Below, piece after piece: positions 1-64,000 of a DNA stretch of 64,000 nucleotides (its first letter is position 1; every line of letters begins with the position of its first letter). The position numbers and the translations under genes are program-made. The stretch is from Candidatus Faecousia intestinigallinarum. Its GTDB lineage: Bacteria > Bacillota > Clostridia > Oscillospirales > Oscillospiraceae. Under the pieces are notes generated by a model. The model was not told the DNA's origin. It did no database searches and saw nothing but the letters and a program-made list of their open reading frames with translations. The stretch is from the NCBI GenBank assembly GCA_018715805.1, contig DVKX01000071.1, positions 17,074 to 81,073 of the forward strand, given 5' to 3'.

Positions 1-503
1 GGGCGGTGGATATTTTAGCGCAGCACTTGGGCTGCAAAGTGGATCGCCTGAAATTTCAGGGGCTGTACGGCCAAGTGAATTACCAGGGCAGAAAGCTGAT
101 ATTGCTCAAGCCCCAGACCTATATGAATTTGTCCGGCAATTCGGTGCTTCAGGCTTCGGCCTTTTTCAAAATTCCACCTCAGCGCATCATCGTTCTGTTT
201 GACGATATTTCCCTGCCTCCTGGCAGGCTCCGTATCCGGGGAGACGGCTCTGCCGGAGGGCACAACGGCATCAAATCCATCATTGCCCAGCTGGGAAGTC
301 AGGATTTTCCCCGGGTGAAGATCGGCGTTGGCGCAAAGCCCACACCGGAATATGACCTGGCTGCTTGGGTGCTCTCCAACTTTACATCGCAGGAGGAAAA
401 GGCGTTGTCGGATTCCCTGCAATGGGCGGGGGAAGCGGCTTTGTGCATTGTGGAACACGGCGTTGGTGAGGCAGCCAACCGCTATAATGGAAGAAGCGCC
501 TGA
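1..503 (+). CDS. pth: Peptidyl-tRNA hydrolase (5'-partial, begins before the window)
   Basis: LLKPQTYMNLSG, DDISLPPG, GSAGGHNGIKSII and RVKIGVG are Pth signatures; pth-mfd synteny. Confidence 0.96.
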   Translation, partial: AVDILAQHLGCKVDRLKFQGLYGQVNYQGRKLILLKPQTYMNLSGNSVLQASAFFKIPPQRIIVLFDDISLPPGRLRIRGDGSAGGHNGIKSIIAQLGSQDFPRVKIGVGAKPTPEYDLAAWVLSNFTSQEEKALSDSLQWAGEAALCIVEHGVGEAANRYNGRSA

Positions 504-573
504 AAGCGACTGTCAAATACCCACGGAAAGGGGCGAAAGCGCCCCTTTCCGCATTGCCGCGTGGAGGAGAATC

Positions 574-3500
574 ATGGAAAAATTGTTGGATTTCTTAAAA
601 AATATTCCGGAATACCGGATGCTGCTGGAGTCTGTCCGCCGGAGAGAGAGCGCAGCTGTCACCGGGATCGGGCAAATCAACCGCAGCCATATCCTGGCGG
701 GACTTTATGCCCATACGGATGCGCCCATGGTGATTTTTTGCCAGGACGATATGGCGGCCAAGCGGCTGCGAGAGGAACTGCAGGCATTTCTTGGTCTGGA
801 GGCTGCGGTGCTGCCCAGTCGGGAGATGACTTTTTATGATTCGGCGGCGGTGTCACGCAGCTGGGAGCAGAAGCGGCTGCGGCAGCTCTATGACCTGGCG
901 GCGGGGCATACCCGCGTGCAGATTTTTCCTTGGGAGGCCTTGTGCCAGCGCACGATGCCGAAAACGGTACTGGAGGAAAGTATTTTCTCCCTGGAAACGG
1001 GACGGGAATACGCCGTCGGTGAAATCCTGACGAAATTGGAGCGGCTGGGGTATTCCCGCTGCGCTATGGTGGAGGGTCCAGGGCAGTACGCCCTCCGGGG
1101 CGGCATTCTGGACGTTTTTTCCCCGTCCTGGGAAAAGCCGGTGCGGGCGGAATTTTTTGGAGACGAACTGGACGCCATGGGGTATTTTGACCCGGACACC
1201 CAGCGGCGGGTGGAGAACGTGGAACGGGCGCTTTTTCTGCCGGTGGCGGAAACGCTGCCTTCCCTGCATCCGATGGGACTGGAAGGGCTGTGCGACGATC
1301 TGCATACCCTGATTGCCCGACAGCGGCGGCGGAAGAACCCCAATGAGCAGCTGCTGAAAACCCTGTCTCAGGACTTGGAGAAATATGAAAACGGCGTGAG
1401 CAACCCGGCTTCCGACCGATATATGTCCCTGATTTATCCGCAGAAGGTCACTGCGCTGGACTATGTACCTGCGGAAGCACTGCTGGTCTTCTGCGATCAG
1501 GGAAGCCTCCGCCGTGCGGCCAGAGCGCAGACAGAGGGGCTGGGCTTACAGCTGGACAGTCTGCTCCAGGCAGGGATGGTAGCGGGGGAACTGTGCGCGT
1601 TTTCTGCCGAGTGGGAGGATATTTGCGCGGGCGTACGGAATAGGACGCTGGTGTACCTGGATTCCTTTGCCGGTTCAGCTTATCCGGAGGAGAATCCACC
1701 GAAGCAGCTTTTGCCGCTCCAGGCCAAGCAGCTGCCCGGCTATGGCGGCAATCTGGATACGGCTGCGGCTGATTTGGCGCACTATCAAAAAATGGATTTT
1801 GCCAGCCTGGTGCTTTGCGGCACCCGGCGCCGGGCGGAACTTTTGCAGGAAATGCTGCGGGCGAAAAACCTATCCGCCATGCTGTGTATTCCCCTGACCA
1901 CCATGCCGAAGGCGGGGCAGATCTTGCTGGGCGAGGGGACGCTGCCCTATGGTATGGAATATCCCGGCGCGAAGCTGGCGGTACTCACCGAAGGCCAGCT
2001 GCTTGCCCGACAGAGCGCACCCCGCAGAAAGGCCAAGGCTTCCTCTACAAACCGACAGAAGCTGCGTTCCTTCACCGATCTATCCCCCGGCGATTTGGTG
2101 GTGCATGAGAACTACGGCATCGGACGTTTCGTAGCCATGGAACAGATCAAGGTGGACGGCGCTGTAAAGGATTATGTGAAAATCGCCTACCAGGGGTCGG
2201 ACACATTGTTTGTCCCCGCCACCCAGCTGGATCTGGTGAGCAAATATATCGGCGGCGGCGAGGATACGGCTGTCCGCTTGAACAAGATCGGCTCGGATGC
2301 CTGGCAAAAGACAAAGGCAAAGGCGCGAAAGGCGGCAAAAGACATGGCTGGAGAACTGATTCAGCTCTATGCCGCCCGAAAGCGGCAGCCGGGTTTCCCT
2401 TTTGCGACGGATTCCCCCTGGCAGCTGGAGTTTGAGGACAATTTCCCTTACCCCGAGACGGACGATCAGCTTCGCTGTATTGCCGAGATCAAGGGAGATA
2501 TGGAAGCGCCTACCCCTATGGATCGCCTCCTTTGCGGCGATGTGGGCTTCGGCAAAACAGAGGTGGCGCTGCGGGCGGTGATGAAAGCGGTGATGGACGG
2601 CAAGCAATGCGCCATCCTGGCGCCTACCACCGTGCTGGCGCAGCAGCACTATCAAACAGCGGTGGCGCGTTTTCGAGGCTTCCCGGTTAATATCGACGTG
2701 CTCAGCCGCTTCCGTACCCCAAAACAGCAGCACGTTACCCTGGAGCGTTTGCGCTCCGGCGGCATTGATTTGATTATTGGCACGCATAAGCTGCTGCAAA
2801 AAAGCGTGCAGTTCAAGGATCTGGGGCTGCTGATCGTGGACGAGGAGCAGCGCTTTGGCGTGAGCCATAAGGAGCGGCTGAAGGAAATTTCTAAGGGCGT
2901 GGACGTCCTTACCCTCTCCGCCACGCCCATTCCCCGCACGTTGAACATGGCCTTGTCGGGCATCCGAGATATGTCTACCATTGAGGAGCCGCCTGCCGAC
3001 CGCTATCCGGTGCAGACCTATGTGCTGGAACACAACAATGCCATCCTGGACGATGCCATCCGCCGGGAGGTGGAGCGGGGAGGGCAGGTATACTACCTCC
3101 ACAATCGGGTGGAGACCATCGACCAGTGCGCCTCCGCGCTGAAGCGGCGGATGCCGGGGCTTCAAGTAGCGGTAGCCCATGGGAAAATGGGGGAGGACGC
3201 TCTGGGCGAGGTGATGCAGGCCATGGCGGACGGGGATATTCAGGTGCTGGTGTGCACCACCATTATTGAAACCGGTCTGGATATTCCCAACGCCAATACC
3301 CTGATTATTGAGAACGCCGACCGCCTGGGGCTGAGCCAGCTCCACCAGCTGCGGGGTCGGGTGGGACGTTCCACCCGCCATGCCTACGCCTATTTCACCT
3401 ACCGTCCGGACAAAAATCTTTCGGAGGTTGCGGAAAAACGGCTGTCCGCTATCCGGGACTTCGCGGAGTTTGGCTCCGGCTTCAAAATCGCCATGCGGGA

Positions 3501-4083
3501 TTTGGAGATCCGGGGCGCGGGCAACCTGCTGGGGGCGGAGCAGTCCGGGCATATGATGAGCGTAGGCTACGATATGTATTTGAAGCTGCTGGACGAGGCA
3601 GTGCTGGAGGAGCAGGGAGGAAAACCCAGGGAACCGGAATGCACCGCCGATTTGAATGTGACCGCCAATGTGGACAAGGATTATGTATCCCGGGGGGAGG
3701 AGCGGATGGATCTTTACCGCCGGATGGCGGCTATCCGCTGCCAGGCGGATGCGGACGATCTGCTGGACGAGATTGTAGATCGCTACGGCGAGCCGCCAAA
3801 GGGGGTGCTGAACCTGGTGGAGATCGCCCTGCTTCGCGCCAACGCCAAGAAACTGGGCATTACCGACATCCGCCAGAAAGCGGGAGATGTATTATTTACC
3901 CTGTCCAACCTGGATTTTCAGGCGGTGAGCGCGTTGTGCGCCGAGCCGGACTACAGGAATCGGGTTCAGTTTGTGGCCACGGCAAAAGAGCCGACCCTGC
4001 GGCTGAAGCTGGCCAACGGTGTGGACAGTTTGCGGCAGAGCAAGGCGTTCCTGCAGCGCTACGAAAGCTGCAGACAAATGTAA
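574..4083 (+). CDS. mfd: Transcription-repair coupling factor Mfd
   Basis: CarD-like RID (DLSPGDLVVHENYGIG), RecG-like motor (CGDVGFGKT, DEEQRFGV, SATPIPRT, QLRGRVGR), TRG motif RDLEIRGAGNLLG; start set at ATG 574 after GGAGGAG. Confidence 0.97.
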   Translation: MEKLLDFLKNIPEYRMLLESVRRRESAAVTGIGQINRSHILAGLYAHTDAPMVIFCQDDMAAKRLREELQAFLGLEAAVLPSREMTFYDSAAVSRSWEQKRLRQLYDLAAGHTRVQIFPWEALCQRTMPKTVLEESIFSLETGREYAVGEILTKLERLGYSRCAMVEGPGQYALRGGILDVFSPSWEKPVRAEFFGDELDAMGYFDPDTQRRVENVERALFLPVAETLPSLHPMGLEGLCDDLHTLIARQRRRKNPNEQLLKTLSQDLEKYENGVSNPASDRYMSLIYPQKVTALDYVPAEALLVFCDQGSLRRAARAQTEGLGLQLDSLLQAGMVAGELCAFSAEWEDICAGVRNRTLVYLDSFAGSAYPEENPPKQLLPLQAKQLPGYGGNLDTAAADLAHYQKMDFASLVLCGTRRRAELLQEMLRAKNLSAMLCIPLTTMPKAGQILLGEGTLPYGMEYPGAKLAVLTEGQLLARQSAPRRKAKASSTNRQKLRSFTDLSPGDLVVHENYGIGRFVAMEQIKVDGAVKDYVKIAYQGSDTLFVPATQLDLVSKYIGGGEDTAVRLNKIGSDAWQKTKAKARKAAKDMAGELIQLYAARKRQPGFPFATDSPWQLEFEDNFPYPETDDQLRCIAEIKGDMEAPTPMDRLLCGDVGFGKTEVALRAVMKAVMDGKQCAILAPTTVLAQQHYQTAVARFRGFPVNIDVLSRFRTPKQQHVTLERLRSGGIDLIIGTHKLLQKSVQFKDLGLLIVDEEQRFGVSHKERLKEISKGVDVLTLSATPIPRTLNMALSGIRDMSTIEEPPADRYPVQTYVLEHNNAILDDAIRREVERGGQVYYLHNRVETIDQCASALKRRMPGLQVAVAHGKMGEDALGEVMQAMADGDIQVLVCTTIIETGLDIPNANTLIIENADRLGLSQLHQLRGRVGRSTRHAYAYFTYRPDKNLSEVAEKRLSAIRDFAEFGSGFKIAMRDLEIRGAGNLLGAEQSGHMMSVGYDMYLKLLDEAVLEEQGGKPREPECTADLNVTANVDKDYVSRGEERMDLYRRMAAIRCQADADDLLDEIVDRYGEPPKGVLNLVEIALLRANAKKLGITDIRQKAGDVLFTLSNLDFQAVSALCAEPDYRNRVQFVATAKEPTLRLKLANGVDSLRQSKAFLQRYESCRQM

Positions 4084-4155
4084 ACATTTTGCGGCCAAGG
4101 TTGCAAAGACCTGAAATTGTGGTACAATAGCAAAAACCAAAAGGAGGTATGCCTG

Positions 4156-5883
4156 ATGGGAAAGTATGAAAAAAAGAAAACAACGCCGGATAGGAAAAAG
4201 AAAACGACATTTCCGGAAGTAACGGATGCGGATATGGAGGAATCCTATCGCGCTTTGGTAGGAAAGCCCAAGAAGGAAAAAAAGAGCGGCGTCATTGCCC
4301 TCTGCGTGGCTGCCGGCGTAGCGCTGGTCGCGTTGGCAGCGGGAATTTTCTTCCTGCTGCGGCCTGGCGACGGGAAAATCCCCAGCGGCGTTACTGCGGC
4401 GGGGGTGCATATAGGGGGCATGACCAGCGCGGAAGCAGCGCAGGCGCTGGAGCAGGCTACCCGGAACAGCTATCCCCGCACGCCTATGACCATCCAGGTG
4501 GGTGAGGAAGCGGTGGAATTGTCCCCGGCGGATACCGGGGCGCGGCTGGATGTGGAAGCCGTGGTGGCGGCGGCCATGGATCTGCCCGGCGGCGACGCCC
4601 AGGTAATGGATATTCTGCCCTACCTGGGGCTGAATAAAGCGGTCATTCAGGAGGCGGCGGACGATCTGGCAGCCAGGTATCAATCCGAATTCCACCAGAC
4701 GGAAATCAGCTTTACAGGAGAGATACCGGAGGAGATCACCCCGGAGACGCCGGCGCAGAACCTGACGATTATCCTGGGAACTCCGGGGTATGCGTTGGAT
4801 GGAGAGGCGCTCTATACCCAGATATTGGCGGCTTACAACAATAACCTCTTTACCGTATCCTACGCGCTGGAAAGTCAGGAGCCGGAGAGGGTGGATCTGG
4901 ATGCGCTGTGGGAGCAGTACTGCGTAGACGCCGTGGATGCGGTAATGGACGCGCAGACAGCAGAGATCACCCCGGAAACCTATGGCTACGGCTTTGACCG
5001 GGAAGAGGCGGATGCTATGCTGGCCGCCGCTCAGCCAGGAGAAACTGTCAATTTGGTTCTGCAGCCTATTGTGCCCGCAGTGACGGAGGAATCCCTAAAC
5101 GGCACTCTGTTCCAGGATGCGCTGGCTTCCTACCGGAGTTCTTACGACGCAGGAAATACCGCCCGCAGTACCAATCTGCGTCTGGCCTGCGAGGCCATCG
5201 ACGGCTTGGTGCTGCAGCCCGGAGAAACCTTTTCTTTCAACGGCGCCCTGGGTGAGCGAACCGAGTCCAAGGGCTATCGGCCGGTGTATGAGAACGGAGA
5301 TACTGTGGAGAGGGTTGGCGGCGGCGTAAGTCAGGTGTCTTCCGCGCTGTATTACTGCGCACTGCTGGCCGATTTAGAAATTCTGCAGCGGGAGAGTCAT
5401 ACGTTCGTGACCGACTATATGCCCTATGGCATGGATGCCGCCGTGGATAACGGCAATCTGGATCTTCAGTTCCGCAACAATACCACCCATCCCATCCGCA
5501 TTGAGGCCGGCCTGGATGGCGGCGATGTACAGCTGGTTCTGATGGGCACGGACGATCGGGACTACTATGTGGAGATGGAATATAAGATTCTTCACAGCTA
5601 TGACTACGACACCGTGTACCAGGAAATGGAACCGGACAACGAGGAAGGTTATGCGGACGGGGATGAGATCGTTTCTCCCTATACAGGCTACTATGTGGAG
5701 ACATACCGCTGCCGCTATGACAAAGCTGCTGGGGAGCTGCTCTCCCGGCGGTATGAGGACGTATCCGAATACGAAAGCCGCGACCAGGTACTCTGCCGTA
5801 TCAAAGTACCTGAGACGGCGGCACCAATAGATCCCTCGGATATCCTCATCGGGGGCGGCGTAGCGGAAGATCCCGGCGACTAA
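4156..5883 (+). CDS. Membrane-anchored VanW-family protein with putative peptidoglycan-binding region
   Basis: Basic N-tail plus one TM; VanW motifs R..N...A...IDG..LQPGETFSFN, GGGV(S)QVSSALY, Y..YGMDAAV, DLQFRN; RBS AAGGAGG before ATG 4156; promoter TTGCAA-17-TACAAT upstream. Confidence 0.85.
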   Translation: MGKYEKKKTTPDRKKKTTFPEVTDADMEESYRALVGKPKKEKKSGVIALCVAAGVALVALAAGIFFLLRPGDGKIPSGVTAAGVHIGGMTSAEAAQALEQATRNSYPRTPMTIQVGEEAVELSPADTGARLDVEAVVAAAMDLPGGDAQVMDILPYLGLNKAVIQEAADDLAARYQSEFHQTEISFTGEIPEEITPETPAQNLTIILGTPGYALDGEALYTQILAAYNNNLFTVSYALESQEPERVDLDALWEQYCVDAVDAVMDAQTAEITPETYGYGFDREEADAMLAAAQPGETVNLVLQPIVPAVTEESLNGTLFQDALASYRSSYDAGNTARSTNLRLACEAIDGLVLQPGETFSFNGALGERTESKGYRPVYENGDTVERVGGGVSQVSSALYYCALLADLEILQRESHTFVTDYMPYGMDAAVDNGNLDLQFRNNTTHPIRIEAGLDGGDVQLVLMGTDDRDYYVEMEYKILHSYDYDTVYQEMEPDNEEGYADGDEIVSPYTGYYVETYRCRYDKAAGELLSRRYEDVSEYESRDQVLCRIKVPETAAPIDPSDILIGGGVAEDPGD

Positions 5884-5902
5884 GCGGAATATTTCTGCCC
5901 TC

Positions 5903-5937
5903 AAAACCGTTGGCAACTTGTTGCCAACGGTTTTTTT
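5903..5937 (+). terminator. Intrinsic terminator after the VanW gene
   Basis: AAAACCGTTGGCAA-cttg-TTGCCAACGGTTTT followed by a T run. Confidence 0.85.
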
Positions 5938-6285
5938 GCATGGCGTTCATATGGAAGTTTTTGCCTGGGAAACTGTTGATCTTCCTATAAAAAGAAGAAG
6001 TTTCAAAAACGATTCTGCTGGTGTTGCCAAGGCGTAGGAGTGTTTGCTTTGAAGATTTTTTGTATATTCTGCTGTAAAATATTCTCTCCATTTTCAACAA
6101 AAATGTAAAAAATAGAAACTCACTATAGACTTGGTCATTATTATAGGTTATAATCACTATATAAGGAGCAGAAAGGAGGAAAACAGGAACCAGATAGGAC
6201 GATACGAAAGAATTTCCCCCAGCGCGGCTGCTCGCTCTGGCAGCGGTACAGCGAAGACTGATATAAGAATATGGAGGGAATAGAA

Positions 6286-7212
6286 GTGAAAAAGACAGCG
6301 GTATTGTTTATTCTGATTGCTTTGATATTTTCCGCCTGCGCACCGGCTTCTGCAGAGCCAACCATCACAGAGGCGATGGCAACCCAGCCCACGGAAGTCC
6401 CAACCACGGCGGCGACCCAGCCGGAAATTCTGGACTATGAGACTTATTTTTCCAGCTTGGATCCGGTGGAGCCGGTGGATGACGGCTATGGGAATCTGGT
6501 GCTTTCCAATGCGCCAATCAATGATGTGCCGGAGGAATTTGCTGTGGAAGCGGCAGGGGAGGAATCCCGCCTGACGAGACAGACCGACGAGGGGCAGGAA
6601 GTGCTTTTCACGGATCCCTACGGCGTCCTGAACGAGGTGCAGTACCATAATCGCTGCCTGTTCTTCCTGGCGGGTATTGATGCGGAAACCAACGGTATTT
6701 ACCGCCTGTATCTGCCGGAGGGGAAGGTGGATGTGCTGGTGGAGGACATCCCAGTCGGGAGCGGGGAGGACGGTTATCGTTTCTCCTATTTTAAGGTCGT
6801 CTCCAACTGCGAGCTTACCTGGGTCTGCGCCTATCCTGCCCTGGAAGCGCATGGCGCGGAATACTGGAACCAGCCGGTTCTGCAGGACGGGCAGACGCCT
6901 CACGAAATGTTCCACGGGCTATATCCCCAGGTGGAAAGCTATGAGGATCTGCTGGAAAATAAGACGGCGGCCTGGCAGTATGCGCAAACCCTGTGCGGCG
7001 TTCTCCGGGAGCGGACAGGCCGCTATACCGAGGAACTCTACTACCGGAATACCATGACGGAGGAAACCCGGAGCTGCTTCAGCGATGCAGTCTACAGCAG
7101 CCAGATGCCGATCGTCTATCCCGATGGGACTGCGCGGCCGGAGGAGGAGCGGAAAAACGGAGATTTCTGGTGGCTGGACAGCTACTATACCGGGGAGAAC
7201 CACGGGGAATAA
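6286..7212 (+). CDS. Hypothetical lipoprotein
   Basis: GTG start after GGAGGG; signal peptide KKTAVLFILIALIFSAC with lipobox Cys; Thr/Pro/Glu linker; no recognisable domain. Confidence 0.75.
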   Translation: MKKTAVLFILIALIFSACAPASAEPTITEAMATQPTEVPTTAATQPEILDYETYFSSLDPVEPVDDGYGNLVLSNAPINDVPEEFAVEAAGEESRLTRQTDEGQEVLFTDPYGVLNEVQYHNRCLFFLAGIDAETNGIYRLYLPEGKVDVLVEDIPVGSGEDGYRFSYFKVVSNCELTWVCAYPALEAHGAEYWNQPVLQDGQTPHEMFHGLYPQVESYEDLLENKTAAWQYAQTLCGVLRERTGRYTEELYYRNTMTEETRSCFSDAVYSSQMPIVYPDGTARPEEERKNGDFWWLDSYYTGENHGE

Positions 7213-7327
7213 TTCCATTCCACAGCCGAAAACTGCCCGCCGGATTCTTCCGGCGGGCTTTGCCGACAGATGTTCCCTTGACAGCCGCACCTGCTTCTGA
7301 TAGGATAAAGTTCTATGGAAGGGGGGA

Positions 7328-7813
7328 ATGCGCATGGACGACCAGGACGTGAGGAAGCGGCGGCTGTATCGCCTGCTTTTCGGTGTGTACTGCCTGGGAA
7401 TGGCGCTGCTGCTGTTCCACCGGCCGGTCTACTCCCTGGAGGAGCGGGAATACTGGCAGATTTTGACGGAAAATCAGAACCTGATCCCCTTCCGTACCAT
7501 CCGCGTCTGCCTGGAGCTGCTCCATGCGGAGGAAGCCTGGCTGCGGCGCTACGCGACAGTGAATTTTTACGGAAATATCCTGCTGTTTCTGCCCTGGGGG
7601 ATGCTGCTGCCCCGGGTTTGGAGGACTATGGAAAGCCATTGGCGGTTTCTGCTCTTCAGCGCCGGGGTCATTCTTGCGGTGGAGGCGGCGCAGCTTTTCT
7701 CCCTGCGGGGCAGCTGCGACATTGACGATGTGATCCTCAATCTTTCGGGGATGCTCCTGGGATTCTGGCTGGGGAAGCTATGGCGGCGGTGGAGGCGATC
7801 TCCCGCCTCATAA
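7328..7813 (+). CDS. VanZ-family membrane protein
   Basis: NLIPFRTI, GNILLFLPWG, EAAQLF..RGSCDIDDVILN are VanZ motifs; promoter TTGACA-17-TAGGAT upstream. Confidence 0.88.
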   Translation: MRMDDQDVRKRRLYRLLFGVYCLGMALLLFHRPVYSLEEREYWQILTENQNLIPFRTIRVCLELLHAEEAWLRRYATVNFYGNILLFLPWGMLLPRVWRTMESHWRFLLFSAGVILAVEAAQLFSLRGSCDIDDVILNLSGMLLGFWLGKLWRRWRRSPAS

Positions 7814-7940
7814 TATGGACATATATTTACAGAAAACTTACCTGGATTTGTCTATTTTTCACATTGACGGGGACTGGGAAATTTGGTATATTTTGAGCGT
7901 ATGGGCACTCCATACGCTCAAAACATTTTAGGAGGAAAAA

Positions 7941-9659
7941 ATGATGACAAAGAAGATCATTGCCCTGATCATGGCAATGGTGCTGTGTCTGGGCTTGGCG
8001 GCCTGCGCCAGCGGTGAAACCCCCACTGTGACCACCACTGCGCCCACCGCTGACACGCAGCCCACTGTGCTGGCCACTGAGCCTGCTGCCCAGGGCGAAG
8101 AATTGGTGATCCTGTACACCAACGATGTGCACAACGCCTACCAGCGCGGCACGGAAGACAATGCCGACCGCATGGGCTATGCCGCCCTGGCGGCCTATGC
8201 CAAGGCGCTGGAGGCGGAGGGCAGCACCGTTGTCCTGGTGGACGGCGGCGACGCCATTCAGGGCGAGGCTGTGGGCACCCTGTCCAAAGGCGCTTACCTG
8301 GTGGACATTATGAACGAAGTGGGCTACGACATTGCCGTTCCCGGCAACCATGAGTTTGACTTCGGTATGGATACTTTCCTGGATCTGGCCAACAATAAGG
8401 CGAATTACCAGTATGTGTCCTGCAACTTCACGGATCTGCGCACTGGCGAGACAGTGTTCCAGCCCTATGTGGTAAAGGAATTTGACGGCGTGAAGGTGGC
8501 CTTTGTGGGCATTTCCACCCCGGAGACCTTTACCAAGTCCACCCCCACCTACTTCCAGGATGAAGAAGGCAACTACATCTACGGCTTTGCTGAGGGCAAC
8601 GAGGGTCAGGATCTGTATGAATGCGTACAGAATGCCATTGACCAGGCGAAGCTGGAGGCCGACTATGTGATCTGTGTGGGTCACGTGGGCACCGACCCTG
8701 CCAGCAGCCCCTGGACTTCTACGGAGATCATTGCCAACACCACCGGCATGACGGCATTCCTGGACGGCCATTCTCACTCCGTCATCAATGGCGAGACTGT
8801 CACCGATAAGGACGGCAACACCGTTGTAGTTTGCTCTACCGGCACCAAGCTGACGGCTATCGGCGAGCTGCGGCTGAATCTGGCCGACGGTACCGCCACG
8901 GCTTCTCTGGTCACCGGCCTCACCGAGGATGACCCCGATGTGCTGGCCTACACCAACGACATTGCAGCACAGTTTGAGGAACTGCTGGCCAGCGTGGTAG
9001 CCACCTCTGAACTGGAACTGGTGGTCAACGACCCGGAGACTGACGAGCGTATTGTCCGCAGCCAGGAAACCAACCTGGGCGACCTGTGCGCCGACGCTTA
9101 CCGCAGCCTGCTGGGCGCGGACATCGGTCTGGTGAACGGCGGCGGCGTCCGGGATGTGATCCATGCCGGCGACGTGACCTATGGCGACATCATCGCGGTG
9201 CATCCTTTCGGTAATGTGGCCTGCCTGGTGGAAGTGAACGGACAGCAGATCTTGGATGCCCTGGAAATGGCCTACCGCCTCGTCGGCGAGGGTGAGTGCG
9301 GCGGCTTCCTGCAGGTATCCGGACTGACCTGTGAAGTAGATACCTCCATCCCCTCCAGCGTGGTGCTGGATGACAAGGAGAACTTCGTGGAGGTGTCCGG
9401 TGATCGCCGCGTATTCAACGTGATGGTAAACGGCGAACCCATCGATCCCGAGGCTGCTTACACTGTGGCTTCCCACAATTATATGCTCAAGGACGGCGGC
9501 GACGGCTTCACCATGTTCATCGGCAGCCCGGTGCTGCAGGATGAGGTGATGATCGACAACCAGGTGCTGATCACCTACATCCAGGAGACTCTTGGCGGTG
9601 TGGTCAGCGCGGAGCAGTACGGCGATCCCTATGGCGAGGGTCGTATTGTGATCCACTGA
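7941..9659 (+). CDS. Bifunctional UDP-sugar hydrolase/5'-nucleotidase lipoprotein
   Basis: Lipobox LAAC; metallophosphatase motifs TNDVH, GDAIQG, GNHEFD, DGHSH; C-domain ETNLGDLCADAY, NGGGVR. Confidence 0.92.
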   Translation: MMTKKIIALIMAMVLCLGLAACASGETPTVTTTAPTADTQPTVLATEPAAQGEELVILYTNDVHNAYQRGTEDNADRMGYAALAAYAKALEAEGSTVVLVDGGDAIQGEAVGTLSKGAYLVDIMNEVGYDIAVPGNHEFDFGMDTFLDLANNKANYQYVSCNFTDLRTGETVFQPYVVKEFDGVKVAFVGISTPETFTKSTPTYFQDEEGNYIYGFAEGNEGQDLYECVQNAIDQAKLEADYVICVGHVGTDPASSPWTSTEIIANTTGMTAFLDGHSHSVINGETVTDKDGNTVVVCSTGTKLTAIGELRLNLADGTATASLVTGLTEDDPDVLAYTNDIAAQFEELLASVVATSELELVVNDPETDERIVRSQETNLGDLCADAYRSLLGADIGLVNGGGVRDVIHAGDVTYGDIIAVHPFGNVACLVEVNGQQILDALEMAYRLVGEGECGGFLQVSGLTCEVDTSIPSSVVLDDKENFVEVSGDRRVFNVMVNGEPIDPEAAYTVASHNYMLKDGGDGFTMFIGSPVLQDEVMIDNQVLITYIQETLGGVVSAEQYGDPYGEGRIVIH

Positions 9660-9680
9660 TCCTTTTGAATCCAATTATGC

Positions 9681-9710
9681 GCCGCCGCCCGCAAGGGCGG
9701 CGGCTTTTTT
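9681..9710 (+). terminator. Intrinsic terminator
   Basis: GCCGCCGCCC-gcaa-GGGCGGCGGC-TTTTTT. Confidence 0.85.
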
Positions 9711-9813
9711 CTGGAAAAGCAGACAGATTGTCGTGGTTTTCCAAAAGGAAGTCCCCTTGTCAAATAGGGAAAACCTGCTATAATATAGCCATTGCACAGA
9801 AAGGAAACGGGCA

Positions 9814-10572
9814 ATGAAAACGATTTTATTTGACCTGGATGGGACGCTGCTTCCCATGGATCAGGAGAAATTTGTAGAGGCATACTTCGGCCTGCTGGCA
9901 AAGAAGCTGGCGCCCCATGGCTATGAACCGAAACCTTTGGTGGACGCCATTTGGAAGGGAACTGCCGCTATGGTGAAAAACAACGGCAGCTGCACCAATG
10001 AGCAGGCATTTTGGCGGCAGTTCGTGAATATCTTTGGCGAGCGGGTGCGCCGGGACGAGCCGCTGTTCGAGGAGTATTACCATCAGGAATTTGAATGGGT
10101 GCGGCAGGTTTGCGGCTTTGCTCCTAAGGCGGCGGAGACGGTAAAAGCTCTAAAGGCGGCGGGCTGCCGTGTGGCGCTGGCCACCAACCCCATTTTTCCT
10201 GCGGTGGCTACCCAGGCGCGGATTCGCTGGGCAGGGCTGGACGCCCGGGATTTTGAACTGGTGACCACCTATGAGAACTCCCGCTTCTGCAAACCCAATC
10301 CCGCTTATTATCAGGAGATCCTCCGTACCCTGGACGCCGCGCCGGAGGATTGCTGCATGGTTGGCAACGATGTGAAGGAAGATATGGCGGCGGCGCGGCT
10401 GGGTATGCAGGTGTTTCTGCTGACGGACTGCCTCATTAATTCGGAGGGGGAGGATATTCATGCATATCCCCATGGCAGCTTCGAGGAATTGATGGCGTTT
10501 TTAGAAAGGATGGGCTTCTATGAAAATTGCACTGGCTGCGGCAAGGCTGAAAAACCGGGATGTTCTCTATAA
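9814..10572 (+). CDS. HAD-superfamily hydrolase
   Basis: FDLDGTL motif I, ATNP motif II, KPNPAYY and MVGND motifs III/IV. Confidence 0.9.
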   Translation: MKTILFDLDGTLLPMDQEKFVEAYFGLLAKKLAPHGYEPKPLVDAIWKGTAAMVKNNGSCTNEQAFWRQFVNIFGERVRRDEPLFEEYYHQEFEWVRQVCGFAPKAAETVKALKAAGCRVALATNPIFPAVATQARIRWAGLDARDFELVTTYENSRFCKPNPAYYQEILRTLDAAPEDCCMVGNDVKEDMAAARLGMQVFLLTDCLINSEGEDIHAYPHGSFEELMAFLERMGFYENCTGCGKAEKPGCSL

Positions 10573-11233
10573 TCTTTCCCAAATCAGCCGGTACATCCAT
10601 GCCGCTGAGCAAGAGGGCGCAGAGCTGATCTGCTTTGGAGAGAGCTTCTTGCAGGGCTTTGACTGTCTGGACTGGGAATATGAGAAGGATCGTGAAACAG
10701 CGGTGAGCACAGACTCCCCGGCCTTTAAGCAGGTATGCTTTCTCTCGGAGGAGACGGGAGTGGACGTGCTGTTCGGTTTTGTGGAGCGGCAGGGAGAGGC
10801 GCTGTATTCCGCCTGTGCGCTGGTGGAAAAAGGCGTGCTGACGCATTGCTATCGCAGGGTATCCCAGGGCTGGAAGGAGTATAACTGTACCGACGCGCAT
10901 TATCAGGAGGGCGCGGCGGCAGAGATATTCCGCTACCGGGGGAAAGACTGCCTCCTGGCGCTGTGCGGCGACCTGTGGGATTGCCCGGAGCAATTTGCCC
11001 AGGGTGAGGAACTGCTGTTCTGGCCGGTATATATCAGTTTCCCGCCGGAGGAATGGAAAGGCGGCGTGCGGGAGGAATACGCCCGCCAAGGAGCAAAATG
11101 CTGCGCCAAGACGCTGTTTGTAAACAGCGTTGCCGACGACGATGCTTATGGCGGCGCGTGCCTGTTTGAAAACGGCGCCGTCAGCGCGGAGCTGCCCATG
11201 GGCAAGGAGGGTATGCTGGTAGTGGAAGTATAA
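10520..11233 (+). CDS. Carbon-nitrogen hydrolase (nitrilase superfamily)
   Basis: ELICFGESFLQG (catalytic Glu), ALCGDLW (catalytic Cys), FVNSV, GGACLF. Confidence 0.85.
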   Translation: MKIALAAARLKNRDVLYNLSQISRYIHAAEQEGAELICFGESFLQGFDCLDWEYEKDRETAVSTDSPAFKQVCFLSEETGVDVLFGFVERQGEALYSACALVEKGVLTHCYRRVSQGWKEYNCTDAHYQEGAAAEIFRYRGKDCLLALCGDLWDCPEQFAQGEELLFWPVYISFPPEEWKGGVREEYARQGAKCCAKTLFVNSVADDDAYGGACLFENGAVSAELPMGKEGMLVVEV

Positions 11234-11343
11234 ATCGGCCAAAGTGCAGGCCGTTTTTGGGCGATTTACTATGTATTTCCCGATAATCGGCAAATAATCG
11301 GCGTTTACCAACAATTTATTCGGTTTTTCTTATGCTTTTTGTC

Positions 11344-11373
11344 TCATTCTCCATTGGCTTCCTGTCATACTCT
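11344..11373 (+). promoter_or_regulatory. Candidate sigmaE-type sporulation promoter
   Basis: TCATTCT-N15-CATACTCT compared with the B. subtilis sigmaE consensus TCATATT-N15-CATACGAT; lies 19 nt before the ATG at 11392. Confidence 0.45.
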
Positions 11374-11391
11374 ATGGAAGGAAGTGAGACA

Positions 11392-11673
11392 ATGAGACAG
11401 CAATACCACGATACTTTGAAGAAACATTTTCGCCGCGATTTGCTGAATACCCGTTCCGACCTTGGATTGACCCGGGATCGGATGGCCGAGCTGCTTTCTA
11501 TGGATTCCAGCTCTTTGGCGGATTTGGAATCCGGCAAATATACCTGCAGCGCGGTTACTCTGCTGCTCTATCTTTTTCGCTGCTGCCCGGACAGCGAAGC
11601 CTTTTTGAGCGACCTGCAGAAGGAGATGGACGCAGTGGCCAGGCAGCGCGGCCAGCTTCCCAGTTCCAAATAG
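11392..11673 (+). CDS. Small XRE-type HTH protein
   Basis: R..LGLTRDRMAELLSMDSSSLADLESGK is an XRE HTH pattern; RBS GGAAGGAAG. Confidence 0.7.
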   Translation: MRQQYHDTLKKHFRRDLLNTRSDLGLTRDRMAELLSMDSSSLADLESGKYTCSAVTLLLYLFRCCPDSEAFLSDLQKEMDAVARQRGQLPSSK

Positions 11674-11722
11674 CAGCGTTCCCCTGTCGGCAGTATTACT
11701 CGAAATGACTGGAGGTGCCAAT

Positions 11723-12385
11723 ATGTGGGATATTAACGCGCTTGTGCCGCAGCTTCCTTACTGGAGCTGCCTTACCCCAGAGGAGCAAACCCTGGTAACA
11801 GAGCAGGCGCGGCTCCTTTCCTTCGCCAAGGGGCAGCCGGTTCTGTCAGGCAGCGAGTGCCTGGGCATGGTCTGGGTTGTTTCCGGCGCGATACGTTTGT
11901 ACATCCTTTCGGAAGAGGGGCGAGAGGTGACTTTATTCCGGCTGTACCAGGGGGAACCGTGTGTTTTTTCCGCTTCCTGCGTGGTGAGCCAGATCACCTT
12001 TGACACGATGATCACCGCAGAGCAGGATACCTGCCTGCTGGTGGTTCCCAGTCATGTGTTCGGGCAGATGACAGAGGAGAACCTGACTTTGCGGTGCTAT
12101 ATGTACGAACGGATGCTGGAGCGCTTCTCCGCCGTCATGTGGACCATGCAGGAGATCCTGTTCAAGGGCTTTGACCGCCGCTTGGCTGCATTCCTGGTGG
12201 GGGAATATGACCGCACCGGCAGCGTGCAGATCAGAATGACCCACCAGGAGATCGCGAAGATCACCAGCTCCGCCCGGGAGGTGGTGGCCAGGATGCTGAA
12301 GCGCTTCGAGGCCGACGGTCTGGTGGAGTACAAGCGCGGCTGCGTTACGCTGCGGGACATTCCGGCGCTCCGAACGATGCGCTGA
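11723..12385 (+). CDS. Crp/Fnr-family transcriptional regulator
   Basis: cNMP-binding-fold N-domain (SGAIRLYILSEEGREVTLFRL); C-terminal HTH MTHQEIAKITSSAREVVARMLKRF. Confidence 0.92.
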   Translation: MWDINALVPQLPYWSCLTPEEQTLVTEQARLLSFAKGQPVLSGSECLGMVWVVSGAIRLYILSEEGREVTLFRLYQGEPCVFSASCVVSQITFDTMITAEQDTCLLVVPSHVFGQMTEENLTLRCYMYERMLERFSAVMWTMQEILFKGFDRRLAAFLVGEYDRTGSVQIRMTHQEIAKITSSAREVVARMLKRFEADGLVEYKRGCVTLRDIPALRTMR

Positions 12386-12411
12386 GGCGCCTGGGATCAA
12401 AAATTCTTCTG

Positions 12412-12456
12412 AAATGCTACTTGGTCACATTTTTTTGCCGGCCTGGAGGTTATAAT
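12412..12456 (+). promoter_or_regulatory. trxA promoter with candidate Crp/Fnr site
   Basis: Imperfect palindrome AAATGctAC-ttg-GTcaCATTT (12412-12432), TATAAT at 12451-12456, no good -35. Confidence 0.5.
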
Positions 12457-12493
12457 CAGAGTAAAGAAATTCATCCTGAAAGGAGACAGAACA

Positions 12494-12802
12494 ATGGAGA
12501 TCCAACTGACCCAGCAGAATTTTGCGGAGGAGGTACTGCATTCCGATAAGCCTGTCCTGGTGGACTTCTGGGCTACTTGGTGCGGCCCCTGCCGGATGCT
12601 TGCCCCTATAATCGCGGAGATCGCAGAGGAATACGCCGGGGAAATCAAGGTAGGTAAGGTAAACGTAGACGAGGAGATGGGGCTGGCAGGTCAGTACCAG
12701 ATCAGCAGCATCCCTACGGTGATGCTGTTTAAGGACGGCAAGGCCGTCCAGACCTCTGTGGGGTATCGTCCGAAAGCGGAACTGGAAGCCATGCTCCGCT
12801 GA
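12494..12802 (+). CDS. trxA: Thioredoxin
   Basis: [15 protein letters not shown] active site; SIPT cis-Pro motif. Confidence 0.96.
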
Positions 12803-12922
12803 CACACACCCGTTTCAAAAGTCTAAGAGCTTTTGAAGCACTGCTTACAGGGAATGGGCTTGCCCCATTCCCTGTATTGACTTTCCGCCGGGAATCGGTT
12901 ACAATGATACCGCTTTTTATAT

Positions 12923-12999
12923 GCGCCAGTAGCTCAGTTGGATAGAGCGTCCGCCTCCTAAGCGGAAGGCCGGGGATTCGAGTTCCTTCTGGCGCGCCA
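12923..12999 (+). tRNA. tRNA-Arg(CCT)
   Basis: Acceptor GCGCCAG/CTGGCGC, anticodon arm TCCGC-ctCCTaa-GCGGA, TTCGA T-loop, encoded CCA; promoter TTGACT-17-TACAAT upstream. Confidence 0.96.
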
Positions 13000-13034
13000 G
13001 GTCGGGACGAGCGATGCTCGTTCCGACTTTTTTT
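13000..13034 (+). terminator. Terminator abutting the tRNA-Arg(CCT) CCA end
   Basis: GTCGGGACGAGC-gat-GCTCGTTCCGAC-TTTTTTT. Confidence 0.85.
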
Positions 13035-13073
13035 GCAGATAGGGCGCTGTCTGCTGTCTTTTCAATCTGGACT

Positions 13074-13121
13074 GCAAAATTGCAAATTTTGCTTGACAAA
13101 TTTTGGGAGCGATGATATACT
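13074..13121 (+). promoter_or_regulatory. Strong sigmaA promoter with upstream palindrome
   Basis: TTGACA (13093-98)-17-TATACT (13116-21) with extended TG; GCAAAAT-tgcaa-ATTTTGC at 13074-13092. Confidence 0.75.
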
Positions 13122-13282
13122 AAAATTGTAATATAAAAGTGTACACCACAGAAAGACAAAGCGGAGAAATGTCCGTGAGGAGGGGATTCCCATGGCGCAC
13201 CCGGGTGGCGCGGCTGTTCCCCGGCAGCCGGCTCGGCCACGGTAAATAGGGGAAAACAACACTATTTTCAGGAGGTATTGAT

Positions 13283-13588
13283 ATGAAAAAGTCGTTTCGT
13301 GTTCTGACCATGGTTCTGGCGGTGGTGATGCTCCTGAGCAGCTTTGCGCTGTTGGCCTCTGCGGCGGAGGCGTCCCAGAAGCTGGCCTGTACCCATCCGC
13401 ACATGATGGTGGTGGAGGAGTGGCATTGCATTCCTCTTGATTCCAATTACCATCGAGATTATAGGTATTATCGGTATACCTGCCCGCTCTGCGGCTATTA
13501 CTATCTGGAATATCAGAATGATTACTCTGATTTTCGCCATTCATTTGGTCTCGATGATGTCTGCATATACTGCGGCGCTAAAAGATAA
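13283..13588 (+). CDS. Small secreted Cys/His-rich protein of unknown function
   Basis: RBS GGAGG; Sec signal MKKSFRVLTMVLAVVMLLSSFALLASA; mature part has 6 Cys including CPLCG and CIYCG, and 5 His. Confidence 0.82.
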   Translation: MKKSFRVLTMVLAVVMLLSSFALLASAAEASQKLACTHPHMMVVEEWHCIPLDSNYHRDYRYYRYTCPLCGYYYLEYQNDYSDFRHSFGLDDVCIYCGAKR

Positions 13589-13704
13589 TCGTTTAAGCGG
13601 CTGATCGCGTTTTCTTTCGCTGTGCCGTCCACTTAGCGTGGGCGGCATAGCCCTATCCATAAAACATGGCGAAAAGCGCCGTAGCAAATAAGGAGGGAAG
13701 CGGT

Positions 13705-15741
13705 ATGCACAGTATCCGGCAATTTCTTCGCCAGCCCTTGAAGCTGCTGGCGGGCATTTTGTTTATGACCCTGGGGGTGGCGCTGCTGTGCGTGGGCGTG
13801 GGGCAGAGCGTGGCGGCGCGCCAATCCCAGGCGGCCTTTGAGGAGATGTTCACCACCACCGCCGTCATGAGCGCCAAATACCAGTTCGTGGACGATACCG
13901 GCGAAGATATACTGCTTCGGGAAGTGCCGGAGGATATTCAGGCGTGGATCGACCAGTTCCTGGCGCAGCACCCGGAGCTGGTGAAGTATGTGGCGCAGCC
14001 CGGCCTGGCTTCCGCCAGGCTCCCGGAGCTGGCGATGGATAACTATACAAATTATGTTTTGGACTATGCAAGCGGCAGTATTATGGGGTTCGCGCCCACG
14101 CCGCAGGGCAGCCCCTATTCCAGCGCCGTGCTGGAAATTTCTGTTATTGGCACGAAGGATCCGGTGGTTACGGAGGATGGCGTCAGCCAGGAGATCGTGG
14201 GTACCGTGGAACGGGTGCTGGGGCTGGAGGCGGGATTCGACGACCCCACCGGCCGTACCGCCTACCTGACCTTCCGGGCTAAGAGCCTGGCGGAGCTGGA
14301 ACCCCTGTCCGCAGGGGAGCGCTGCCTGGTCTACGGTATGGATTACTATGACATGGAAGCAAGGCTGCGCGCCAAAATTTCCAAGAGAATGAACGGCGGC
14401 GTGGACATTGGCTTTGTGGATCCCAAGAACATGCACGCCACCGGCTGGGCCAAGGAGGGGAGCTGGTGGGAGCTTGACGGTGACAGCCAATATTATGTTG
14501 CAAACTATGTACTGGGCCAGGAAATTTGGGGAATGAAATGGCAAGACTACCGTGATTACCAGGCCGTCTCCATGACCCTGGAAAACCGGGGGGACTGGCC
14601 GGCGGATGGAACAGGGCTGGACGCGGAAACCTTCGCCCAGCGCTATACCGTGCCCACCCTGGTGCGTTTGGATGGCACTGCGGAGGAATTTTTAGCCACC
14701 CCGGAGGGGGCGCTCTGGCAGAGAATGCTCACGGAGATGGAGGAGAACGCCCACGCCTTCCCCATCATCGGCGTGGACGGGGCGCTGAATTATGTGGCGG
14801 AGTTTGCCCGGGGGCAGGCTTGGGTAGCCCAGGGGCGGGCCTTCACCCCGGAGGAAATGGCGTCCGGCGCCAAGGTGTGCGTGATCTCCGACATCCTGGC
14901 GGAGAAAAACGGGCTGAAGCTGGGGGATACCATCACCCCGCAGTTCTATGACAAAGACCCCCACAGCCCCTACCAGGGCTTTGTGGAGGAGGGGGAGGGA
15001 GTCGTCTATCCGGCGGCCTACCGCTATAGCCCCTACACCCCCGATGCCGGGGAGGAGACCTATACCATCATCGGCATCTATACGCAAAAACAACCTTGGA
15101 AGTGGGTGCGGAGCGGGGAGGGAGCAGCGCGTTATCAACTGTGGATATTCTCCCCCAACACCATTTTCGTCCCGGAGGCGGCGGTGCCGGTGGAGATGGC
15201 CTATGGGGACATGGGCTTCTTCTACACCCTGATCCTGGAGAACGGCGCCAAAGAGGAATTGGAGGAGCTGCAGGCCTGGGCGGGGTTTGAAGATCTGTTC
15301 CTGGTGGAAGATCAGGGGTATTCCGTATTGGCCAGCGGCCTGACGGATTACCAGGCCACAGCCGCGCTGACCCTGCGCATAGGCGTTACAGTGTACGCAG
15401 TGGTGCTGCTGCTGTTCCTGCTGCTCTACCCCGGGATGCAGGGAAAGAACCTGGCCACCATGTACTCCCTGGGCACGCCGGAGAAGCTGCGGATGCGCCA
15501 TTCCCTGCTGGACACGCTCTGCGTGCTGCTGCCGGGCACCCTCCTGGGGATCCTGGCGGGGGGGATTCTTTGGGAAAGGATCGTGGATTCCGTCCCGGCG
15601 GCAAATGCGGTGACGGAGGCGTTCCGGCTGAATCCCTGGCTGCTGCTTGGCCTGGGAGCGGCGCAGTTCGTCCTGTCCCTGGGGGCGGCGGCAGTCCTGG
15701 GCTGGTGGATGAGCCGGGACAAGAGAGCGGGAAGGAGGTAG
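13705..15741 (+). CDS. MacB/FtsX-like ABC transporter permease (large extracellular domain)
   Basis: N-terminal TM, MacB-type periplasmic motif GRAFTPEEMASGAKVCVISDILAEKNGLKLGDTI, C-terminal TM bundle with ATMYSLGT; RBS AAGGAGGG. Confidence 0.8.
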   Translation: MHSIRQFLRQPLKLLAGILFMTLGVALLCVGVGQSVAARQSQAAFEEMFTTTAVMSAKYQFVDDTGEDILLREVPEDIQAWIDQFLAQHPELVKYVAQPGLASARLPELAMDNYTNYVLDYASGSIMGFAPTPQGSPYSSAVLEISVIGTKDPVVTEDGVSQEIVGTVERVLGLEAGFDDPTGRTAYLTFRAKSLAELEPLSAGERCLVYGMDYYDMEARLRAKISKRMNGGVDIGFVDPKNMHATGWAKEGSWWELDGDSQYYVANYVLGQEIWGMKWQDYRDYQAVSMTLENRGDWPADGTGLDAETFAQRYTVPTLVRLDGTAEEFLATPEGALWQRMLTEMEENAHAFPIIGVDGALNYVAEFARGQAWVAQGRAFTPEEMASGAKVCVISDILAEKNGLKLGDTITPQFYDKDPHSPYQGFVEEGEGVVYPAAYRYSPYTPDAGEETYTIIGIYTQKQPWKWVRSGEGAARYQLWIFSPNTIFVPEAAVPVEMAYGDMGFFYTLILENGAKEELEELQAWAGFEDLFLVEDQGYSVLASGLTDYQATAALTLRIGVTVYAVVLLLFLLLYPGMQGKNLATMYSLGTPEKLRMRHSLLDTLCVLLPGTLLGILAGGILWERIVDSVPAANAVTEAFRLNPWLLLGLGAAQFVLSLGAAAVLGWWMSRDKRAGRR

Positions 15742-15745
15742 GCGT

Positions 15746-16993
15746 ATGTGGATGCACCTATGGAGAAGAATTACCCGGAAGCCCCTGCCGCTGCTGGCCG
15801 TTGCAGCCTTCGCGGCGGCGATCACCCTGGCGCTGTGCGCCCTTCACGCCAATAATGTGGCGGAGGAGGCGGCCTACCTGGAGAGCCGCGCCAAGGTGGA
15901 GGTGCCCTTCGCGGTGACCAACCTGGCCGGCAGCCAGTCTCAGGATATTATGATTCCCGGCTTCCTGGCGGACGCTTTCGCCGGGCAGGGGGACGGGCGC
16001 CCCCTGCTGGACGGGTATGTTTCCCAGCTGCAGATCCTGCAGACCTATTCGGTGAACAGCTCGAAGGACGGAGTGCTGGACGGCTTCCGGATGTGCGGCA
16101 TTCTGGATCTGAAATCCGACCGCCTCATCTCCCCCAATGCCGGCGGGGAGATCGAGTGGTATCCCGGCTACGATGAGAGCGTTTTCCAGACCGGCGAGCT
16201 GGTATGTATCGTGCCGAAGCAGCTGGCGGAGGAGGGCGTGCTGCCCGAGGACGGGGTGCTGGAGCTTACATTTGTGGGGGAAACCACGCCCCCGAACCCA
16301 CCCAACAAGATCACCCGGGAGTTTACCGTGGTGGGGCTGTTCTCCAATGATAAGATCGCCGTGGACGGCGCGAAAATCTGGAAGGCCTATTGCCCCTACC
16401 GAACCATGCGGCAGATCTATCTGGATTTGAGCATCATCTATGAAAAACGCACTGTCGATGTGATTCGCGGTGTGCTGCGGGACAACGACCAGCTGGAGGA
16501 ATTCCGAAAGGCTGCCAACGAGTGGATGCCCAACGCCGAGCCGGACGCCCAGCCCTGGGAATACGAAACGGTGGGCTATTACTTCACGGAGTTTTACTTT
16601 GCCATCGACATTGACGACTCCCTGCTCCAGAGCCTGACCAACAGCTACCAGAACAGCATGGCCATCAACCGGCTGTCCCTGCTGCTGGTGTTCGCGCTGT
16701 CCGCCGGGGCGGGGTTCCTGGTGGGCTTCCTGATGATCCGGAGCCGGAAGCGGGAGATCGGCCAGCTGCGCACTCTGGGGACGCCGGGGGCGATGATCTA
16801 CATAAGCTATGCCCTGGAGCAGATGGCGGCCATTGCCGTGGGCATCGGGGTGGGGGGCGCATTCTTCCGCTATGAACCCGTTGCCTGGCTGGCGCTGTTT
16901 GCTGGTATCTATTTTGTGGGCTTGAGCGCCGCACTGCTGATTTTCCTGCGCAGGAATCTGCTGGCATCTATGAAAGAGGAGGAGACATCATGA
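15746..16993 (+). CDS. FtsX-like ABC transporter permease
   Basis: N-terminal TM, extracellular domain, FtsX signature RSRKREIGQLRTLGT, C-terminal TMs. Confidence 0.85.
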   Translation: MWMHLWRRITRKPLPLLAVAAFAAAITLALCALHANNVAEEAAYLESRAKVEVPFAVTNLAGSQSQDIMIPGFLADAFAGQGDGRPLLDGYVSQLQILQTYSVNSSKDGVLDGFRMCGILDLKSDRLISPNAGGEIEWYPGYDESVFQTGELVCIVPKQLAEEGVLPEDGVLELTFVGETTPPNPPNKITREFTVVGLFSNDKIAVDGAKIWKAYCPYRTMRQIYLDLSIIYEKRTVDVIRGVLRDNDQLEEFRKAANEWMPNAEPDAQPWEYETVGYYFTEFYFAIDIDDSLLQSLTNSYQNSMAINRLSLLLVFALSAGAGFLVGFLMIRSRKREIGQLRTLGTPGAMIYISYALEQMAAIAVGIGVGGAFFRYEPVAWLALFAGIYFVGLSAALLIFLRRNLLASMKEEETS

Positions 16994-17649
16994 GCATTGT
17001 ATTGCAGGACGCGTCCTACAGCTATCAGGGAAAGTACCAGACGGTGCGCGCCGTGGATGGGGTTTCCTATGCCTTTGAATACGGGAAGCTCTATGCCATT
17101 GTGGGAAAATCCGGCTCGGGCAAGACCACGCTGCTCTCGCTGATGGCAGGGTTAGATTTGCCCACAGAGGGAGAAATTCTGGTGGAGGGGAAATCCACCC
17201 GGGAATGGGATCGGAACGCCCTGCGCCGGGACGCAGTGTCCGTGATCTATCAGAACTATAACCTTTTCCCCTTGCTGACGGTCAGCGAGAACATCCAATA
17301 TCCCCTGACCCTAAAGAAGACGCCGAAGAAAGAGGCCAAGGAGCTGGCGAAGAAAATGCGGGAGCGGGTGGAGCTGCCGGAGAGCTATGACAACCGCCTG
17401 CCCAGTCACCTGTCCGGCGGCGAGCAGCAGCGGGTGGCCATTGCCCGGGCGCTGGCGCAGGGATGCAAAATCATTTTGGCGGATGAGCCAACAGGCAATT
17501 TGGATACGGCCAATACACAGAACATTGTGCGTATCCTCCGCGACCTTGCCCATGAGGATGCGTGCACGGTGATCATTGTGACGCATGATACCGCAGTTGC
17601 CGACCAGGCGGACGAGGTTTTGCAGATGAAAGACGGCCGTTGGGTGTAA
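16990..17649 (+). CDS. ABC transporter ATP-binding protein (LolD/MacB-like)
   Basis: GKSGSGKTT, LSGGEQQRVAIARAL, ADEPTGNLD, VTHD; ATGA overlap with the permease. Confidence 0.95.
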   Translation: MSIVLQDASYSYQGKYQTVRAVDGVSYAFEYGKLYAIVGKSGSGKTTLLSLMAGLDLPTEGEILVEGKSTREWDRNALRRDAVSVIYQNYNLFPLLTVSENIQYPLTLKKTPKKEAKELAKKMRERVELPESYDNRLPSHLSGGEQQRVAIARALAQGCKIILADEPTGNLDTANTQNIVRILRDLAHEDACTVIIVTHDTAVADQADEVLQMKDGRWV

Positions 17650-17671
17650 ATGCGGAATAAATGAAATTTTG

Positions 17672-17705
17672 GAAAAGCCCGGGGTTCGCAGACCCCGGGC
17701 TTTTC
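17672..17705. terminator. Bidirectional terminator
   Basis: GAAAAGCCCGGGGT-tcgcag-ACCCCGGGCTTTTC. Confidence 0.85.
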
Positions 17706-17712
17706 AGACGCC

Positions 17713-17746
17713 AAAAGGCCGGAGCAAGGCAAGCCTTGCTCCGGCC
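17713..17746 (-). terminator. Terminator abutting the tRNA-Arg(ACG) CCA end
   Basis: 13-bp stem GGCCGGAGCAAGG/CCTTGCTCCGGCC followed by TTTT on the minus strand. Confidence 0.8.
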
Positions 17747-17823
17747 TGGTACGCTGGAAGGGACTCGAACCCCCGACCTACTGATTCGTAGTCAGTCACT
17801 CTATCCAACTGAGCTACCAGCGC
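17747..17823 (-). tRNA. tRNA-Arg(ACG)
   Basis: Reverse complement GCGCTGGTAGCTCAGTTGGATAGAGTG-ACTGA-ctACGaa-TCAGT-AGGTCGGGGGTTCGAGTCCCTT-CCAGCGT-A-CCA. Confidence 0.96.
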
Positions 17824-17960
17824 ATATGCTGAATTTTTTGTGCTGAGATATAATAGCACACACGAAAAGAAAAAGCAAGCCCCTTTTTGAAAAATTGCGT
17901 TCTTTTTTTCATCGCTTGACAGCCAGTGTAAAATAAAGGCGAACGAAAGGGGGCGTCCGT

Positions 17961-19001
17961 GTGGAGGAAAATATTTATGCGCTGCTCCCGGGGGCGCTGC
18001 TTCCCTGGTATGGTGAGCATAAGCGGGATTTGCCCTGGCGGCAGGATAAAGACCCCTATCATGTCTGGCTCTCGGAGATTATGCTGCAGCAGACCAGAGT
18101 GGAGGCGGTGAAGGGCTATTACGCCCGGTTTCTGTCCGCGCTGCCCAATGTCCGTTCCCTGGCGCTGGCGGAAGAGGAGCAGCTCCACAAGCTGTGGGAG
18201 GGACTGGGGTACTACACCCGGGTGCGAAATTTGAAGAAAGCGGCGCAGGCGGTTTGCCGGGACTATGGCGGCACATTCCCCAAAGAATACGCGCAAGTCC
18301 TGGCGCTGCCCGGGATCGGGGAGTATACGGCGGGGGCCATTTGCTCCATCGCCTTTGACCAGCCCATACCGGCAGTGGATGGAAATGTACTGCGCGTGTG
18401 CGCCCGATTGACAGACAGCAGCCGCCCCATTGACGACCCGGCTTACAAAAAGGAAATCCGCAGGGCGCTGGCGGAAATCTATCCGCGCCAGGCGGGAGAT
18501 TTTACCCAGGCGCTGATGGAGTTGGGCGCCACGGTATGCGGCCCCAACCGTCCGCCGGAGTGCGAAAATTGCCCCTGTAAGGCTTTCTGCCAAGGCAGAC
18601 GCAGCGGCCGGGCAGCCGGCCTGCCGGTAAAATCCCCCAAGCGATCCAAGCGCTTGGCGCAAAAAACGGTATTTGTGTTTTGCGCCCACGGACGGTATGC
18701 CCTGAACCGCCGCCCAGATAAAGGGCTGCTGGCGGGGCTTTGGGAGTTTCCCAACTGCGACGGATTCCTGGAGCCGGAGCAAGCGCTGGCTTGGGCGGCG
18801 GAGAAGCTGCATCCCAGGGACATCCGGCGGCAGATGGAGCGAAAGCATATCTTTACCCATATCCAATGGGATATGCGCTGCTATTATATCGACGTATCGG
18901 AGCCGGGGGGAGCGTTTTCCTGGTTCACAGCGGAACAGATCGATCATCAGGCGGCGCTGCCTACGGCATTCCGCCAGTTCTGGGAGGAACGCCATGTTTG
19001 A
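17961..19001 (+). CDS. mutY: A/G-specific adenine glycosylase
   Basis: VWLSEIMLQQT, WEGLGYY, HhH-GPD (LPGIGEYTAGAI..VDGNV), Fe-S loop C-x6-C-x2-C-x5-C, GLWEFP. Confidence 0.95.
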   Translation: MEENIYALLPGALLPWYGEHKRDLPWRQDKDPYHVWLSEIMLQQTRVEAVKGYYARFLSALPNVRSLALAEEEQLHKLWEGLGYYTRVRNLKKAAQAVCRDYGGTFPKEYAQVLALPGIGEYTAGAICSIAFDQPIPAVDGNVLRVCARLTDSSRPIDDPAYKKEIRRALAEIYPRQAGDFTQALMELGATVCGPNRPPECENCPCKAFCQGRRSGRAAGLPVKSPKRSKRLAQKTVFVFCAHGRYALNRRPDKGLLAGLWEFPNCDGFLEPEQALAWAAEKLHPRDIRRQMERKHIFTHIQWDMRCYYIDVSEPGGAFSWFTAEQIDHQAALPTAFRQFWEERHV

Positions 19002-19779
19002 CTTTCATATACACTCCACCATATCCTTTGACGGGCACGACAGCCCAGAGGAAATGCTGGCGGCTGCGGAGGCTGCCGGACTGCGGGAGATTTGCTTTAC
19101 AGATCACCGAGACTATGCGGCGAATACGGAACAACAGACCATGCTTTTCGACTGGCAGCGCTATGGTCAGGCGTACGACTGCCTGGAAAGCCCAAAGCTG
19201 AAAATCCGCCGGGGCATGGAGTTCGGCCTGAAGCCGGATAATGTCCATGTTCTGGAACAAGACGCGGCAATGCGGGATTTTGATTTTATCCTCGGCTCCG
19301 TACACTTTGTGGAGGAGCAGGATGTTTATTTTGAACCCTATTGGGAGGGCAAGACCATTTTTGAGGCGGAGCGGCGGTTTCTGGAGGAAACGCTGCGCTG
19401 CGTCCAGGTTCATAAGGACTACGATGTGCTTGCCCACCTGACGTTTCTAAGCAAGGCGCGGGCGCATCCGCTGCCGCAGCCGATTCCCTATTACCGCCAT
19501 CGGGAGGTGGCGGACGAGATCCTTCGCACTCTGGCACAAAAGGGAAAGGGGCTGGAGATGAACACCAGCGGCGTGGATCGCTGCGGAGATTTCCTGCCGG
19601 GCGCAGACTATTTTCGGCGCTTCAAGGAATTGGGGGGCGAGATCGTTACCATCGGCTCGGACGCCCATACTGCGGCACGGGTGGGGCAGCATACTTCCAA
19701 AGCCGGGGAGCTTCTGGGGGCGATTTTCGGCTATGTGTGCACCTTTGCCGGAAGGCAGCCAATATTCCATAAGCTGTAA
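18994..19779 (+). CDS. PHP-family histidinol-phosphatase-like protein (HisJ family)
   Basis: DFHIHS, FTDH, GSVH, AHL, EMNTSG, GSDAH. Confidence 0.88.
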   Translation: MFDFHIHSTISFDGHDSPEEMLAAAEAAGLREICFTDHRDYAANTEQQTMLFDWQRYGQAYDCLESPKLKIRRGMEFGLKPDNVHVLEQDAAMRDFDFILGSVHFVEEQDVYFEPYWEGKTIFEAERRFLEETLRCVQVHKDYDVLAHLTFLSKARAHPLPQPIPYYRHREVADEILRTLAQKGKGLEMNTSGVDRCGDFLPGADYFRRFKELGGEIVTIGSDAHTAARVGQHTSKAGELLGAIFGYVCTFAGRQPIFHKL

Positions 19780-19886
19780 AAACGCAGCGATGCGGAATTG
19801 CTGCCGCTTTGCCTCTTGACGTTTCGTTTGAAGACAACTATAATATGTTTGCAAAAGAAGAGCAGTATGGAGAAAAGGAGAAAAAT

Positions 19887-20084
19887 ATGTTGAAGAATTT
19901 GCGGGAATTGCGGCGAAAATGCGGAATGACCCAAAAGGAACTGGGAAATGTCGTGGGCTTGACACAGCAGACCATCAATAAATATGAAAATGGCAATGCA
20001 GAACCCAATATCCGCACGCTGATCGCCCTGGCGGATTATTTTGAAACCAGCGTGGATTACTTAATCGGAAGAACCTCAGAATGA
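19887..20084 (+). CDS. XRE-family HTH regulator
   Basis: LRELRRKCGMTQKELGNVVGLTQQTINKYENGNAEP..LADYFETSVDYLIG; promoter TTGACG-17-TATAAT at 19816-19844. Confidence 0.9.
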   Translation: MLKNLRELRRKCGMTQKELGNVVGLTQQTINKYENGNAEPNIRTLIALADYFETSVDYLIGRTSE

Positions 20085-20250
20085 AAACCGTGCGCACCCG
20101 ACCTGCGGAAAACAAGCAGTTCGGGTGCGCATATTGTTTTTGCCGATTAGAGCTGCCCTTTGGACGCAAAAGGGGGGCGGTTGTTGACTTTACGACAAAA
20201 ATGCGTATAATAGAACACAGTAAAATGGATAACTATGGCAGGTAGGTACT

Positions 20251-22233
20251 ATGGCGACGAAAAAGCAAGAACAATACGGTAATTCCAGTATTTCCATGCT
20301 GAAAGGAGAGGAACGGGTGCGCAAGCGCCCGGCAGTGATTTTTGGCTCGGATGACCTGGAGGGCTGCAAGCACGCGGCATTTGAGATTCTTTCCAACGCC
20401 ATTGACGAGGCGCGGGAGGGGCACGGCGATACCATCATCGTTACCCGCTACGAGGATCTGAGCATCGAGGTGGAGGATTTCGGACGGGGCTGCCCTGTGG
20501 ATTATAACGAAAAAGAAAAGCGCTACAACTGGGAACTGGTGTTCTGCGAGATGTACGCCGGCGGCAAATACGGAGAAAACGGGGAAAACTATGAGTATTC
20601 TCTGGGTATGAACGGCCTTGGCTCCTGCGCCACCCAGTATGCTTCGGAGTATTTTGACGCCATTGTCCGCCGGGACGGCTTCCGCTACGACCTGCATTTT
20701 GAAAAGGGAAAAAATGTGGGTGGTCTGGCCAAGGCTCCCACAGATCGGAAAAAGACCGGCTCCGTGTTCCGCTGGCGCCCCGACCGGGAGGTGTTTACGG
20801 ACATCGATATTCCCGCCGACTATTTCCGGGATGTGCTGCACCGGCAGGCGGTGGTGAATCGGGGCATTACCTTCCGCTTCCGCAACCAGGTGGGAGGTAA
20901 ATTTGAGACAGAGGAGTTCTGCTACCAGGACGGCATCCAGGAGTACCTGGAGGAGATCGTGGGGGAGAACGCTTTCACCATGCCTGTCTACTGGGAGGCG
21001 GAGCGCCGGGGACGGGACGCGGACAACCGCCCGGAAATGAAATTGAAGATTACGGCGGCATTCTGCTTTTCCAAGCAGGTGAGCCGGACGGAGTATTACC
21101 ACAATTCCTCCTGGCTGGAATATGGCGGCAGCCCGGATCGGGCGGTACGATCCGGATTCACGGCGGCCTTTGATAAATATCTGAAGGATACCAATAAATA
21201 TACCAAGAACGAGAACAAAATCATTTTTCAGGACATTCAGGACAGCCTGGTGCTGGTGACCAACTGTTTCTCCACCATCGGCTGCTTTGAGAATCAGACA
21301 AAAAAGTCGGTGAACTCCAAATTCACCCAAGATGCCATGACAGCTTTTTTTAAGGAAAAATTGCAGGTGTGGTTTTTGGAGAATAAGCAGGAGGCCGACC
21401 GGGCGGCAGAGCAGATTCTGGTAAATAAACGCGCCAGAGAATCTGCGGAAAAAACCCGTACCAGTGTGAAGAAGAAACTCTCCGGCTCTATCGATATTGC
21501 CAACCGGGTGCAGAAATTCGTGGATTGCCGCAGTCGGGATACCGCTGTGCGGGAGTTGTATATCGTGGAGGGCGACTCCGCGTTGGGTAGTGTCAAAATG
21601 TCCAGAGACGCGGAATTCCAAGGCATAATGCCGGTGCGCGGCAAAATCCTAAACTGCCTAAAGGCAGATTATAACAAGATTTTTGCCTCTCCTATCATCA
21701 CCGATCTGATGAAGGTGCTGGGCTGCGGCGTGGAGGTGCACGGGAAAAAGGTCAAGGAGCTGAGCAGCTTTGACATTTCCGGCCTGCGCTGGAGCAAGGT
21801 GATTATCTGCACCGACGCGGATGTGGATGGCTTCCAGATCCGCACCCTGATTCTCACCATGCTCTATCGGCTCTGTCCCACGCTGATCCGGGACGGGTAT
21901 GTGTATATCGCGGAATCCCCGCTTTTTGAGATCACTTGCAAGGATAAAACCTGGTTTGCCTATAACGAGCAGGAAAAAGTACAGATTTTGAAGAAATTAG
22001 AGGGCAAGAAAGTCTTCTTGCAGCGTTCCAAGGGTCTGGGCGAAAACGACCCGGAGATGATGTGGATGACCACCATGAACCCGGAGACGCGGCGGCTGAT
22101 TAAGGTCATGCCGGAGGAGGCTGAGCGGATGGCATATTACTTTGATGTCCTCCTGGGGGACAACCTGGGGGAGCGGAAGAACTTCATTTCCGAGAACGGC
22201 GCAAAGTATTTGGAACTGGCGGATATTTCCTAA
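20251..22233 (+). CDS. Type IIA topoisomerase B subunit (GyrB/ParE family, probably topo IV-like)
   Basis: VRKRP, EILSNAIDE, DFGRGCP (GHKL); TOPRIM EGDSA, PVRGK, DADVDG; RSKGLGE. Confidence 0.92.
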   Translation: MATKKQEQYGNSSISMLKGEERVRKRPAVIFGSDDLEGCKHAAFEILSNAIDEAREGHGDTIIVTRYEDLSIEVEDFGRGCPVDYNEKEKRYNWELVFCEMYAGGKYGENGENYEYSLGMNGLGSCATQYASEYFDAIVRRDGFRYDLHFEKGKNVGGLAKAPTDRKKTGSVFRWRPDREVFTDIDIPADYFRDVLHRQAVVNRGITFRFRNQVGGKFETEEFCYQDGIQEYLEEIVGENAFTMPVYWEAERRGRDADNRPEMKLKITAAFCFSKQVSRTEYYHNSSWLEYGGSPDRAVRSGFTAAFDKYLKDTNKYTKNENKIIFQDIQDSLVLVTNCFSTIGCFENQTKKSVNSKFTQDAMTAFFKEKLQVWFLENKQEADRAAEQILVNKRARESAEKTRTSVKKKLSGSIDIANRVQKFVDCRSRDTAVRELYIVEGDSALGSVKMSRDAEFQGIMPVRGKILNCLKADYNKIFASPIITDLMKVLGCGVEVHGKKVKELSSFDISGLRWSKVIICTDADVDGFQIRTLILTMLYRLCPTLIRDGYVYIAESPLFEITCKDKTWFAYNEQEKVQILKKLEGKKVFLQRSKGLGENDPEMMWMTTMNPETRRLIKVMPEEAERMAYYFDVLLGDNLGERKNFISENGAKYLELADIS

Positions 22234-22245
22234 GAGGAGCGGACT

Positions 22246-24489
22246 ATGGCACGGAAAAAACAGGAACCCGAAAAGAAAAAAGTAAATACCGACGGGGTAA
22301 TGGGGCTGCATGGTTCCACCACGGAGCAGGCGATCTCCGAAACCTTGGAGGTCAATTTCATGCCCTATGCCATGTCGGTGATCGTATCCCGAGCCATCCC
22401 GGAGATCGACGGCTTTAAGCCCAGTCACCGGAAGCTTCTGTATACCATGTATAAGATGGGCTTACTCAACGGCGGGCGCACCAAGTCGGCCAATATCGTG
22501 GGGCAGACCATGCGCTTGAATCCCCACGGCGACGCCGCCATTTATGAAACTATGGTGCGCCTGGCGCGGGGAAATGAGACGCTGCTCCATCCCTTTGTGG
22601 ATTCCAAGGGCAATTTCGGTAAGGTCTATTCTCGGGATATGGCCTATGCTGCTTCCCGGTATACGGAGGCCAAACTGGAGCCGATCTGCGCGGAACTGTT
22701 CCGGGATATCGACTCCGACACAGTGGATATGGTGGACAACTATGACGCCAGCATGAAAGAGCCTGCGCTGCTGCCCACGACGTTCCCCAATGTGCTGGTG
22801 TCCGCCAATCAGGGCATCGCCGTGAGTATGGCCAGTAATATTTGCTCCTTCAACCTGAAGGAGGTGTGTGAAACCACCATTGCCCTGCTCCAAAACCCGG
22901 AGCATGATATTTTGGAAACCTTGCCCGGTCCGGACTTTTCCACCGGAGGTCAGCTGCTTTTTGACGAGGCGGCCACCCGGGAGATCTATGCTACTGGACG
23001 GGGCAGCTTTAAGCTGCGCTGTAAGTGGCGCTATGTAAAAGAGGGAAACCGAATTGAGATTCTGGAGATTCCCTATACCACCGCTACGGAAACGATTATG
23101 GACAAGGTGGCGGAACTCATCAAGGCAGGAAAAATTCGGGAGATCGCAGATATGCGGGACGAGACGGATTTGGGCGGCTTGAAACTGACCATTGATCTGA
23201 AGCGGGGCGTGGATCCGGACGCGCTGATGCGCAAACTTCTGCGCGCCACACCCCTGCAGGACAGTTTCCCCTGCAATTTCAACATTCTCATCGCCGGGAT
23301 GCCCCGGGTGATGGGCGTGGGGGAGATCCTGCTGGAATGGAGCGCCTGGCGTACGGACTGCATCAAGCGCAGAATATTTTTCCAGGCGGGAAAGAAGCGG
23401 GAGCGCCTGCATTTGCTCAAGGGCTTAGAGCGGATCCTGCTGGACATTGATAAAGCCATCGCCATCATCCGGGAGACGGAATTGGAAAGCGAAGTAGTGC
23501 CCAATCTGATGATCGGTTTCGGAATCGACGAGACTCAGGCGAATTTTGTGGCGGAGATCAAGCTGCGGAACATCAATAAGGAGTATATCCTGCGGCAGAC
23601 CCGCGCCATCTCGGATCTGGAGGCAGAGATCGCGGAGCTGGAGGCAACGCTGAATAGTCCGCGGAAGCTGAAAGCGGTTCTCATAGACGAGCTTAAGCAG
23701 GTGGCCAGGAAATACGCCCAGCCGCGAAAGACGGAGATCGTCTATCAGGCGGAGGAGCTTGCGCCGGAAGATCCGGAAGAGCAGATTCCGGATTACCCGG
23801 TGACGGTGTTTGTGTCCAAGGAGGGCTACCTAAAGAAAATCACCGCCCAATCTTTGCGGATGAGCGGAGAGCAAAAATTTAAGGAGGGGGACAGCCTGTC
23901 CTTTTCGCGGGAGGCTGCCAATCGCAGCGAGGTGCTGGTATTTACCAACAAATATCAGTGCTACAAAACCCGGCTTTCCGATTTTGAGGACGGGAAAGCT
24001 TCCATGCTGGGGGATTATCTGCCCCAGAAGCTGGAGATGGAGCAGGGGGAAAGCGTGGTTTCGGTGGTTTTCCCGGAGGATTACCAGGGCTTTGTGCTGT
24101 TCCTCTTTGAGAACGGAAAAGCGGCAAAGGTTCCCCTTTCCGCATATGAAACAAAAACCAACCGCCGCAAGCTCACCGGCGCTTATTCAGATAAAAGCCC
24201 GCTGAAGGCGGTGCTGGCCATGCAAGAGGATACCCAGGTGGCGGTGTACTCCACGGATGGCCGGGCAGTAGTATTCTCCACGGCGCAGCTGTCGCCTAAG
24301 ACCACCCGCACCACCCAGGGCGTGGGGGTTCTGAGCCTGAAAAAGAAAGCGGCGCTGTCCCACTGCCGGCTGCTGGAGGAGAGCGGCATCGTCAACCCTG
24401 GCCGCTATCGCTGCAAGACGCTTCCGGCGGCGGGCGCACTGCTAAAAAGCGAAGACACCGGAGATCAGCAGATCGAGTTCACACTATAA
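22246..24489 (+). CDS. Type IIA topoisomerase A subunit (GyrA/ParC family, no GyrA-box)
   Basis: RAIPEIDGFKPSHRK, PHGD, catalytic Tyr in ASRYTEAK, GIAVSMA, PGPDFSTGG. Confidence 0.92.
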   Translation: MARKKQEPEKKKVNTDGVMGLHGSTTEQAISETLEVNFMPYAMSVIVSRAIPEIDGFKPSHRKLLYTMYKMGLLNGGRTKSANIVGQTMRLNPHGDAAIYETMVRLARGNETLLHPFVDSKGNFGKVYSRDMAYAASRYTEAKLEPICAELFRDIDSDTVDMVDNYDASMKEPALLPTTFPNVLVSANQGIAVSMASNICSFNLKEVCETTIALLQNPEHDILETLPGPDFSTGGQLLFDEAATREIYATGRGSFKLRCKWRYVKEGNRIEILEIPYTTATETIMDKVAELIKAGKIREIADMRDETDLGGLKLTIDLKRGVDPDALMRKLLRATPLQDSFPCNFNILIAGMPRVMGVGEILLEWSAWRTDCIKRRIFFQAGKKRERLHLLKGLERILLDIDKAIAIIRETELESEVVPNLMIGFGIDETQANFVAEIKLRNINKEYILRQTRAISDLEAEIAELEATLNSPRKLKAVLIDELKQVARKYAQPRKTEIVYQAEELAPEDPEEQIPDYPVTVFVSKEGYLKKITAQSLRMSGEQKFKEGDSLSFSREAANRSEVLVFTNKYQCYKTRLSDFEDGKASMLGDYLPQKLEMEQGESVVSVVFPEDYQGFVLFLFENGKAAKVPLSAYETKTNRRKLTGAYSDKSPLKAVLAMQEDTQVAVYSTDGRAVVFSTAQLSPKTTRTTQGVGVLSLKKKAALSHCRLLEESGIVNPGRYRCKTLPAAGALLKSEDTGDQQIEFTL

Positions 24490-24510
24490 ATGCATAAATG
24501 GGGGATATGC

Positions 24511-25374
24511 GTGAAAAAAGCGTCGGATTATTTCATTTGGTTTGCGAAGATTATCTTTGGCTGCGCGCTGTTTGCCATCAGCTTTAATCTGTTTCTGGAG
24601 CCAAACGCGCTGAATGCCGGCGGCGTATCGGGTCTGGCCATGGTATTTGTGAAGCTCTTTGGCTTTGGTTCTGTGGGCGTTATCACAGCCTTGATGAATC
24701 TGCCGCTGTTTGCTCTGGGCGGGCTGAAGATCGGCAAGCAGTTTTTTCTGGGTTCTTTGGTGGGCATGGTGGCCAGCTCTGCGCTGCTGGACGTATTTCG
24801 TATAGTTCCCACCATCAAAACCGAACCGCTGCTGGGGGCGCTGTATGGCGGCGTGCTGTGCGGACTGGGACTGGGGATTGTATTTGCAACAGGTGCCACC
24901 ACCGGCGGCTCAGACATTGTGGTACGGCTGCTGAAGAGGCGATGGCAGAATGTGCCCATCGGCACCATCAATATATGTTTTGATCTGACGGTGGCGGTAT
25001 TGACAGGCATTGTATTCCAGGACATTTCCCGGACGCTGTACAGCGGCGTGGCGGTGTTTGTCACCGGACAGGTGATCGACGCGGTGGTATACCGCTTTGA
25101 TTACTCCCGGGTGGCGATGATTATTTCCCCGCACCATGCGGAGATTGCCCGCGCCATTGCGGTGAAACTGGATCGGGGCGCTACCTACCTTCACGGCGAG
25201 GGAACCTACAGCAATCAGCCCAGAGAGGTGATCCTCACTGCGGTGAAGCGACAGCAGCTGGCAGAGCTGAAACAGCTGGTGGTGGAGATCGACCCCAACG
25301 CTTTTATTATCGTTCAGGAGGCGCACCAGGTTCTGGGGGATGGGTTCGCCCGCTATAGCAAAGACGCGCTCTAA
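24511..25374 (+). CDS. YitT-family membrane protein
   Basis: AGGVSGLA, TTGGSDIV, RGAT, IDPNAFIIVQEAHQVLGDGF. Confidence 0.92.
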   Translation: MKKASDYFIWFAKIIFGCALFAISFNLFLEPNALNAGGVSGLAMVFVKLFGFGSVGVITALMNLPLFALGGLKIGKQFFLGSLVGMVASSALLDVFRIVPTIKTEPLLGALYGGVLCGLGLGIVFATGATTGGSDIVVRLLKRRWQNVPIGTINICFDLTVAVLTGIVFQDISRTLYSGVAVFVTGQVIDAVVYRFDYSRVAMIISPHHAEIARAIAVKLDRGATYLHGEGTYSNQPREVILTAVKRQQLAELKQLVVEIDPNAFIIVQEAHQVLGDGFARYSKDAL

Positions 25375-25396
25375 ACAGGGAAGGAGGCTGACCGCG

Positions 25397-26599
25397 TTGA
25401 AGAAACTCCTGATAATGCTTCTGGCAGTATGCCTGACGCTCTCCGGCTGCATGAGCGGCAGCTATTTTTCGGTGCAGCCCAACCAGGCAAACCATACCTC
25501 CGGAGATCAGCAGGCGGTCGCTGTAAGCACATACTTTGAGCTGCAGGCCGCGTTAACGGAGATGGTGGCCAAAGGTGCCCAGAAGGGCACGTTCATTGTG
25601 GGCGCTATGGATCAGGAACAGGTGGAGCGCAATATGCGTCAGGCGGAGGCATATGTGACACAGAAAGACCCGGTGGGCGCTTATGCCGTGGAGGAGATCA
25701 GCTATGAGCTGGGGCAAACCGGCGCTGTTCCGGCGCTGGCTGTGAAGATCACATACAGCCGTACCCGGGAGGAGATTCTGCGGATCCCACAAGTGACGGG
25801 TATGGAGCAGGCGGTGGAGCGGATCTACGATTGCCTGGACAGCTGCGGCTCCGGCGTGGTGGTGCTGGTGGACGGGTATGAAGAACTGGATTTTGTACAG
25901 CTGGTGCAGGACTATGCAGACCAATATCCGGACAAGGTAATGGAAATTCCAGAGATCGCAGCGGCCGCCTATCCTCAATCTGGCAAGGAACGGGTTATGG
26001 AATTGAAATTCACTTATCAGAATAACCGAGAGAACCTGCGGAAGATGCAGAACCAGGTGGAATCGGTTTTTGCTTCGGCGGAACTGTATGTAAGCGGAGA
26101 TTCTTCAGAGAAGGAAAAGCTCGGACAGCTGTTTTCGTTCTTGACCCAACGGTTTGACTACCAGTTTGAAACGTCTATCACGGCGCCCTACAGTCTTTTA
26201 TGCCATGGCGTGGGAGACAGCAAGGCGTTTGCTGTGAGTTATGCGGCAATGTGCCGCCGGGCGGGGCTGGAGTGCCTGGTGGTATCCGGCACCCGGGATG
26301 CAGAAGCATGGTTCTGGAATATTGTTTTGGACGGGGACACATATTACCATGTGGATCTGCTGGATTCCCTGGAGCAGGGGAGTTTTCAGGAGCGGCTGGA
26401 CGAGGAAATGCAGGGGTATGTATGGGATTACTCGGCTTATCCTGCCTGTGTACCCGCTGCGCCGCTGGAAGCCACCGAACCTGTGGACGCTGCAGCGACA
26501 CAGCCGGAAGCGTCCCAGGAGACAACGCTGGAGCCGGAGGAGACGGAACCTCCCGTTCAGGAACAGACGACCCCGCCGGATGCGATTGCGGAGGAATAG
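25397..26599 (+). CDS. Lipoprotein with transglutaminase-like domain
   Basis: TTG start after AAGGAGG; lipobox LSGC; GVGDSKAFAVSYAAMCRRAGLEC..WNIV..YYHVD transglutaminase-like pattern. Confidence 0.75.
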   Translation: MKKLLIMLLAVCLTLSGCMSGSYFSVQPNQANHTSGDQQAVAVSTYFELQAALTEMVAKGAQKGTFIVGAMDQEQVERNMRQAEAYVTQKDPVGAYAVEEISYELGQTGAVPALAVKITYSRTREEILRIPQVTGMEQAVERIYDCLDSCGSGVVVLVDGYEELDFVQLVQDYADQYPDKVMEIPEIAAAAYPQSGKERVMELKFTYQNNRENLRKMQNQVESVFASAELYVSGDSSEKEKLGQLFSFLTQRFDYQFETSITAPYSLLCHGVGDSKAFAVSYAAMCRRAGLECLVVSGTRDAEAWFWNIVLDGDTYYHVDLLDSLEQGSFQERLDEEMQGYVWDYSAYPACVPAAPLEATEPVDAAATQPEASQETTLEPEETEPPVQEQTTPPDAIAEE

Positions 26600-26663
26600 A
26601 CAGAAATTTTCGGAAAGGGTATTGACAAACGGGAAATTTCTGCTATAATCTCAAATGTTCCTC

Positions 26664-26739
26664 GCGGGTGTAGCTCATCCGGTAGAGCGCCACCTTGCCA
26701 AGGTGGAGGTAGCGAGTTCGAGCCTCGTCACCCGCTCCA
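26664..26739 (+). tRNA. tRNA-Gly(GCC)
   Basis: GCGGGTG/CACCCGC acceptor, CCACC-ttGCCaa-GGTGG anticodon arm, CCA; promoter TTGACA-17-TATAAT upstream. Confidence 0.96.
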
Positions 26740-26741
26740 TG

Positions 26742-26777
26742 AAAAGACCACTTGCTGAAAGCGAGTGGTCTTTTTCC
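26742..26777 (+). terminator. Terminator after tRNA-Gly
   Basis: AAAAGACCACTTGC-tgaaa-GCGAGTGGTCTTTTTT. Confidence 0.8.
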
Positions 26778-26821
26778 CTGTCCGCAGGGGCGACCCAAGA
26801 GGTATTGATAGGAGGTTTTCC

Positions 26822-27325
26822 ATGCTTATCCCGTATCATTCCATTTCTCCGGAGCTTTCTTCCGGCGTCTATATCGCGCCCAACGCCACGGTTATTGGCA
26901 ATGCGCACCTGGGCGAGCACGCTTCCGTCTGGTTTGGCGCTGTGGTGCGGGCAGACGAAGGCAGGATTACCGTGGGCAGCTACTCCAATATTCAGGATAA
27001 CTGCACAGCCCATTGCTCTGCGGAGCATCCGCTGACCCTGGGCAGCTGCGTAACGGTGGGGCATAACGCGATGCTCCATGGCTGTACCGTTGGCGACAAC
27101 TGCCTCATCGGCATGAACGCTACCATCCTGGATGGCGCGAAAATCGGCAGCGGATGCGTGGTGGGAGCCGGCGCGTTGATTACGGAGGGCAAGGTGTTTC
27201 CCGATAACAGCCTGATTCTTGGCGTACCGGCGAAGGCGGTGAAGCCCATTGATGAAAAGACTGTGGATATGATTCGGCAGAACGCCTTGTATTATAGCAG
27301 ACTGGCGCAGGAATACCAGGGATAA
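26822..27325 (+). CDS. Gamma-carbonic-anhydrase-family protein (left-handed beta-helix)
   Basis: SVWFGAVVRAD, SNIQDNCTAH, TVGHNAMLHGC hexapeptide repeats with three His. Confidence 0.92.
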   Translation: MLIPYHSISPELSSGVYIAPNATVIGNAHLGEHASVWFGAVVRADEGRITVGSYSNIQDNCTAHCSAEHPLTLGSCVTVGHNAMLHGCTVGDNCLIGMNATILDGAKIGSGCVVGAGALITEGKVFPDNSLILGVPAKAVKPIDEKTVDMIRQNALYYSRLAQEYQG

Positions 27326-27422
27326 GCCTTCGGATTTTTGCCGGAATTTTGAAAAATAGTGTTTGACAAACGGGGGAAAAGCATATATAATATGTGAGCA
27401 CGACTGCAAGGAGGGGGATATT

Positions 27423-27920
27423 ATGCGGCTCGGACTGGCGAAGATCATAGACTGTCCCGGCGCTTCGGTATCCTTTTCCTGCCATGTTGATCTGAGCGAT
27501 CTTCGCTATGGCAACTGCTATCCTGTGACGGAGCCTGTGGAAGCCGCCGGTACGGTACGCAATACCGCTGGTGTGCTGATGATGACAGGTTCCGTGTCTA
27601 CCACCATTCACGGCGTGTGCGACCGATGCGCCGCCGACTTCACCAAAGATGTGCGGTTCCCCATTGAGGTGGTGCTGGTGACGGAGCTGGCCAACGAGGA
27701 GAACGAGGACGAATGGGTGTTCCCTCTGGAGGGTGACAGCGCGGATCTGGACGATATCGTTCGCACGGTATTCGTTCTGAACATGGATTCCAAGCTGCTT
27801 TGCAGACCGGACTGCAAGGGGATTTGCTGTCAATGCGGCAAGAACCTGAACGATGGCTCCTGCGGCTGTCAAAAAGAGCCGGACCCCCGATTTGCTGCTT
27901 TGAAGCAGCTTCTTAAGTAA
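27423..27920 (+). CDS. DUF177/YceD-family protein
   Basis: [29 protein letters not shown]; directly upstream of rpmF. Confidence 0.92.
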
Positions 27921-27975
27921 GAAAAACCATAAACGATGCTGTCTGAAAAGCAGTTTGACCAAGGAGGTGTCATCC

Positions 27976-28161
27976 ATGGCTGTTCCAAAGTGTAAAGTGT
28001 CCAAGGCCCGCCGTGATAAGCGCCGTGGCTCCAACTGGAAGCTGTCTGCTCCCAGCGTGACGACTTGCCCCAAGTGCGGCGAGCCGGTTATGCCCCACAG
28101 AGCCTGCAAGGCGTGCGGCTCTTACAATGGCCGTCAGGTTCTGGCTGCCAAGGCCGACTAA
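27976..28161 (+). CDS. rpmF: 50S ribosomal protein L32
   Basis: [29 protein letters not shown]. Confidence 0.97.
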
Positions 28162-28183
28162 GGCTGGAAAGATGCGCAAGCAT

Positions 28184-28212
28184 AGAGGAAGGCGGCTGCC
28201 TTCCTCTTTTTC
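28184..28212 (+). terminator. Terminator after rpmF
   Basis: AGAGGAAGGC-ggct-GCCTTCCTCT-TTTTT. Confidence 0.8.
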
Positions 28213-28318
28213 TATACCGGAATTGTGAATAGAATGGGAAATTCCCGGCGAAAGAGTTGATTTCGACTGGGGTTTATGGCATAATACAAAAAATGATTTT
28301 CAGAAAGGAAGGGATGGT

Positions 28319-29650
28319 ATGGCAAAGCCTTTGGTAGCCATTGTGGGGCGGCCCAATGTGGGCAAGTCCATGTTGTTTAACAAGCTTACCGGCCGGCGCG
28401 TCTCCATTGTGGAAGATACGCCCGGCGTTACAAGGGATCGTATATATGGAGAGTGCGAGTGGTGCGGCAGAAAATTCTCCTTGGTGGATACCGGCGGTAT
28501 TGAGCCGGGGACGGAGAGCGATATGCTGAGATTTATGCGCCGTCAAGCGGAGATTGGCATTGAACTGGCAGACTGCATTGTGATGGTGGTGGATGTACAC
28601 GCGGGAGTGACTGCTGCGGACATGGATGTGGCCACGATGCTGCGCAAATCCGGCAAGCCGGTGGCGCTGGCGGTGAACAAGTGCGACAGTATCGGGCCTA
28701 CGAACCCGGATGTGTACGAGTTTTATGGCCTGGGAATTGGCGACCTGTTTGAAATTTCCGCCATCCATGGCCATGGCACAGGCGATTTGCTGGATTGGTG
28801 CTTAGCGCAATTCCCGGAGGAAACCGGGGAGGAAGAGGAAAACGACGTGATCAATGTGGCGATCGTCGGCAAGCCCAATGTGGGCAAATCCAGCCTCCTA
28901 AACCGGATTCTAGGGGAGGAGCGGGTGATCGTGTCCGATGTGGCTGGCACCACCCGGGACGCCATCGACAGTTTTTTTGAAAATGAACACGGCAAATACT
29001 GCTTCATCGATACGGCGGGGATGCGCAGGAAAAGCAAGGTGGACGATGCCATTGAAAGATACTCCAATCTGCGCACCATCAACGCCATTGAGCGCTCAGA
29101 TGTATGCTTGATCCTCATTGATGCCAATGAAGGCGTTACAGAGCAGGATACCAAGATTGCCGGACTGGTGCATGAAGCGGGCAAGGCCGCTATCATCGTG
29201 GTGAATAAGTGGGACGCGGTGGAGGACAAGCAGACCAACACCATGCGGGACAAGGAGGCGGATATTCGCGGGGATTTGAGCTATATGACCTATGCTCCGG
29301 TGGTGTTTCTGTCCGCGCTCACCGGTCAGCGGGTGGACAGGCTCTTTGCGGTTATTGAAGCCGTGTTTGCACAGAATACCAGCCGGATCACAACGGGAAT
29401 GCTGAACAGCGTTCTGGCGGATGCCACTGCTCGGGTGCAGCCGCCTACGGATAAGGGGCGCAGATTAAAAATCTATTATATGACCCAGGCGGGTACAAAG
29501 CCGCCGCATTTTGTCATTTTTTGCAATGACGCGCGGCTGTTTCATTTTTCTTATCAACGCTATTTGGAAAACCAGATCCGGGAGGTCTTTGGACTTCAGG
29601 GTACGCCTGTGCGGATCACCATTCGACAGAAGGGCGATAAGGAGGAATAA
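28319..29650 (+). CDS. der: Ribosome biogenesis GTPase Der (EngA)
   Basis: Two G-domains (GRPNVGKS, GKPNVGKS; DTGG/DTAG; NKCD/NKWD) and a KH-like C-terminus. Confidence 0.97.
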   Translation: MAKPLVAIVGRPNVGKSMLFNKLTGRRVSIVEDTPGVTRDRIYGECEWCGRKFSLVDTGGIEPGTESDMLRFMRRQAEIGIELADCIVMVVDVHAGVTAADMDVATMLRKSGKPVALAVNKCDSIGPTNPDVYEFYGLGIGDLFEISAIHGHGTGDLLDWCLAQFPEETGEEEENDVINVAIVGKPNVGKSSLLNRILGEERVIVSDVAGTTRDAIDSFFENEHGKYCFIDTAGMRRKSKVDDAIERYSNLRTINAIERSDVCLILIDANEGVTEQDTKIAGLVHEAGKAAIIVVNKWDAVEDKQTNTMRDKEADIRGDLSYMTYAPVVFLSALTGQRVDRLFAVIEAVFAQNTSRITTGMLNSVLADATARVQPPTDKGRRLKIYYMTQAGTKPPHFVIFCNDARLFHFSYQRYLENQIREVFGLQGTPVRITIRQKGDKEE

Positions 29651-29652
29651 GG

Positions 29653-30279
29653 ATGGCGTATCCCATTATCATCGCTGTGCTGGCAGGGTACTTGCTGGGC
29701 AATCTGAACGGCGCCGTATGCATATCCACGCTTTTGAACCATGAGGATGTACGCGACCGCGGCAGCGGCAATGCGGGCTTCACCAATTTCACCCGGAATT
29801 ATGGAATTGCCGGCGCTGGACTGGTAATGCTCATCGATGCGGGAAAAGCGGTCATGGCCTGCCTGCTGGGCGGCCTGCTGCTGCGACCCTACGGTTTGGA
29901 AACAGAAGGTATGATGCTGGGAGCGGTGAGCGTATCCCTGGGGCACGATTTCCCGGCGCTGCTGGGCTTCCGGGGCGGCAAGGGCATTCTCAGCGGTTTT
30001 GCCTGTATTATCGTCATTGATTGGCGCAGCGCCCTGATCGTGGGCTTGGTATTCGGCTTGGCCTATCTGCTTACTGGCTATGTTTCCCTTGGCTCGGTGC
30101 TGGGTGCGGCGACTTACGCCCTGTGCTATGGCATTTTTTGGCGGGAGCACCCTTGGGTAATGGCAGGCGGTATCTTTTTGGGTCTGCTGGCGCTGTTTAT
30201 GCATCGGCAGAATATTGTCCGGCTGGTGAAGGGTCAGGAGCGAAAGACAAATCTGTTTCAAAAGGAGAAGAGAAAATGA
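29653..30279 (+). CDS. plsY: Glycerol-3-phosphate acyltransferase PlsY
   Basis: GSGNAGFTN, GHDFP, FRGGKG, HRQNIVRL. Confidence 0.93.
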   Translation: MAYPIIIAVLAGYLLGNLNGAVCISTLLNHEDVRDRGSGNAGFTNFTRNYGIAGAGLVMLIDAGKAVMACLLGGLLLRPYGLETEGMMLGAVSVSLGHDFPALLGFRGGKGILSGFACIIVIDWRSALIVGLVFGLAYLLTGYVSLGSVLGAATYALCYGIFWREHPWVMAGGIFLGLLALFMHRQNIVRLVKGQERKTNLFQKEKRK

Positions 30280-31274
30280 GGGCGGCAGTGGTTGGCAGCG
30301 GCGCTTGGGGGACGGCTCTGGCGCTGCGGCTTTTCGCCAACGGCCACGAGGTTACCCTGTGGTCGCATAATGCGGAAAAGGCGAGGCAAATGGCGCAGAC
30401 CCGGGAGAATCCCGTGCTTGCCGGCGTGCAATTGCCGGAGGAGCTGATCGTCACGGGAGAAGCGCGGAGTGTTTCCGGCTGCAAGCTGGTGGTAATTGCT
30501 TGCCCGTCGTTTCCGATCCGCCAGGTTTGCGGACAGATAGCCCCCTTCCTGGACGCCGATGCAGTGCTGGTATCCGTTACCAAAGGGCTTGAAGCGGATA
30601 CCCTGCTGCGGATGAGCCAGATTGTGGAGGAGGTTACCGGCCGGCCTGTGGTGGCGCTGACAGGGCCAAGCCACGCAGAGGAGGTGGCAAGAAACAACCC
30701 TACTGGCTGCGTGGCCGCCTGCCCGGACAAGGCGCTGGCGGAATTCGTGCAGGATGCGTTTATGGCGGACAGTTTCCGGGTATATACCAGCCCCGATATT
30801 ATTGGCGCGGAACTGGGAGGCGCATTGAAAAATGTCATCGCCCTGTGCGTGGGGGTATGCGATGGTATGGGTCTTGGAGACAATGCGAAAGCAATGCTCA
30901 TGACCCGGGGGCTGACGGAGATCGCCCGCCTGGGTGTGGCCATGGGGGCGCGGCGAGAGACCTTTGCTGGGCTGGCCGGTGTCGGCGACCTGATTGTGAC
31001 GGGTACTTCCCGACACTCCCGCAACCGGAAGGCAGGAATGCTGCTGGGTCAGGGGAAACGACCCGAGGAAGCCCTGCGGGAAGTGGGTGCGGTGGTGGAG
31101 GGCTACTACTGCGCCAAGTCGGCATTTGCCCTGTGCTGCAAACAGGGCGTGGAAATGCCCATTGTGGAAGCGGCCTACGGCCTGCTGTACCGGGGAGAAG
31201 ACGCTTCGGAGGCAGTTCGCCGGCTGCTGATGCGGCAGCGCCGGGCGGAATCTGAGGACGCCGGCTGGAACTGA
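30276..31274 (+). CDS. gpsA: NAD(P)H-dependent glycerol-3-phosphate dehydrogenase
   Basis: GSGAWGTA, TKGLE, GPSHAEEV, GALKNVIA, GVGDLIVT..SRN; start ATG 30276. Confidence 0.96.
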   Translation: MRAAVVGSGAWGTALALRLFANGHEVTLWSHNAEKARQMAQTRENPVLAGVQLPEELIVTGEARSVSGCKLVVIACPSFPIRQVCGQIAPFLDADAVLVSVTKGLEADTLLRMSQIVEEVTGRPVVALTGPSHAEEVARNNPTGCVAACPDKALAEFVQDAFMADSFRVYTSPDIIGAELGGALKNVIALCVGVCDGMGLGDNAKAMLMTRGLTEIARLGVAMGARRETFAGLAGVGDLIVTGTSRHSRNRKAGMLLGQGKRPEEALREVGAVVEGYYCAKSAFALCCKQGVEMPIVEAAYGLLYRGEDASEAVRRLLMRQRRAESEDAGWN

Positions 31275-31372
31275 CAAACAAAAACAAAAAGCGCGGTCTG
31301 CCATTTGGCGGTTCCGCGCTTTGTCAGCAAAAAACGCCGCCGGAAAACCGACGGCGTTATTGGCGGCAGGAA

Positions 31373-31561
31373 TCAGATAGCCCGCTCGACCTTGTTGGAA
31401 CGGAGGCATCTGGTACAAGCGTACACATGGCACGGAGTTCCGTTGACAATGGCCTTGACCCGCTTCACGTTGGGCTTCCAAGTCCGATTGGAGCGTCTGT
31501 GGGAATGGGAAACCTTAATACCAAAGGTAACGCCCTTGCCACAATAATCACACTTCGCCAT
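31373..31561 (-). CDS. rpmB: 50S ribosomal protein L28 (Zn-type)
   Basis: MAKCDYCGK..SHSHRRSNRTWKPNVK..CTRCLRS. Confidence 0.97.
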   Translation of the reverse strand: MAKCDYCGKGVTFGIKVSHSHRRSNRTWKPNVKRVKAIVNGTPCHVYACTRCLRSNKVERAI

Positions 31562-31748
31562 TCACTGCACCTCCCATCAAATCATAATTTCAAAATCACA
31601 CCTGCCATAGGCGCTTTGCTATGATACCAAATATCGGGAAAAAAAGCAAGTACTTTTTTCGCTTTTTTTGGTTTTTTTGAAAAATGGGTTGCTATTGACC
31701 GCATGGATAGGTATAATTGAGGAAAACCATGAAAGAGGGGAACGGGGC

Positions 31749-32702
31749 ATGGCGCAGAGTTATTGCGTACCGCTGACGGAACTGGTAGAAAAGTTTCATC
31801 TGGAAGTTATTTATGCAGCTACGGACTATGAGTCCATTCGCTTGACCGTAGAGGACGTGGCGCGCCCCGGGCTGCAGCTGGCAGGCTATTTCGACCATTT
31901 TGAGCCAATGCGTCTGCAAGTTGTTGGAAATGTGGAGATCAGCTTTCTGCTTAAACTCACCAGCGCGGAACGGACGATCATCTTTGACCGCTTTTTTTCC
32001 TATAAATGTCCGGCGCTGCTGATCGCCCGGAATATGGAACCACTGCCGGAATGCCTGGAAATGGCCAAGAAGCACAATGTCACCCTGCTGCATTCCCCGG
32101 AGGCCACCAGCACCATCGTCTCGGCCATCATCGCCTATCTGAAGTCCGCTTTGGCGCCGCGAATTGTTCGTCACGGCGTAATGATGGAGATTTATGGCGA
32201 AGGCGTGCTGATCTTGGGAGAGAGCGGCTTGGGCAAGAGCGAGGCGGCGGTGGAGCTGGTGAAGCGGGGCCACCGCCTGGTGGCGGACGACGCCGTGGAG
32301 ATCCGCAAAATATCGGAAGGCTCCCTGATGGCCTCTGCGCCGGAGATTGTGCGCAACTTCGTGGAGCTGCGGGGAATTGGAATTGTGAATGTGGCGCAGC
32401 TGTTTGGCGCGGGTGCTGTCCGGCGGGAAGCGGAGATCAACCTGGTTGTGAATATTGTGCCGTGGAACCACGGCGAGGCTTACGACCGTATGGGCGTGGA
32501 GACGCAGTATATGGAAATCCTGGATTCCAAAATCCCAATGAATACCATTCCCATTACGCCAGGCAGAAATCTGGCGGTGATCCTGGAAGTGGCGGCCATG
32601 AACAACCGCCAGCGGAAAATGGGCTATAACCCCGGCCTGGAGTTTACCAGGCAGCTGGATCAACACATGGAGCGGGAAACACAGAGACATTTACCACTAT
32701 GA
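31749..32702 (+). CDS. hprK: HPr(Ser) kinase/phosphatase
   Basis: RPGLQLAG, HGVMM, GESGLGKSE, HRLVADD, ELRGIGI, PGRNLAVILE. Confidence 0.97.
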   Translation: MAQSYCVPLTELVEKFHLEVIYAATDYESIRLTVEDVARPGLQLAGYFDHFEPMRLQVVGNVEISFLLKLTSAERTIIFDRFFSYKCPALLIARNMEPLPECLEMAKKHNVTLLHSPEATSTIVSAIIAYLKSALAPRIVRHGVMMEIYGEGVLILGESGLGKSEAAVELVKRGHRLVADDAVEIRKISEGSLMASAPEIVRNFVELRGIGIVNVAQLFGAGAVRREAEINLVVNIVPWNHGEAYDRMGVETQYMEILDSKIPMNTIPITPGRNLAVILEVAAMNNRQRKMGYNPGLEFTRQLDQHMERETQRHLPL

Positions 32703-33664
32703 AAGAACTGACGATTGCAAAGAACGACGCAGGTCAGCGGCTGGATCGCTTTTTGGCCAAAGCGGTTCCGCTGCTGCCGGCGTCCTTAGCGCAGAAATAT
32801 ATCCGCATCAAGCGCATTAAGCGGAACAATGCCCGCTGTCAGCGGGATGATCGGCTGGAAGCGGGGGATACCCTCCAGCTGTATATCAACGACGAATTTT
32901 TTGATACCCCCCGGGAGGAGAACGCCTACCTGACGGTGGCGGCTCCCAAGCTGAACATTGTCTACGAGGACGAGCATATTCTTCTGGTGGATAAGCGGCC
33001 TGGCGTAGCCGTCCACCCGCACGACGGAGCGGAATATGGCCGAACCCTCATTGACCATGTTCAGGCGTATCTCTATCAGAAGCGGGAATGGAACCCCCGG
33101 GGAGAGCAGGCGTTTACGCCGGCGCTTTGCAACCGCATTGACCGGAATACCGGCGGCATCGTTATTGCAGCCAAGACGGCGGAGGCGCTGCGGGTGATGA
33201 ATCAGAAGATCAAGGATCGGGAACTGGACAAGCGGTATCTGGCCATTGTGGAGGGAGCGCCCAAACCTGCCAGAGGGGCTTTGAAGGGATACCTCTGGAA
33301 AGACGCCAAGAAAAACCGGGTATTCATCACGGACACGCCCCAAGCCGGGGCGAAAAGCTGCGAGACGCGGTACGTGACCCTGGCCAGCCGAAACGGGCTG
33401 TCGCTGGTGGAATGTGAACTGATCACAGGGCGTACCCACCAGATTCGGGCGCAGTTTGCCCACAGCGGCCACCCCTTGCTGGGAGATGGGAAATATGGCA
33501 AGCTGGATAAGCGCTTTGACCGGAATTATCAGGCGCTTTACTCCTATAAACTGACGTTCCGCTTCGCCACAGATGCGGGGGCGCTGGCCTATCTGGACGG
33601 AAAAACCTTTCAGGTGGCTGGGGTGGATTTTGTGCAGGAATATTTTCCCGATGTGAAACTATAA
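32699..33664 (+). CDS. RluA/RluC-family pseudouridine synthase
   Basis: S4 domain GQRLDRFL; NRIDRNTGG with catalytic Asp; TGRTHQIR. Confidence 0.95.
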   Translation: MKELTIAKNDAGQRLDRFLAKAVPLLPASLAQKYIRIKRIKRNNARCQRDDRLEAGDTLQLYINDEFFDTPREENAYLTVAAPKLNIVYEDEHILLVDKRPGVAVHPHDGAEYGRTLIDHVQAYLYQKREWNPRGEQAFTPALCNRIDRNTGGIVIAAKTAEALRVMNQKIKDRELDKRYLAIVEGAPKPARGALKGYLWKDAKKNRVFITDTPQAGAKSCETRYVTLASRNGLSLVECELITGRTHQIRAQFAHSGHPLLGDGKYGKLDKRFDRNYQALYSYKLTFRFATDAGALAYLDGKTFQVAGVDFVQEYFPDVKL

Positions 33665-33769
33665 AAACGCTGGAGCGCGTAAGCACTCCAAACGAGAGTC
33701 TGTCGGAACCTTTGGGCGTGACAGACAAATACCGGGGTACCTTCCAACGGCACCCCGGTAAATTTTGGC

Positions 33770-34672
33770 TTATGCGGCGGCTTTGACTTTGCGGGGAACT
33801 GGGAGCTGGGACAGAAGGACGGCCAGAAAAACCAGCGCGCAGCCGATGGCTTCCATGGCGCTGAGCGTTTCGCCCAGCAGCAGCCAGCCGAAAAGCAGGG
33901 CAAATACGGATTCCAGGCTCATGATCAGGGAAGCCGCCGCGGGTTCCAGATGCCGCTGTCCAAGGATTTGCAGGGAGTAGGCGGCTCCCATGGAGAGGAA
34001 GCCCGCGTAGCACAGCGGCGCCATGCATCCGACGATGCCCTGCCAGGTGGGAGTCTCCGTGAAGAGCATAATCACGGCGGAGAAGACGGAGCATAAGGCG
34101 GCCTGCAGACAGTTGAGCCGCAGAGGATCCACTTGGGATGCGAAGATGTCTATAAAGGTGATTTGCACGGCAAACATAAGTGCGCAGCCCATGAGGCATA
34201 GATCGCCCAGGCTGATTCGGGTTACGCCTACACAGCTGAGCAGGTACAGCCCTGCCACTGCCAACGCCACGCTGATTGGCACCATGGGGGAGGGCTTGCG
34301 CCGGAGGAACAGGCCAAGAATGGGTACAATGACAATATACATGGCGGTCAGAAAGGCGGATTTCCCCGCGTCTGTGGTAATAAGCCCCACCTGCTGCAGG
34401 CTGGTGGCCAGGAATAGGGGAATGGAGCAGGCGAAGCCGGCTTTCCAGAGACGCTTATCCCGCCAGCGGATGGAGAAGGTCTTGCCGTCTTTCTTCCGCT
34501 TGTCCGCTAGGAAAATCACAGGCAGCAGTCCGACCACGGCCATGGCGCAGCGGACGGCCTGGAAGGTAAATGGGCCGATATAATCCATGCCTACGCTCTG
34601 CGCCACAAACGCGGAGCCCCAGATAATGGTGCCCAGCAGCAGACACAGGCTCCCTTGCAATTGCTTTTTCAT
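33770..34672 (-). CDS. DMT/EamA-family transporter
   Basis: IWGSAFVAQS, GKSAFLTAMY, LIMSLESVF; about 10 TMs; start could be 34699. Confidence 0.9.
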   Translation of the reverse strand: MKKQLQGSLCLLLGTIIWGSAFVAQSVGMDYIGPFTFQAVRCAMAVVGLLPVIFLADKRKKDGKTFSIRWRDKRLWKAGFACSIPLFLATSLQQVGLITTDAGKSAFLTAMYIVIVPILGLFLRRKPSPMVPISVALAVAGLYLLSCVGVTRISLGDLCLMGCALMFAVQITFIDIFASQVDPLRLNCLQAALCSVFSAVIMLFTETPTWQGIVGCMAPLCYAGFLSMGAAYSLQILGQRHLEPAAASLIMSLESVFALLFGWLLLGETLSAMEAIGCALVFLAVLLSQLPVPRKVKAAA

Positions 34673-34778
34673 GAAAATCACCGGGAGATACTCTACCATA
34701 TTCCGCCGGGATTTGCAAGTAATTGCTTTTTGAAAAATCTGTGGTATAATGAAAAGAAAATTTAGGAGGAATACTGCT

Positions 34779-36581
34779 ATGCCTGAAATTATGAAAATCC
34801 GCCAGCGCTCGGAGATTCCCGAGGAGGACACCTGGGCGACGGAGGATCTGTATCCCACTGATGCGGCCTGGGAGCAGGAACTGGCTGCTTTGGAAGCAGA
34901 CAAGGCCATGCTGGCGTCCTACGCCGGGAAGCTGAGCGGCGCGGAGGATTTGCTGGCTTACCTGACCGCCATGGAGCAGGTAAATGAAAAGGTCGGCCGT
35001 CTGGCAAATTACTGTATGCGCAAGTCCGATGTGGATACCCGGGACGCGTTCTATCGGAGCATGGCGGGCGCGTTTCAGACGGCGGCTGTGGCGCTTTCTG
35101 CGGCTTGCAGCTTTGAAACCCCGGAAATCATGGCGCTCAGCGACCAGCAGCTGGACGCCTTCTATCAGCAATGCCCGGGATTGGAGCGGTATCGCCGGTA
35201 TCTGACGGACGTCCGCCGCCGGAAAGCGCATACCCTGTCCGAGCAGGAGGAAAAGCTGCTGGCCTCCGCAAGGGAAATCTCTGACACGGCGAACAATACC
35301 TATGAGTCCTTGGCGTATGCGGACATGACCTTCCCCGACGCGGTGGACGCACAGGGGAACGCCCATGGCCTGGGCGCGGGAAACTTCGTGACCTTTGAGG
35401 AAAGCCCGGATCGCGTTCTGCGCAAAAGCGCCTATGAGAATCTATATCACACCTTTGCCGGGGTGAAAAATACTGCCGCGTCGCTGCTGAATGGTCATTT
35501 CAAGCAGCTTAAGTTCCATGCTGACGCACGGAAATATCCGTTTACGCTGGACGCGGCGCTGGATCGAAACGCTGTGCCCACTTCCGTATACTACAATCTC
35601 ATTGATGCGGTGCACCAGAACCTGGACAAACTGCATCGGTATGTGCGCCTGCGCAAGAAGCTGCTGGGCGTGGAGGAACTGCATTTCTACGATATTTATA
35701 TGCCTCTGTTGGCGGATGTGGACAAGCATATCCCCATTGAGGAGGCCAAGCAGACGGTATACGACGCTCTCCATGTGCTGGGAGACGATTACCAAAAAGT
35801 GCTGCGGGAGGGCTTTGAGAACCGCTGGATTGACGTTTACCCCAATGTGGGCAAGCGCAGCGGCGCATACTCCGCCGGCGCGGCGGTGCACCCCTATGTT
35901 CTGCTGAACCACACCGGTACCTTGGATAATCAATTCACATTAGCACACGAAATGGGTCACGCCCTCCACTCCTACTATTCCAACCATAAGCAGAACCCTG
36001 TGGACAGCCGGTATTGTATTTTTGTGGCGGAGGTGGCTTCTACCTGCAACGAGGCGCTGCTGATGGAATACTTGCTGGGGAAGACCACGGATAAGCGGGA
36101 GCGAGCCTATCTCATCAACCATTTCCTGGATCAGTTCAAAGGGACGCTGTACCGCCAAACCATGTTTGCGGAGTTTGAGCTTTTCATGGGCAAAGCGGTG
36201 CAGGAGGGGAAGACGCTGACTGCGGATATGCTGTGCGCGGAGTACCGCCGGCTGAACGAAATGTACTATGGCTCGGATATGGTGGTGGATGATGAGATCG
36301 CTATGGAGTGGGCAAGGATCCCGCATTTCTATATGAATTACTATGTATTCCAGTACGCCACCGGATATTCCGCCGCCATTGCCCTGTCCCGCCGCATCCT
36401 GTCGGAAGGCGCGCCGGCGGTGCAGGATTATCTGAATTTCCTGTCCGGCGGATGCAGCAAGCCGCCGCTGGAGCTGCTTCGGGGCGCGGGCGTGGATATG
36501 GAGCGTGTGGAGCCGATAAATCAGGCGCTGGCACTTTTCGACACGCTGCTGGATGAGATGGAAGCGCTGACGCAGGAGTAA
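34779..36581 (+). CDS. pepF: Oligoendopeptidase F (M3B)
   Basis: KRSGAYS, HPYVLLN, TLAHEMGHALH, AEVAST, WARIPHFY. Confidence 0.96.
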   Translation: MPEIMKIRQRSEIPEEDTWATEDLYPTDAAWEQELAALEADKAMLASYAGKLSGAEDLLAYLTAMEQVNEKVGRLANYCMRKSDVDTRDAFYRSMAGAFQTAAVALSAACSFETPEIMALSDQQLDAFYQQCPGLERYRRYLTDVRRRKAHTLSEQEEKLLASAREISDTANNTYESLAYADMTFPDAVDAQGNAHGLGAGNFVTFEESPDRVLRKSAYENLYHTFAGVKNTAASLLNGHFKQLKFHADARKYPFTLDAALDRNAVPTSVYYNLIDAVHQNLDKLHRYVRLRKKLLGVEELHFYDIYMPLLADVDKHIPIEEAKQTVYDALHVLGDDYQKVLREGFENRWIDVYPNVGKRSGAYSAGAAVHPYVLLNHTGTLDNQFTLAHEMGHALHSYYSNHKQNPVDSRYCIFVAEVASTCNEALLMEYLLGKTTDKRERAYLINHFLDQFKGTLYRQTMFAEFELFMGKAVQEGKTLTADMLCAEYRRLNEMYYGSDMVVDDEIAMEWARIPHFYMNYYVFQYATGYSAAIALSRRILSEGAPAVQDYLNFLSGGCSKPPLELLRGAGVDMERVEPINQALALFDTLLDEMEALTQE

Positions 36582-36582
36582 T

Positions 36583-36849
36583 ATGCCGAAGATTTTTATT
36601 CCGACGTTGCACACGTTCGCCATGAACAACATTTTTACAGGCTCCTGCGGCGCCTTCCGGTTTCGGGCGGCTCCGCAGGTGGTTATGAAAACGCCCAAGG
36701 AAGTGGATATGGAATCCAGTTCCATCGTTGCAGAGTGCTGGCACGGCCCATGGTGCTATGAAAAGAGCACCATGGAAGACCGGCAGGAGTTTCCCATGAG
36801 TGAAGAAGGCCGTCAGGCACTGCTGCAATGGCTGACGGAGAGAGTGTGA
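36583..36849 (+). CDS. Hypothetical protein
   Basis: Starts 1 nt after the pepF stop with GGAG upstream; compact globular-looking sequence. Confidence 0.7.
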   Translation: MPKIFIPTLHTFAMNNIFTGSCGAFRFRAAPQVVMKTPKEVDMESSSIVAECWHGPWCYEKSTMEDRQEFPMSEEGRQALLQWLTERV

Positions 36850-36902
36850 CTTTTTTCGGGAAAACCATTGACAAATCCGGTATTTGTGGTAGAATAACCA
36901 CG

Positions 36903-37125
36903 ATATGGAAAGACTATGCGGAAACCAAGCAGTTGTTTGTTTCTTCAGCGAGAGGGGAACGGTGAAAGCCCTTGGAACAGGCGCTGCAAGCCACTTCCAA
37001 GTCGCCCGGGAAGACCGGGACGGGTGTTCCCGTTACAGAGCAGCTAAGATGCCGGAGGAGTTCCGGTAATTAGGGTGGTACCGCGATTCACCTCGCCCCT
37101 ATGTTCAGGGGCGAGGTATTTTTTT
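36903..37125 (+). ncRNA. T-box riboswitch (Ala)
   Basis: Promoter TTGACA..TAGAAT; AGCGAGAG and GGTGAAAG boxes; specifier region 36981-36988 GCGCTGCA contains Ala codons; T-box AATTAGGGTGGTACCGCG (37068-85); terminator CCTCGCCCCT/AGGGGCGAGG plus T run. Confidence 0.93.
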
Positions 37126-37156
37126 GAAGATGTATTTATTTTGGAGGTAGAATCCT

Positions 37157-39796
37157 ATGAGTCACAAGTATTATGGGGTCAATGAACTGCGGGAGATGTT
37201 CCTGTCCTTCTTCGAGAGCAAAGGACATCTGCGTCTGCCCAGCTTTTCCCTGATTCCGCAAAACGATGCGTCCCTGCTGCTGATCAACTCCGGCATGGCG
37301 CCTATGAAGCCCTACTTTAAGGGGGAGGTGGAGCCGCCCCGCCGCCGGGTATGCACCTGCCAAAAGTGTATCCGTACCGGCGACATCGACAACATCGGCA
37401 AGACCGCCCGCCATGGCACTTACTTTGAAATGCTGGGCAACTTCTCTTTCGGCGATTATTTCAAGCGCGAGGCCATTGCCTGGAGCTGGGAATTCCTGAC
37501 TAAGGTGGTAGGGCTGGAAGAGGATCGGCTGTATCCGTCTATCTACGAAAACGATGAAGAGGCGTTTGAGATCTGGAACAAGGAGATTGGGATCCCTGCC
37601 GAGCGGATCTTCCGCTTCGGCAAAGAGGAGAACTTCTGGGAGCACGGTTCCGGCCCCTGCGGCCCCTGCTCGGAGATTCACTACGACCGGGGCGAGAAGT
37701 ATGGCTGCGGCAAAGCTTCCTGCACGGTAGGCTGCGACTGCGACCGGTATATGGAAGTGTGGAACAACGTGTTCTCCCAGTTTGACAACGACGGCAATGG
37801 GAACTATACGGAACTGGCGCAGAAAAACATCGATACCGGCATGGGACTGGAGCGGCTGGCGGTGGTGTGCCAGGATGTGGACAGCCTTTTTGATGTGGAT
37901 ACCGTGATGAATATTACCCATAAGGTGACGGAGATCACCGGCGCTTCCTACGGCAGAAGCCACCAGATGGACGTGTCCCTGCGGGTGATTACCGATCATA
38001 TCCGCGCCGCCACTTTTATGGTGGCCGACGGCGTGCTGCCCAGCAACGAGGGGCGGGGTTATGTGCTTCGCCGCCTGCTTCGGCGTGCTGCCAGGCACGG
38101 TAAGCTCTTGGGCGTGAACCGTCCGTTCCTGTATGAAGTGGTGGAGACGGTGATCCGGGAGAATGAATCCCATTATACCTACCTGCGGGAGCGGGCGGCC
38201 TATATTACCCGGGTGGTAAAAGTAGAGGAAGAGAATTTTGCTCGCACCATTGACGGCGGTATGCGCATTTTTTCGGAGATGCTGGCGGAGCATAAGGCGC
38301 GGGGAGAGCAGGAATTCTCCGGCGTAGACGCTTTTAAGCTGTACGATACCTATGGTTTCCCCATTGATTTGACTGTTGAAATGGTGGCGGACGAGGATAT
38401 GACGCTGAACCAGGCGGATTTTGCGCGGCTGATGCAGGAGCAGAAGGCGCGGGCGCGGGAGGCGCGGAAAGCGCTGGGAGATCTGGCCTGGTCGGGCATT
38501 GACCTGGGGCTGGACAATACGCCTACGAAGTTCGTGGGATACGAGCAGAACAACTGCGAGGCCAGGGTACTGGCTGTGGTAGTGGGAGACGAGGTTTCCG
38601 GCGCCATTGCCGGGGGTGAGAAAGGTATTTTGGTACTGGATCGCACGCCTTTCTACGCGGAGATGGGCGGCCAGGTAGCAGACCAGGGCGTTATCCTGGT
38701 GGGAGACAGCCGCTTTGAGGTCAGCGATGTGCAGAAAGATAAGGGAGGCAAATATCTCCACTACGGCGCTATGAGCAAAGGCAGCATCAAAGTGGACGAT
38801 GATGTGTGCGCTTCCATTGATGTGGAGCGCCGCCGAGCCATCATGCGTGCCCACTCGGCAACGCATCTGCTGCAAAAGGCGCTGAAAAGCGTGCTCGGCG
38901 ACCATGTGCATCAGGCGGGCTCTCTTGTGGAGCCGGATCGTCTGCGCTTCGACTTCACCCACTATTCTGCTATGACGCCGGAGGAACTGGCGCGGGTGGA
39001 TACGATCATCCAATCCGCCATTCTAGAGGGCTATCCTGTGGATGTGCGGCAGATGCCCATTGAGGAAGCGAAGAAAATGGGCGCTATGGCGCTGTTCAGC
39101 GAAAAATACGGCGATACGGTTCGGGTAGTGAACATGGGCGGCTACTCTATTGAGCTTTGCGGAGGCACACATTTGGACAACACGGCCAAGATCGGCCCGT
39201 TCCGCATTGAAAGCGAAGGCAGCGTGGCCTCTGGCGTGCGGCGCATTGAGGCGATCACCGGCAAGGCGTGCCTGCAGGATATGGAGCGGAATCGGCAGCT
39301 CATTTATGACATTGCGGCGCAGCTGAAGGCTAAGCCTGCCGATCTCATCGACCGCCTTCACGGGCAGGTGGAGGAGATCAAGAGCCTAAAGCGCAGCCTG
39401 GAGCAGTTCCGTGCCAAGGAAACGGCCGGCGCGGCGGAGCGTTTCCTTTTCGGCGCCAGGGACGTGGAGGGGATCCATGTGGTGACATCCGTTGTGCCGG
39501 ACGCAGATGCCGGCAAGCTGCGGCTTATGGGCGACCAGCTGCGGGACAGAGATCCCCGCGTGGTGGCGGTGCTTTCCTGCATCCATGAGGAGAAAATCTC
39601 TTTTGTTGCCGTGTGCGGTAAGGACGCCATTTCCCGGGGATTGAAGGCCGGTGAGCTGGTGAAGCAGGTTTGCAGCTGCTGCGGCGGTTCCGGCGGCGGA
39701 AAGCCGGAATGTGCCATGGGCGGCGGCAAGGATACCATGAAGCTGGACGATGCGCTGGCGCAGGTGGATGATTTCGTTGCTTCCAAGCTGAAATAA
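37157..39796 (+). CDS. alaS: Alanine--tRNA ligase
   Basis: HGTYFEMLGNFSFGDYFK, GPCGPCSEI, DTGMGLERL, editing HSATH and ELCGGTH, DHHA1 GGSGGG. Confidence 0.98.
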   Translation: MSHKYYGVNELREMFLSFFESKGHLRLPSFSLIPQNDASLLLINSGMAPMKPYFKGEVEPPRRRVCTCQKCIRTGDIDNIGKTARHGTYFEMLGNFSFGDYFKREAIAWSWEFLTKVVGLEEDRLYPSIYENDEEAFEIWNKEIGIPAERIFRFGKEENFWEHGSGPCGPCSEIHYDRGEKYGCGKASCTVGCDCDRYMEVWNNVFSQFDNDGNGNYTELAQKNIDTGMGLERLAVVCQDVDSLFDVDTVMNITHKVTEITGASYGRSHQMDVSLRVITDHIRAATFMVADGVLPSNEGRGYVLRRLLRRAARHGKLLGVNRPFLYEVVETVIRENESHYTYLRERAAYITRVVKVEEENFARTIDGGMRIFSEMLAEHKARGEQEFSGVDAFKLYDTYGFPIDLTVEMVADEDMTLNQADFARLMQEQKARAREARKALGDLAWSGIDLGLDNTPTKFVGYEQNNCEARVLAVVVGDEVSGAIAGGEKGILVLDRTPFYAEMGGQVADQGVILVGDSRFEVSDVQKDKGGKYLHYGAMSKGSIKVDDDVCASIDVERRRAIMRAHSATHLLQKALKSVLGDHVHQAGSLVEPDRLRFDFTHYSAMTPEELARVDTIIQSAILEGYPVDVRQMPIEEAKKMGAMALFSEKYGDTVRVVNMGGYSIELCGGTHLDNTAKIGPFRIESEGSVASGVRRIEAITGKACLQDMERNRQLIYDIAAQLKAKPADLIDRLHGQVEEIKSLKRSLEQFRAKETAGAAERFLFGARDVEGIHVVTSVVPDADAGKLRLMGDQLRDRDPRVVAVLSCIHEEKISFVAVCGKDAISRGLKAGELVKQVCSCCGGSGGGKPECAMGGGKDTMKLDDALAQVDDFVASKLK

Positions 39797-39800
39797 TTGT

Positions 39801-39836
39801 CAGGACGCCGCCGAAAAGGACGGCGTCCTGCTTTTT
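39801..39836 (+). terminator. Terminator after alaS
   Basis: CAGGACGCCG/CGGCGTCCTG stem plus TTTTT. Confidence 0.8.
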
Positions 39837-39844
39837 GTACAACG

Positions 39845-40575
39845 AAAACCACCGGCAGAGCCGGTGGTTCCAAAAAGCTTTAGCTATGCCTAGAAAAAAT
39901 ATCCTCCTTTAGATATAGTAATGGTGGTCTGCCAACCGCCATTACATAACTAAAGGAGGAATCAAGTCCAGATGAAACTTGACACTAACAGTTTAGCACA
40001 CACGAAGTGGGAATGCAAATATCCTATCGTATTCGCGCCAAAATATCGTCGTCAGATTATTTACGGCAAAATAAAAGCGGATATAGGGCAAATGCTTAGG
40101 AAGCTATGTGAATACAAGGGAGTGGAGATAATCGAAGCAGAAGCGTGCAGGGATCATATCCACATGCTCGTATCAATCCCACCCAAGTATAGCGTAGCAC
40201 AGATCATGGGCTATCTTAAAGGAAAGAGTAGTCTAATGATTTTCGAGAAGTATGCCAACCTCAAGTACAAGTATGGCAACCGGCATTTCTGGTGCCGGGG
40301 GTATTATGTGAGTACAGTAGGAGCGAACAAGAAGGCGATTCAGGAATACATCAAGAACCAGTTACAGGAAGATTATTCAGACGACCAAATGAGCATAAAA
40401 GAGTATGTCGACCCGTTTACGGGTCAGCCAGTACAAGGGGGCAAATAAACAAAAGCCCCTTTAGGGGCAGCCCGTGAAATCTGCGCGGCTGGCAGACTAT
40501 TCGACGAGCCTATAGGCTCAGCCCAGGGCATGCCCCAAGGGGGCTAGTGCATACCACCGGCACGGCCGGTGGTTA
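39845..40575 (+). mobile_element. IS200/IS605-family insertion sequence (tnpA only, no tnpB); ends approximate
   Basis: Matching subterminal hairpins ACCACCGGC-nnn-GCCGGTGGT at 39848-39868 and 40553-40573 flanking a Y1 transposase; locally AT-rich; no TIR or TSD, as expected for this family. Confidence 0.9.
39972..40448 (+). CDS. tnpA: IS200-type Y1 (HUH) transposase
   Basis: PKYRR, HUH motif DHIHML, LKGKSS, FWCRGYYVSTVG, catalytic YIKNQ. Confidence 0.95.
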   Translation: MKLDTNSLAHTKWECKYPIVFAPKYRRQIIYGKIKADIGQMLRKLCEYKGVEIIEAEACRDHIHMLVSIPPKYSVAQIMGYLKGKSSLMIFEKYANLKYKYGNRHFWCRGYYVSTVGANKKAIQEYIKNQLQEDYSDDQMSIKEYVDPFTGQPVQGGK

Positions 40576-40598
40576 TGATTGAGAGAGGAGATGGGGAA

Positions 40599-42821
40599 AT
40601 GCGCATATTGATGTGGTTCAGCATTGGTTTTTGCGGAGCCTGCGGAGCATTTGCCTATCTGCCCGGCAGCGGCCTGGGCGCTCCTATATTGGCGGCGGTA
40701 TTGGCTGCGGCGGCGATAGCCCTTTGGGTGGGCAGAGAGCGGATGCTCCGTCCCTTGGTCTGCGCATTGCTGGGCTGCGCGTTGGGACTGGGCTGGTTTG
40801 CCTGCTTTGACGGCATATATCTGGCGCCTCCCAAAACGATGGATGGCCGGACAGAGGAAGCCGCCATCCTTCTGCGGAGCTACAGTTATCCGACGGAATA
40901 TGGGCAGGCTGCTGGAGGCGAGGTGACTCTGGCGGGAAAAACTTATCGTCTGCGGGTCTATTTGGACTGTCAGGAATCGCTGCCGCCGGGGACAGTGGTA
41001 GAGGGAGCGTTTCGCTTCCAATTGACCACGGGAACAGGGAATGAAGAACGCACCTCCCACAGTGGGAAAGGGGAATTCCTCCTGGCGTACGCAGCGGGGG
41101 AAGTCAGTTGGGAACTACCCCAGTCAAAATCTCTGCGGTATTTACCGGAATACGCACGGCAGTATATTTTGACGCGCATTGAGATGTTTCTTCCGCCGGA
41201 CGTGGGCGTTTTTGCCCGCGCGTTGCTGCTGGGGGACACCGCTCAGCTGGATTATGAGACGGATACGGCGCTTCAGCTGAGCGGGGTGCGCCATGTGGTG
41301 GCCGTCTCTGGGATGCACGTTTCCATTTTATGCGGACTGCTGCTGTTTTTGAGCTGTGGGAAGCGCTTTCTGGCGGTGAGCCTTTGCCTTCCGGCTCTGT
41401 TGCTGTTTACGGCAATGGCCGGTTTTACTCCGTCTGTAAGCCGCGCTGCTATTATGGTGAGCTTGTCGCTGCTGGCTATGGTGCTCCGACGGGAGTATGA
41501 CCCGCCCACAGCGCTTTCCTTTGCGGCGCTGGTCATTCTCATTGTCAATCCCTGGGCGGTGACATCTGTGAGTTTCCAGCTTTCGGTATCCTGCGTGGCG
41601 GGGATCCTGCTGTTTTCCGGGCGGATATACGGCTATCTGGAGTCCCGTTTTTTCCCGGCCAAGAAGCGCATCCGCGGGAAACGGCTGCTGCGTCTTGCGG
41701 CGGCGTCCTTATCGGTAACACTGGGCGCCATGAGCCTGTCCACGCCTCTGTCCGCCTATTATTTCGGCATGGTCAGCCTGGCGGGGATTTTTGCCAACCT
41801 GCTGGGACTCTGGGCGGTAAGCCTGGCTTTTTATGGAATTTTGGCGGTGGTGATTTTTGGAAGCGTTTTTGCGCCCTTGGGAAGCGTGTTTGCCTGGCTC
41901 ACAACGCTCCTGATTCGCTATTTTATCCTTTTGACGAAGTTCCTGTCGGCGTTTCCACTGTCGGCGGTGTACACCCGGAGCCGGGAAATTGTGTGGTGGC
42001 TGGTGTCGTGTTATCTGCTCCTGGGTCTGCTGCTGGTGATGAAGAAAAAGCAGCCCGCCTTGTTTCTGGCAATGGCCGCTTTTGGTCTGACAGCGGCGCT
42101 GACAATTTCCTGGCTGCTGCCTTTGACGGAGCAATTCCGGGTCACAGTTTTGGATGTGGGTCAGGGACAATGCGTGGTTCTGCAAAGCGGCGGCAGAACA
42201 TATCTGGTGGACTGCGGCGGCGATTATGGAGAAAATGCCGCGGATATTGCGGCAGAGTATCTTCTCTCCCAGGGGATTTTTCGGCTGGACGGTCTGATCC
42301 TTACCCACTTTGATGAGGATCATGCAGGCGGCGCGGCATTTTTGGCCGCCCGGATTCCTGTGGAGGCAGTATTCTACCCGGATACGGAATTGCCGTCCTT
42401 TCCCGTATTGGCGGACTATCCTGTGACGGTGCAGACGACTCTGACATATGGGGAAAGCAAAATAACGATCTTCCCAGGAAATACGGCGGGAGGGAGCAAC
42501 GAAACCAGCCTGTGCGTCTTGTTTCAGGTTGGGAATTGTGATATACTGATTACCGGCGACCAGACAGAGGCAGGAGAAAAGGCGCTGCTGTGCCAGACGG
42601 ATCTGCCGGAACTGGAAATGCTGGTGGTGGGACATCACGGGGCAAAGACTTCCACAGGGGAAGCGCTGCTTCGCAAGACAAAACCGCTGTGCGCAGTGAT
42701 TTCTGTGGGCGCGGACAATCCTTATGGACATCCGGCGCAGGAGGTATTGGCGCGGCTGAAGCAGTTTGGCTGCACCGTTTTGCGGACGGATGAAATGGGC
42801 ACGATTATTTTCCGGGGGTGA
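40599..42821 (+). CDS. comEC: DNA internalisation competence protein ComEC/Rec2
   Basis: SGVRHVVAVSGMHV, PSVSRAAIM, SFQLS, MBL domain DVGQG, THFDEDH, GHHG, ISVGADNPYGHP, RTDEMG. Confidence 0.95.
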   Translation: MRILMWFSIGFCGACGAFAYLPGSGLGAPILAAVLAAAAIALWVGRERMLRPLVCALLGCALGLGWFACFDGIYLAPPKTMDGRTEEAAILLRSYSYPTEYGQAAGGEVTLAGKTYRLRVYLDCQESLPPGTVVEGAFRFQLTTGTGNEERTSHSGKGEFLLAYAAGEVSWELPQSKSLRYLPEYARQYILTRIEMFLPPDVGVFARALLLGDTAQLDYETDTALQLSGVRHVVAVSGMHVSILCGLLLFLSCGKRFLAVSLCLPALLLFTAMAGFTPSVSRAAIMVSLSLLAMVLRREYDPPTALSFAALVILIVNPWAVTSVSFQLSVSCVAGILLFSGRIYGYLESRFFPAKKRIRGKRLLRLAAASLSVTLGAMSLSTPLSAYYFGMVSLAGIFANLLGLWAVSLAFYGILAVVIFGSVFAPLGSVFAWLTTLLIRYFILLTKFLSAFPLSAVYTRSREIVWWLVSCYLLLGLLLVMKKKQPALFLAMAAFGLTAALTISWLLPLTEQFRVTVLDVGQGQCVVLQSGGRTYLVDCGGDYGENAADIAAEYLLSQGIFRLDGLILTHFDEDHAGGAAFLAARIPVEAVFYPDTELPSFPVLADYPVTVQTTLTYGESKITIFPGNTAGGSNETSLCVLFQVGNCDILITGDQTEAGEKALLCQTDLPELEMLVVGHHGAKTSTGEALLRKTKPLCAVISVGADNPYGHPAQEVLARLKQFGCTVLRTDEMGTIIFRG

Positions 42822-42825
42822 GACA

Positions 42826-43872
42826 ATGGCCAAGAAGCAGGAAACCAACAATGGTTTGCAGGAACTGAAAAGAGATCTGAACCAGAAGGCTCCGGGCAGA
42901 CTGTATTTCTTCTACGGCGAGGAGGTATTTCTGCTGCACCACTATCTGGATCGGCTGCAGAAGCTGCTTCTGGAACCATTGACGGAGTCGTTTAATTTCC
43001 ACAAGCTGACGGCAGAGGACTTTGCCCTGCAATCCCTTATGGACGCAGTGGAGGCGCTGCCTATGATGGCGGAGCATACGCTGATCGTGGTGGACGAAGT
43101 GGACGTCTTCTCCATGGATGAGGGAAGCCGGGAGAAGCTGACACAGTTTTTTTCTGACATTCCGGAATATTGCACCCTGGTCTTTACCTACGAAACCACC
43201 CCCTGGAAGCCGGACAAACGCTATAAGAAGCTTTGGGAGGCAGTGGAGAAAAAGGGCTGCCTGGTGGAATTTACCAAGCAGAACCGCAGGGAACTGGTCA
43301 CATGGGTCATCCGTCACTTTACGGCCTTGGGGAAGTATATTTCTCAGGAGCTGGCGGGCTATCTGATCGATATTACCGACGGCACCATGACGGCGCTGGC
43401 GGGGGAGATCTCTAAAATTGCCGCATACTCGGGTGCACAGGAGATCGTGAAAAGCGATATTGACGCTGTAACGGAGCCGGCGCTGGACGCGGTGGTATTC
43501 CAGATGACGGATTTGCTTTCTCGGGGGGATTTCGGGGGCGCGCTGCTGAAATTGGAGCAGCTGCTTAAAATGCAGCAGGAACCCATCGCCATTCTGGGAG
43601 CGGTGGGGGCGCACTTTCGGCGGCTCAGTACCGCCCGGATTCTGCGGGACAACGGCAAGGGTGAGGGAGAACTGATGCGCTTGTGCGGTATCGGCAGCTA
43701 TCCTGCCCGGCGGGCGCTGGATGAGTGCGGAAAGTTTCCCCGGCGCTATTACAAAAAAGCCGCAGAATTGGTAATGGAAACGGACTACCAGATGAAAACC
43801 TCCTTTGATGAAAAGCCGCGGCTTCTGGAATTGCTTCTACTGCGGCTTGCCCAGGAGGCAAAGCATGGTTAG
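42826..43872 (+). CDS. holA: DNA polymerase III delta subunit
   Basis: LYFFYGEE, EISKIAAY, VFQMTD..GDF; comEC-holA synteny. Confidence 0.92.
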   Translation: MAKKQETNNGLQELKRDLNQKAPGRLYFFYGEEVFLLHHYLDRLQKLLLEPLTESFNFHKLTAEDFALQSLMDAVEALPMMAEHTLIVVDEVDVFSMDEGSREKLTQFFSDIPEYCTLVFTYETTPWKPDKRYKKLWEAVEKKGCLVEFTKQNRRELVTWVIRHFTALGKYISQELAGYLIDITDGTMTALAGEISKIAAYSGAQEIVKSDIDAVTEPALDAVVFQMTDLLSRGDFGGALLKLEQLLKMQQEPIAILGAVGAHFRRLSTARILRDNGKGEGELMRLCGIGSYPARRALDECGKFPRRYYKKAAELVMETDYQMKTSFDEKPRLLELLLLRLAQEAKHG

Positions 43873-44449
43873 CATCCGGGAGGCCATTGTGGTGGAGGGG
43901 CGGTATGATAAGAATACCCTTTTGCAGATTGTCGATGCGACGATTTTGGAAACCAACGGCTTTGGCATTATGAACGATAAGAACCTGCTTGCCCTGCTGC
44001 GAAAAGTGGCGAAGGCGCGGGGGTTGATTGTATTTACGGATTCTGACGGCGCAGGCTTTGTGATCCGCAATTTTTTGAAAAGCGCCATAGATCCCCAGTA
44101 TTTGAAGCACGCTTATATCCCGGATGTTCCCGGAAAGGAGCGGAGGAAAGCCGCCCCCGGCAAAGAGGGAAAACTGGGCGTGGAGGGAATGCCGCCGGAG
44201 GTTCTCCTGGAAGCTCTGCGGCGTGCGGGCGCTACCATGGGCGGTGAGACGGCCGCACTCCGAAATGCCATTACGAAGCAGGATATGATGGAGCTGGGGC
44301 TGTCCGGCGGGGTAAATGCCGCCCAAAAGCGAAAGGAACTGGTAAAGCGGCTGGATTTGCCGGAACATCTCAGCGCCAACGCCCTGCTCCAGGCGCTGAA
44401 CGCGTTGTATTCTTTGGAGGAATTACGGCGCATGATGAAGGAAATATAA
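43865..44449 (+). CDS. rnmV: Ribonuclease M5 (TOPRIM + DUF4093)
   Basis: IVVEGRYD, FTDSDGAG, KEGKLGVEG, LSANALL. Confidence 0.9.
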   Translation: MVSIREAIVVEGRYDKNTLLQIVDATILETNGFGIMNDKNLLALLRKVAKARGLIVFTDSDGAGFVIRNFLKSAIDPQYLKHAYIPDVPGKERRKAAPGKEGKLGVEGMPPEVLLEALRRAGATMGGETAALRNAITKQDMMELGLSGGVNAAQKRKELVKRLDLPEHLSANALLQALNALYSLEELRRMMKEI

Positions 44450-44451
44450 GA

Positions 44452-44928
44452 ATGGGGAAATATGACATGCGGCAAATTCGGCGGCTGGAGACGAAGGAAG
44501 AAAAACAAGCTGCCGCCGCAGCTGTCCTGTCCGCGCTTCCGCAATGGTTTGGGATTCCAGAGAGCACGGCGGAATATGTTGAGAACTGCGGGGAACTGCC
44601 GGTATGGGCGGCGATGGAGCAGGGGAACGTGATCGGTTTTCTGGCATTGAAGCGGACGAGCCCCTGTGCTATGGAAATCTATGTGATGGGCGTTTGCCCG
44701 CAGCATCACCGGCAAGGTGTGGGGGAAGCGCTGCTGAATGCGGCGGAGCGTGCGGCTTTGGCGGCCAATGTGGAATTTTTACAAGTAAAGACTGTGGAGC
44801 CGGGGCACTATGCGGAGTATGACCGCACGGTGGACTTTTATCAAGCAATGGGTTTTCGGGTGCTGGAAGTGTTCCCAACGCTGTGGGATCCATGGAATCC
44901 TTGCTTGCTCCTGGTAAAGAAGCTGTAG
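44452..44928 (+). CDS. GNAT-family N-acetyltransferase
   Basis: VMGVCPQHHRQGVGEALL (motif A), FYQAMGF (motif B). Confidence 0.9.
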   Translation: MGKYDMRQIRRLETKEEKQAAAAAVLSALPQWFGIPESTAEYVENCGELPVWAAMEQGNVIGFLALKRTSPCAMEIYVMGVCPQHHRQGVGEALLNAAERAALAANVEFLQVKTVEPGHYAEYDRTVDFYQAMGFRVLEVFPTLWDPWNPCLLLVKKL

Positions 44929-44949
44929 AGAAATTTTGGAGAGAAAACG

Positions 44950-46821
44950 ATGATCGATATCGCGGTAAAGGATCTAAAAAAGTTTTTTGTTATCGGAGAG
45001 AATTTGCTGGACGGGCTTTCCTTTGAAGTGCAGGAGGGGGAGCGGGTGGCGATCCTGGGGCGGAACGGCTGTGGGAAAACCACGTTATTTAAGATCCTGA
45101 CTGGGGAAATGGACTATGACGGCGGTCAGGTATATGTCAATCCCGGCAAACGCCTGGGGCTGATTTCCCAGATTCCTCGCTTCCCGGCGGGGTATACGGT
45201 AGAGGATGTGCTGCGCTCGGCGTTTTCGGGTTTAATGAAGCTCAAAGCACAGATGGAACGCCTGGAGCGGGAAATGGAGTCGGGGGCAACCAAGGAGCAG
45301 CTGCGGCAGTATGACAACCTATGCAGCCGCTTCCAGTCTGGCGGCGGGTATGACATGGATGTGGATACGGATAAAATCTGCAACGGCTTGGGTATTACCC
45401 CAGCCCAGCGGCAGCAGGAGTTCGACAGCCTTTCCGGCGGTGAGAAGACCCGGATGAACCTGGCGCGGCTGCTGCTGGAGAAAACGGATATTTTGCTGCT
45501 GGACGAGCCCACCAACCACCTGGATCTCAACAGCGTGGAATGGCTGGAGGGATATATCAAAGGCTTCAAGGGTACGGTGCTGGCCATCTCCCATGACCGG
45601 TATTTTCTGGATCAGGTGGCGGAGCGGGTGATCGAGATTGCGGACGGGCACGGGGAATTCTACTCCGGCAACTATTCCTTCTATATGGAGGAAAAGCAGG
45701 CGCGGTTTGACCTGCAAATGAGGCAATACGAGCAGGAGCAGGCAAAGCTGAAGCAGCTGGGATTTACCCTGGAACGGATGAAGGGGTGGGGCATCAACAA
45801 CCGCGCCCTTTATCGCCGCGCCATGTCTATCCAGCACCGAATGGAACGGATCGAAAAGACGAAAAAGCCCAAAAAAGAGCGCACCATGTCCGCCAGCTTT
45901 GGAGAAAAGGATTTTGCCGGCGATGTGGTGTTCACCATGAAAAATGTGGAAAAGTCCTTTGGGGAGCGTACGCTTTTCTCCAACGTGAATCTGCGGGTGG
46001 AGGGGGGCGAGCGGATCGCCCTGCTGGGCGACAATGGTACTGGTAAAACCACGTTCTTAAACTGTTTGCTGGGCAGCGAGGACTGCATGGGCAAGATCAC
46101 ATTCGGGCCTACGGTGAAATGGGGATACCTGCCCCAGATCATCCGCTTTGACCACCCGGAGCGCACCCTGTACGACACGATGCTCTATGAGAAAAACTGC
46201 ACGCCGCAGACAGCGCGGGATCGGCTGGGGGCGTTTCTCTTCCAGGGAGAGGATGTGTTCAAAACGGTGGGCACCCTCTCCGGCGGAGAGCAGTCCCGGC
46301 TGCGATTGTGCATGCTTATGGATGAGAAAATCAATCTGCTGATCTTGGACGAACCTACCAACCATTTGGACATCGCTTCCCGGGAGTGGGTGGAGGCGGC
46401 CATAGAGGAATTTGAAGGCGCATTGCTCTTTGTATCGCACGACCGCTACTTCATTGAGAAATTTGCCGAACGTATCTGGCTGCTGGAGGACGGAACTGTA
46501 CGGGATTTCCCCTGCGGCTATCAGAAGTACCGCTCCATTTTGGAGCATGAGGCGGCCAATAAGCCGCCAACTGCCGTACCCAAAATCAGAAAAGAAAAGC
46601 CCAAGGGCGGCGCCAAGGAGCAGGAGAAGCTGGTTCGCCGTTTGGAGCGGGAAATCGAAAAGCAGGAACAGTCCATCGCCGGAATGGAAAGCGCCGTTGC
46701 GGCGGCGGCCGCAGATTATCAGGAGCTGACCCGGCTGCTGGAGGAGAAGGAAGCGGCGGAAGAAACGCTGATGGCGCTGATGGCGGAGTGGGAGGAAGCC
46801 CAGGCCGCTCTGGATGGTTGA
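44950..46821 (+). CDS. ABC-F family ATPase (ribosome-associated)
   Basis: Two NBDs (GRNGCGKT, LSGGEKTR, DEPTNHLD; GDNGTGKT, LSGGEQSR), no TM, C-terminal coiled coil. Confidence 0.93.
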   Translation: MIDIAVKDLKKFFVIGENLLDGLSFEVQEGERVAILGRNGCGKTTLFKILTGEMDYDGGQVYVNPGKRLGLISQIPRFPAGYTVEDVLRSAFSGLMKLKAQMERLEREMESGATKEQLRQYDNLCSRFQSGGGYDMDVDTDKICNGLGITPAQRQQEFDSLSGGEKTRMNLARLLLEKTDILLLDEPTNHLDLNSVEWLEGYIKGFKGTVLAISHDRYFLDQVAERVIEIADGHGEFYSGNYSFYMEEKQARFDLQMRQYEQEQAKLKQLGFTLERMKGWGINNRALYRRAMSIQHRMERIEKTKKPKKERTMSASFGEKDFAGDVVFTMKNVEKSFGERTLFSNVNLRVEGGERIALLGDNGTGKTTFLNCLLGSEDCMGKITFGPTVKWGYLPQIIRFDHPERTLYDTMLYEKNCTPQTARDRLGAFLFQGEDVFKTVGTLSGGEQSRLRLCMLMDEKINLLILDEPTNHLDIASREWVEAAIEEFEGALLFVSHDRYFIEKFAERIWLLEDGTVRDFPCGYQKYRSILEHEAANKPPTAVPKIRKEKPKGGAKEQEKLVRRLEREIEKQEQSIAGMESAVAAAAADYQELTRLLEEKEAAEETLMALMAEWEEAQAALDG

Positions 46822-46875
46822 CAACAGAGGAAAACGGCATATAATAGGAAGAAAACAAAGAAGGAGAGAAGACGA

Positions 46876-47697
46876 ATGAGTTCTTGCAACGGCAACTGCG
46901 CCTCCTGCGGCTCAGACTGCGCCGACCGGAAGGCGGAAAGTTTGCTGGCGGCGCTGAATCCCAAGTCCACGGTCAAGAAGGTGATTGCCGTCATATCCGG
47001 CAAGGGCGGTGTAGGAAAATCCACCGTTACCTCCATGCTGGCGGTGTCTATGGCGCGGCAGGGAAAACGGGCAGGCATTTTGGATGCAGACATTACCGGG
47101 CCGTCGGCGCCCACCGCTTTCGGCGTGACGGAGTGTCAGGGAGCCAGTGAGGACGGCCTGTACCCGGCGCTGACCCGGGGCGGTATCCAAGTCATGTCCA
47201 TCAATCTGCTGCTGGACAATTCCACCGACCCGGTGGTGTGGCGCGGCCCTGTGATCGCCGGGGCGGTGAAACAATTCTGGACGGATGTGATTTGGGAGGA
47301 TGTGGACTATCTTTTTGTGGATATGCCTCCCGGCACCGGCGATGTGCCGCTGACGGTATTCCAGAGCCTGCCGGTGGACGGTGTCATCATCGTCACCAGC
47401 CCCCAGGATTTGGTATCCATGATCGTATCCAAAGCTGTGAAGATGGCGAACCTGATGCATATTCCCGTGCTGGGCTTCGTGGAGAATTACAGCTATTTAG
47501 AATGTCCCGACTGCGGCAGACGCATCCAGGTATTTGGCGAAAGCAAGCTGGACGAGGTGGCGCAGGCGTTCGGCCTGCCGGTATTGGCGCGGCTGCCCAT
47601 TGACCCCAAAGTGGCGGAGGCGTTCGACTCGGGTCTGATGGAGACGGTGAATACCGATGCCCTGGCGGAAGCTGTGCGAGAAATTGAGAAAGTCTAA
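46876..47697 (+). CDS. Mrp/NBP35 Fe-S carrier ATPase
   Basis: N-terminal Cys cluster, SGKGGVGKST, DADITGPS, WRGP, DMPPGTGD, CPDC. Confidence 0.93.
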   Translation: MSSCNGNCASCGSDCADRKAESLLAALNPKSTVKKVIAVISGKGGVGKSTVTSMLAVSMARQGKRAGILDADITGPSAPTAFGVTECQGASEDGLYPALTRGGIQVMSINLLLDNSTDPVVWRGPVIAGAVKQFWTDVIWEDVDYLFVDMPPGTGDVPLTVFQSLPVDGVIIVTSPQDLVSMIVSKAVKMANLMHIPVLGFVENYSYLECPDCGRRIQVFGESKLDEVAQAFGLPVLARLPIDPKVAEAFDSGLMETVNTDALAEAVREIEKV

Positions 47698-47701
47698 AAA
47701 C

Positions 47702-47745
47702 TGCGTGTAAAAAGCGGCTCCATCCTGAGCCGCTTTTTACACGCA
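47702..47745. terminator. Long perfect hairpin, probable terminator
   Basis: 19-bp stem TGCGTGTAAAAAGCGGCTC-catcct-GAGCCGCTTTTTACACGCA. Confidence 0.7.
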
Positions 47746-47773
47746 ATAAAGAATTTTGACGGGAGGAGAAGCT

Positions 47774-48304
47774 ATGCGGAAAGTGGTATTGTTTATCGCC
47801 ATGAGCCTGGATGGGTATATTGCTGATGAGAACGGCAAGGTGGACTGGCTCGTGGGACAGGAGGAAGGAGCAGAGACGGAAGACAGCTATGGGGAATTTA
47901 TAAAAAGCGTGGACACAGTGGTCATGGGCTGGAATACGTACCATCAAGTGGCAACGGAATTATCTCCGCAGCGGTGGGTATATGAACATTTGCAGAGCTA
48001 TGTAATCACCCACCGGGCGCTGCCCCCTGCCAAGGGGATCGCCTTTGTGTCCGCAGATCCCTGCTCCCTGATAGAAAGATTAAAGAACAAGGTCGGTAAG
48101 GATATTTGGATATGCGGCGGAGCGGATATTGTCCGGCAGCTGACGCACAACGATCTTATTGACACCTATCATATTTCTGTGATTCCAACGATTCTGGGCA
48201 GTGGAGTTCGGCTCTTTCCGGATTCGAGTCGGGAAATTCCCCTGCGGCTTTCCGCCATTGGGAGCAGCAACGGCATCGCGGAACTGGTATATGAGAAACG
48301 GTAA
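47774..48304 (+). CDS. Dihydrofolate reductase/RibD C-terminal family protein
   Basis: FIAMSLDGYIA, VMGWNTY, IWICGGA, IPTILGSG. Confidence 0.9.
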   Translation: MRKVVLFIAMSLDGYIADENGKVDWLVGQEEGAETEDSYGEFIKSVDTVVMGWNTYHQVATELSPQRWVYEHLQSYVITHRALPPAKGIAFVSADPCSLIERLKNKVGKDIWICGGADIVRQLTHNDLIDTYHISVIPTILGSGVRLFPDSSREIPLRLSAIGSSNGIAELVYEKR

Positions 48305-48320
48305 AACGTACAGCATAGGA

Positions 48321-48345
48321 AAGCCCCCGGTTTTACCGGGGGCTT
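48321..48345. terminator. Terminator between convergent genes
   Basis: AAGCCCCCGG-tttta-CCGGGGGCTT. Confidence 0.75.
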
Positions 48346-48347
48346 GT

Positions 48348-48989
48348 TTACTTTTTCTCCTTAATTTGCGCCTGTAGGTGCATGGACAGCACCGCCAAAG
48401 AGGTGGCCATATTTTCGTGCTGCACCAGAATGTTGGGTGGTACTTCCAGATGGGTAGGGGCAAAGCTCCAAATGGCTTTGATGCCGCTGGCAATCAGCTG
48501 GTCGCACACCTGCTGGGCAAAAGCCTCCGGCACGGTGATAATGCCCATCAGCACCTTGTGGCTGCGGCAGAAGGATTGGAGCTTTTCCATGGGATAAATC
48601 GGCTTCCCATCCTCGGTCTGCGCCATAGATGGCGCTGCGTCGAAGGCGGCCAGGATATTTAAGCCGTATTCAGCAAAACCCTTATATCCCAAAAGCGCCT
48701 GCCCCAGCTTGCCGGCGCCAATGAGCACGGCGTCTGTGGCGTTGTCATATCCCAGAAATTGCTCAATATCTTCCATCAGGCTTTCCCGCAGATAACCGAT
48801 CTTTGGCCTGCCGCCCTCGGATACCATTGCCAGATCTTTCCGCACCTGTACCTCTCCCATGCCCAAGGCATTGGCCAGGGCGGTGGCGGAAATATAGGGT
48901 GCGCTTCCCTCTGGCATACTGCGCAAATAAGTCAGATACCCTGGCAGCCGCTTCAGAACGGCTTTGGACACTTCTTTTTTCGGCACCAT
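48348..48989 (-). CDS. rex: Redox-sensing repressor Rex family (possibly a divergent paralogue)
   Basis: RLP.Y, QVRKDL, G...GY winged HTH; Rossmann GAGKLG; WSFAP. Confidence 0.9.
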   Translation of the reverse strand: MVPKKEVSKAVLKRLPGYLTYLRSMPEGSAPYISATALANALGMGEVQVRKDLAMVSEGGRPKIGYLRESLMEDIEQFLGYDNATDAVLIGAGKLGQALLGYKGFAEYGLNILAAFDAAPSMAQTEDGKPIYPMEKLQSFCRSHKVLMGIITVPEAFAQQVCDQLIASGIKAIWSFAPTHLEVPPNILVQHENMATSLAVLSMHLQAQIKEKK

Positions 48990-49075
48990 GCTTCGCTCCT
49001 TGCTTTCGATACAAATAGTTATCGATATAATATGTATCGATTATACCACGCCGCGCGGAGAATTGCAAGTCCCCT

Positions 49076-49786
49076 TTATGCGCAGCTGGTCTGGCGGATC
49101 AGTTCTTTGCGCAGCCGGAGCATAATACGCTTTTCCAGCCGGGAAATGTAGGACTGGGAAATGCCCATTTTCTGCGCTACTTCCTTCTGGGTCAGTTCCT
49201 GCCGCCCGCCCAGGCCAAAGCGCATGGTGATGATCTCCCGTTCCCGCTCCGGCAGCTCTCGCACCGCTTGCCGCAGGAGACAGAGGTCTACATCGTCCTC
49301 CAGGGGACGGAGGATCATGTCTTCTTCGGTGCCAAGAATATCCGAGAGAAGCAGCTCGTTGCCATCGTAATCCATATTGATGGGTTCATCCAGCGAAACT
49401 TCCGTTTTTTGGTTGGCAATTTTGCGGATATGCATTAGAATCTCGTTTTCAATGCAGCGGGAGGCGTAAGTAGCCAGCTTGATGTTTTTGTCCCGGCGGT
49501 AGGTGCCGATGGCTTTGATGAGGCCGATGGTGCCGATGGAGATCAAGTCCTCCAGATTTACGCCGGTATTTTCAAACCGCCGGGCGATGAACACCACCAG
49601 GCGCAGGTTCCGCTCAATGAGCGTTTGTTTTGCCGCCTCCTCGCCGTTTTCCAGCCGCTGGAGCATTTCCTGCTCCTCCTGCCCTTTCAGCGGCGGAGGA
49701 AGAATATCGCTGCCCCCAATATAGTAGATTCCTTGACGCTGGCGCAGCATCCACTTCCGCAGCCATTCCCAGAATTTTTCCATCAT
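49076..49786 (-). CDS. sigE: Pro-sigmaE, mother-cell RNA polymerase sigma factor
   Basis: [52 protein letters not shown]; start 49786 after GGAGG, ATGA-coupled to spoIIGA. Confidence 0.96.
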
Positions 49787-50556
49787 ACCATACCTCCTGT
49801 CAACGCCTGATATGTTTCGTGCCCTTCCAATCCATCCGGGGCGAAAGCCACCACTGCGGCGCCCCGCCAATGCCCCACGACTGTTTGCGGGATGCGCATA
49901 GCCAGTAAAAGCCCTCCGGGCTGTCCTACAGCCTGATAGGGGATCAGCCGCAGACCTGGAAGCGTATGCGCCTGCATGGTTTCCACTGGGCGGCGCAGCT
50001 GCTCCCGGGTCAAGCCGGTGAGGGTTTCTGCGGACTCCCATCCGATAATGAGCACCTGCTCCCCGGTGATGGGATCTCGCAGGCTGTTTCCCGTGTCCCG
50101 CAGCGCGGTGAGCCGCAGGCATTTGCCCCCGTAGCGCAGCTCCACCGGGAGGAATTGCTGTCCGGCCTTTCGTCCGCGAAAGCCAAACAAGCATAACAGG
50201 CATACCCCTGCGGCAGCGCCCAAAATCCCCAGGAAGCCCTTGCCGTCCAGCCCCAGCGCGACGCCTCCCAGCGCCATGCTCAGCAGTACAAACACTACGG
50301 TGCGCTGCGCCGCGTCCCGGCTGACGCCGAAGGCCAGGGCACCCATCATTCCCAGGCATACCAGCCGCCACAGCAGGTTTCCCAAAAACGCGAAGCCCGG
50401 CAGCAAGCAGGCTCCGGCATAGACGGCGCCGACGCCAGCGGCTGTCGCGCCTCGTCCCAGCCCCGGCGGGTACCCCAGCAGCCGGTTGGTGCCCAAGAGC
50501 AGCAAAAGATCTACTCCGAAATTCAGCAGCAGCGCAAGATCCAGGTAAACTGCCAC
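49783..50556 (-). CDS. spoIIGA: Pro-sigmaE processing aspartic protease SpoIIGA
   Basis: [12 protein letters not shown], catalytic [17 protein letters not shown]; GTG start at 50556; upstream of sigE. Confidence 0.92.
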
Positions 50557-50584
50557 AGCTGTCCCCCCTTTCTGTGCTGCTCTC

Positions 50585-50622
50585 AGTATACCTCCGCCGG
50601 GAAAAGAAGTCCGTCGCAACCG
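50585..50622 (-). promoter_or_regulatory. Candidate spoIIG promoter
   Basis: Minus-strand TATACT -10 with upstream GCGACGGACTT resembling the Spo0A-binding tract of the B. subtilis spoIIG promoter. Confidence 0.45.
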
Positions 50623-50710
50623 GATTTGCGTTTGATTCCTGGAATCTGCCTGTCCCGCCCCGGCTTGGCAGCAAGTCCCCAGGAAGTCAAAAAAGCGGCA
50701 GCTGAATTTC

Positions 50711-50920
50711 TCAGCCGCCGTTTCTATCTGTCGATGTGTTTTCCTGCCGAATTACGGACTTGATATTTTTCTCTGCTTTGAACCGAGGGGTCATGATTTC
50801 ATGGCCGCAGCCCAGACACTTCAGCCGGAAATCTGCACCAGTGCGCAGCACCCGCCATTGCTTCTCCCCGCAGGGATGGGCTTTTTTCATAACCAGAATG
50901 TCTCCCAGGCGAATATCCAT
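50711..50920 (-). CDS. DUF951-family protein
   Basis: GDILVMKKAHPCG..W.VLRTGADFRLKCLGCGH. Confidence 0.92.
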   Translation of the reverse strand: MDIRLGDILVMKKAHPCGEKQWRVLRTGADFRLKCLGCGHEIMTPRFKAEKNIKSVIRQENTSTDRNGG

Positions 50921-52185
50921 TATTCTTCTCCTTTAATGGCAGCCCAATATTGTTTTGCCGTCTGCTCTACCTTGTTGGGACCATAGTGGTAGTAGATTTT
51001 ACCTGCCAGCGCGTCCGGCAAATATTGCTGCTTTACCCAATGACCGGGGAAGTCGTGAGGGTATAAATAGCCCTGCTTCCGCTCCATGGTGTAGGTATCC
51101 GCGTGTACATTCTGCAAATGTCTTGGGAAATCGCCGCCCAAGCCTTTGCGCACGTCGGCGATGGCATCGTCCAGAGCGATATGCCCGGAGTTGGATTTCG
51201 GGGAGGTGGCCATAAGTACCGCCGCGTCCCCCAGGGGGATCCGCGCCTCGGGCATACCCAGCATCAAGGCCATATCTACACAGGATTTTACGATGGGAAG
51301 GATCATGGGATAAGCCAGACCCACATCCTCCGCTGCAATCACCATCAACCGCCGGCAGGCGGACTGCATCTGCCCCGCTTCCAAAAGCCGTGCTAGATAA
51401 TGGCAGGCAGCGTCCGGATCGGAACCCCGAATGGATTTTTGCAGGGCGGAAAGCAGATCATAATGGCTGTCCCCGTCCCGGTCAGCGCGCATAGCGCTTT
51501 TTTGGGTGACTTCTTTGGCGTCGGCGTAGGTGAGAACGATCTCTCCATTTTCCGGCGAACCCACGCTGAAGAGCACCTCGATGGCGTTCATGGCCTTACG
51601 AATGTCCCCACCGCAGGCGCTGGCCACATATTCCAGAGCGCCCTCCTCGGGCTTTGCCTTCAGGGCGGTGCGCTCCTCCAGATAGCTGACCGCCCGGCGG
51701 ATGGCTTGAAGGGCAGCGGCGGGAGAGATCTGCTTGAACTCAAACACAGTGGAGCGGCTGAGAATGGCGTTGAACACGTAAAAATAAGGGTTCTCCGTAG
51801 TGGAAGCGATCAGGGTGATCTTGCCGTTTTCAATGTATTCCAGCAGGGACTGCTGCTGCTTTTTGTTAAAGGACTGGATCTCGTCCAAATATAGGAGCAC
51901 TCCGTTGGGAGCCAAAAAAGTGTCCAGCTGCGCTACGATGTTTTTGATGTCCGCAGTAGAGGCTGTGGTGGCGTTAAGCTGGTACAGCGTCCGGTTGGTC
52001 TGCTTGGCGATGATATTGGCTACAGTGGTTTTGCCTGTGCCGCTGGGACCATAGAAGATCATATTGGGGATGTTCCCGGAATCAATGAGCCGGCGAAGAA
52101 CGCCGCCCTGACCGAGAATATGCTCCTGACCATATACTTCGTCCAAGGTAGTGGGACGCAAAATATCCGCAAGTGGCTGATACAT
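50920..52185 (-). CDS. rarA: Replication-associated recombination protein A (RarA/MgsA)
   Basis: PLADILRP, GPSGTGKTT, DEI, TTENP, KSIRGSDPDAA, EDVGLA, YLYPHD. Confidence 0.95.
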   Translation of the reverse strand: MYQPLADILRPTTLDEVYGQEHILGQGGVLRRLIDSGNIPNMIFYGPSGTGKTTVANIIAKQTNRTLYQLNATTASTADIKNIVAQLDTFLAPNGVLLYLDEIQSFNKKQQQSLLEYIENGKITLIASTTENPYFYVFNAILSRSTVFEFKQISPAAALQAIRRAVSYLEERTALKAKPEEGALEYVASACGGDIRKAMNAIEVLFSVGSPENGEIVLTYADAKEVTQKSAMRADRDGDSHYDLLSALQKSIRGSDPDAACHYLARLLEAGQMQSACRRLMVIAAEDVGLAYPMILPIVKSCVDMALMLGMPEARIPLGDAAVLMATSPKSNSGHIALDDAIADVRKGLGGDFPRHLQNVHADTYTMERKQGYLYPHDFPGHWVKQQYLPDALAGKIYYHYGPNKVEQTAKQYWAAIKGEE

Positions 52186-52289
52186 AGGCCGCTCCTTTCC
52201 GTGTCTTCCACCAGTATATCATACTCTCCTGTAAAATGCATCCTCTTTTTTGCAGACAGAAATCAGAGTTGACTGTTTAATTGGATTTC

Positions 52290-52823
52290 TTAAAGTTTAT
52301 GCTGTATCAAAAAGAATGTCAACGCGCCTAAAACGATCGTTACCAGCCCCATTATGATGAACATGGCAGCTGTAAACCCCGCTGAGATGGGTCTATCTAT
52401 ATAACACTTTTTGGGATTATTCGGATGATAATAAACTGTCATCTCACTGCCGATCGGCCATAACTGCTCTGCATACTGATGCAAATTTGCAATAGATCCG
52501 ATTTTTACATGCAGCCAACCTTTTTCATCTTCATAGGCTTTTGGCTGCATATGCAGAGGGAATCCAGATATTTTCGTTAACTTTACTCCGCAAAATCTTT
52601 TCTTCGCCTGATAAAATTTCCCGTCAACAATATATTCTACGATTGGGTACATTCTCCCATTGCCTGGAAAGGCGTATTTTATAACGACTCCATTTGTCTT
52701 TTGTGTACATAAATCGTTCTTTCTTTTAACGGCAATAGTTATTATAATGCCGGCCAAAACTAATATGACCCCAAGTCCTCCAACGGTTCCCAATTCTAAC
52801 CATGCAATTTGTATTTTAGACAT
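52290..52823 (-). CDS. DUF3592-like membrane protein (low-GC gene)
   Basis: N- and C-terminal TMs flanking GVVI..YPIVEY.VDG...G.E.TVYY.P.NP; markedly AT-rich; start ATG 52823 after AAAGGAG. Confidence 0.7.
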   Translation of the reverse strand: MSKIQIAWLELGTVGGLGVILVLAGIIITIAVKRKNDLCTQKTNGVVIKYAFPGNGRMYPIVEYIVDGKFYQAKKRFCGVKLTKISGFPLHMQPKAYEDEKGWLHVKIGSIANLHQYAEQLWPIGSEMTVYYHPNNPKKCYIDRPISAGFTAAMFIIMGLVTIVLGALTFFLIQHKL

Positions 52824-52921
52824 ATCCGCGCTCCTTTGAAAACGCTTCATCCAACAAGGACAATCAGCTGAAAATGCCCGCAAATCAAGGACGGGACAGA
52901 ACACTTAACTGAATTTATAAT

Positions 52922-52953
52922 AAAAAAGCGGCATAGCCAATCGACTATGCCGC
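52922..52953 (-). terminator. Terminator of the GGGtGRT operon
   Basis: GCGGCATAG/CTATGCCGC stem with a T run on the minus strand. Confidence 0.75.
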
Positions 52954-52967
52954 CTTTGGAATCCATA

Positions 52968-53966
52968 TTACTTCAGGCTCTCAGCAACTGCCACAGCTAC
53001 GGACACGGTAGCGCCCACCATGGGGTTGTTGCCCATGCCCAGGAAGCCCATCATTTCCACATGGGCGGGCACGGAGGAGGAACCGGCGAACTGGGCGTCG
53101 GAGTGCATACGACCCATGGTATCGGTCATGCCGTAGGAAGCGGGACCGGCAGCCATGTTATCCGGGTGCAGGGTACGTCCGGTGCCGCCGCCGGAAGCCA
53201 CGGAGAAATACCGCTTGCCCTGCTCCACGCACTCTTTCTTGTAGGTGCCGGCCACAGGATGCTGGAAGCGGGTGGGGTTGGTGGAGTTGCCGGTGATGGA
53301 CACATCCACGCCCTCGTGGTGCATAACGGCCACGCCCTCGCGGACGTCGTCCACACCGAAGCAGCGGACAGCGGCGCGCTCGCCGTCGGAATACTTGTGC
53401 TCTTTGACTACCTTCAGCTCGCCGGTGTAGTAGTCAAACTGGGTCTGCACATAGGTGAAGCCGTTGATCCGGGAGATGATCTGTGCGGCGTCCTTGCCCA
53501 GGCCGTTCAGGATGACCCGCAGCGGCTCCTTCCGAGCCTTGTTGGCGGAGCGGGCGATGCCGATGGCGCCTTCCGCAGCGGCAAAGGACTCGTGACCGGC
53601 CAGGAACGCAAAGCACTTTGTCTCGTCCCGCAGCAGCATAGCGCCCAGGTTGCCGTGACCCAGGCCAACCTTGCGATCCTCGGCAACGGAGCCGGGAATG
53701 CAGAAAGCCTGCAGGCCAATGCCGATGGCCTCGGCGGCCTCGGCGGCGGTCTTGACGCCCTTCTTCAGTGCGATGGCGGCGCCCACCACATAGGCCCAGG
53801 CGGCGTCCTCAAAGCAGATGGGCTGGATGCTCTTGGTGATGGTATAGGGATCGAAGCCCTGCGCCTGGCAGAGTTCCCGGCACTCCTCTACGGAGTTCAG
53901 GCCGTACTGCGCGAGGACGCCATTGATCTTGTCAATCTTTCTTTCGTAACCTTCAAACAAAGCCAT
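52968..53966 (-). CDS. GGGtGRT-family protein (function unknown)
   Basis: Eponymous SGGGTGRTLHPDNMAAGPASYG, QPICFE, LQAFC, GHESFAAAEG. Confidence 0.92.
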   Translation of the reverse strand: MALFEGYERKIDKINGVLAQYGLNSVEECRELCQAQGFDPYTITKSIQPICFEDAAWAYVVGAAIALKKGVKTAAEAAEAIGIGLQAFCIPGSVAEDRKVGLGHGNLGAMLLRDETKCFAFLAGHESFAAAEGAIGIARSANKARKEPLRVILNGLGKDAAQIISRINGFTYVQTQFDYYTGELKVVKEHKYSDGERAAVRCFGVDDVREGVAVMHHEGVDVSITGNSTNPTRFQHPVAGTYKKECVEQGKRYFSVASGGGTGRTLHPDNMAAGPASYGMTDTMGRMHSDAQFAGSSSVPAHVEMMGFLGMGNNPMVGATVSVAVAVAESLK

Positions 53967-53981
53967 TGTACTGTCCTCCTC

Positions 53982-54674
53982 TTATTCGTGGCGGGGATCG
54001 ATATACTTGGCGGCGCCATCGAACCGGCCGTAGTGACCCTTCGCCTTCTCCAGGGCGGTGTTGGCGTCGTCGCCCTTCTTGATGAAGTCCATCATCTTGC
54101 CCAGATTGACGAATTCATAGCCAATGATCAGGTCGTCGCTGTCCAGGGCGATCCGGGTAACGTAGCCCTCGGCCATTTCCAAATAACGGGGACCCTTTAC
54201 CTTGGTGGCGAACATGGTGCCAACCTGGCTGCGCAGACCCTTGCCCAGATCCTCCAGAGAAGCGCCCACGGCCAGACCGCCCTCGCTGAATGCGGACTGG
54301 CTGCGGCCATAGACGATCTGCAGGAACAGTTCCCGCATGGCGGTATTGATGGCGTCGCACACCAGGTCGGTATTCAGTGCTTCCAGGATGGTCTTGCCGA
54401 TGAGGATCTCGGCGGCCATGGCGGCGGAGTGGGTCATACCGGAGCAGCCCAGGGTCTCCACCAGAGCTTCTTCAATGACGCCCTCTTTGATGTTCAGGGT
54501 CAGCTTACAGGCACCCTGCTGGGGGGCACACCAGCCCACGCCGTGGGTAAAACCGCTGATGTCCTTGATCTCCTTGGCCTGAACCCACTTGCCCTCTTCG
54601 GGGATGGGAGCGGGGCCGTGATAGGCACCTTTGGCCACGGAGCACATGTTTTCTACTTCTGCACTGTAAATCAT
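53982..54674 (-). CDS. IscU/NifU_N-like Fe-S scaffold-fold protein
   Basis: WCAP..GAC, GCSG, VCDAI match the IscU-type Cys arrangement; start ATG 54674 after AAAGG. Confidence 0.82.
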   Translation of the reverse strand: MIYSAEVENMCSVAKGAYHGPAPIPEEGKWVQAKEIKDISGFTHGVGWCAPQQGACKLTLNIKEGVIEEALVETLGCSGMTHSAAMAAEILIGKTILEALNTDLVCDAINTAMRELFLQIVYGRSQSAFSEGGLAVGASLEDLGKGLRSQVGTMFATKVKGPRYLEMAEGYVTRIALDSDDLIIGYEFVNLGKMMDFIKKGDDANTALEKAKGHYGRFDGAAKYIDPRHE

Positions 54675-54805
54675 GGCAAAATTCCTTTCTTTCAAAGGCG
54701 GAATATCCCGCCTTAAGATATACGTTTTGGAAAACCACGCAGATTTCCGCTTTTCATTATATCGGACAGGCAGCAAATTGTCAATCGCTTCCCGATGAAA
54801 ATCCG

Positions 54806-55456
54806 CTATTTTTGTATCTCTTTTACAAAGGCTTCCTTATTTTCCGCCCGAAAAAAAGCAGAACCAGTGACCAGTATATCCGCTCCGGAGCGCTTGCATA
54901 CCGGAGCGGTGGCGCTGTCCACGCCGCCGTCCACTTCCAGCAGACAATCCGGATTGACCTGTGCCAGCCGCGCCCGGAGCGTCTGGAGCTTGGGCATCAT
55001 ATCCGCCATAAAGGCTTGTCCGCCGAAGCCAGGCTCCACAGTCATCACCAGTACCATGGCGCATTTTTCCAGAAATGGGAATGCGGCCTCCGCCGGTGTG
55101 CCGGGCTTTAGGGAGACGGCAGGCTTGACGCCCAGCGCGGCAATGCGATCCAGGGCGGCCAGAATATTCTGCGTGGTGTCGGCTTCCACGTGAACAGTGA
55201 GATAATCCGCGCCGGCCTTGCAGAACGCCTCCACATAGCGCAGGGGACGGTCTATCATCAAATGTACATCTAAAGGAAGCGTTGTTACCCGGCGGAGGGC
55301 GGCGACTACCGGGATGCCGATGGTGATGTTGGGAACAAAATGCCCGTCCATCACATCCACATGCACCCAGTCGGCGCCGGAAGCGGCGATGGTTTCAATG
55401 CCTTTCTGCAAATTGGCAAAGTCTGCAGAAAGGATGGAGGGAGCGATAAAAGCCAT
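54806..55456 (-). CDS. rpe: Ribulose-phosphate 3-epimerase
   Basis: IAPSILSADF, HVDVMDGHFVPN, DVHLM, MTVEPGFGGQ, VDGG. Confidence 0.97.
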   Translation of the reverse strand: MAFIAPSILSADFANLQKGIETIAASGADWVHVDVMDGHFVPNITIGIPVVAALRRVTTLPLDVHLMIDRPLRYVEAFCKAGADYLTVHVEADTTQNILAALDRIAALGVKPAVSLKPGTPAEAAFPFLEKCAMVLVMTVEPGFGGQAFMADMMPKLQTLRARLAQVNPDCLLEVDGGVDSATAPVCKRSGADILVTGSAFFRAENKEAFVKEIQK

Positions 55457-55589
55457 AAGCGTCTCCTTTCATTTTTTTGCATCATATCATAAAATGTGCG
55501 CCTTTGCAACGATTGGAGAATTTTTCCTGGTGTGATTCCGGCGCAGAAAGACATACTAATCCAGAAATCGAAAGAAGGAGGAGAACGCT

Positions 55590-55754
55590 ATGAGCTGCCA
55601 CGCCAATAAGTGCATTGCCTGCACAGTTCAGCAGTGCACCCATCATTGCCAGGATGCGGACTACTGCTCCCTGGACAGCATCCTTGTAGGTACCCACGAG
55701 GGCAACCCCACCATGGACCAGTGCACCGACTGCAAATCCTTTCGGATGAAGTAA
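55590..55754 (+). CDS. DUF1540-family small Cys-rich protein (54 aa; absent from the ORF track)
   Basis: RBS AAGGAGG; translates MSCHANKCIACTVQQCTHHCQDADYCSLDSILVGTHEGNPTMDQCTDCKSFRMK; I.C.V..C....C....I.V...T.C.SF pattern; terminator follows. Confidence 0.88.
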   Translation: MSCHANKCIACTVQQCTHHCQDADYCSLDSILVGTHEGNPTMDQCTDCKSFRMK

Positions 55755-55951
55755 GAATCCTCTTTTGGCGGCGGAAACGCCGCCGCTTTTTTTAACATAG
55801 TTGACTTTGGGGATTTTTAGGATACAATATAGGTTACCAGGGTTTACAAATTCTTGGAAAAACGTTAAAAAATCGTTTTGGCGACGGACATATTTTTTTC
55901 ATAACTGGCGAATAAAATGTGATCATGCAAACAAAACGAGGAGGAAATACC

Positions 55952-57469
55952 ATGAGCACCTTTGAAAATAACGATCCGGAAAAGGAACAAGAGCCTGTGC
56001 AGCAGGACGATCAGGAGCAGCAGTTCCAGGGGGCGGAGACGCAGGCCGACCAGCATGCGGCTCCGGAATTTGACCAGACCCCGCCCCAGCAGGAGACATA
56101 CCAGAAGCGTTCTCCTTACGCTGACTCTCCCTATGTGATGCATCCCGGGGCGCAGGAGTACAGCCCTGCGCGGCCGAAGATCAAGAAAGCCCGCAAGGGA
56201 GCGGGCAAGCGTATTTTGGCGGCGGTGCTGGCGCTGGTAGTGGTGGCGGGCGGCTGCGGCATTACTGCTTTCGCGGTAAACAATTATTGGGAAGGCCGGA
56301 TGGCACAGATGAGCGCCTCTCTGAATGAGAAGATCAACGCGCTGGAGAGCCAGATCGACAATGCCCCCGGCAGCGGCGATTCTGTGTCCGGCAGTCCGGT
56401 GGCCTCCCAGGAAGGCGGGCTGACGCCCAGTCAGGTATATGCCCGAAATGTGCAGTCTGTGGTGGCCATTTCCAATGAGGCAACGCAGCGGGTTTACGGG
56501 CAGGTTACAGAGACTGCATCTTCCGGTTCCGGGTTCATTCTCACCGAGGACGGCTACATTGTCACCAACTATCATGTGGTATCCGGAGCGGATCGCCTGA
56601 CGGTGATTACCTCCGACGGCACGGAGTATGAGGCGCAGTATATTGGCGGCGACGAGAACAACGATCTGGCGGTGCTGAAGATCGAGGCCGAAGGACTGCC
56701 CACCGTGACGCTGGGCAGCAGCGACGACCTTATCGTGGGCGACCAGGTGGTGGCCATTGGCAATCCCCTGGGACAGCTGACGGCTACGCAGACTGTGGGC
56801 TATGTAAGCGGAAAGGATCGGGACGTGACCACGGATGGTTCTATCATCAATATGCTCCAGACCGACGCCGCCATCAACCCCGGCAACTCCGGCGGACCGC
56901 TCTTTAACATGAAAGGCGAGGTGGTGGGCATCACCACTGCAAAATATTCCGGCACCACTTCCAGCGGCGCCTCCATCGAGGGGATCGGCTTTGCCATTCC
57001 GATTGACGATGTAAAGGGAATGATCAGCGACTTGGTGGAGTATGGATATGTGACTGGCGCGTACCTGGGTGTGGTAGTTCAGAATGTTGAGGAATCCGTA
57101 AAAGCCTATGGCGTGCCCAGCGGCGCTTTTGTGCGGGAGGTTACTCCCGGCTTCTGCGCGGAAGCCGCAGGGATTCAGGAAGGCGATATCATCCTGGATC
57201 TGGGCGGATATTCCGTGAGCAACATCACCGACCTGACCCGTGCGCTGCGGCATTTTGATGCGGGAGATACCGTGACGGTTACAGTCTCCCGGAGCGGCCA
57301 GCAGATTGTGCTGGAAGTGACCCTTTCCGAGAAACCCCAGGATACTGCTTCCACGCAGCCGAACACCGATACGGAGAATGTGCCGGAAGCCCCCGAAGAG
57401 GGCGACTATGAAGAGTGGTTCGATTATTTCTGGCGCTTCTTCAATGGCGAAGGCAACAACCAGGGATAA
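55952..57469 (+). CDS. HtrA/DegP-like trypsin serine protease with PDZ domain
   Basis: TM anchor; triad in TNYHVV, DLAVLKI, INPGNSGGPL; PDZ YLGV..GDIIL. Confidence 0.95.
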   Translation: MSTFENNDPEKEQEPVQQDDQEQQFQGAETQADQHAAPEFDQTPPQQETYQKRSPYADSPYVMHPGAQEYSPARPKIKKARKGAGKRILAAVLALVVVAGGCGITAFAVNNYWEGRMAQMSASLNEKINALESQIDNAPGSGDSVSGSPVASQEGGLTPSQVYARNVQSVVAISNEATQRVYGQVTETASSGSGFILTEDGYIVTNYHVVSGADRLTVITSDGTEYEAQYIGGDENNDLAVLKIEAEGLPTVTLGSSDDLIVGDQVVAIGNPLGQLTATQTVGYVSGKDRDVTTDGSIINMLQTDAAINPGNSGGPLFNMKGEVVGITTAKYSGTTSSGASIEGIGFAIPIDDVKGMISDLVEYGYVTGAYLGVVVQNVEESVKAYGVPSGAFVREVTPGFCAEAAGIQEGDIILDLGGYSVSNITDLTRALRHFDAGDTVTVTVSRSGQQIVLEVTLSEKPQDTASTQPNTDTENVPEAPEEGDYEEWFDYFWRFFNGEGNNQG

Positions 57470-57492
57470 AAGATATCCTTTTGAATCCAGGC

Positions 57493-57527
57493 AAACCGCC
57501 CTGCCGGATGTCCGGCAGGGCGGTTTT
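57493..57527 (+). terminator. Terminator after the protease gene
   Basis: AAACCGCCCTGCCGGA-tg-TCCGGCAGGGCGGTTT. Confidence 0.8.
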
Positions 57528-57533
57528 CTATGG

Positions 57534-57550
57534 TGTCGAAAATGCTCGAA
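57534..57550 (+). promoter_or_regulatory. Spo0A box(es)
   Basis: Perfect TGTCGAA at 57534-40 and degenerate GCTCGAA one helical turn later (57544-50). Confidence 0.5.
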
Positions 57551-57637
57551 AGAAATATGGGTCTGCCCCCTTGCCAAGAAAATAAAACTATGCTACCCTT
57601 TTCTTGCTAAAAAACAGAGAAAAGGGGTATTAAAACA

Positions 57638-58378
57638 ATGGAAATGTTACGCTTGTTGATCGCAGACGGCTCTGAGGAATTCTGCGAGATTCTGGCAGAG
57701 CAGGTCCGAAGAGAATACTATTTCAAGACCTGCCGGGAGGGCAGGGAGGCGCTCTCGCTGCTGCGCAGCTTTCAGCCGGATATTCTGGTGCTGGATATGA
57801 TGCTGCCGGGGCTGGACGGCGTAAGCCTGCTGCAGCAGGCGGCGAGCACCGGACACAAACCGATGGTATTGGCGACAACCCGGTTTGTCAGCAGCTATGT
57901 GGTGGAGGCTGTACAGCGGCTGGAGGTGGGCTACCTGATGGTTAAGCCCTGTGATGTGCAGGCATTGATCCAGCGCCTGCAGGATTTGAGCAGGCGGCTG
58001 AAAACGCCGGTATTTACGCTGGCAGAGCCAAGAACCACTGTATCCAATATGCTGCTGCGGCTGGGCGTATCCACGAAGCTGCGGGGATACTGTTTTCTGC
58101 GGGAGGCGGTAATGCTGATGGCCAAGGATCCGGCGCAGTCGGTGACAAAAGAACTATACCCCGCGGTAGCCGCATTGTGTGATGGAAATCCAAAGCAGGT
58201 GGAGCGCGCCATTCGCAGCGCAATCCATTCTGCTTGGGCGGCTCGAGATGAGAAAATATGGGGGCAGCTCTTTCCACCCGATTCGGATGGCAATATTCCG
58301 CGCCCCACCAACGCTGCGTTTATTTCCATGCTGGCGGATATGCTGACGCTGGAGGAAACGGAAGGGCAGTGTGGATAA
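57638..58378 (+). CDS. Response regulator with Spo0A-type C-terminal DNA-binding domain (divergent Spo0A paralogue)
   Basis: Receiver LVLDMMLP..VKP; effector LG....RGY..LREA..VTKELYP.VA..VERAIR.AI..AW..RPTN..FI.MLAD. Confidence 0.85.
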   Translation: MEMLRLLIADGSEEFCEILAEQVRREYYFKTCREGREALSLLRSFQPDILVLDMMLPGLDGVSLLQQAASTGHKPMVLATTRFVSSYVVEAVQRLEVGYLMVKPCDVQALIQRLQDLSRRLKTPVFTLAEPRTTVSNMLLRLGVSTKLRGYCFLREAVMLMAKDPAQSVTKELYPAVAALCDGNPKQVERAIRSAIHSAWAARDEKIWGQLFPPDSDGNIPRPTNAAFISMLADMLTLEETEGQCG

Positions 58379-58514
58379 CGGCTGGGGAAGTGCACAATTT
58401 TTTCTGCCGGGATCCGGAGATTTACCATAAAAGTGGGGCTAGCTTTTTGTCGGAAAATGTATATAATATAGGTACTGTAAAGAATATACTTGCGGATGCC
58501 GAAAGGAGCATACC

Positions 58515-59528
58515 ATGAAAGAGAAAAAAACCGCGAAATCCAGCGGCAGAGGCAAGCGCACGGCGCTGATCGTGCTTTGCGTGATCCTGGCAATGCTGCT
58601 GGCGGTGCTGATTTTTGCTACCGTATATCTGGAAACCATCTTTGGGCGGCTGGGACGGACGGATGATCTGGAAACGCTTTCCCCTGACGAACTGGCCAGC
58701 GCGCTGGAATGGGAGACTGTGCCGGAGGATTTCAGCGGCCCCATAGATGTGGAGATTGAGCAGCCCACCGGTCCGGCAGATAAGCTGAATGCGGAAAATA
58801 TCACCAACATCCTGTTGATCGGCCGGGACTCCGGGCGTTCTGATGCCATGATCCTGGCATCCTTCAACAAGTCCAACAAGACCCTGACCCTGACCTCTTT
58901 CCTGCGGGATATGTATGTGTACATTCCTGACCGGGGCAACGATAAGCTGAACCACTCCTATGCCTATGGCGGTGTGGAATTGCTGAATGATACGATTGCA
59001 TATAATTTCGGCATTGAAATTGACGGCAATGTAGTGGTGGGCTTTGACTCCTTCGAGGACGTGATAGACGCCATCGGCGGCGTGGATGTGGAGTTGACCT
59101 GGGAGGAGATCGACCACCTGGGCGGTCAGGGCATCAGCCTGAGCCAGGACAGCAATGGTTTGACCCATTTGGACGGCCGGGCGGCGCTGGCTTATTCGCG
59201 CATCCGCTATCTGGATTCCGACTTTGGCCGTACCAACCGGCAGCGGAATGTACTGGAGGCCATTCTCAACAAGGCAAAGAGCATGAGCATTGCAGAGATG
59301 AACGATATGCTGATGGAACTGCTGCCCATCGTGTCCACTGATCTCAGCGATGCGGAGATCATCGGCTATGCCCTGGAGCTGTTCCCCATGCTGCTGGATT
59401 GCAAGGTGGTGTCGCAGCAGATCCCGGCGGATGGAACCTGGTACAATGCGTCTCAGGGCGGTATGGCGGTTCTGATCGTAGACTTTGAGGAAAATCGGAA
59501 GATCCTTCACGATACCCTGGGAGGCTAA
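58515..59528 (+). CDS. LCP (LytR-CpsA-Psr) family cell-wall polymer ligase
   Basis: TM anchor; NILLIG, RSDAMIL, RDMYV, KLNHSY, RIRYLDSDFGRTNRQ. Confidence 0.94.
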   Translation: MKEKKTAKSSGRGKRTALIVLCVILAMLLAVLIFATVYLETIFGRLGRTDDLETLSPDELASALEWETVPEDFSGPIDVEIEQPTGPADKLNAENITNILLIGRDSGRSDAMILASFNKSNKTLTLTSFLRDMYVYIPDRGNDKLNHSYAYGGVELLNDTIAYNFGIEIDGNVVVGFDSFEDVIDAIGGVDVELTWEEIDHLGGQGISLSQDSNGLTHLDGRAALAYSRIRYLDSDFGRTNRQRNVLEAILNKAKSMSIAEMNDMLMELLPIVSTDLSDAEIIGYALELFPMLLDCKVVSQQIPADGTWYNASQGGMAVLIVDFEENRKILHDTLGG

Positions 59529-59590
59529 AGGAAATATTGGCAGGAGGCCGGATGATCCCGGCCTCCTTTTCTTTTGGAAAGTTTGGAAAA

Positions 59591-59623
59591 GATGTTGACA
59601 AATCAACATCCACCTGTTATAAT
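59591..59623 (+). promoter_or_regulatory. marR-degV promoter with overlapping palindromic operator
   Basis: GATGTTGA-caaa-TCAACATC (59591-59610) over TTGACA; TG-TATAAT at 59618-23 with 17-bp spacing. Confidence 0.75.
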
Positions 59624-59650
59624 GCCACGGTAATCCATAGGAGGCGCGTT

Positions 59651-60097
59651 ATGATTCATCGCTTTGAAGCGTTTGTCACCGGGATCACCCTGTGCTATAA
59701 ATCCATTCAGCGGATCAAATCCATGGAAATGACGGAGTTTGGCCTGCGGGGAAACCATGCTATGTGCCTGTATTTTTTGCTCCATAATCCCCAGGGTATG
59801 ACGGCGTCCCAGCTGAGCAAGCTTTGCGCAGAGGATAAGGCGGCGATCTCCCGGGCGTTGGCAGATATGCAGAAGCTAGGCTACGTGACGGTTCCGCAGG
59901 GCAGCCGTTACCGGGCTGCGGTGTGCATCACTCCGCTGGGGCGTGAAAAGGCCAGCAGCGTAGACCGCATGATTGAAGAATGGGTCTCGGCAGGGGGCGA
60001 AGGTCTGTCAGAGGAGGAACGGGAGGTTTTTTATAAAAGTCTTTCCCGGATCTCGGCGAATCTTCAGCAGAATTTGGAAAATCATAAGGAGAATTAA
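59651..60097 (+). CDS. MarR-family transcriptional regulator
   Basis: GMTASQLSKLC..DKAAISRALADM..GYV..RYRAAV.ITPLG winged HTH. Confidence 0.9.
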   Translation: MIHRFEAFVTGITLCYKSIQRIKSMEMTEFGLRGNHAMCLYFLLHNPQGMTASQLSKLCAEDKAAISRALADMQKLGYVTVPQGSRYRAAVCITPLGREKASSVDRMIEEWVSAGGEGLSEEEREVFYKSLSRISANLQQNLENHKEN

Positions 60098-60102
60098 AAA
60101 AT

Positions 60103-60948
60103 ATGGCTGTTCAACTGATCACGGATTCCTCTACCGATTTTACCAGTGAGGAGGCCAAGGCGCTGGGACTGCGCCATGTGCCCCTGACGCTGGTATTTGG
60201 CGCGGAACAGTATGCCGATGCGGTGGATATTACCCCGCATGAATTTTATGAAAAGCTGGTGTCCAGCAAGGATATGCCCACCACTTGCCAGGTTACGCCG
60301 GGGGAGTTTGCCCAGCAGATCGAGCAGGTGATTGCCCAGGGTGACGAGGCAGTGGTGTTTACCCTGTCCGGGAAGCTTTCCGGTACTTATCAGAGCGCGG
60401 TAATCGCCGCAGCGGACTACCCCGACCGTGTCGTGGTGGTGGATACGGAAAACGCCACCATAGGCGGAAACATTCTGGTGCGCTATGCACTGCGGCTGCG
60501 GGATCAGGGAAAGAGCGCTCGGGAGATCGGGGAACTGCTGGAGCAGGCCAAACAGAAGGTTCGGCTCTACGCAGTGGTGGATACTCTGGAATATCTGAAG
60601 CGCGGCGGCCGAGTATCTGCGGCAGTGGCCTTTGCCGGAAGTCTGCTTTCCATTAAGCCGGTATTGGCTGTGGAAAGTGGCGAGGTAGTCATCAAGGGCA
60701 AGGCGCGGGGAAACCGCCAGGGCAACAATATGCTCAAGCAGATGGTGGAGCAGGGCGGCGGCATCGACTATGATATGCCCTATGCCTTGGCTTATGCAGG
60801 GGTCAGCGATGAAAACCTGAAGGCGTTTCAGGCGGACACGGCTTCTCTTTGGGAAGGGATGCAGGCGCCGCCGGTGATCCATCTGGGCAGCGTGATCGGC
60901 GCCCATGTGGGACCCGGCGCGGTGGCCGTGGCATTTTTTGAGAAGTAA
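60103..60948 (+). CDS. DegV-family fatty-acid-binding protein
   Basis: ITDSSTD, PTTCQ, LSGKLSGTYQS, LKRGGR, IKP, IGAHVGPG. Confidence 0.95.
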   Translation: MAVQLITDSSTDFTSEEAKALGLRHVPLTLVFGAEQYADAVDITPHEFYEKLVSSKDMPTTCQVTPGEFAQQIEQVIAQGDEAVVFTLSGKLSGTYQSAVIAAADYPDRVVVVDTENATIGGNILVRYALRLRDQGKSAREIGELLEQAKQKVRLYAVVDTLEYLKRGGRVSAAVAFAGSLLSIKPVLAVESGEVVIKGKARGNRQGNNMLKQMVEQGGGIDYDMPYALAYAGVSDENLKAFQADTASLWEGMQAPPVIHLGSVIGAHVGPGAVAVAFFEK

Positions 60949-61076
60949 GTCTATAGAAGCGCTGCCCAAAATCTGACTGGTATTTTCAGCGCGAGACGGA
61001 ATGCTAGGGGAGACTGCAAGCGTACTTAAATGCAGTCCTGAAAAGATGAAGGATGCAGCAGATAAATAACATTTGA

Positions 61077-61121
61077 CAAAAGAGGGAAAGGAAGCTGACA
61101 GCTTCTTTTCCCTCTTTTTGC
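61077..61121. terminator. Bidirectional terminator-like hairpin
   Basis: CAAAAGAGGGAAAGGAAGC-tgaca-GCTTCTTTTCCCTCTTTTTG. Confidence 0.75.
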
Positions 61122-61425
61122 CGCCTGCGGAGGAAAAGCAGCAGGGAAGCAGTAGAAAAATCGCGTTTTATACTATGCTATCGATCAGATTACCTGCAAA
61201 GAAATTGTCGCGCAGACCAGGCATGAACAAATTGTAAAAAATATCTATTCCTGCGGGACAAAGAATCCCAACGGTTCGGAACTGTATCAGCGCTGCCGTT
61301 TTTGCCTGGTTTCTCTCTTGAAATTCGGCTGCCGTGACGGTAGAATAACATTACATTCGGGGATAAGGCCGAATCAATTTCCTCAGGCGGCGGTGCCCGG
61401 GGAACAGGAAGCGAGGAGAGACACA

Positions 61426-62712
61426 ATGCTGCCGGAAGCATTTTGCACACGCGTAAAAAAACAACTGGGAGCAGAGTACCCGGCTTTTTTAGAAAGCCTG
61501 GAGCGGCCTCGGGCGGTGGCGCTGCGCTTTCGCCCGGGCTGGGAACGGGAACTGCCTTTTTTAGGCCGGGAAGTGCCCTGGGAGCCACTGGGATACTATT
61601 ACGATATGCAGGCGCGGCCTGGTCTGCACCCATATCACGAGGCGGGCGTATACTATTTACAGGAAGCCAGCGCTATGGCGCCGGTGGCGCTGCTTTCCCC
61701 CCAGCCGGGGGAGCGCGTCTGCGACCTTTGCGCTGCGCCGGGCGGCAAAAGCACGCAGATCGCCGGAAGGATGGCGGGCAGGGGCTTTTTGCTCTCCAAT
61801 GAGATCCATCCCAAGCGGGCGGCGGTGCTGAGCCGGAATGTGGAGCGCATGGGCGTTTGGAACGCCCTGGTGACCAACGAAAGCCCCCGGCGTCTGGCGG
61901 AGCGACTGCCGGGCTTCTTTGACCGGGTGCTGGTGGACGCCCCCTGCTCCGGAGAGGGGATGTTCCGCAAGGAGGAAGCGGCGCTGACGGACTGGAGCAT
62001 GGAAACGGTGGCCATGTGCGCCCGCCGGCAGTTGGAAATTTTGGACGCGGCGGCGTCATTGGTGCGCCCGGGCGGGCGGCTGGTGTATTCCACCTGTACC
62101 TTTGCCCCAGAGGAAAATGAGGAACAGGTGGCTGGTTTTCTCCAGCGGCATGGAGAGTTTGCTTTGGAAAACGTGGAGGTGCCTGGGTTTGATCCCCAGA
62201 GCAATGGCGTTTACCATCTGTGGCCGCATAAGGTGCTGGGAGAAGGACAGTTCGCCGCCGTACTGCGGAAAAACCACGGCGTGGAAGCGCGGCCTGTAAA
62301 GCTGGCCGCTGGAGAGGAACTGCCCGGTGTTTGGCAGGCGTTTGCCCGGGAGATGGGGATTGCGCTGCCTCCAGGGAAGGCCGTCACCTTAGGACAGTTC
62401 CTCTATTGGACGCCGGAAGAGATGCCGGATCTGGCCGGTCTGAAAGTGCTGCGGCCCGGTTTGGCGCTGGGAGAAGTGCGTAAAGGTCGCTTTTTGCCGG
62501 AACACGCGCTGGCGCAGTGGCTGGCGCAGTGCGGCAATATGCAGGATTTTCCCGCAGACAGCAAGGAGATTTCAGCCTATCTCCATGGCGAGGCAGTCCC
62601 CTCGGAGAAAAAGGGATGGTGCCTGGTGCGAGTGGAAGGCGCCTCTCTGGGCTGGGGAAAGGGGGACGGCTGTGTGCTGAAAAACCATTACCCCAAGGGA
62701 CTGCGCCGGTAA
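61426..62712 (+). CDS. RsmF/RsmB-NOP family rRNA m5C methyltransferase
   Basis: YYLQEASAM, DLCAAPGGKS, DAPCSGEGMF, YSTCT, C-terminal KNHYPKGLR; start ATG 61426 after GAGGAG. Confidence 0.93.
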   Translation: MLPEAFCTRVKKQLGAEYPAFLESLERPRAVALRFRPGWERELPFLGREVPWEPLGYYYDMQARPGLHPYHEAGVYYLQEASAMAPVALLSPQPGERVCDLCAAPGGKSTQIAGRMAGRGFLLSNEIHPKRAAVLSRNVERMGVWNALVTNESPRRLAERLPGFFDRVLVDAPCSGEGMFRKEEAALTDWSMETVAMCARRQLEILDAAASLVRPGGRLVYSTCTFAPEENEEQVAGFLQRHGEFALENVEVPGFDPQSNGVYHLWPHKVLGEGQFAAVLRKNHGVEARPVKLAAGEELPGVWQAFAREMGIALPPGKAVTLGQFLYWTPEEMPDLAGLKVLRPGLALGEVRKGRFLPEHALAQWLAQCGNMQDFPADSKEISAYLHGEAVPSEKKGWCLVRVEGASLGWGKGDGCVLKNHYPKGLRR

Positions 62713-62840
62713 ATACCCCTTTACATAATCTTAATCCTATGCTATAATATCCGGGGCGCGGATACAAGCAAGACGTTTTGTCCGCAGATGCAACGAGTCC
62801 CTGTATGGGCAGTGAAATCATCACAAGGAGAGGATATCCC

Positions 62841-64000
62841 TTGGCGAGATACGAGATCAATGGCGGCAAGAGCCTTCAGGGTACCGTCACCGTCAGCGGC
62901 GCGAAAAACGCCGCAGTGGCGATCTTACCGGCGGTATTGCTGGTAAGCGGGAAATGCCATATTGAAAATGTACCGAATATTTCTGATGTTCACATTCTGC
63001 TGGATATTCTGCGGGAGATGGGGGCGGAAATCAGTCTGGAGGGCAGTTCCGTTACTGTGGACTGTTCCCACGTCCGTTCCTCCCGGCCGGACGCCAATCT
63101 GGTGCGGAAGATGCGCGCCAGCTATTATTTGATGGGCGCGCTGCTGGGGCGGTGTGGAAAGGCGCACGTAGCGCTTCCCGGCGGATGCAATTTTGCCTCC
63201 CGCCCCATCGACCAGCATATCAAGGGGTTCATTGCTCTGGGTGCAGATGTGGATGAGAGCGACGACTATGTGGCGCTGGAACCGGGGGAAAACGGTCTGC
63301 AAGGCGGCCGGGTGAGCCTGGATGTGGTAAGCGTGGGCGCCACGGTGAACATTATGCTGGCGGCCACGCTGCTGCCAGGTCAGACCGTGATCGAAAACGC
63401 GGCGAAAGAGCCGCATATTGTGGACTTGGCGAACTTTTTGAATACCATGGGTGCGCGCATTTCCGGCGCAGGCACGGATACTGTAAAGATCCGGGGCGTG
63501 AAAGAGCTGCACGGCGGCAGCTACGCCATTATTCCCGATCAAATTGAGGCGGGTACATATATGGCGGCAGTTGCGGCTGCCGGGGGCAATGTGCTGGTGC
63601 AAAATGTGATCCCTAAGCATATGGAGTGTATTACCTCCAAGCTCCAGGAGATGGGCGCTAAGGTGACCAATTACGATGACGCCATTCGCATTCAGCGCGC
63701 GGGGAAGCTGCGCTGCACCACGGTGAAGACCCGCCCTTATCCGGGTTTTCCCACGGATATGCAGGCGCAGATCTGTGTTTGTATGTCCCTGGCATCGGGG
63801 GTAAGCCGCCTGACGGAAAGTGTGTACGAGACGCGCTTTTTTGGCTACTGCACCGAGCTGCAAAGTATGGGTGCGGATATTCTGATCACCGGCAAGACTG
63901 CCATCGTCACCGGCAGAGAGAAGCTTACCGGCGCGGTAGTCAGCGCCCACGACCTGCGGGCGGGTGCAGCGCTGGTGATTGCTGGATTGGCGGCAGAGGG
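62841..64000 (+). CDS. murA: UDP-N-acetylglucosamine 1-carboxyvinyltransferase (3'-partial; absent from the ORF track)
   Basis: TTG start after AAGGAG; SGAKNAAVAIL, MRASYY, LPGGC..RPIDQH, SVGAT, IPDQIEAGT, YPGFPTDMQ, DLRAGAALV; promoter TTTACA-17-TATAAT at 62720-62748. Confidence 0.96.
   Translation, partial: MARYEINGGKSLQGTVTVSGAKNAAVAILPAVLLVSGKCHIENVPNISDVHILLDILREMGAEISLEGSSVTVDCSHVRSSRPDANLVRKMRASYYLMGALLGRCGKAHVALPGGCNFASRPIDQHIKGFIALGADVDESDDYVALEPGENGLQGGRVSLDVVSVGATVNIMLAATLLPGQTVIENAAKEPHIVDLANFLNTMGARISGAGTDTVKIRGVKELHGGSYAIIPDQIEAGTYMAAVAAAGGNVLVQNVIPKHMECITSKLQEMGAKVTNYDDAIRIQRAGKLRCTTVKTRPYPGFPTDMQAQICVCMSLASGVSRLTESVYETRFFGYCTELQSMGADILITGKTAIVTGREKLTGAVVSAHDLRAGAALVIAGLAAE

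Follow-up and report, generated by a model that had tools for sequence, protein, structure and literature searches.

A rare secreted Cys/His-rich miniprotein encoded with a heterodimeric type VII ABC transporter in a Clostridia bacterium, and its possible bacteriocin-like role

What does a small secreted protein, rich in cysteine and histidine, do in front of genes for two different permeases and an ABC ATPase? We analysed such a locus in a 64-kb stretch of DNA (the window, positions counted from its first nucleotide), which comes from a Clostridia bacterium of the chicken gut. As predicted from the sequence, four genes on the + strand, encoding the miniprotein (MP), a large permease (PermL), a smaller permease (PermS) and the ATPase, make up one unit from the promoter at 13093 to the terminator at 17704:

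12923–12999, + strand: tRNA-Arg(CCT), which bounds the unit on the left and has a terminator of its own at 12999–13029
13093–13121, + strand: sigma-70-type promoter, TTGACA-17 nt-TG-n-TATACT, with an extended −10 element
13283–13588, + strand: MP, secreted Cys/His-rich miniprotein, 101 aa, with the RBS AGGAGG at 13270–13275
13619–13651, + strand: GC-rich stem-loop of 14 bp, GCUGUGCCGUCCAC-UUAGC-GUGGGCGGCAUAGC, without a U tract
13705–15741, + strand: PermL, large type VII ABC permease of MacB/LolCE fold, 678 aa
15746–16993, + strand: PermS, smaller FtsX-like permease (sub-threshold FtsX match), 415 aa
16990–17649, + strand: ABC ATPase, 219 aa, its start overlapping the PermS stop (ATGA)
17673–17704, + strand: intrinsic terminator of the operon, identified by direct reading of the sequence
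17747–17823, − strand: tRNA-Arg(ACG), convergent, right boundary of the unit

The open reading frames lie where a preliminary description of this DNA had placed them, and its operon anatomy is correct, including the convergent tRNA-Arg genes on the two sides and the terminator behind the ATPase gene. The latter consists of GCCCGGGG-N8-CCCCGGGC followed by TTTT at 17677–17704 (an 8-bp all-GC stem with an 8-nt loop and an AAAA flank); a simple terminator scanner requires at least five T and so does not list it. The next hairpin, at 17717–17746, terminates the convergent tRNA-Arg(ACG). The promoter had been called perfect; it is indeed found at 13093, but is near-perfect, matching 11 of 12 consensus positions plus the TG extension, and would start transcription near 13128. 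PermL and PermS are separated by 4 nt, PermS and the ATPase gene overlap by 4 nt, and the RNA evidence for the operon is a single 209-nt contig. The PermL frame was first listed as 13666–15741, with an in-frame upstream ATG at 13666; the ATG at 13705 is more likely to be the start, because a Shine–Dalgarno sequence (SD), AAGGAGGG, lies at 13690–13697 and the database form of the protein has 678 aa.

MP begins with a signal peptide (13283–13363) with n, h and c regions, predicted to be cleaved between ASA and A after residue 27. The mature protein of 74 aa (13364–13585) contains CTH, WHC, CPLCG, H86 and CIYCG as well as 11 tyrosines, so that the earlier account of a Sec-exported protein with these Cys/His motifs is borne out. 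The AT-richness noticed in the 3′ half of the gene is also real and reaches synonymous sites, with a GC3 of 0.42 in the last 50 codons against 0.72–0.81 in neighbouring genes. The gene itself is real, as its folded core (residues 36–101) is identical across 27 contigs of the same species. The AlphaFold2 model (pLDDT 85.9) is a three-stranded sheet with three long beta strands, and no fold match to it was found in the PDB. Judging from the model, MP would be an antiparallel sheet with a metal site, probably for Zn, at each end, one putatively formed by C36/H38 and the C67-x2-C70 knuckle and the other by H57/H86 and the C94-x2-C97 knuckle.

The family to which MP belongs is very rare and previously undescribed, with only 8 clusters, all unannotated, among 5.8 billion proteins. 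It had not been recognised in the preliminary description, and profile searches of Pfam, NCBIfam and the PDB place MP in no characterised family. C36, H57, C67, C70, H86, C94, C97 and G98 are invariant in the alignment, and H38 belongs to a conserved C-x-H or C-x4-H. The eight conserved Cys/His positions, together with an N-terminal H-E-H-x3-C-C tail in four of the eight members, a weak match of the family profile to C2H2 zinc fingers in the PDB (6.7e-5) and sub-threshold matches to Pfam Zn-ribbons, could mean that MP is an extracellular metal handler (a buffer, chaperone or scavenger of Zn or another metal) which the ABC transporter loads, unloads or recycles. We consider this improbable. In the model, the conserved ligands would fit structural staples at both ends of the sheet; domain searches of the locus turned up neither a substrate-binding protein nor a permease of the importer type nor a metal regulator; the agr control of one related clade, described below, is more in keeping with a social trait than with metal homeostasis; and type VII ABC systems are not importers (PMC5985334).

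Over its C-terminal two-thirds, MP shares homology with a repeat found in 6–8 copies in large secreted proteins of Clostridia, P0074 (1092 aa) and P0077 (885 aa, with a YkuD L,D-transpeptidase domain). Single-sequence E-values were 5e-8 and 7e-6 among 1.8 billion proteins, and the MP profile matched P0077 at 1e-19. The repeat, of ~62 aa and likewise Cys/His-containing, aligns with MP from Y-x-C-x2-C-G through H to C-x(1,2)-C-G; a Pfam or NCBIfam model was found for neither. Whereas MP stands alone, with ~1.5 repeats and its own signal peptide, these proteins carry the copies in tandem within a multidomain architecture with no known link to ABC transporters, and in them the repeat resembles a structural building block more than a toxin.

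PermL has one transmembrane segment at residues 14–32, an ectodomain of ~520 aa and three further segments (TM2–4) at 555–664. It scores 32.4 bits against MacB_PCD (cut-off 27) and 22.9 bits against FtsX (below the cut-off of 25.5). Foldseek matched its AlphaFold2 model (pLDDT 84.7) to LolC/E, MacB, Spr0694-0695, YbbP, HrtB and YtrF, with E-values down to 5e-8, which upholds the proposed type VII ABC assignment. PermS is built from TM1 (14–32), an ectodomain of ~280 aa and a C-terminal TM bundle; it reaches only 19.4 bits against FtsX (cut-off 25.5) and weakly matches PsdB in the PDB. The ATPase (ABC_tran, 4e-36) has intact Walker A (GKSGSGKT), signature (LSGGE), Walker B (IILADEP) and H-loop motifs, and its closest models are LolD and the Lcn972-type NBD, both below cut-off. 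The PermL-PermS-ATPase order is conserved in more than 12 loci, and seven natural PermL–PermS fusion proteins support the heterodimer that had been suggested earlier. Type VII ABC machines do not carry substrates across the membrane; ATP-driven movements of their ectodomains act at its outer face.

We analysed the neighbourhoods of MP and PermL homologues. The linkage to such transporters, on which the preliminary reading depended, is complete: a PermL homologue lies directly downstream of MP in all eight clusters, which span Oscillospiraceae and an Acetatifactor MAG, i.e. at least two families of Clostridia. No stand-alone MP homologue in any other context emerged when 1.8 billion representatives were searched exhaustively. 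Moreover, the MP subtype with C-P-G-G-x-H and C-x-C-G (L006, L007, L022, L026 and P0084) belongs to a single PermL clade, and the subtype with C-x-H and C-x2-C-G to the remaining branches. That MP merely happens to adjoin an ordinary detoxification transporter is thus contradicted by the independent clusters and their congruent subtypes, and we give this reading hardly any credence. The idea of a swappable cargo gene also did not hold up, because MP subtypes follow PermL clades; transporters pair with the MP family or with no small secreted gene, and among the neighbourhoods of PermL relatives we saw no case of a conserved transporter next to small genes that are hypervariable and unrelated. 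The permease ectodomains share only 30–46% identity across loci and the ATPase ~80%, as would be expected of ectodomains that keep pace with a diverging client. About 60% of the PermL genes examined, including the nearest relatives of the one in the window (43–46% identity), lack MP, so the transporter can function without it.

The MP–PermL spacer is predicted to be highly structured (−47.2 kcal/mol, z = −3.41, with 1 of 200 shuffles as stable), and in the minimum free energy fold the flanking segment 13610–13618 pairs with the PermL SD. A spacer hairpin of 10–15 bp is present in all eight loci examined. The stem-loop may be an attenuator or an mRNA-stabilising element that gives an excess of MP over the transporter. 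Near-consensus extended −10 promoters also precede the MP genes of L004, L006, L010 and L017; strong consensus promoters occur at five MP loci, and in the one agr-linked clade the promoter is conserved and of the activator type.

In this clade MP adjoins a complete agrBDCA cassette (agrB-agrD-agrC-LytTR), and many MP-less relatives of the transporter have an AgrCA-type two-component system directly upstream, with a homologous kinase (50% identity over 205 aa) and LytTR regulator. AgrC-type kinases and LytTR regulators serve in the sensing of peptides. Their association with both MP-plus and MP-less loci might suggest that MP is a pheromone-like signal to neighbouring cells, that the transporter only assists its release, and that the orphan kinases beside MP-less transporters are sensors. 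This seems very unlikely, since the agr-linked loci already possess an AgrD-like autoinducer precursor of their own, a folded protein of 74–108 aa far exceeds known AgrC ligands in size, and no agr, LytTR or such kinase gene was found within the 64 kb of the window.

Our preferred reading, held tentatively at a probability of about 0.4, is that MP is a bacteriocin-like extracytoplasmic client, and the type VII ABC transporter its handling and immunity machine. The four genes would act as one module. MP would be expressed from the strong promoter, leave the cell by the Sec route, be freed by signal peptidase I and fold on the outside into a sheet clamped at both ends by tetrahedrally bound metal, probably Zn. 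One PermL, one PermS and two copies of the ATPase would form a LolCDE-like machine with MP as its dedicated client, and MP would be made in excess because of the conserved hairpin and the SD-sequestering spacer. The ectodomains, presumably in direct contact with MP, would recognise it and push it off the producer's membrane and wall zone, so that a single push would both complete release and shield the producer. The putatively toxic, interbacterial effector would be constitutive in the window organism and under agr quorum control in the one related clade. The eightfold linkage, co-divergence, hairpin, strong promoters, agr/two-component context, PermL fold and fusions count for this reading; the acidity of MPs, the resemblance of the repeat homologues to structural modules, the frequency of MP-less PermL genes and the lack of agr or LytTR genes in the window count against it. 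If it is true, MP-less transporters with an upstream AgrCA-type system would be inducible resistance modules of non-producers.

It is also possible, though we think it rather less probable, that MP is not cargo but an accessory or regulatory extracytoplasmic subunit on the PermL/PermS ectodomains, tuning specificity or activity towards a different substrate, for example antimicrobial peptides, lipid-linked molecules or wall components. PcsB, EnvC and CwlO dock on FtsEX in this manner, and adaptors dock on MacB. This is a serious rival, as the strict adjacency and co-divergence with PermL fit it, and mature MPs are acidic (net charge −2 to −13, pI 4.4–6.3), unlike typical cationic peptide bacteriocins, as well as non-amphipathic and beta-rich, akin to structural repeats of surface proteins. 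In addition, the AgrCA-type system fills the upstream position where MP is missing, consistent with the two being alternative control inputs. However, the conserved hairpin and very strong promoters suggest a large molar excess of MP over the transporter, most family members function without MP, and quorum-sensing control of such a subunit would be unusual.

We compared the client reading with known systems. The analogy drawn earlier to lactococcin-972-like loci is fair for the architecture. In Lactococcus lactis pBL1, the structural gene lcn972, which like the MP gene encodes a small, beta-rich protein that is secreted in a Sec-dependent manner and not modified, comes first and is followed within one operon by the permease and ATPase genes of the orf2-orf3 ABC immunity system (PMC4055356), and the window ATPase scores on the Lcn972-type NBD model nearly as on LolD. 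Lcn972 family membership was rejected: MP has no sequence similarity to Lcn972, and the ATPase does not reach the cut-off of TIGR03608. MP is also acidic and Cys/His-rich, and in place of one 7-TM DUF1430-type protein the window encodes two MacB-type permeases, each with 4 TM segments and a huge ectodomain. In E. coli, MacAB-TolC, whose MacB shares its fold with PermL, exports the Sec-delivered toxin STII, so that a type VII ABC acts outside on a small, Cys-rich, signal-cleaved protein (PMC5985334). STII, however, is disulfide-bonded and unrelated in sequence to MP, and the window type has no MacA adaptor, TolC or outer membrane, and has heterodimeric permeases with separate NBDs. LolCDE likewise combines two different 4-TM permeases with one ATPase gene, and Foldseek ranks LolC and LolE first among the matches of PermL (5e-8); it is, however, a Gram-negative system acting on lipoproteins, whereas MP lacks a lipobox and carries a cleavage site for type I signal peptidase, and the ectodomains are ~200 aa in Lol against ~520 and ~280 aa here.

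FtsX/MacB-type protection against secreted peptides is known in Firmicutes from BceAB-BceRS-type systems, which are coupled to a two-component system and detoxify peptide antibiotics, from YknXYZ, which protects against SDP, and from the immunity transporter AS-48EFGH (PMC5985334). Transporters of this group often lie beside a sensing two-component system, with orphan copies in non-producers (PMC5985334), and the MP-less relatives of the window transporter resemble them in having such a system directly upstream. BceB, however, is a single 10-TM chain associated with OmpR-type regulators, whereas the window type consists of two 4-TM chains or an 8-TM fusion and is linked to AgrCA/LytTR-type systems.

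The miniprotein MP is encoded by the first gene of a compact four-gene unit on the + strand, and is followed by a large permease of the MacB/LolCE fold (PermL), a smaller FtsX-like permease (PermS) and a LolD/MacB-type ATPase. The unit lies between two convergent tRNA-Arg genes.

Features of the MP operon and its flanks (window positions)
12923–12999, + strand: tRNA-Arg(CCT), left flank
13093–17704, + strand: the four-gene unit
13093–13121, + strand: promoter, TTGACA-17-TATACT with a TG extension (11/12 positions match)
about 155 nt after the promoter: leader (5′ UTR)
13283–13588, + strand: MP, 101 aa, with the ribosome-binding site AGGAGG at 13270–13275
13666–15741, + strand: PermL, longest form of the ORF
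15746–16993, + strand: PermS
16990–17649, + strand: ATPase
17677–17704, + strand: terminator closing the unit, an all-GC 8-bp hairpin followed by UUUU
17717–17746: hairpin belonging to the convergent tRNA-Arg(ACG)
17747–17823, − strand: tRNA-Arg(ACG), right flank

PermL probably starts at ATG 13705 rather than at ATG 13666, because the former is preceded by a strong Shine-Dalgarno sequence, AAGGAGGG, and yields the 678-aa form found in databases (cluster P0002). PermL and PermS are separated by 4 nt, and the ORFs of PermS and the ATPase share 4 nt. The putative promoter is of the consensus sigma-70 type with a near-consensus extended −10 element, as is found before MP at four other loci with PermL homologues (L004, L006, L010 and L017). 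The organism's DNA runs come from chicken-gut metagenomes, and one further contig, from the same species, shares the tRNA-flanked context. One putative RNA run gave a single 209-nt contig over 13184–13392; the other runs look like DNA. Membership of a defence system was rejected, as PADLOC returned nothing beyond generic ATPase matches for the operon proteins.

A perfect 7-bp inverted repeat, GCAAAAT-TGCAA-ATTTTGC (13074–13092), abuts the −35 hexamer, and could be an operator or merely an UP-like A/T element. At L004, CTGCAAAAT-ATGG-ATTTTTTC stands before TTGACA in the equivalent position. A gene for a Crp/Fnr-family regulator is located at 11705–12385. We rejected a riboswitch or similar leader element in the 155-nt 5′ UTR, which had no match in Rfam and was predicted to fold no more stably than shuffled sequences (z = +0.40).

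The N-terminus of MP is a typical Sec signal peptide that would be cleaved between ASA and A after residue 27, leaving a mature part of 74 aa. It matched no family in Pfam, NCBIfam or PADLOC, and neither MP nor any of its relatives matched the bacteriocin models of Pfam and NCBIfam (E ≤ 1 or ≤ 0.1). A single-sequence word-indexed search of 5.8 billion proteins returned one match, a 98% identical copy. Relatives were then taken from the neighbourhoods of PermL homologues and used for a profile search, giving 8 clusters in total. As seen from an alignment of nine sequences, members share 21–28% identity with the window MP (the near-identical copy P0001 aside), and C36, H57, C67, C70, H86, C94, C97 and G98 are invariant; the first Cys is part of a conserved C-x-H or C-x4-H. 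Of the Cys/His motifs singled out in the preliminary description, those with C67, C70, H86, C94 and C97 thus contain invariant residues; C49 and the ‘WHC’ of the window MP lack conservation. In 27 contigs of the species, the core of MP (residues 36–101) does not vary, and differences occur only at residue 14 and residues 33–35.

The MP family has two C-x2-C-type knuckles with further potential ligands at conserved positions, as expected of zinc knuckles, and predicted metal binding is favoured over disulfides because the histidines are invariant. Stabilisation by zinc-knuckle-like sites is, to our knowledge, an unusual trait among secreted bacterial proteins. The AlphaFold2 model of MP, built from nine sequences only, is confident (pLDDT 85.9) and has three long antiparallel strands. 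Foldseek found no match to it in the PDB (model pLDDT 86, best E 0.69, TM ≤ 0.45), with elongated G5/E-repeat sheets among the top non-significant matches. The strand order suggests a pair of tetrahedral sites, one at each end of the sheet: the first would join C36/H38 with the C67-x2-C70 knuckle, and the second would join H57 and H86 with the C94-x2-C97 knuckle. The family profile weakly matched C2H2 fingers in the PDB (6.7e-5 over 23 residues, in the Y-x-C-x2-C...H segment). All matches of Pfam Zn-ribbon models to the family were far below cut-off, and MP falls into no curated Zn-ribbon family or known Zn-ribbon fold. Four longer members (P0080, P0081, P0084 and P0085) carry an extra tail after the signal peptide, [EV]-H-E-H-x3-C-C (SEHTDEC in P0084), which is absent from the window MP and could provide additional metal ligands. 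The preliminary description had entertained a metal-binding cargo; a role of MP in metal handling appears improbable to us, and less likely than one as an accessory subunit of the transporter.

We scanned 1.8 billion representatives exhaustively with HMMER and found two real relatives of MP besides the near-identical copy, P0074, of 1092 aa (E 5e-8), and P0077, of 885 aa including a YkuD domain (E 7e-6); three further matches were rejected as compositional (Tyr-rich). Both relatives are large secreted proteins with 6–8 tandem Cys/His repeats of ~62 aa each (residues ~340–715 and ~400–870, respectively), of the form H-x-H...W..H...C-x-C-G...C-x-F...Y-T-C-x2-C-G-Y. The repeat has no model in Pfam or NCBIfam. 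Each copy is aligned by the MP family HMM from C-x2-C through H to C-x-C-G (the full-sequence E of 1e-19 for P0077 comes from a five-sequence test), and from this alignment MP reads as a free-standing form, ~1.5 repeat units in length, of an extracellular Cys/His module that has no annotation. Most small proteins secreted by uncultured gut anaerobes lack annotation; the MP-like module is also repeated in large surface proteins that are likewise unannotated.

We analysed the transporter by topology, profile and fold. Hydropathy places the transmembrane helices (TMs) of PermL at residues 14–32, 555–573, 604–622 and 646–664, with an ectodomain of ~520 aa, in agreement with the helices of its AlphaFold2 model (32-sequence alignment, pLDDT 84.7). 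Those of PermS are at 14–32, 313–331 and 382–400, the second and third being separated by a weaker helix, and its ectodomain has ~280 aa. This is the type VII layout of TM1, a large extracytoplasmic domain and three C-terminal TMs. PermL scores 32.4 bits with Pfam MacB_PCD, above the cut-off of 27, and the FtsX scores of PermL (22.9) and PermS (19.4) are sub-threshold (cut-off 25.5). Sequence searches of both permeases against the PDB were essentially empty, and PermL is placed by fold comparison only: Foldseek matched it to LolC/LolE, MacB, pneumococcal Spr0694–0695, YbbP, HrtB and YtrF (prob 1.0, E 5e-8 to 1e-4), consistent with a MacB-type periplasmic core (Porter) domain on an FtsX-type TM bundle. 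Given its sub-threshold FtsX score, the assignment of PermS rests on topology, operon position and fusion proteins. The order PermL–PermS–ATPase is invariant in more than 12 loci, and PermL and PermS are fused into one chain in 7 database clusters, suggesting that the two different permeases act together as a heterodimer.

The ATPase matches ABC_tran at 4e-36 and has complete Walker A, Walker B, signature and H-loop motifs, placing it among nucleotide-binding domains (NBDs) of the LolD/MacB/FtsE group. Its best NCBIfam models are LolD, L_ocin_972_ABC, DevA, FtsE and MacB, all under their equivalog cut-offs, with the LolD and Lcn972-type models scoring highest. It is ~80% identical between loci, where the permeases share just 30–46%. 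Judged from sequence and predicted fold, the system is a genuine type VII ABC, and its two permeases would give it the stoichiometry of a LolCDE-like heterodimer.

Every MP cluster (8/8) lies immediately upstream of a PermL gene, so that homologues of MP are tied to transporters of the kind with which the preliminary description had paired it. The MP–PermL loci are the window and L001; L004; L007/L014; L010; L017/L021; L022, L026 and L027; L006; and P0084. At L006, MP is between two PermL paralogues, ahead of the second, and the fragment downstream of P0084 starts with the PermL N-terminal consensus. We give a probability of about three in four to the broad claim that the PermL–PermS–ATPase transporter has in MP a dedicated partner or client on the extracytoplasmic side.

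MP is absent in 12 of ~20 PermL genes with enough upstream DNA. The family HMM detected no divergent or degraded copies (E < 0.1) among six-frame ORFs of at least 30 aa at the MP-less loci. We also looked across all loci for ORFs with a signal peptide and three or more Cys, as would be expected if a conserved transporter were paired with hypervariable small genes. None adjoined MP-less transporter genes, the sole other ORF (167 aa, L012 11342–11956) being ~1 kb beyond the L012 ATPase, and ‘hypervariable cargo’ at these loci was rejected. In a neighbour-joining (NJ) tree of PermL, genes linked to MP occur on several deep branches, yet the two MP subtypes follow PermL clades. Long co-inheritance accompanied by repeated loss would explain this pattern; the swapping of unrelated cargo genes that had been proposed earlier would not.

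The AT-richness of the 3′ half of MP, on which that proposal was based, was borne out. GC3 of the last 50 codons, where the dip in the window MP is deepest, is 0.42 versus 0.72–0.81 in six neighbouring genes. The effect holds at synonymous sites, and amino-acid composition was therefore rejected as its sole cause. Foreign origin is, however, a weak reading, because GC3 of MP is 0.40–0.59 in every host (MP genes of the window, L004, L006, L007, L010, L017, L022 and L026), while that of the adjacent PermL or host ranges from 0.47 to 0.79. It is possible that low GC3 reflects exchange between hosts, or a constraint at the mRNA level.

At five MP-less loci (L002b, L003, L012, L028 and L030), genes for a LytTR regulator and a HATPase_c_5 kinase lie directly upstream of the transporter genes and in the same direction. 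L012 is more distant, and the other four are the nearest PermL relatives of the window (43–46% identity). The five-gene modules contain no MP, AgrB or AgrD.

Modules of LytTR regulator, AgrC-type kinase, PermL, PermS and ATPase (locus positions)
L002: 3990–9977
L003: 3990–9973
L012: 4035–10285
L028: 3007–8984
L030: 978–6269

The kinase of this clade is 50% identical over 205 residues to the AgrC linked to MP at another set of loci. At L022, L026 and L027 (and L007 by similarity), upstream of the MP operon are an XRE-type regulator gene and, in divergent orientation, a complete agrBDCA quorum-sensing cassette, whose AgrD-like ORFs have the common motif ...YEWPPSC[LI][VF]F[TS]YQP....

Elements of the agr-linked clade (locus positions)
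L026 148–3109, L022 1702–4661, and L027: agr cassette of AgrB, a 58-aa AgrD-like ORF, AgrC-type kinase and LytTR regulator
L007 5240–5442, L022 5155–5357, L023 475–677, L026 3602–3804: conserved region upstream of MP (82% mean column identity)

The MP promoter of the clade is conserved, lacks a consensus −35 and has GTG(C)AAT-like half-sites ~21 bp apart, consistent with control by an activator; the leader contains a perfect palindrome, AAGAAGCTTCTT. An adjacent agrBDCA cassette with an AgrA(LytTR)-type promoter is seen only in L007/L022/L026/L027. The 64-kb window has neither, and no homologue of AgrB, AgrC or LytTR; the single, marginal match of the AgrC-type kinase query (49280–49672, − strand, E 0.009) is probably an unrelated histidine kinase. 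A signalling role for MP appears very improbable, and ranks below that of an accessory subunit.

We examined the MP–PermL spacer (46–165 nt), which has a strong 10–15-bp GC-rich hairpin in 8/8 MP loci, usually without a U tract. The window spacer is predicted to fold at −47.2 kcal/mol (z = −3.41), with 1/200 shuffles equally stable. In its minimum-free-energy (MFE) structure a U/C-rich run (13610–13618) pairs with the PermL Shine-Dalgarno (13690–13697) around the main hairpin, which suggests that translation of the transporter genes may be damped. A hairpin after a first small gene is typical of operons that express the first gene in excess, and this layout would argue for MP being a product or client of the transporter over a stoichiometric subunit. 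That MP is instead an accessory or regulatory subunit is doubtful but stays a serious alternative, because MPs are acidic (pI 4.4–6.3) and homologous to apparent structural repeats of surface proteins, and because the transporter evidently works without them in most relatives. The same three points speak against MP being an effector.

In type VII ABCs, movements of the ectodomains powered by ATP act on substrates at the external side of the membrane (PMC5985334). MacAB-TolC exports the Sec-delivered Cys-rich toxin STII, YknXYZ protects from SDP, and AS-48EFGH and BceAB are further examples (PMC5985334). In the lactococcin 972 (Lcn972) operon, a structural gene comes first and the ABC immunity genes come after it (PMC4055356), a layout shared by the MP operon. 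However, we rejected membership of the Lcn972 family: MP does not match the lactococcin_972 precursor model, the ATPase scores 198.4 bits with TIGR03608 (L_ocin_972_ABC; cut-off 254.85), and the permeases do not match the 7-TM bacteriocin-associated model, having a 4-TM MacB topology instead. A BceAB-type module was also rejected. Modules of that type consist of one 10-TM permease, whose ectodomain lies between TM7 and TM8, and a neighbouring OmpR-type two-component system, in contrast to two 4-TM permeases and no two-component system within the 64 kb of the window; the two-component systems of relatives are of the LytTR/HATPase_c_5 type. By analogy, the module would work like the Lcn972, AS-48 and STII–MacB arrangements.

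Our preferred reading, though we put it somewhat short of an even chance, is that MP is a secreted effector with a cognate handling or immunity transporter in producers, and that the MP-less systems coupled to two-component systems are inducible resistance modules of non-producers. The strict linkage and co-divergence of MP and PermL, the rapid evolution of the ectodomains, a layout suited to excess expression, probable regulation by agr in one clade and the orphan transporters coupled to two-component systems all fit this reading. MP would be recognised and expelled by the heterodimeric type VII ABC through mechanotransmission, and the same transporter with an orphan AgrCA-type sensor would form the resistance module.

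Literature searches for the MP family or the transporter/agr combination found no description, and the family, its predicted fold, the tandem repeat and the transporter subfamily are undescribed in the libraries and literature searched. A more speculative proposal, which we consider unlikely as a whole, is that MP is the founding member of a new class of extracellular miniproteins, ribosomally made and unmodified, which are stapled by metal at a double zinc knuckle and whose fold the PDB does not contain. Such proteins would serve as interbacterial effectors in gut Clostridia, expelled by an undescribed heterodimeric type VII ABC and matched by AgrCA-coupled resistance modules, in a producer/eavesdropper arms race around an extracellular zinc finger. 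The clean genomic signature, one transporter type for all MP clusters and probable quorum-sensing control for some, makes function directly testable. An effector paired with an immunity pump would mean a new bacteriocin class, distinct in structure, in Oscillospiraceae of the poultry gut; it would also supply a type VII ABC of Gram-positive bacteria with a natural protein as its client, aiding studies of mechanotransmission. An accessory subunit would represent a novel type of partner for the ectodomains of MacB-like machines.

PermL systems can also occur in multiple copies: on one MAG contig (JAJQHS010000025.1, loci L005 and L006), four or more PermL paralogues are arranged in tandem systems, with two type-I-like ABC exporter genes upstream at L006.
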